Shown one piece after another: positions 1-24,957 of a DNA stretch of 24,957 nucleotides (within the stretch, counting starts at the first letter, position 1; each line of letters begins with the position of its first letter). The translations under genes and the position numbers were made by a program. The notes under the pieces are model-generated. The model worked only from the letters and a program-made list of their open reading frames with translations, was not told the DNA's origin and did not search any database. Source of the stretch: Clostridia bacterium (GTDB taxonomy: Bacteria > Bacillota > Clostridia > Oscillospirales > Acutalibacteraceae); the NCBI GenBank assembly GCA_900769775.1, contig CAAGHT010000086.1, forward strand, positions 1-24,957, written 5' to 3'.

Positions 1-13
1 GCTCTTCCGATCT
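1..13. other. Illumina adapter remnant (assembly artefact)
   Basis: Window starts with GCTCTTCCGATCT, the reverse complement of AGATCGGAAGAGC, the universal Illumina adapter core. It lies exactly at the sequence end. Confidence 0.92.
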
Positions 14-706
14 AAATTCATAAGCTCTTTTTGCCTCATCTAAAAGCCCGTTTTGAAGCATTAGGTCTACCCTGAGGTTAATTCTGTCATAAATAAACTG
101 CCTGTCCTCGGCTTTAAGTCCGATAATTATGGGCTCATAGGGGGACGGCTCTTCTCTCGACTGTGCATTCTGCTCAGCTATGGTAGTGCCTGTTTGCATA
201 TAAACCTCAAAGGCTCTTATAACCCTTTTTCTATTATTCGGATGAAGCTTTGCAGCCGTCTCTGGGTCAAACAGTGACAGCTTTTCTATCATTGCTTCGC
301 CGCCGATAGTATCATATTCAGCTTCAAGCCTTGCCCGAAGTTCACAGTTAACCTCTTCCTCGGTAAAACGGATATTATCAATAAGCGAGCTTACATATAG
401 TCCCGTTCCACCAACGATTATGGGGAGCTTTCCCCTCTCGTTAATGTCCTTTATTGCGGCGGCGGCCGCCTTAACATATTCTGCTACCGAATAGCTTTCC
501 TCTCTGTCGAGAAATTCAAAAAGGTGGTGAGGTACACCCTCTTTTTCCTCCTCATCAGGTGCGGCAGAGGCTATGTGCATATCACGATAAATCTGCATTG
601 AGTCGGCCGAGATAATTTCTCCGCCAAGTTTCTTTGCCAAGGCTACCGAAAGAGAGGTTTTGCCCGTTGCGGTGGGGCCTACTATTACAATAATCGGTAT
701 CTTCAT
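14..706 (-). CDS. miaA: tRNA dimethylallyltransferase (3' end truncated by window/contig edge)
   Basis: Not in the ORF track; translated manually from ATG at 706: MKIPIIVIVGPTATGKTSLSVALAKKLGGEIISADSMQIY...VGGTGLY... (P-loop plus DSMQIY motif). Directly follows mutL. Confidence 0.96.
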
Positions 707-709
707 AGG

Positions 710-2644
710 CTAACCCAATCTTCCGAACTGTCTTTCAAGCTCGCTTCTTTTAAGCTCAAAGGCTACGGGGCGACCGTGAGGACAGTACATAATGTCATTA
801 TTTGAAAGAACCTTTTTAGCAAGCAGCTCAAGCTCCTTTGCAGACTGATTATTGCCACCCTTTATAGCCGCCTTGCAGGCAACTGTATGGAAAAGGTGCT
901 CTAATTTACTGCTCTTAACCTCGCCGCTCGTAATAAGTCCGTCAGCAAGCTCCGAAACGGTAACCATAATGTCCTCTTCGGCAAGCTCAATGGGCACCGA
1001 GCGTACAAGAACCGAGCTGCTGCCGAATTCTTCAATCTCAAAGCCTGCCTGAAGCATAAGGTCTGCGTTGTCGAGCAGAGCTCTGTGCTCCTCTCTGCCA
1101 AGTCTTACCGATACCGGTGAGATTAAAAGCTGAGGCTGGACTGTGCGCTCTAATTTAAGCTTCTCAAAAAGAATTCTCTCGTGTGCTGCATGCTTGTCTA
1201 TAAAGAAGAGGCTCTTTTTATACTCAACTACAATATAGGTTTTAAAGGCTTCACCGATATATCTCATTTCAAGCTCAATCTCATCGGTTAAGCTCTCGGT
1301 TATGGGCATCGGCTCTTTGGTCGGTACATCTGCTACCGGCTTTGCCTTTTCAAACACCTCGAAAAAGCTAGGGAGTGTCGGCTCTGCAGCAGTCTTTATC
1401 GGTTCTGCAGCAAACCTCGGTTCCTCGCTCTTCACGGTTTCTTTTTCGTATTTAGGTATCTCGGGAGCCTTTTTGAATATGGGTGTAGGGTTAGTTTTTA
1501 AAACTGCGCCCGAAGAAAGCACATCCTTATATATTTTTTCAGCCTCGGTTGCGGTAGGCTCACTCATTTTTCTGTATTGCTCAGCCGTCATTCTGACAAA
1601 TTTTTCCTGAGGCTTCGGAGTAGCAGAGCCTTTAAAGGTTAATTCGGGGCGGTGGTCACCCTGAATGAGTGCATTTTTAGCGGCATAATAAACCGCATCG
1701 AAAACCGCCTTTTCGTTGGTAAAGCGTACCTCTGTTTTTGCAGGATGAACATTTACATCGACGAGGTTAAGCGGAATTTCTATATAAAGCACACACGCAG
1801 GAAATTTTCCTATCATAGCCGAGTTTTTATAAGCCGCATCAAGTGCCTTTGCGGCGGCACCCGAGCGGATAACTCGTCCGTTCAAGAAGAAATACTGTCC
1901 CGACCTTGTAGCGTTGCAGTGGACCGGCTTTGACACCCAGCCCTTTACTCTGATATTTTCGGTTGTAGAATCTACGGGGATAAGCTTTGCGGCAAAGTCT
2001 CTGCCAAGGACCGAGTAAACCGCCGAATGGAGATTGCCGTCGCCGTTAGTCGTGGTAGAAAGCTTTCCGTCCTTAATGTACTTGAAGGAAACCTCGGGGT
2101 TACAAAGGGCAAGATAGTCTATTATAGAAGTTATTGCCATTGCCTCCACATTGTCCTTTTTGAGGAACTTCATTCGAGCAGGAATGTTGTAGAATATGTC
2201 GCGGACAATTATTGTCGTACCGTCGGGACAGCCCGCCTCCTCATATTCCTTTTCCTCTCCGCCCTCAATAAGATATCTTGTGCCGAAGTCTTCTTCCTTT
2301 GTTTTGGTAAGCAGCTCAACCCTTGCAACCGAGCTTATAGAGGCAAGCGCCTCTCCTCTGAAACCGAGGGTGCCGATGCTGAAAAGGTCATCCTGCTTTG
2401 TGATTTTGCTTGTAGCATGGCGCAAAAAGGCAGTCGGAACCTGGGCGTGTTTTATTCCCGAGCCGTTGTCGGTAACGCGCATATAGGTAATACCTCCGCG
2501 CTGAATCTCAACTGTAATTTTGTCGGCTCCTGCATCTATTGCGTTTTCAACGAGCTCCTTTATGACCGATGCGGGGCGCTCAACAACCTCACCTGCCGCA
2601 ATAAGCTCGGCAAGCGATTTTGGTAAAACCTTAATATCAGCCAT
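710..2644 (-). CDS. mutL: DNA mismatch repair endonuclease MutL
   Basis: IAAGEVVERPASVIKELVENAIDAGA, GFRGEALASI, endonuclease motif DKHAAHERILFE, ACK and CPHGRP. Start set at ATG 2644 (AAGGAG SD upstream). Confidence 0.98.
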   Translation of the reverse strand: MADIKVLPKSLAELIAAGEVVERPASVIKELVENAIDAGADKITVEIQRGGITYMRVTDNGSGIKHAQVPTAFLRHATSKITKQDDLFSIGTLGFRGEALASISSVARVELLTKTKEEDFGTRYLIEGGEEKEYEEAGCPDGTTIIVRDIFYNIPARMKFLKKDNVEAMAITSIIDYLALCNPEVSFKYIKDGKLSTTTNGDGNLHSAVYSVLGRDFAAKLIPVDSTTENIRVKGWVSKPVHCNATRSGQYFFLNGRVIRSGAAAKALDAAYKNSAMIGKFPACVLYIEIPLNLVDVNVHPAKTEVRFTNEKAVFDAVYYAAKNALIQGDHRPELTFKGSATPKPQEKFVRMTAEQYRKMSEPTATEAEKIYKDVLSSGAVLKTNPTPIFKKAPEIPKYEKETVKSEEPRFAAEPIKTAAEPTLPSFFEVFEKAKPVADVPTKEPMPITESLTDEIELEMRYIGEAFKTYIVVEYKKSLFFIDKHAAHERILFEKLKLERTVQPQLLISPVSVRLGREEHRALLDNADLMLQAGFEIEEFGSSSVLVRSVPIELAEEDIMVTVSELADGLITSGEVKSSKLEHLFHTVACKAAIKGGNNQSAKELELLAKKVLSNNDIMYCPHGRPVAFELKRSELERQFGRLG

Positions 2645-2656
2645 AAAAGTCACTCC

Positions 2657-5251
2657 TTATATTTCTTTTGCTTTCTTTGAAAGCTCACTTAAAATACTCA
2701 TACACTCAATCGGGGTAAGTGTATTGACATCAAGTGCTTTGAGCTCGGATAAAAGCTCGGTAGATACTCCGTATTCCATAGAAAGCTGAGTATCGGTCTC
2801 TCTGACCGTTTTAGTAACGGTAATTCCCTCTTCAAGGGTCTTTTTCAGTATCTGCTTTGCTCTGTCGGTTACTACCGAGGGCACACCTGCAAGCTTTGCA
2901 ACCTCAATACCATAGCTCTCATCAGCTCCACCGCGGACAATTCTTCGCAGGAAGATGATATCATCTCCGCGCTTTTTAACCGCGATATTATAATTTTTAA
3001 TGCCGCGCATCTCGTTTTCCATCTCGTTAAGCTCGTGATAATGAGTAGCGAAAAGGGTTTTTGCACCTATGCGCTTTTTGTCAACAACATATTCGAGAAC
3101 AGCCCTAGCAATACTCATACCGTCAAAGGTAGAGGTGCCTCTGCCTATTTCGTCGAGAATAAGCAGGCTGTTTTTGGTAGCGTTTTTAATTATTGTTGCA
3201 ACCTCGTTCATTTCGACCATAAAGGTTGACTGTCCCGAAGCGAGGTCATCCGAAGCACCTACTCTTGTAAATACGGCATCAACTATACCGATATTTGCCG
3301 ATGAGGCTGGAACAAAGGAGCCGATTTGCGCCATAAGTGCAATTAAAGCAACCTGACGCATATAGGTCGATTTGCCCGCCATATTCGGTCCCGTAATAAC
3401 GGCACAGCGGTCATCCTTAGAATCAAGGTAGGTATCGTTGGAAACGAAAGGTGTGTTAATCACCTGCTCAACAACGGGGTGTCTTCCGTCGCGGATATCT
3501 ATAATACCATCGGTATTGATTCTCGGGCGGACATAGTTGTTGCGGACGGCAACCTCAGCTAGAGAGCAGAGTGTATCAATCTTCGCAACCGACTCGGAGC
3601 TTGTTTGGAAACGGACCAGCTCTGCCGCAACGGTTTTTCTGAGGAATTCAAATATTTCAAACTCAAGGCGGTCTCTTCTGTCCTTCGCGCCGATTATCTT
3701 CGCTTCGAGATTTTTCAGCTCCTCGGTTATGTAACGCTCGCCGTTTGTCAGGGTCTGTTTTCTGATATAGTCCTCGGGTACCATTTCCTTAAAGGAGTTT
3801 GATACCTCAATATAATAACCGAAAACCTTATTATAGCGAACCTTTAGAGTTTTAATTCCCGTGCGCTCTTTTTCGCGGTTTTCTATCTGAATAATGATAT
3901 TTGCGCCGTTCTCGATTATCTCGATAAGCTCATCAAGTTCTTCATTATAGCCTCGACGAATCATTCCGCCCTCTCTCACTATTGCGGGCGGCTCATCAGC
4001 CACCGCCTGCTCAATAAGGGCGGTTATTTCTTCCATAGTATCAAGTCTCTCACAAATAGAGCTGAGAAGCTTGCTTCTTGCAGAGGATAAAACCGATTTA
4101 ATATAGGGCAGTCTTTTGCAGGTGTCTGCTATGGCAACAAGGTCTCTTGCAGAGGCAGTGCCGTAAACCACTCTAGCAAGCAATCTCTCAAGGTCTCTGA
4201 CTCCTGTGAGATATTCTCTGAGCTCGCCTCTCATAACTGTGTCATCACTCAGCTCTTCAACTGCATTATGTCGCTCGTTTATAGAATTGAAGCTGAGAAG
4301 CGGCTGCTCTATCCAACTGCGAAGCATTCTCTTGCCCATTGCGGTTTTGGTATGGTCAAGCACCCAGAGCAGTGAGCCTTTTTTGCTCTTTGAGCGCATA
4401 GTCTCACAGAGCTCGAGGTTTCTTATAGCGGTATGGTCAAGGTGCATAAATTCGGTAGTTGAGTAATACTGCACCTCCATAATGGATATGCTTCTGTTTG
4501 AGGAGAGCTCATAAAAGTAGGCAAGCGCACTACCAAGGGCGCAAACCGCAGGACTCATTGAGGGCACCGACAAATTTTCCGGGCTGATAACACCGAAATG
4601 TCTTTTAATAAGCTCTTCTTTTTTTTCAGCTTCAAAAAAAGTCTTTTCCTTTAAGGTTACCATACAACCGAATTCCTTTAAGAAATCGGCAAATCTCGGA
4701 TGAAGCTCAAGCTCCTTTGACACGATAATCTCGGAGGGGGCAAATCGGCTTATTTCTTCAATAAGTCGCTCCTCTGCCGCTTCACCCGTTATTTCGGTAA
4801 CGAGGCTTCTGCCTGTCGACATATCGGCAAAGCAGACAGCAAAGCCCTCCTTGGAAAAGACAACCGATGAAAGGAAATTATATCTCGACTCGTCAAGCAG
4901 GCTCTCTTCTACCGCAGTACCGGGAGTAACTGTACGGACAATTTCGCGCTTAACTATTCCCTTTGCGGTTGCAGGGTCTTCAACCTGCTCACAGATAGCA
5001 ACCTTATAGCCCTTTTGTACAAGACGGGCAATATATGATTCACAGCTGTGGTAGGGCACGCCGCACATGGGGGCGCGCTCTTCGAGTCCGCAATCTCTTC
5101 CCGTGAGCACTAACTCAAGCTCTTCTGAGGCGGTTTTTGCATCCTCGAAAAACATTTCATAAAAGTCGCCAAGTCTGAAGAAAAGCAAGCTGTCGGGATT
5201 GTTGCTTTTAATCTCCATATACTGCTTCATCATCGGAGAAAGCTCTGCCAT
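2657..5251 (-). CDS. mutS: DNA mismatch repair protein MutS
   Basis: SPMMKQY, FFRLGDFYEMF, Walker A TGPNMAGKST, DEIGRGTST, FATHYHEL, SYGIEVAKLAG. Confidence 0.98.
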   Translation of the reverse strand: MAELSPMMKQYMEIKSNNPDSLLFFRLGDFYEMFFEDAKTASEELELVLTGRDCGLEERAPMCGVPYHSCESYIARLVQKGYKVAICEQVEDPATAKGIVKREIVRTVTPGTAVEESLLDESRYNFLSSVVFSKEGFAVCFADMSTGRSLVTEITGEAAEERLIEEISRFAPSEIIVSKELELHPRFADFLKEFGCMVTLKEKTFFEAEKKEELIKRHFGVISPENLSVPSMSPAVCALGSALAYFYELSSNRSISIMEVQYYSTTEFMHLDHTAIRNLELCETMRSKSKKGSLLWVLDHTKTAMGKRMLRSWIEQPLLSFNSINERHNAVEELSDDTVMRGELREYLTGVRDLERLLARVVYGTASARDLVAIADTCKRLPYIKSVLSSARSKLLSSICERLDTMEEITALIEQAVADEPPAIVREGGMIRRGYNEELDELIEIIENGANIIIQIENREKERTGIKTLKVRYNKVFGYYIEVSNSFKEMVPEDYIRKQTLTNGERYITEELKNLEAKIIGAKDRRDRLEFEIFEFLRKTVAAELVRFQTSSESVAKIDTLCSLAEVAVRNNYVRPRINTDGIIDIRDGRHPVVEQVINTPFVSNDTYLDSKDDRCAVITGPNMAGKSTYMRQVALIALMAQIGSFVPASSANIGIVDAVFTRVGASDDLASGQSTFMVEMNEVATIIKNATKNSLLILDEIGRGTSTFDGMSIARAVLEYVVDKKRIGAKTLFATHYHELNEMENEMRGIKNYNIAVKKRGDDIIFLRRIVRGGADESYGIEVAKLAGVPSVVTDRAKQILKKTLEEGITVTKTVRETDTQLSMEYGVSTELLSELKALDVNTLTPIECMSILSELSKKAKEI

Positions 5252-5290
5252 TCGGTTTTCATTCCTTTCTTTTAAAGTGAATTCTATAAA

Positions 5291-5692
5291 TTAGTGACAG
5301 CCGCCGCAGGTACCACAGTTTCCGGTACAGGAGGAGGGCTCACAGGTCTCGGGGTCCTCTCCATTCTGGCACATAAGAATAATATTACTTACCTTTGTGC
5401 AAAGCTCGTTATATGCGGTGTATGCCGCGTTATAAGCGGTCATTGATTCGCCACCGATTATTTCGTTATAAAGCTTTGTAATGTCGGTGTTGATCTGCTG
5501 AATCTTGTCCTTGTCGGGCTCTTCTTTTTGCATTTCGGCATCATACTGCATCTTTAAAAGATTAAACTCTGCAATCTGCTTCTGAAGCTCTTCATCAGCA
5601 TCGTTTCTTTCCTTTGCGGCAATAAAATTCTTATATTCCTCGGTAGCCTGAATTGCTGCACCGAGTTCTCTTGCTTTTTTAATTACTTCCAT
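5291..5692 (-). CDS. YlbF/YmcA (Com_YlbF, Ric-like) family regulator with Cys-rich tail
   Basis: ARELGAAIQATEEYK helical YlbF-type pattern, C-terminal CEPSSCTGNCGTCGGCH, and position between miaB and mutS as for Bacillus ymcA. Confidence 0.85.
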   Translation of the reverse strand: MEVIKKARELGAAIQATEEYKNFIAAKERNDADEELQKQIAEFNLLKMQYDAEMQKEEPDKDKIQQINTDITKLYNEIIGGESMTAYNAAYTAYNELCTKVSNIILMCQNGEDPETCEPSSCTGNCGTCGGCH

Positions 5693-5703
5693 TTTTATTC
5701 TCC

Positions 5704-7092
5704 TTAAATAATTGTTCCTTCAAGTTTATTTGTAAAGCGGTCTATACGGACACTGAGGTATTGTCCTATCAGCTCCTCGCCGCCATCAAATTCAATTTCT
5801 ATGGTAGAGTTTGATTTTCCCGAAGCTCTACCGGGGGCCGCTACCTCATCGCAAAGGACACGGAAGGTCTGTCCGACAAGAGCGGCGTTGTTTTTCTTTG
5901 AGATTTCCTCTTGAACCTGCAAAAGCTCTGAAAACCACTTGCCCTTTTCCTCTCTTGATACAGGGTCATCCATCTCGGCAGCAGGTGTGCCGGGTCTTGG
6001 AGAGTAGATAAAGGTGAAGAGAGAGGCAAACTCGACCTCTTTTACAACGCGGAGTGTTTCTTTAAAATCTTCGTAGGTCTCTCCCGGGAATCCGACAATT
6101 ATATCGCTTGTAAAGGTAACACCGGGTATTCTCTTTTTAGCTTCTCTTATAAGATTCAGATAACCCTCGCTGTCATAGCGACGGTTCATAAGCTTTAAAA
6201 TTCTGTCGCTTCCGCTCTGGAAGGGCAAATGAAGATGTCGTTCAACCTTTTCACATTCGGCGATAGCATCTATCAGTTCAATCGTGCAGTCCTTAGGATG
6301 GGAGGTCATAAATCTTATCCTGAAATCGCCCTTGATAGCATTTATCTCGCGGAGAAGCCCTGCAAAATTCACATTGCCTTCAAGACCCTTGCCATAAGAG
6401 TTAACATTCTGACCAAGAAGCATTATCTCCTTAAAGCCTGCGGCAACCATTTCACGAGCCTCGGCTATAATATCCTCCTGCCGTCTGGACACCTCTCTGC
6501 CTCTGACATAAGGTACGATACAGTAGGTGCAGAAATTGTTACAGCCGTGCATTATTGGAAGCCAGCCCTTGAGGGCCTGGTCTCGGCGAACGGGTATGCC
6601 CTCGATAATTTCGTTTGTATCATCCGAAATATCGAAAATTCTTCCGCCGCCTGTCAATCTTTTATAAATGAACTCGGGAAGCCTGTGTACTACGTGAGTG
6701 CCGAAAACCATATCTACATAAGGGTAGCTTTTCTTTATACGCTCGCAGACTATCTCCTGCTGAGCCATACAGCCGCAAACTGCAACAATGGTATTCTTCT
6801 TATCCTTTTTAAGCTGCTTTGTCGTTCCGATATTGCCGAAGACTCTGTCCTCAGCGTGTGCGCGGACGGCGCAGGTATTGAAAAGAATAAAATCGGCTTC
6901 CTCGGGGTTCTCGGTAATAGAGTATCCCATTTGGGACAGCATTCCCTTTATATGCTCACTGTCTGATACATTTTGTTGACAGCCATATGTATTAACGCAG
7001 GCCTTAGGGTCTGCGCCGTAAATACGGCAGAGTATTTCGCGTACTCGCTTTATATATCCAAGTGAAAAGTCACTCTTAATATCCTTTGTCAT
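5704..7092 (-). CDS. miaB: tRNA-2-methylthio-N6-dimethylallyladenosine synthase (radical SAM)
   Basis: TYGCQQN, NTCAVR, GCMAQ (UPF0004 domain); CNNFCTYC radical SAM motif; LLGQNVNSYG; DIIVGFPGET; YSPRPGTPAA; TRAM-like C-terminus. Confidence 0.95.
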   Translation of the reverse strand: MTKDIKSDFSLGYIKRVREILCRIYGADPKACVNTYGCQQNVSDSEHIKGMLSQMGYSITENPEEADFILFNTCAVRAHAEDRVFGNIGTTKQLKKDKKNTIVAVCGCMAQQEIVCERIKKSYPYVDMVFGTHVVHRLPEFIYKRLTGGGRIFDISDDTNEIIEGIPVRRDQALKGWLPIMHGCNNFCTYCIVPYVRGREVSRRQEDIIAEAREMVAAGFKEIMLLGQNVNSYGKGLEGNVNFAGLLREINAIKGDFRIRFMTSHPKDCTIELIDAIAECEKVERHLHLPFQSGSDRILKLMNRRYDSEGYLNLIREAKKRIPGVTFTSDIIVGFPGETYEDFKETLRVVKEVEFASLFTFIYSPRPGTPAAEMDDPVSREEKGKWFSELLQVQEEISKKNNAALVGQTFRVLCDEVAAPGRASGKSNSTIEIEFDGGEELIGQYLSVRIDRFTNKLEGTII

Positions 7093-7140
7093 AGCATCCT
7101 CTTTTTTGCAAAAATATATAAATATATAATAATCTAATCT

Positions 7141-7169
7141 ATTATAACCTATTACGCGCAGGTATTCAA
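7141..7169 (-). promoter_or_regulatory. Sigma-A promoter for miaB operon
   Basis: Minus strand TTGAAT-17 nt-TATAAT about 50 nt upstream of the miaB start. Confidence 0.7.
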
Positions 7170-7212
7170 GAAATAAATTCTATATTTTTTACGATTTCGC
7201 GATAAAAAACGC

Positions 7213-7240
7213 TTTACTTTTTCTGAGGATCGGGTATAAT
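7213..7240 (+). promoter_or_regulatory. Sigma-A promoter for sortase locus
   Basis: TTTACT-16 nt-TATAAT about 56 nt upstream of ATG 7297. Confidence 0.6.
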
Positions 7241-7296
7241 GTATGTGTATAGTTCTATTTCTTAGTGGAACAAATAATTTTTACGAGGTAATTATT

Positions 7297-7857
7297 ATGA
7301 AAAAGTTTGCAGCAATCATCCTTGCAATCGCACTTCTCATCGTTCCTATGAGCATTTCCTCTTCTGCTGAAGGAGCAATCAACGAGTTTGAAAAGAAGGT
7401 TCTTGAAGCACTTGACGAGAATGTTAAGGTTGGTGACAAGTATTTCCATGTTCCTCAGGAGTACATCACTCAGGCTGAGAACTTCCTTAAGACTATCGAT
7501 ATGACCGAAGCTCAGGCTGATACCATTCTTGCTAAGATCGCTGATTCCAAGCAGATTATCATCGATAACAATATAACCTCTACTTCTAACCTTAAGGCTC
7601 TTCCTAAGGAAGCAAAACAGAAGATTCTTGACAACGGTAAGGCAGCTTCTGCAGCAGTTAATGCAGTTCTTACCTATGACGGAACAAATGTAACCGTTAC
7701 CTATAACGGAACTCCCGTATTTGAGGACGCTCCTATCGTTAAGGTTACTGGTGCTGAGGTTGACTATACCGCTATCGCACTTGCAATGGCAGGTCTTGTT
7801 ACCATGCTTGTTGCCGGCTTTGCATTAGCTTCTAAGAAAGGTATCCTTTCTAAATAA
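7297..7857 (+). CDS. Small secreted, sortase-anchored surface protein (non-canonical VKVTG sorting signal)
   Basis: Start reassigned to ATG 7297 (GAGG SD). Signal peptide MKKFAAIILAIALLIVPMSISSSA; C-terminal VKVTG + hydrophobic helix + KK tail; adjacent to a sortase gene. Confidence 0.8.
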   Translation: MKKFAAIILAIALLIVPMSISSSAEGAINEFEKKVLEALDENVKVGDKYFHVPQEYITQAENFLKTIDMTEAQADTILAKIADSKQIIIDNNITSTSNLKALPKEAKQKILDNGKAASAAVNAVLTYDGTNVTVTYNGTPVFEDAPIVKVTGAEVDYTAIALAMAGLVTMLVAGFALASKKGILSK

Positions 7858-8535
7858 TTGATGCTAAGAAGAATAACAAAAAAGCTGACGGAATATATCC
7901 TATTTCCGTTAGCTTTTTTTCTTTCGGGACTTTTGTTTCTTTACCTGGTGTTATCCCCTTTTGTAAATTTTACGCTTACAGCCTGGTCGCTTTTTTCATC
8001 CGACTCTAACACCCTATACGGCGAAGAAATTCATAAGGATATATTCGGAGAGAATAAGCTTGTCGGCTATAAGGAAACTGTACCCTCAAGCCTTATCACC
8101 TACCCTACTCACGGCACTAAATATGCCGAGATTACAATAACCGATGAGAACACTGTTTACGTTTGCCCCCTCTTCTTTGGTGACAGCAAGTCGATACTCA
8201 GAAAGGGTGTCGGCCAGTATATGGGAAGCAACTTCCCCGGTGAAGGCAAAGCGATTATCGTTTCGGGTCACAACAACTCATATTTCAATGCTCTTCAGTA
8301 TCTCGATGCAGGTGAAACAGTAACCTTAGAAACAAACTATGGCACCTTTATTTACGAGGTAACCGAAACGGCAATAAAGCCCAATACCGATAAATCGGCT
8401 CTGAGGCTTGGTTCTGAGGAGGAAACCCTCGTAATGTACACCTGTTATCCCTTTGACCAACGCGGTCTCACCTCAAAACGATACTATGTTTATACAAAGC
8501 TCGTTTCGGGTCCGCGCGTGCTGTTAGATAAGTAG
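7858..8535 (+). CDS. Sortase, class D-like
   Basis: N-terminal basic residues and TM anchor; catalytic His in SGHNNSYF, Cys in LVMYTCYPF, Arg in KRYYVY; the TCYPF motif is typical of class D. Start is TTG 7858 or ATG 7861. Confidence 0.88.
   Translation: MMLRRITKKLTEYILFPLAFFLSGLLFLYLVLSPFVNFTLTAWSLFSSDSNTLYGEEIHKDIFGENKLVGYKETVPSSLITYPTHGTKYAEITITDENTVYVCPLFFGDSKSILRKGVGQYMGSNFPGEGKAIIVSGHNNSYFNALQYLDAGETVTLETNYGTFIYEVTETAIKPNTDKSALRLGSEEETLVMYTCYPFDQRGLTSKRYYVYTKLVSGPRVLLDK
7884..7920 (+). terminator. Putative intrinsic terminator inside the 5' end of the sortase CDS
   Basis: GCTGACGGAA / TTCCGTTAGC 10-bp stem (one G.U) followed by T7 and preceded by A6, about 25 nt after the stop codon of the surface-protein gene. 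Confidence 0.65.
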
Positions 8536-8543
8536 GTGGCGAT

Positions 8544-9383
8544 ATGAATATAGATAAAACTCTTCTCACAAGAAGAAGCATTTGCGCCGCTACTGCCTTT
8601 GTCCTTTCGGTAACAATTATGCTTTGTTCGCTCATTGTTACAGCTGCTATCGCTTGCAGAAAAGAATATATTTCTTACATTGAGGATAAAAGTAATTATG
8701 CGGAGCTTTCTCTCAAAACGCTAAAAACCGAACTTGCCGACCTTACTATACCGGGCGGCTTCCCTCTTGATTTCTTTGATTCGCGAATTGATGAGGCTCT
8801 TTATAAAGAACGCGTAGCCGAATCAATTGTAGCAGGCGCAGATAACTCTGCCCTTTCTTACAGCAGCGACTCTGTTGCAAAAGAATTCTATGAAATGACT
8901 GCAGAATATGTTCTCGCCGAGGATGGAGAAATTTTGCCCGAGGTGGAAGAAGGACTGCACGGACTTTCTAAGGAATGCGCAAAGGTTTATATTAAGTATT
9001 CGAACCCCGCTTCTTTAAAGCTTGTTTTTAAATACTTCCCTTCTCTCAAAAAGCTGCTCATTTTTGCTGCACTAATAGTCGGCGTTCTGCTTATTGCGGC
9101 TGCCGTTTTCCTCTATCTGCTCTGTCGTGGCCGTGACCTTTTAAAGCATCTGTTCTTCTCACTCTCTGCCGCGGCGCTTCTTAGTGGAGTATTACCACTC
9201 TGGCTTTTATTATCAAATGAAATTGAAAGAATCTCCCTGACACTTCCAGCACTTCATTCCTTTGCCGTATGTTATATTGAGGGACTACTTACAATACTGC
9301 TAATTATTTCCGCAGCTTTCCTTGCTGCATCAATCGTCTTAGGCTTAATAAAGCTCGTAAGATTTATAAAAGCAAGTAAATAA
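8544..9383 (+). CDS. Hypothetical integral membrane protein (about 4 TM, large loop after TM1)
   Basis: 279 aa ORF with AGGTGG SD; one N-terminal hydrophobic segment, a ~130 aa acidic loop and three C-terminal hydrophobic segments. No family recognised. Confidence 0.75.
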   Translation: MNIDKTLLTRRSICAATAFVLSVTIMLCSLIVTAAIACRKEYISYIEDKSNYAELSLKTLKTELADLTIPGGFPLDFFDSRIDEALYKERVAESIVAGADNSALSYSSDSVAKEFYEMTAEYVLAEDGEILPEVEEGLHGLSKECAKVYIKYSNPASLKLVFKYFPSLKKLLIFAALIVGVLLIAAAVFLYLLCRGRDLLKHLFFSLSAAALLSGVLPLWLLLSNEIERISLTLPALHSFAVCYIEGLLTILLIISAAFLAASIVLGLIKLVRFIKASK

Positions 9384-9387
9384 AATG

Positions 9388-9418
9388 AAGCCTCGTGCAA
9401 AAATGCACGAGGCTTTTT
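9388..9418. terminator. Bidirectional intrinsic terminator
   Basis: AAGCCTCGTGCA-AAAA-TGCACGAGGCTT perfect 12-bp stem, with a T-run on + and an A-rich flank for -, between convergent units. Confidence 0.85.
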
Positions 9419-9424
9419 AATGCC

Positions 9425-9602
9425 CATAGCAGCGTGAGAAAAAAGAAAGTAGGAGGTCGGCGGGCAGAAAACACACACGAAAAACTGCCCTTATTGCACC
9501 TTGCAAGGAGAAAGGAGGAGCCTTGCAAGGAGCTGCATATACCTGAAAGAGAAAAGGTATATGCATATGGAGGAAGAAAAAACTCACGCCGCTTCGGCTA
9601 TG
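9425..9602 (-). ncRNA. Candidate multi-stem structured RNA (possibly Clostridiales-1-like motif)
   Basis: Closing stem (CATAGC..GCGTGAG with CTCACGC..GCTATG) encloses three hairpins: GGGCAG/CTGCCC, CCTTGCAAGG/CCTTGCAAGG and TGCATATACCT/AGGTATATGCA. Strand inferred only from an A-C mismatch that becomes G.U on the minus strand. Confidence 0.6.
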
Positions 9603-9625
9603 TCAAACGAATCGCTTCGTTAAAA

Positions 9626-10993
9626 TCAGTTTGAGCTGAAATAGTTTTTCCAGCCGTATTTAGTGCCGTTGCATTCGGGCACGGGCCAGTCGCAGTTAGA
9701 CCAATCGTGGTTATCCTCTGCCATTCCGGCACTTGTGCGATTAAAGTAGTAGTGATACGCATCGTTCGGGTCTCCGCCTATGGGGTCATCGAAGGTGATG
9801 TCACACATATACCACTCGCCGTCAAGCTGAACGGCATTCCACTTGTGTCCGCCGCCCGCCGTTCCGACTACTCCCGTACACTGAATTCCTACCGCATGCA
9901 GAAGTGTCTGAAATGCTTCGGAGTAAGATTCGCAAACGCCGTACTTATTTACAAGAATACCATAGGAAGTCCAGTCATCAGGACCTACACCCTGCCATTT
10001 TGCACCGAGATTATAGAAGGAATCGAGAAGAATTCGGTCATAGATAAGGCGCTCTTTCCAGACATCAGGTGCATTTGCGGGAATAGTACTGATAATGCGG
10101 TTAACCTCTGCCTTAAACAACTTATCCTTTGTGATAATACTATCTCTAAGCTCGGGTGTCAGAGTGGCGGGAGTATGACCATAGTTGCAATACTCTACAC
10201 CATCTGTATAGCAGAATATTATTTCACTCTTGCTGTCACTATGCTTATACATAGTTGCGGTATTGCCTAAATACCATACATCGGGGTTATCAAACATATA
10301 GAGAAAATATATCATATATTCCTTGTTTTCGTGGATATTGATATCAAACTTAACACTTTTCTCCAAGCCTCTTACAGCCTTGTCGATATTTTTATAATAT
10401 CTCTTGTGCTCTTCATCGAGAAGCGAATAGAGATACTTATTTTCGATTGAAAGAGGTCTGTGCTGTTGGCCTGTCGTATAGGTATAGGTTGGTGCCGACG
10501 GCTTCACGGGAGCAGGGGTCGGCTCGGGCTCGGGAGTCGGCTCGGGCTCGGGTGTCGGTTCAGGTTCGGGAGTCGGTTCAGGTTCGGGTGTCGGTTCAGG
10601 CTCAGGGGTCGGCTCGGGAACCGGTTCAGGCTCAGGGGTCGGTTCGGGTTCGGTGGTCGGCTCAGGCTTAGTTATGGGCTTTGGAATAGGCTTTCTATCA
10701 AGATTGGGGATAGCCGGCTCTATTTCCTCATCCTTTTCGGGAGTTGTCATCTCAATCACAACATTACCGTCGCCCATATCGTTTTCTACAACATCCTCGC
10801 TAAAAAGCCCTTTGAAATCCTCAAAATCTTCTATTTGGTTTACCTTGATTTTGTCCTTTAATAAATCAGAGGGTTCTGTGCTTTGGGCGGATGATGTATT
10901 TTTCTCTGCCGTATTTGGGTGATTTTGCTCGCCACATGCGGCAAGTGTTAATATAAAGGTCGCCGCTAACAATAACGCTAATATTCTTTTCAT
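9626..10993 (-). CDS. Lipoprotein with Pro/Glu/Thr linker and C-terminal transglutaminase-like (papain-fold) domain
   Basis: Lipobox LAAC; (PEPTPE)n linker; Cys-His-Asp triad in GVCESYS, HKWNAV and CDITFDD. Confidence 0.85.
10513..10667 (-). repeat. 18-bp coding tandem repeat (about 8 units) encoding PEPTPE
   Basis: Degenerate GGNGTCGG(C/T)TC(A/G)GG(C/T)TC(A/G) units with variation mostly at wobble positions. Confidence 0.9.
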
Positions 10994-11141
10994 AATTTTT
11001 ACCTCACTTTTTCGTTTACACCTATATATTCCGCCTCAATTTTGTTTTTTTGGGGATTTTTGTAAAAAATTCAAAAAAACAATAAATAATCTTGATTTTG
11101 TATATTTAATTTACAAAAATGAAACTATCTCAATATAAAGA

Positions 11142-11170
11142 TTGACATTTTTGAAATTATATATTATAAT
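11142..11170 (+). promoter_or_regulatory. Consensus sigma-A promoter
   Basis: Perfect TTGACA-17 nt-TATAAT upstream of the oxidoreductase. Confidence 0.85.
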
Positions 11171-11225
11171 TTATCCATAATGCGTTGTGCATTATTTACA
11201 ATTTTGTAATTTGGAGGCAATAATT

Positions 11226-12266
11226 ATGGAAAAGAAATTACGTATTGGCGTTATTGGTGCAGGTTCTTTCTGCAGATGGCACCTTGACGGTATCAACAAT
11301 TCAAAGCATGCCGAAGCAGTTGTTGTTTGCGACATCGACATTGAAAAGGCCAAGCTCAGAGCATCTGAGTACGGCGTTGCTGAGTACTGCTCAGATTACA
11401 AGGAGGTTCTTGCTCGTGACGATATCGACGCAGTAACCCTTCCCCTTCCCGATCAGGAGCACTGTGTTGTTGCTTGTGATGCTCTTCGTGCAGGTAAACA
11501 CGTTCTCTGTGAAAAGCCCATGGCTCTTGACCTTAACGAGTGCAAGGAAATGGTAAGAGTTGCTCGCGAAACCGGCAAGCAGCTTATGGTTGGTCAGATT
11601 GGCCGTTATACTCCCGGCTTTTTAAAGGCTAAGGAGCTTCTCGAGTCCGGCGCTATCGGCGACCTCTTCTTCATCGAGTCCGAATATGCACACGACTATT
11701 CCAGAATCCCCGGTTCTACATACGGTAACAATACCATTCCCTGGAGAAAGACTCCTGAGCGTGAGCCTATCCTTGGCGGCGGCTGCCACGCACTCGACCT
11801 TATCAGAATGATCGCAGGCGACCCCGAAGAGGTATTCTCCTATGCTAACAATAAGAGCCTTACAGACTGGCCGATTCACGACACCTCTGTTTCTATCATG
11901 AAGTTCCCCAACGGCGTTATCGGTAAGGTATTCAACTCTCACGGTTGTAAGCGTGAGTATACAATGCGTTCCTGCCTCTACGGTACCAAGGGAACCATCA
12001 TCTTCGACAACACTTCTGACAAGATTACCCTCTTCAAGGAAGATATGATTGAAGGTATGGATACAAGAACCCTCCCCGTTACCATCCCCGTAACCGTAAA
12101 CAACCACAATTTTGCAGCTGAGGTTGAGGATTTTGCAACTGCTGTCCTCGAAGGCAGAACCGTTGTCACCGACGGTGTTTCGGGCGCTAAGACCGTTTCT
12201 CTCGGTGTTGCTATTATCGAGTCCTTCACTACCGGCAAGCCTGTAAAGATTGATTACGATATCTAA
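11226..12266 (+). CDS. Gfo/Idh/MocA family NAD(P)-dependent oxidoreductase
   Basis: RIGVIGAG Rossmann motif, AGKHVLCEKPMA, GCHALDL. Start reassigned to ATG 11226 (GGAGG SD). Confidence 0.92.
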   Translation: MEKKLRIGVIGAGSFCRWHLDGINNSKHAEAVVVCDIDIEKAKLRASEYGVAEYCSDYKEVLARDDIDAVTLPLPDQEHCVVACDALRAGKHVLCEKPMALDLNECKEMVRVARETGKQLMVGQIGRYTPGFLKAKELLESGAIGDLFFIESEYAHDYSRIPGSTYGNNTIPWRKTPEREPILGGGCHALDLIRMIAGDPEEVFSYANNKSLTDWPIHDTSVSIMKFPNGVIGKVFNSHGCKREYTMRSCLYGTKGTIIFDNTSDKITLFKEDMIEGMDTRTLPVTIPVTVNNHNFAAEVEDFATAVLEGRTVVTDGVSGAKTVSLGVAIIESFTTGKPVKIDYDI

Positions 12267-12280
12267 ATTCTATACATAAT

Positions 12281-12318
12281 AATGAAAAACCACCCGCAAT
12301 AGCGGGTGGTTTTTCATT
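12281..12318. terminator. 17-bp perfect hairpin: IS200-type right-end hairpin / terminator for the oxidoreductase
   Basis: AATGAAAAACCACCCGC-AATA-GCGGGTGGTTTTTCATT, 15 nt after the oxidoreductase stop. Confidence 0.75.
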
Positions 12319-12391
12319 TTCGGGCATAGCCCTAAACGATACTGGCTACGCTGGGGTGCGTTTTTAGGTTGGCCTGCCAGCCATGCAATCT

Positions 12392-12861
12392 TTACTTACT
12401 ACCCATAAATGGGTCCTACGGGTCGAAAAGGCTTAACTGGTCACTTTCCTTATCCTGCTTTAATTGATTTGAGATATATTCCTTTATTGCCTTTGTGTTT
12501 TTACCCGCAGTATCTACGTAATATCCCTTACACCAAAACTCGCGATTTCGGTATGCAAATTTCATATTCCCCCATTTTTGAAATATTAAAAGCGAGCTCT
12601 TTCCTTTTAGATATCCCATAAACCCCGAAACGCTCATTTTGGGCGGGATACTGACTAGCATATGTATATGGTCTGGCCACACTTCCCCTTCAACTATCTG
12701 AACACCTTTCCATTCGCAAAGTTTTCTCAATATTTCTCTTATCTCTAACCGTTTATCTTCGTAAAATACTTTTCGTCTGTACTTGGGCGCAAAAACTATA
12801 TGGTACTTGCAATTCCATTTTGTATGTGCTAAACTATTTGTACTGATTCTTCTTTTTTCAT
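12392..12861 (-). pseudogene. tnpA: IS200 transposase TnpA, apparently disrupted
   Basis: NSLAHTKWNCKYHIVFAPKYRRK...DHIH (HUH)...FWCKGYY...KEYISNQ. The SD-linked ATG at 12861 is out of frame (stops after 10 codons), and an in-frame TAG at 12416-12418 precedes a DPFMGSK tail. Confidence 0.8.
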
Positions 12862-12866
12862 TTATT

Positions 12867-12930
12867 AATCCTCCGTTTGTTTTTAGTTTTGACTGGCAGG
12901 TCTCTACTATCTTAACACAAACGGAGGATT
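12867..12930 (-). promoter_or_regulatory. Hairpin sequestering the tnpA Shine-Dalgarno
   Basis: AATCCTCCGTTTGT (12867-12880) and ACAAACGGAGGATT (12917-12930) form a perfect 14-bp inverted repeat covering GGAGG; known IS200-type translational repression. Confidence 0.75.
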
Positions 12931-12992
12931 TTGTTCATCGGTTAACCTCTTTTGAACCACGCGACTATCGCGTGGTTTTCGTTATACAACGA

Positions 12993-13018
12993 AAAAGACC
13001 CGAAATTTCGGGTCTTTT
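12993..13018 (-). terminator. Intrinsic terminator of yebC
   Basis: AAAAGACCCGAAATTTCGGGTCTTTT palindrome 25 nt downstream of the yebC stop. Confidence 0.8.
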
Positions 13019-13043
13019 GTAGTGCTCTGCGCTAATTGTGCCG

Positions 13044-13778
13044 TTATTCTTCTTCGGGCATATCCCAGTTGTGCCAGATTGCCTGAACATCGTCATTTTC
13101 TTCAAGCATCTCAATAAGCTTTTCCATCCACTTGATAGAGTCCTCATCATCAAGGGTGGTCATGGTCTGAGGAATATATGCTGCCTCGGCAGAAAGGAAT
13201 TTATAGCCCTTTTCCTCGAGTGCATCGCGAACTGTACCGAGGTCATTTACAGCGGTAAGAATCTCGAAAACATCACCGTCAGAGTTAAAGTCCTCTGCAC
13301 CTGCATCAAGCGCATCCATCATAACTGTATCCTCATCGAGGCCCTCTGCCTCAATAACGATTTCGCCCTTGTGGTCAAACATAAACATAACCGAGCCCGA
13401 CTGACCGAGATTGCCGTGGAATTTGTCGAAATAGTGGCGAACATCAGCGGCGGTACGGTTACGGTTGTCGGTAAGAGTTTCAACAATTACTGCAACACCG
13501 TTCGGTCCGTAGCCCTCATAAATGAGCTCCTCATAGTTATCGGCTCCGCCCTCGCCTGCAGCCTTTTTGATGATACGCTCGATATTATCATTGGGTACAT
13601 TTGCAGCCTTTGCCTTTGCAATAGCGTCCTTAAGCTTTGAGTTTTCCTGAGGATTCGGTCCGCCCTGCTTTACTATAACCGAGATTTCTCTACCGATTTT
13701 GGTAAAGATTTTTGCCTTTGCGGCATCGGTTTTTTCCTTTTTTCTTTTAATATTGTTCCATTTTGAATGTCCGGACAT
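13044..13778 (-). CDS. yebC: YebC/PmpR (TACO1) family protein
   Basis: MSGHSKWNNIKRKK, YEGYGPNGVA, LTDNRNRT, DDVQ. Confidence 0.96.
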   Translation of the reverse strand: MSGHSKWNNIKRKKEKTDAAKAKIFTKIGREISVIVKQGGPNPQENSKLKDAIAKAKAANVPNDNIERIIKKAAGEGGADNYEELIYEGYGPNGVAVIVETLTDNRNRTAADVRHYFDKFHGNLGQSGSVMFMFDHKGEIVIEAEGLDEDTVMMDALDAGAEDFNSDGDVFEILTAVNDLGTVRDALEEKGYKFLSAEAAYIPQTMTTLDDEDSIKWMEKLIEMLEENDDVQAIWHNWDMPEEE

Positions 13779-13812
13779 AAAAATATCTCCTTAAATAATT
13801 TTCAACTAGTAT

Positions 13813-13841
13813 ATTTTATCATATATCCTCGCCTTCGGCAA
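13813..13841 (-). promoter_or_regulatory. Possible internal sigma-A promoter for yebC
   Basis: Minus strand TTGCCG-17 nt-TAAAAT with extended TG, overlapping the dusB 3' end. Confidence 0.5.
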
Positions 13842-14787
13842 GTGCTTTTTCACAAATAATCTCAATATCTGAGAGAGACTCAATTTCTCCGCACATTCGT
13901 CGAAGCTTTGCGGCATTTTTTACACCCTTCATATACCATGCAGTATGCTTTCTCGCCTCTAAAATAACGGTGCGAGGCTCCTTGTATTTTTGCATCAGCT
14001 CTATTTGGGAAAGAAGGACACGAAGCCGCTGCTCAAGGGGCGGTGTGTCGAGGATAACTCCCTTTTCCATATAGGTGTTTATCTGCTCAAAAATCCAAGG
14101 CTGACCATTTGCGGCACGACCGACCATTACGAAGTCACAGCCTGTATATTCATACATATTTTTAGCCGATTTGCCGTCTATGATATCACCGTTTCCTATA
14201 ACGGGAATTTTAACTGCTCGCTTTATATCGCGGATGATATCAAGGTCGCAGGGAGGAGCATACATCTGAGCTCTGGTGCGACCATGGACAGTGATTGCGG
14301 CGGCGCCGTTTGCCTCACAGATTTTGGCAATTTCGACACCGTTTTTTGAGTTTTCATCCCAGCCCGAGCGAATTTTTACGGTAATGGGAGTCTCTACGGC
14401 ATCACTGACCGCGCGGACTATTTTTCCGACCAAATCAGGCTCACGAAGCAGTCCGCTTCCGCCCTTGTTATTGGCAACCTTAGGTGCGGGACAGCCCATA
14501 TTTATATCAATAAAATCAGGCTTAAAGGTCTCGGCAACACGGGCAGCCTCTGCCATAACGCCAGGCTCATAGCCGAAAAGCTGACTCGCAAAAATTTTCT
14601 CCTCTCCGCGCTCTAAAAGGAGGGGCGATTTGTGGTCACCAAGGGTTATCGCCTTGGCACTTGTCAGCTCGCCTACGGCATAGGCGGCGCCAAAATTCAT
14701 ACATATTTCCCTCATCGCTCGGTCGGCAACTCCTGCCATTGGCGCGAGGGCGGCATATCCTTTGATTTCGAGATTTCCTATCTTCAT
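13819..14787 (-). CDS. dusB: tRNA dihydrouridine synthase B
   Basis: LAPMAGVAD, DINMGCP, TVKIRSGWD, VHGRT, GNGDI, VMVGR. Start set at MKIGN (14787) because ATG 14808 lies inside the predicted promoter. Confidence 0.93.
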   Translation of the reverse strand: MKIGNLEIKGYAALAPMAGVADRAMREICMNFGAAYAVGELTSAKAITLGDHKSPLLLERGEEKIFASQLFGYEPGVMAEAARVAETFKPDFIDINMGCPAPKVANNKGGSGLLREPDLVGKIVRAVSDAVETPITVKIRSGWDENSKNGVEIAKICEANGAAAITVHGRTRAQMYAPPCDLDIIRDIKRAVKIPVIGNGDIIDGKSAKNMYEYTGCDFVMVGRAANGQPWIFEQINTYMEKGVILDTPPLEQRLRVLLSQIELMQKYKEPRTVILEARKHTAWYMKGVKNAAKLRRMCGEIESLSDIEIICEKALAEGEDI

Positions 14788-14796
14788 AGCCTCTTG

Positions 14797-14825
14797 ATTA
14801 TATAACATAAAAAAAGTTTAGTCAA
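14797..14825 (-). promoter_or_regulatory. Sigma-A promoter for dusB
   Basis: Minus strand TTGACT-17 nt-TATAAT; the -10 ends 9 nt before the ATG. Confidence 0.75.
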
Positions 14826-14839
14826 ATTAAAAATTTCTG

Positions 14840-14868
14840 ATGACAAGAGGCCTTTTATTTGTTATAAT
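14840..14868 (+). promoter_or_regulatory. Sigma-A promoter for polA operon
   Basis: ATGACA-17 nt-TATAAT with extended TG. Confidence 0.7.
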
Positions 14869-14905
14869 AATTAAGAATATATTTATATTGGGGTTGTATG
14901 TGTTT

Positions 14906-17443
14906 ATGAAGCTCCTCGCAATCGACGGAAACAGTATTATAAACCGCGCTTTTTACGGTGTTCGCCTGCTGTCCACAAAGGACGGCCGCTTCACCAATGC
15001 CGTTTATGGTTTTATAAGCATTCTTGAAAAGCTCCGTGAAGCAGAGCAGCCCGACGGAATAGCCGTTGCCTTTGATGTCAAAAAGCCGACCTTCCGTCAC
15101 GAAAAATATGCTGAATATAAGGCAGGAAGACACGCAACTCCACCCGAGCTCTTAGAGCAGTTTGCGCCCGTTAAAGAGTGGCTTACACTTATGGGCTATA
15201 AGGTTATAGAATGTCCGGGCTTTGAGGCCGACGATATTTTGGGCACTATTGCCGAAATGTGTGAAAAGGGCGGTATCGACTGCGCCATCGCCACGGGCGA
15301 CCGTGATGCTCTACAGCTTATTGGTGAGCGGGTGCGCGTTGTGCTTGCAACCACCAAAATGGGCGGCCCCGAAACGACAAATTACGACAAGGCGGCACTT
15401 TTCGAAAAATATGGACTTACCCCTGCTCAGATGATTGAGCTAAAAGCCCTTATGGGCGACTCGTCGGATAATATCCCGGGGGTTCAGGGTGTCGGAGAAA
15501 AAACCGCAACCGACCTTATCACGAGATTCGGCAATATTGATTATATCTACGAGCATCTGGAAGAGCTTGATATTAAGGCAGGAATTCGGGCTAAGCTTGA
15601 GGCAGACAAAGAGAATGCATTTTTCAGCCGCTGGCTTGGCACAATCTGCCGTACCTCCCCTATCGACACTAACCCCGAAAGCTATATTTCGGGCGAGTGT
15701 GATGAGGCAGGAGTTGCCGCGCTTATGACCGAGCTTGAGCTTTTTAAGCTTATGGAGCGCCTCGGAATTAACCCCACCGCCGCAAAGAGTGTAAAGCACA
15801 CCGAGGCAGTTACTGCTTGCTCTGTTTCTGATTTTGAGTTTCTCCTTCGTGAACTAAGTCAGGTTGATATTATAGCCTCGGATGATGGCTTTGCCGCAAC
15901 TGATGGCGAGGCTTGTGCTCTTCTATCACGCGAGCAGGGGCTCTCACTGCTTGCCGATAAAAGTATAGAAAAACGCGTTTATGATGCTAAAAATCTTTAT
16001 AAAGAATGTGTAACCTCAGGCGTTACCCCCAAGAATATTGTTTTTGACGCTATGCTTGCAGGTTATCTTTCAAACCCCTCCTCAAATTCCTATGAGCTTT
16101 CCCGTCTTGCTGCAGAATACGGTGCGGCCGAGGTCGACGGTGAGCTATGTGAGTCTGCAAAAGAGGTCTTACTGCTTTCATCGGTTTCAGATGCACTCGA
16201 AAAAGAGCTTATGGCCACAGGACAAGCCGAGCTTCTGCGAGATATTGAGCTTCCCCTTGCCACCGTGCTTGGAGATATGGAGCTGAGCGGTGTGCTTATT
16301 GATGCAGATGCCTTAAAGGTTCACGGAGAAGAACTCGAGGTTCGAGTTCGTGAGCTTGAAAGCGAAATTCACTCTCTTGTAGGCTATGAATTTAACCTCA
16401 ACTCCCCAAAGCAGCTTGGTATTGCTCTCTTTGAAAAGCTCGGGCTTCCCGCAAAGAAGAAGACCAAGAGCGGATACTCGACCAATGCAGAGGTGCTCGA
16501 GGAGCTACGCGATGCTCATCCCGCAGTCGGACTGCTTTTACAGTACAGAACTCTTGCAAAGCTTAAATCGACCTATTGTGATTCTCTGCTTTCTGCAGTT
16601 GCGAAGGACGGCAGAATTCACTCGACCTTTAACCAGACCGAAACAAGAACGGGCAGAATCAGCTCACTTGAGCCGAATCTTCAGAATATTCCCGTGAGAA
16701 CGGCTGAGGGCAGAATTTTTAGAAAATTCTTCATTGCCAAAGAGGGCTATACCCTTGTCGATGCCGACTACAGCCAGATTGAGCTTCGCGTGCTGGCGCA
16801 TATGGCAAACGATAAGGTTATGCAGGAGGCGTTCAACTCGGGTGCAGATATTCACACAAGAACAGCGGCTCAGGTTTTCTCTCTGCCTGAGGATATGATT
16901 ACACCTGTGCTCAGAAGCCGTGCAAAGGCAGTTAACTTTGGTATTGTTTACGGTATCGGTGCCTTTTCGCTTGCTAAGGATATCGGTGTTTCCAATAAGG
17001 AAGCAAAGCAGCATATTGAAAACTATCTTGCAACCTTCAGCGGTGTTGACCGCTTTATGACAAAGACTATTGAGGATGCAAAGGAACACGGCTATGTAAC
17101 CACGGTTTTCGGCAGAAGACGCTATCTTCCCGAAATTACCTCCTCTAACGGAATGATGAGGGCTTTCGGAGAGCGTGTTGCAAGAAATGCTCCCATTCAG
17201 GGCACTGCAGCAGATATCATCAAAATTGCTATGATAAATGTTTTTAACAGGCTTGCTGAAGAAAAGCTCGATGCAAAGCTTATTCTTCAGGTGCACGATG
17301 AACTTATTATCGAATGTGCTGAGGATGTTCGTGACACCGTATCTGCCCTTTTAAAGGAAGAAATGGAAAACGCCGTAAAGATGTCGGTTGAGCTTTCTGC
17401 CGATGTTCATTCGGGATATAGCTGGTATGAGGCAAAAGACTGA
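14906..17443 (+). CDS. polA: DNA polymerase I
   Basis: MKLLAIDGNS, EADD, GDRD, LMGDSSDNIPGV (5'-3' exonuclease); TGRISS.EPNLQNIP, DYSQIELR, KAVNFGIVYG, QVHDELI. Start reassigned to 14906. Confidence 0.98.
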   Translation: MKLLAIDGNSIINRAFYGVRLLSTKDGRFTNAVYGFISILEKLREAEQPDGIAVAFDVKKPTFRHEKYAEYKAGRHATPPELLEQFAPVKEWLTLMGYKVIECPGFEADDILGTIAEMCEKGGIDCAIATGDRDALQLIGERVRVVLATTKMGGPETTNYDKAALFEKYGLTPAQMIELKALMGDSSDNIPGVQGVGEKTATDLITRFGNIDYIYEHLEELDIKAGIRAKLEADKENAFFSRWLGTICRTSPIDTNPESYISGECDEAGVAALMTELELFKLMERLGINPTAAKSVKHTEAVTACSVSDFEFLLRELSQVDIIASDDGFAATDGEACALLSREQGLSLLADKSIEKRVYDAKNLYKECVTSGVTPKNIVFDAMLAGYLSNPSSNSYELSRLAAEYGAAEVDGELCESAKEVLLLSSVSDALEKELMATGQAELLRDIELPLATVLGDMELSGVLIDADALKVHGEELEVRVRELESEIHSLVGYEFNLNSPKQLGIALFEKLGLPAKKKTKSGYSTNAEVLEELRDAHPAVGLLLQYRTLAKLKSTYCDSLLSAVAKDGRIHSTFNQTETRTGRISSLEPNLQNIPVRTAEGRIFRKFFIAKEGYTLVDADYSQIELRVLAHMANDKVMQEAFNSGADIHTRTAAQVFSLPEDMITPVLRSRAKAVNFGIVYGIGAFSLAKDIGVSNKEAKQHIENYLATFSGVDRFMTKTIEDAKEHGYVTTVFGRRRYLPEITSSNGMMRAFGERVARNAPIQGTAADIIKIAMINVFNRLAEEKLDAKLILQVHDELIIECAEDVRDTVSALLKEEMENAVKMSVELSADVHSGYSWYEAKD

Positions 17444-17850
17444 TGAAAAAGATTATATTTGTTTGTACGGGTAACACCTGCCGTTCCCCTATGGCAGAGG
17501 GCTATCTTAAAAGTAAAAAAATAAAGGGCTTAGAGGTTATAAGCCGCGGTCTTGCGGCAGACGGCAGCGAGGTTTCCGGAAACTCGGTAGAAGCTATGAA
17601 AGAGCTCGGCATCGATATTTCGGGACACCGCTCAAAACAGCTAACCTTTGCCGATATCGATGAAAGCTCGGTCTTTATCTGTATGTCATCCTCTCACGCA
17701 GATATTCTGGAGGGTCTTGGAATCGACAAGATGAAAATCTTTGTGCTCGGTATCTCTGACCCGTTTGGTGCCGACCTCGACACCTATAAAGAGTGCCGCG
17801 ATGAAATAATCGCAGGAATTGATGAGTTTATAGAGGACGGCATTATATGA
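17443..17850 (+). CDS. Low-molecular-weight protein (Arg/Tyr) phosphatase, YwlE/PtpA-like
   Basis: FVCTGNTCRSPMAE P-loop; DPFG general-acid motif. Confidence 0.9.
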   Translation: MKKIIFVCTGNTCRSPMAEGYLKSKKIKGLEVISRGLAADGSEVSGNSVEAMKELGIDISGHRSKQLTFADIDESSVFICMSSSHADILEGLGIDKMKIFVLGISDPFGADLDTYKECRDEIIAGIDEFIEDGII

Positions 17851-18272
17851 TAAGAGAATATAAAAAGGGCGATGAAATTGCCATCGCCGCAATAGAGGCA
17901 GAGTGCTTCTCAGACCCTTGGAGCAGTGACGCCGTGCTTTCCTCAAAAAACGAGGGTGTCCGCTTTTTTGTTTATGAAAAGGACAAGATAGCCGGCTATG
18001 TCGGTCTGCAAACCGTTCTCGATGAAGGCTATATAACCAATGTTGCGGTAAGCAGGCCGTTCCGCAGACAGGGTATTGCAGAGGCTCTTTTAAAAGAATT
18101 AGATGCTTTTTTAGAGAGCGGCTCTCTTTCCTTTATTTCGCTTGAGGTGAGACAGTCTAACTCTGCAGCAATTTCCCTTTATACCAAAATGGGATATGAG
18201 GCCGACGGTATCAGACCAAATTTTTATGAAAACCCGCGTGAAAACGCAATTATTATGACAAAAAGAAGGTAA
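17847..18272 (+). CDS. rimI: Ribosomal protein S18 N-acetyltransferase (GNAT)
   Basis: FSDPWS, ITNVAV..FRRQGIA, LEVRQSN, RPNFY..PRENAIIM; upstream of tsaD. Confidence 0.9.
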   Translation: MIREYKKGDEIAIAAIEAECFSDPWSSDAVLSSKNEGVRFFVYEKDKIAGYVGLQTVLDEGYITNVAVSRPFRRQGIAEALLKELDAFLESGSLSFISLEVRQSNSAAISLYTKMGYEADGIRPNFYENPRENAIIMTKRR

Positions 18273-18276
18273 TAGG

Positions 18277-19290
18277 TTGCTTATTCTTGCAATTGAATCA
18301 TCCTGCGATGAGACCGCCGCCGCCGTTTGTCGTGGCAGAGAGGTGCTCTCGTCGGTTATAAATACACAAATTGAAGAACATAAGATTTACGGTGGAGTAG
18401 TCCCCGAGATTGCTTCGCGCAGACACTGTGAAAACATATCTGCCGTTTGCGATAAGGCGGTTAGTGATGCCGGCATTACCTATTGTGACCTTGACGCAGT
18501 TGCCGTAACCTACGCACCGGGACTTATCGGCGCTCTGCTTGTCGGAGTGAACTTTGCAAAGGGGCTTGCCCTCTCGCTTGGCGTTCCGCTTATTCCCGTG
18601 CATCATCTTCGTTCTCATATTGCGGCAAATTATATTGATAACGAGGCTCTCGAGCCACCCTTCCTCTGCCTTACCGTTTCGGGCGGAAACAGCATTATAA
18701 CAGAGGTAAGAGACTACACCGATTTTAAGATAATTGGCGGCACCCGTGACGATGCGGCAGGCGAATGCTTTGACAAAACCGCACGCGCAATGGGTCTCGG
18801 CTACCCCGGTGGAGTAAACCTTGATAAGGTTGCCACGGTGGCTGATTTTGACAAATACCCTCTGCCGAAGCCGAAGGTTGAGGGCTCGGAATATGATTTT
18901 TCATTCTCGGGACTTAAAACGGCTGTTATCAACACTATTCACAATGCCGCTCAAAAGGGAGTAGAGCTTGACATACCCGTTCTTGCCGCAACGGTGAGAA
19001 AAAGGGTTTGCGATATGCTTATCGATAACACTCTTCTTGCAGCAGAAAATTTCGGATATAGAACGATTGTGCTTGCAGGCGGAGTTTCAGCAAACAGTGA
19101 GCTTCGCAGCCGTCTTGAAGCCGAGTGTAGCTCCCGCGGCTTAAAGCTTTATGCACCGCGCCTTTCATACTGCGGAGATAATGCCGTAATGGTTGGCGTT
19201 CAGGCCTATTATGAGTTTAAATCGGGCAATACTGCCGATGAAAGCCTTAATGCTTATGCCACAATGCCCATTGATAGTATTATAAAATAA
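18277..19290 (+). CDS. tsaD: tRNA N6-adenosine threonylcarbamoyltransferase
   Basis: LAIESSCDET, GGVVPEIASRRH, HHLRSH, DDAAGECFDK, FSFSGLKT, GGVSAN, DNAVM; TTG start. Confidence 0.96.
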   Translation: MLILAIESSCDETAAAVCRGREVLSSVINTQIEEHKIYGGVVPEIASRRHCENISAVCDKAVSDAGITYCDLDAVAVTYAPGLIGALLVGVNFAKGLALSLGVPLIPVHHLRSHIAANYIDNEALEPPFLCLTVSGGNSIITEVRDYTDFKIIGGTRDDAAGECFDKTARAMGLGYPGGVNLDKVATVADFDKYPLPKPKVEGSEYDFSFSGLKTAVINTIHNAAQKGVELDIPVLAATVRKRVCDMLIDNTLLAAENFGYRTIVLAGGVSANSELRSRLEAECSSRGLKLYAPRLSYCGDNAVMVGVQAYYEFKSGNTADESLNAYATMPIDSIIK

Positions 19291-19313
19291 ACCTTTTGAA
19301 AGGATAACATATT

Positions 19314-20336
19314 ATGCTTTTTACAAGAGATATCGGAATTGACCTTGGCACCGCGAATACCCTCGTTTATCTTAAAGGAAAGGGAATTATTATGCGTGAG
19401 CCCTCGGTTGTGGCTTATGATGTCAGAAATGACGCCGTAAGAGCAGTTGGCACCGAGGCCAAGGAAATGATTGGAAGAACACCCGGCTCTATCGTTGCTG
19501 TGCGCCCTCTCAAGCACGGAGTTATCGCAGACTACGATGTTACTGCCGCTATGCTTAAAAGATTTATCAAGGAGTCCCTCAAGGGCTCTCTTATCTCGCG
19601 TGTTCGTGTTGTAATTTGCGTTCCCGCAGGTGTTACCGAGGTTGAGTCGCGTGCCGTACACGATGCGTTGAAGCAGGCAGGTGCCGTTGATGTCGATATC
19701 GTTGAGGAGCCCATGGCAGCCGCAGTAGGCGCAGGCCTCAATGTATCCGATGCTACCGGTAATATGATTGTTGATGTCGGCGGCGGTACAAGCGAGGTTG
19801 CTGTTATTTCGCTAGGAGATATCGTTACTGCACAGTCTATCAGAACCGCAGGAGATGACCTTGACGAAGCAATTATCAACTATATCCGCAAAAAGCATAA
19901 TCTTCTCATCGGCGAGCGTACTGCCGAGCAGCTAAAAATAGAGATTGGCTCGGCTATGCCCTATGACGGCGAGACCTCGGTTGAGATTAAGGGCAGAAAC
20001 CTGCTTGACGGTCTGCCGAAGAATGTTGTTATCTCCTCGGAAGAGGTCAGAGAAGCAATGAGCGATACCCTCGATGTTATTATCGAGAGCATCCGCACCA
20101 CCTTGGAGAAAACTCCCCCTGAGCTTTCGGCTGATATTATCGAAAACGGCATTACCCTGACGGGTGGCTGTGCTCTGCTTCGCGGCTTTGCCGAAAGAAT
20201 TGAAAAAGAGACGGGCATGACGGTGCGCGTTGCCGACAATCCGCTCGACTGTGTTGTAGAGGGCACCGCAAAGCGCCTTGAAACAGGACACGGCTTTGAT
20301 ACCTACCAATTCCGCAGAAACAAAAACTACAGATAA
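19314..20336 (+). CDS. mreB: Rod shape-determining actin-like protein MreB
   Basis: IGIDLGTANT, EPMAAA, DVGGGTSE, LTGGCALL; followed by mreC and mreD. Confidence 0.95.
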   Translation: MLFTRDIGIDLGTANTLVYLKGKGIIMREPSVVAYDVRNDAVRAVGTEAKEMIGRTPGSIVAVRPLKHGVIADYDVTAAMLKRFIKESLKGSLISRVRVVICVPAGVTEVESRAVHDALKQAGAVDVDIVEEPMAAAVGAGLNVSDATGNMIVDVGGGTSEVAVISLGDIVTAQSIRTAGDDLDEAIINYIRKKHNLLIGERTAEQLKIEIGSAMPYDGETSVEIKGRNLLDGLPKNVVISSEEVREAMSDTLDVIIESIRTTLEKTPPELSADIIENGITLTGGCALLRGFAERIEKETGMTVRVADNPLDCVVEGTAKRLETGHGFDTYQFRRNKNYR

Positions 20337-20347
20337 GGTGAGTTAAA

Positions 20348-21208
20348 TTGCGTTTTTTCTTCAGAAGTAAACAGTTTAAAATTTTTCTCGCTGTCTTGGC
20401 GGGAGTAATTGCACTTTCGCTGATATTATCCCTTATCGGCGGCTACATGTCACCTCAGGCAGGAATTTTAGAGACTATCACCGAGCCCTTTAAGGCTCTT
20501 ACGAGAACTATTAAAAATTCCTTCGATGAGCTTGACACACGGCTCAATAAATCTGATGAGCTCTTGGAGGAAAATGAGGCTCTTGAGGATGAGGTTAACT
20601 CTCTCAGAGACAAGCTGGTCGACTATGAGTCGGCTATGAACGAAAACGAATTTTTAAAAGATTTTCTTGAGATAAAAGAGAATAATCCCGATTTCGTTTT
20701 CTGTCCTGCCTTTATTACCTCTCGCGACCCCGACGATGAATTCGGCGGCTTCACATTAGATAAGGGCTATCACGACGGCGTTGAGCTTTATGACCCCGTT
20801 ATTACCGATGCGGGTCTGGTTGGTTATGTCACCGAGGTTGGCTTCTCCTCCTGTAAGGTTACTACCGTACTAAGTCCCTCCCTCACCTGCGGAGCATATT
20901 CCGCACGCACTAGTGACTCGGGCGTTGTTTCGGGAACGAGAGAGTTTGCTCTTGAGGGTACTACCCGACTTTATAATATTCCCCGCACCTGTACTATTGC
21001 AGTTGGCGATATTATAGTTACCTCGGGTGGCGGCATCTTCCCCGCTAAGCTTATTATCGGCACGGTTGACAATATCCAGAGCGACCCCGTAACCTCCTCG
21101 CTCTATGCCGTTATAAAGCCAACGGTCAAGCTTGATGAGATTAAGAATGTTATGATCCTGACCTCCTTTGACGGTCAGGGCGACGCTATAAAAGCAGACG
21201 GTAAATAG
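20348..21208 (+). CDS. mreC: Rod shape-determining protein MreC
   Basis: N-terminal TM, coiled coil, LDKG..DGV...PVI...GLVG.V, GD.IVTSG.GGIFP; synteny. Confidence 0.92.
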   Translation: MRFFFRSKQFKIFLAVLAGVIALSLILSLIGGYMSPQAGILETITEPFKALTRTIKNSFDELDTRLNKSDELLEENEALEDEVNSLRDKLVDYESAMNENEFLKDFLEIKENNPDFVFCPAFITSRDPDDEFGGFTLDKGYHDGVELYDPVITDAGLVGYVTEVGFSSCKVTTVLSPSLTCGAYSARTSDSGVVSGTREFALEGTTRLYNIPRTCTIAVGDIIVTSGGGIFPAKLIIGTVDNIQSDPVTSSLYAVIKPTVKLDEIKNVMILTSFDGQGDAIKADGK

Positions 21209-21211
21209 CCT

Positions 21212-21712
21212 ATGAGAAACCGTAACAAACAGCCCATCGCCTTTATAATCAATGCCGCGATACTTGTCCTGTTATACATTTTGCGTTATTCGGAGCTGAT
21301 GACCCTCACTATCGGTCAGGCATCTCCCATAACCCTTATCCCCTTTGTTGTTGCTATCGCCATTTTTTATGGAGAATGGCTCGGTGCCGCGGCAGGCTTT
21401 TTTGCAGGTGCGCTTATGGACGGCTCTATGAGCGGCTCATCCTGCTTTAACACCCTTGTAATAATGCTTATCGGTCTTATTGCAGGCGTGCTTGCTTCTC
21501 ATTATATGAATAAAAATATTCGCTCTGCCGCTTGTCTTTCGCTTGGCTCGGCATTCGTTTATCTCTTTGTTAAGATGATTTTCTTCTATTCCTTCAAAGA
21601 GATTCCGACGGGAGCGGAATATTACAGTATGTATTTTATTCCGACCGTTTTTTACACCGCACTTTTTATTATCCCCTTTTATTTTCTTGAAAAGAAGTTA
21701 AGGGAGCTTTAG
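21212..21712 (+). CDS. mreD: Rod shape-determining protein MreD
   Basis: 166 aa polytopic membrane protein with G...GFFAG.LMD, between mreC and the PBP. Confidence 0.85.
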   Translation: MRNRNKQPIAFIINAAILVLLYILRYSELMTLTIGQASPITLIPFVVAIAIFYGEWLGAAAGFFAGALMDGSMSGSSCFNTLVIMLIGLIAGVLASHYMNKNIRSAACLSLGSAFVYLFVKMIFFYSFKEIPTGAEYYSMYFIPTVFYTALFIIPFYFLEKKLREL

Positions 21713-21746
21713 TCAATTTTTAAATTCTCAGAAAGGAGGCAGCAAT

Positions 21747-23729
21747 ATGGCTTTTCAGAAAAGACAACGTCCGCGACTTGCCGTTTTATCGGTTTTTATG
21801 GCGGTTGTTTTGCTCTTTTATACCGTGAGGGTTTTTTCGCTTCAGATTTCTAATGCAGAAACCTATATAAATCAGGCTCTCGGTATTTCCTATCGGACTG
21901 TAACCGTTAAGGCTCAGCGCGGAGAAATTCTCGACTCGGACGGCCGAAAGATCGCCGTTAACCGCGAGGGCTATAATATTGTTTTTAATAAGGCCTACCT
22001 TAAAGCAGAAAAGCTGAACTCTACAATTCTTTCCCTTTGTAACCTTATGCAGGACCGTGACGGAGAGTGGTTTGACTCCCTCCCCATTACAAAGTCTGCC
22101 CCCTATTCCTTCCTGGGCAGTGATTCTGCAATTTCGACACTTAAAAGCGAGCTCGGTCTTGCTCACTATGCCACAGCCGATAACTGCATTGACAAAATGC
22201 TCTCCGACTATGAGCTTGAGGCTTACAGTGACAGCGTTGCCCGACAGATAATGGGTGTTCGCTACACTATTGCGATATCCGATTACTCAATATCTAACCC
22301 TTATACCTTTGCCGAGGACGTTTCCTCCGAGATTATGCAGATTGTGCTTGAATCGGGTATGCTGCTCGACGGCGTTACTGTTGATATCGTGCCCTTCAGG
22401 GAATATGTTGACGGCACGATTGCTCCTCATATCATCGGCACGGTCGGTCCCATCTATGCCGAGGAATGGGATAAATATAAAAACAAGGGTTACTCTTACA
22501 GTGATAAGGTCGGTAAGAGCGGTATCGAGCTTCTTGCCGAGGAGCACCTCCACGGAACCGACGGCGAGATAACCTATAAGATAGATTCTAAGGGCAATAT
22601 ATTGTCCCAAGAGGTAACAAAAATGCCCGTTGCGGGAAAGACAGTTGTCCTTACCCTTGACAAATCGATTCAGAAAACAACTCAGAATGCTCTTGAAAAT
22701 GCGATAAAAGAGCAGCAGGCACTTGGCGGTACTGCCGAAGCCGGCGCCGCGGTTATGATGGACCTTCGCTCAGGTGATATAATCGCAAGTGCAAATTATC
22801 CATCATTTGATCTTAACACCTATCGCGAGGTTTATAATGACCTGCTTGCCGACCCCTTAACCCCACTTAACGACCGCGCCTTTTCGGGTATTTATCCTCC
22901 CGGCTCGACTGTTAAGCCACTTGTTGCTATTGCCGCACTCGAGAACGGGAAGCTCGATTATGATGAGCATATCCGTTGCGTAGGTACCTATAATTATTTT
23001 GATGACTACAAGCCGAGCTGTATGTTTGTGCACGGAAGCACGGGACTTAACCGAGCTATTCAGAAGTCCTGCAACTATTTCTTCTATGAGCTTGGAAAGC
23101 GACTCGGTGTTCCGACCATGCTTGACTATTTTACAAAGTTCGGTCTCGGCTCTGATACTGGTCTTGACCTGCCATCTACCTCGGGTCTTATGATAGATGC
23201 AGGAACCGACGGTCTCGGCGGCGCAACACTCCAGACGGCTATCGGTCAGATGAACGCCTTCTCCCCCCTTCAGCTTGTGAGCTACACCTCAACCCTTGCA
23301 AATGAGGGCACACGCTATAAGTCAAATCTTATAGACCGCGTTGTTTCCTATGATATGCGCACCGAATTTTTAAGCACTAAGCCCGAAGCACTCGAGACCT
23401 TTTCTATTGATGAAAAGGTTATCAAAACAGTTAAAGAGGGTATGCTCTCGGTTACAGAGGAGGGCGGAACGGGAAGCCCCGTCTTTAAGGACTATCCCAT
23501 AAAGGTCGGCGGAAAAACAGGTACCTCTCAGGTTAATAAGGGTGCCGAGCACTCGGTATTCGTTGCCTTTGCGCCTTACGATAACCCACAGATTGCCATT
23601 ACGGTAATACTTGAACACGCAAACTCTACACCTGCCGTTACAAGCGTAGCACGCGCTATGTTTGACGCTTATTTCTTCGGCGGAGAGCAGTCAGTAGATA
23701 CCACTCCTCCCTTTACCGTAATAGAGTGA
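21747..23729 (+). CDS. mrdA: Class B penicillin-binding protein (PBP2/MrdA-like)
   Basis: RGEILDS.G, G.SGIE, PGSTVK (SxxK), SCN (SxN), GKTGT; follows mreBCD. Confidence 0.88.
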   Translation: MAFQKRQRPRLAVLSVFMAVVLLFYTVRVFSLQISNAETYINQALGISYRTVTVKAQRGEILDSDGRKIAVNREGYNIVFNKAYLKAEKLNSTILSLCNLMQDRDGEWFDSLPITKSAPYSFLGSDSAISTLKSELGLAHYATADNCIDKMLSDYELEAYSDSVARQIMGVRYTIAISDYSISNPYTFAEDVSSEIMQIVLESGMLLDGVTVDIVPFREYVDGTIAPHIIGTVGPIYAEEWDKYKNKGYSYSDKVGKSGIELLAEEHLHGTDGEITYKIDSKGNILSQEVTKMPVAGKTVVLTLDKSIQKTTQNALENAIKEQQALGGTAEAGAAVMMDLRSGDIIASANYPSFDLNTYREVYNDLLADPLTPLNDRAFSGIYPPGSTVKPLVAIAALENGKLDYDEHIRCVGTYNYFDDYKPSCMFVHGSTGLNRAIQKSCNYFFYELGKRLGVPTMLDYFTKFGLGSDTGLDLPSTSGLMIDAGTDGLGGATLQTAIGQMNAFSPLQLVSYTSTLANEGTRYKSNLIDRVVSYDMRTEFLSTKPEALETFSIDEKVIKTVKEGMLSVTEEGGTGSPVFKDYPIKVGGKTGTSQVNKGAEHSVFVAFAPYDNPQIAITVILEHANSTPAVTSVARAMFDAYFFGGEQSVDTTPPFTVIE

Positions 23730-23736
23730 TAATTGT

Positions 23737-23765
23737 TTGACAAATATCCGTATATATGATAAATT
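23737..23765 (+). promoter_or_regulatory. Possible sigma-A promoter for minD-mgsA
   Basis: TTGACA-17 nt-TAAATT with extended TG, in the pbp-minD gap. Confidence 0.6.
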
Positions 23766-23798
23766 ATCTATACGGCTTCATTTTTTTAAAAGGAAGAT

Positions 23799-24533
23799 AT
23801 GCTGATGAATAAAATCATTGCCGTAACAAGTGGCAAGGGCGGCACCGGAAAGAGTACCTTTTCGATGAATCTCGCCATTGCTGCCGCGCGTGACAATAGA
23901 GTTTTACTTATTGATATGGATGCCGGTATGCGCTGTCTTGACCTTCTGCTCGGCGTTTCGGAATCGGTTGTTATGGATGTATCCGATGTTGTCGCAGGCG
24001 CAGATATCGAGAGTGTTGCCGTGGCATCTCCCCTTTATGGCGGAGTATGGCTTCTCCCTGCGCCCCAAAAGGCTAATACAATCGACCCCGATGGTTTTAC
24101 CTCTCTTTTAGAAACAGCAAGTGAAAACTTTGGGCTCGTTATTATCGACTTCCCCGCAGGAAGCGACTATACCCTCTATGAAAAGCTGCCTCGCAGTTGT
24201 GATATTGTCTGTGTTTGCAACCCCGACCCCGTATCGGTCAGAGATGCCGCCGTTTGCGGACAGGCTATCCGCCGTATGGGCAAGAAGGGCTATCTTGTAA
24301 TAAACAAATACAGCTACAAGTATATACAAAACGGAAGATTTAAAAATCTTGATGATATTCTGAATGAAGCAGGGCTTCAGCTGCTCGGTATTGTACCGAA
24401 AAGGGATGACTTTGTTTATTCCTTCAGTACGGGCAAATTCCCGAGACACGGCCGCGGAGCCAGGGCATTCAGAAGAATTTATCGCAGAGTGAGCGGAGAA
24501 AGCTTACCTCTGCCCAAACTCAAAAAAATTTAA
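23799..24533 (+). CDS. minD: MinD/ParA-family ATPase (MinD-like)
   Basis: Deviant Walker A SGKGGTGKS, DMDAGMRCLDLLLG, DFPAG, PDPVSVRDA; located after mreBCD-pbp. Start could be 23805. Confidence 0.8.
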   Translation: MLMNKIIAVTSGKGGTGKSTFSMNLAIAAARDNRVLLIDMDAGMRCLDLLLGVSESVVMDVSDVVAGADIESVAVASPLYGGVWLLPAPQKANTIDPDGFTSLLETASENFGLVIIDFPAGSDYTLYEKLPRSCDIVCVCNPDPVSVRDAAVCGQAIRRMGKKGYLVINKYSYKYIQNGRFKNLDDILNEAGLQLLGIVPKRDDFVYSFSTGKFPRHGRGARAFRRIYRRVSGESLPLPKLKKI

Positions 24534-24574
24534 AGCAAAAGGGTTACCCCATTATGCGAAAGGAGAATTTATAA

Positions 24575-24957
24575 ATGAATATTGCACTTATTGCACACGA
24601 TGCAAAAAAGGAGCTTATGGCGCAGTTCTGCATTGCTTATTGCGGAATACTCAGCCGACACACACTACTTGCCACCGGCTCTACCGGCAAGATTGTTTCC
24701 GAGGCAACCGGACTTGATATTATTAAGTTTATGAGCGGAAGTCACGGTGGTGAACAGCAGATTGCCGCGCGTATCGGCTGTGATGAGATTGATATGCTTC
24801 TTCTCTTCCGCGACCCAATGGGCTCAAGACCCGACGAGCCTGATGAAAATGCACTGCTTCGCCTTTGCGACATTCATCAGATTCCCGTTGCTACAAATAT
24901 CGCTACCGCTGAGGTGCTTATCCACGGACTTGACCGCGGTGACCTTGACTGGCGCGA
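24575..24957 (+). CDS. mgsA: Methylglyoxal synthase (-like), 3' end truncated by window
   Basis: Not in the ORF track; manual translation MNIALIAHDAKKELM...ATGSTG...SGSHGGEQQIA...FRDP...LLRLCDIHQIPVATNIATAE...GDLDWR; AGGAG SD. Confidence 0.92.
   Translation, partial: MNIALIAHDAKKELMAQFCIAYCGILSRHTLLATGSTGKIVSEATGLDIIKFMSGSHGGEQQIAARIGCDEIDMLLLFRDPMGSRPDEPDENALLRLCDIHQIPVATNIATAEVLIHGLDRGDLDWR

Follow-up and report, generated by a model that had tools for sequence, protein, structure and literature searches.

A structured multi-hairpin element in the probable 3′UTR of a Clostridia lipoprotein mRNA, with features of C-rich anti-Shine-Dalgarno RNAs

RsaE, RsaG, and RNAIII carry unpaired C-rich anti-Shine-Dalgarno (anti-SD) motifs between hairpins, and PMC2790875 describes binding of SD sequences by such motifs in RsaE and RNAIII as well as Hfq-independent expression of the Rsa RNAs. 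A second precedent is the Staphylococcus aureus icaR mRNA, in which an anti-SD motif within a long 3′UTR pairs with the ribosome-binding site of the same message (PMC3868564). The element described here resembles RsaE, RsaG, and RNAIII in having unpaired C-rich anti-SD motifs between hairpins, in a host apparently without Hfq, and in keeping these motifs while its stems vary. It differs from them in motif (UCCC there, CCUCC/CUCCU here), in having both ends closed within one multiloop, in the lack of any promoter of its own among those we could find, in its occurrence in just two species, and in showing no sequence or Rfam match to them.

The element is a 165-base stretch between two convergent genes, predicted to fold as a branched structure, in a window of 24,957 nucleotides that comprises the whole stretch of DNA analysed. 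The source genome (G000) is 64% complete, and the genome of a sister species used for comparison (G024) is 99% complete. The features of the locus are as follows.

7858–8535, plus strand: sortase gene, in the same cluster as the gene that follows
8544–9383, plus strand: gene for a putative membrane protein of 279 aa, which ends the plus-strand gene cluster
9388–9415, both strands: shared bidirectional intrinsic terminator with a 12-bp hairpin and a U-rich tail on each side; kept in G024
9413–9418, minus strand: A-tract AAAAAG (AAAAGAA in G024), corresponding to the plus-strand U-tail of the terminator; could be the third strand of an ENE-like triplex
9429–9438: left arm of the outer stem, pairing with 9583–9592; one CG>TA compensatory change
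9439–9461: left unpaired linker, A6-GAAAGU-AGGAGGU on plus and ACCUCCU...CUUUUUU (anti-SD 3 and a U-run) on minus
9462–9490: hairpin 1, with 6 bp and a 17-nt loop, AC-rich on plus; two compensatory double changes in G024
9499–9530: hairpin 2, with 10 perfect bp and a 12-nt loop; each arm is the palindrome CCTTGCAAGG, and the loop holds GAAAGGAGG, anti-SD 2 on minus
9534–9565: hairpin 3, with 11 perfect bp and a 10-nt loop, GAAAGAGAAA, similar to loop 2; an optional module that G024 lacks
9566–9582: right unpaired linker, GGAGGAAG-A6 on plus and UUUUUUCUUCCUCC, anti-SD 1, on minus
9583–9592: right arm of the outer stem, which has 10 pairs, one of them A·C on plus
9606–9621: small hairpin directly after the lipoprotein stop codon, with no good U-tail; a different hairpin occupies this place in G024
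9626–10993, minus strand: gene for a predicted lipoprotein of 455 aa with PE/PT repeats and a transglutaminase-like domain

Three other features of the neighbourhood deserve mention. The sortase gene adjoins a gene for a 204-aa protein (both within 7243–8535, plus strand) that has a hydrophobic C-terminal tail, matches no Pfam family, and is probably a sortase substrate. A block of ~29 bases upstream of the lipoprotein start (10994–11030, minus strand), possibly a leader or operator, is almost identical in G024, where the surrounding region diverges. Finally, an IS200-type Y1 transposase gene (12416–12820, minus strand) is missing from the colinear G024 block.

The 178 bases spanning the element folded at –60.6 kcal/mol (z –6.65) on the plus strand and at –62.1 kcal/mol (z –7.29) on the minus strand, and 0/200 shuffles were as stable on either strand. 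The three hairpins lay exactly where the initial annotation had drawn them, as did the GGAGG motifs of the plus strand (AGGAGG at 9451, AAAGGAGGAG at 9511, and GGAGGAAG at 9569). The outer stem, drawn there between 9425–9438 and 9583–9602, does pair, but its conserved part is confined to the two ten-base arms listed above; an extra CATAGC/GCTATG pairing (9425–9430 with 9597–9602) competes for outer-stem bases, and its 5′ arm is lost in G024. The description of the loops and linkers as SD-like held for their purine-richness and their three GGAGG copies but not for the hairpin loops, which carry just one copy (in loop 2), with two in the multiloop linkers and none in loops 1 and 3. Three copies exceed the dinucleotide-shuffle expectation (p=0.001 of 5000 shuffles; p=0.023 for the two copies in G024). 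Purines account for 73 of the 88 unpaired bases on the plus strand, and this skew was the strongest among those windows, from 1052 intergenic windows of the source genome, that had ≥45 unpaired bases and a folding energy below –40 kcal/mol. Six-frame translations of the two copies shared no reading frame or peptide, and we rejected a small protein gene or type I toxin on these grounds.

One homologue was found, at the same locus of G024 within a colinear block of ~75% identity, and no further copy appeared in either genome, so that the element is single-copy in both. The G024 copy retains the outer stem and hairpins 1 and 2 and is missing hairpin 3. Compensatory double changes to other Watson-Crick pairs were present at 3/25 aligned pairs, with 12/50 sites changed (permutation p=0.004), and one further hairpin 2 pair was deleted on both arms when the register was set by hand. 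These compensatory changes support the earlier proposal of a structured element, which lies in the probable 3′UTR of the minus-strand lipoprotein mRNA; of the functions proposed with it, anti-SD pairing is still our best guess. The unpaired segments, including the three SD/anti-SD motifs, are identical at 53/61 positions (87%), compared with 621/1258 (49%) of the four-fold sites in neighbouring genes. Nevertheless, the 87% identity is not clearly above background, because across 120 orthologous intergenic regions, the two genomes have a median identity of ~80% (0.80–0.84 by class, with a lenient alignment). The element as a whole (101/144) falls below the intergenic background, with stems varying more than loops. 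Because intergenic DNA in this genome pair is conserved anyway, selection on the fold is better supported by the comparison than special selection on the loops. In loop 2 of G024, CCUCC is replaced by UCUCC on the minus strand, and pairing with GGAGG would persist through a G·U wobble.

Wider searches used a model built from the two sequences, in whose alignment hairpin 1 is out of register; in the large searches, no more than 17 candidates were scored for each genome, and the patterns were exact. Within the genus, a DNA search matched 3/27 genomes, two of them only as 19–30-nt scraps, and the model matched 7/27 at E≤0.5, with G024 at 147.7 bits and the others at ≤19.8 bits. Model searches of the family (5/150 genomes, all ≤21.4 bits) and of relatives (5/150, consisting of G024 and four genomes at ≤26.8 bits) and a DNA search of the family (2/400 genomes) gave no homologue beyond G024, and the seven weak loci inspected proved to be starts of genes, coding DNA, or intergenic sequence unrelated to the element. 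An architecture pattern had 3/400 matches versus 6 control matches, with two new loci scoring ≤9.9 bits, and a pattern scan of the species genomes gave 37 matches, one of them true and most others ribosome-binding sites followed by ATG starts. In viral sequences, one pattern matched 83 times (80 of 83 scored; the highest score, 22.7 bits, fell in a stretch that appears to be coding) and a second matched 0 times. Metagenomes yielded 0/259 by protein and 117 pattern matches, none homologous among the 80 of 117 scored, and searches of plasmids and phages gave no homologue. An unrelated locus noticed along the way (L423; G357:C4, ~286100–286500) contains a duplicated unit consisting of a ~50-base GC hairpin and a purine-rich segment, with a CCTACTTTCTT/AAGAAAGTAGG hairpin, and has no Rfam or model match.

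Orthologs of the upstream gene are present in 16/27 other genus genomes, and the element follows the gene in 1/15 of those inspected (G024); in the remaining genomes, either a plain terminator or a tRNA gene takes its place. Close lipoprotein orthologues in G001, G026, and G027 also lack the element. It is therefore not linked to either neighbour, and its origin or arrival probably dates to the common ancestor of the G000 and G024 species. In G001, G026, and G027 (L031, L032, and L033), a ribosome-binding site and a short co-directional ORF stand 3′ of the lipoprotein gene, in the element's place.

Because of its location, after the lipoprotein stop codon and before the sole good terminator, which is the shared one, the element would by default be transcribed from the minus strand, and the lipoprotein mRNA would carry it inside a 3′UTR of ~210 nt. 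We infer expression of the minus strand because no good terminator was found ahead of the element on that strand; the sole terminator-like site flagged nearby (minus strand, 9415–9388) is located after it. Plus-strand transcription should stop before the element, and no sigma-70-type promoter was flagged near it. Predicted unpairing of the three motifs was 0.97/1.0/1.0 in the window and 0.95/1.0/0.98 in G024 on the minus strand versus 0.73/1.0/0.86 and 0.51/0.97/0.86, respectively, on the plus strand, where the first GGAGG is partly paired. The initial annotation had read the strand from a single A·C mismatch, an argument that fails because G·U pairs in G024 favour the plus strand; across the two copies, wobble-type changes point to both strands. 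In context, the window copy folded at –97.5 on minus versus –93.7 on plus, and the G024 copy at –74.0 on plus versus –62.4 on minus. The z-scores for G024 were –2.65 on plus and –1.05 on minus, where 33/200 shuffles folded as well. The consensus fold was nearly even (–34.1 vs –35.5).

If the plus strand were nonetheless transcribed, by terminator read-through or from an unrecognised promoter, three start-less SD mimics or the repeated GAAAG loops might titrate 30S subunits or an RNA-binding protein. The better folding of G024 on plus, with several G·U pairs, fits this idea, as do the sequence of loop 2, AGAAAGGAGG, which we take to be a full SD, and the GAAAG(G)AG shared by loops 2 and 3. Modular sponges vary in hairpin number, and hairpin number varies here (3 vs 2). 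CsrB/RsmZ-type sponges have many GGA motifs in short hairpin loops, and GGA is found in 1/3 hairpin loops of the element. A CsrA/GGA-type sponge on the plus strand, as proposed in the initial annotation, is unsupported because CsrA (PF02599) was found in 0/5 genus genomes, including the 99%-complete G024, with controls matching in 3/14; Hfq and TRAP were each likewise found in 0/5 of these genomes, G024 included. SprF1, which according to PMC8938821 binds ribosomes through a purine-rich stretch, would resemble the element in its purine-rich single strand if plus were expressed; the element differs in that no toxin ORF is conserved and no plus-strand promoter was found. With a terminator directly upstream, the first GGAGG partly paired, and the minus strand of the window folding slightly better, we consider a plus-strand function rather unlikely.

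Our best explanation, a tentative one, is that the minus-strand RNA is an RsaE/RNAIII-like anti-SD RNA from the lipoprotein 3′UTR that would pair with ribosome-binding sites of other mRNAs. In such a mechanism, rigid stems would keep the three CCUCC/CUCCU motifs, as well as the U-runs, single-stranded, the exposed motifs would pair with the ribosome-binding sites and thereby block translation initiation, and RNase cleavage may free the element as an sRNA, which would act in trans without Hfq. First, all three motifs were predicted to be 0.95–1.0 unpaired on the minus strand of both genomes. Second, the A-rich-plus-SD, SD, and SD-plus-A-rich-spacer parts of a Firmicute initiation region, in what we take to be its consensus, have their complements in the linkers and loop 2. 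A target scan over 625 ortholog pairs yielded no specific target: for loop 2, one gene, presumably LexA-like from its sequence features, ranked first in both genomes, but 5/40 controls matched this result, and the gene was rejected as a target. Start sites in these scans were picked with an anti-SD consensus that we assumed, because neither assembly yielded a 16S 3′ end. Counting against this reading are, besides the missing target, a comparison confined to two sequences, the better folding of G024 on plus, the high intergenic background identity, and the use of CCUCC where the Rsa RNAs have UCCC.

The anti-SD motifs could alternatively act in cis, on the lipoprotein's own ribosome-binding site. 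The icaR message offers a precedent (PMC3868564), with a long 3′UTR bearing an anti-SD motif as here, and conservation of the lipoprotein leader between G000 and G024 is good. Unlike icaR, the element shows no preferential pairing with its own ribosome-binding site: for the four single-stranded segments, the initiation region of the lipoprotein gene ranked 417–723 of 1153 in G000 and 702–1268 of 1600 in G024. Because these ranks are mid-list in both genomes, we rejected cis pairing, to which we would give only the slimmest chance.

A rival account is that the element is a palindromic spacer of REP type whose only role would be to stabilise the lipoprotein mRNA at its 3′ end or to buffer convergent transcription, with incidental SD words. 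Perfect inverted repeats can also persist by template-switch repair. These genomes commonly have multi-hairpin elements adjacent to terminators, and those with 7-mer repeats occupy 7/48 convergent regions in G000 and 4/62 in G024, mostly next to a terminator; regions of 120–420 nt were counted, and the element itself is absent from the count because a spurious ORF was called at its position. One 7-mer family occurs at ~21 places in G000 and ~19 in G024, one such copy occupies the same locus in the two genomes with 89% identity, and each genome has genes of the Y1 transposase family. In E. coli, REPs located between convergent genes are associated with raised expression of the two genes and act as 3′UTR stabilisers and terminators (bioRxiv 10.64898/2026.03.23.713779). 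The element shares with REP/BIME-like palindromes its multiple hairpins and its position beside a terminator between convergent genes, but it is single-copy in both genomes, has no repeat unit or 7-mer repeats, and contains long unpaired purine/pyrimidine strands: about half of its bases are unpaired, with purines on one side, and sequence variation is greater in its stems than in its loops. At least three GGAG[GA] words occur in only 1/48 and 0/62 of the other convergent regions, and mostly inside stems in that one case. A link to four local repeat families was rejected, as the element is unlike all of them (best E 2.6). On balance, we regard a purely REP-like role as conceivable and somewhat doubtful.

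The local repeat with AATGCAG 7-mer arms, which enclose as many as three hairpins, adjoins terminators in convergent intergenic regions (G000:C36:7780-7935; G000:C67:2152-2381; L372:1440-1662; L374:15956-16163), occurs at the ~21 and ~19 places given above, and has no Rfam match in the loci scanned. Further REP-like multi-hairpin repeats are built on GCGATAT, ATTCATG, and GTTATAT units (G000:C53:3157-3417, C60:8695-9095, C107:1216-1526; C117:698-989; L372:9615-9855; L397:9989-10297). A structured unit that follows tRNA genes, some copies of which end in a duplicate of the tRNA 3′ end, is present at 5 places in G000 and 7 in G024 (G000:C146:1480-1600, C85:3290-3560; L018, L019, L025).

The two linkers are near mirror images, with a mirror score reached by 0/2000 shuffles in the window and p=0.0005 in G024, although part of this symmetry comes free because GGAGG is its own mirror image. 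On the minus strand, U6C lies opposite U6C inside the outer stem (U5G opposite U5C in G024), with the A-tract ~20 bases downstream in the same register. This arrangement evokes the ENE elements of PAN and MALAT1, whose geometry is reviewed in PMC7583470; these likewise have opposed U-rich strands beside G-C pairs, with a G-interrupted genomic A-tract farther downstream. A bacterial ENE-like pyrimidine triplex can thus be imagined in the minus-strand 3′UTR, in which two mirror U/C strands would clamp a purine strand, either the pre-terminator A-tract, shielding the 3′ end from exonucleases, or in trans the A-rich/GGAGG ribosome-binding site of a target mRNA, with pH sensitivity through C·G-C triples. 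The register fits both genomes, with 6/6 isomorphic triples for AAAAAG in the window and 6/7 for AAAAGAA in G024, and the runs are U6/U6/A5 in the window and U5/U5/A4 in G024, each one base shorter; such shortening was seen in 64/304 intergenic runs, so that three together would have a chance of ~0.009 if independent. Set against this fit, the triplex was found post hoc from n=2 sequences, every bidirectional terminator supplies such an A-tract, and the G024 third strand has G at a C·G-C position, leaving one non-isomorphic triple. In addition, the G and AA of the A-tract overlap the terminator stem, and neither an upper helix closing the U-rich loop nor A-minor adenosines are present: the loop opens into the multiloop, and GGGCAU(U) stands 5′ of the A-tract. 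Neither the literature searches, among the matches listed, nor the ENE section of PMC7583470 showed a bacterial example. We consider the triplex improbable; if true, it would extend ENE-type 3′-end protection, or recognition of ribosome-binding sites by triplex formation, to bacteria.

The element might instead work as DNA, through cruciforms, H-DNA from the purine mirror repeat, or the two CCTTGCAAGG palindromes as operator sites 22 bp apart. Both strands fold about equally well, as seen in the consensus energies above and with DNA parameters in the window (–29.9 vs –30.8), and the palindromes are two helical turns apart. The G024 DNA, by contrast, folds weakly (–14.5/–13.2), uses G·U-type pairs, and has an imperfect second palindrome, and the mirror tracts are short and 80–120 bp apart. 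A DNA-level role is accordingly very improbable in our estimation.

Comparison with catalogued RNAs returned no family. Rfam gave 0 gathering-score matches in the window, and at E≤10 over 9200–9800 there were 16 weak matches, all far below cut-off. None was Clostridiales-1 (RF01699), which the initial annotation had suggested from a presumed four-stem layout. The element shares a clostridial host and several stems with this family, but the family's covariance model gave no match even at E≤10, and the sequence character differs, the two alignment rows seen in PMC2864571 consisting of low-complexity GCAU/GUGC repeats. A second 6S or SRP RNA was rejected as well, as the element has no Rfam match and the housekeeping genes sit elsewhere (SRP RNA in both genomes; 6S RNA in G024, with none found in G000). 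Neither Rfam nor, among the matches listed, the literature searches turned up a description of the element. It is a lineage-restricted structured element that belongs to no listed family and works most plausibly like the C-rich anti-SD RNAs.

If pairing with the ribosome-binding sites of other mRNAs is its true function, the element would be an unlisted, Hfq-independent regulator born in a 3′UTR of a barely studied Clostridia lineage with small genomes. Its modular hairpin, gained or lost between two species, would then be useful, if narrow in reach, for understanding how sRNAs arise.
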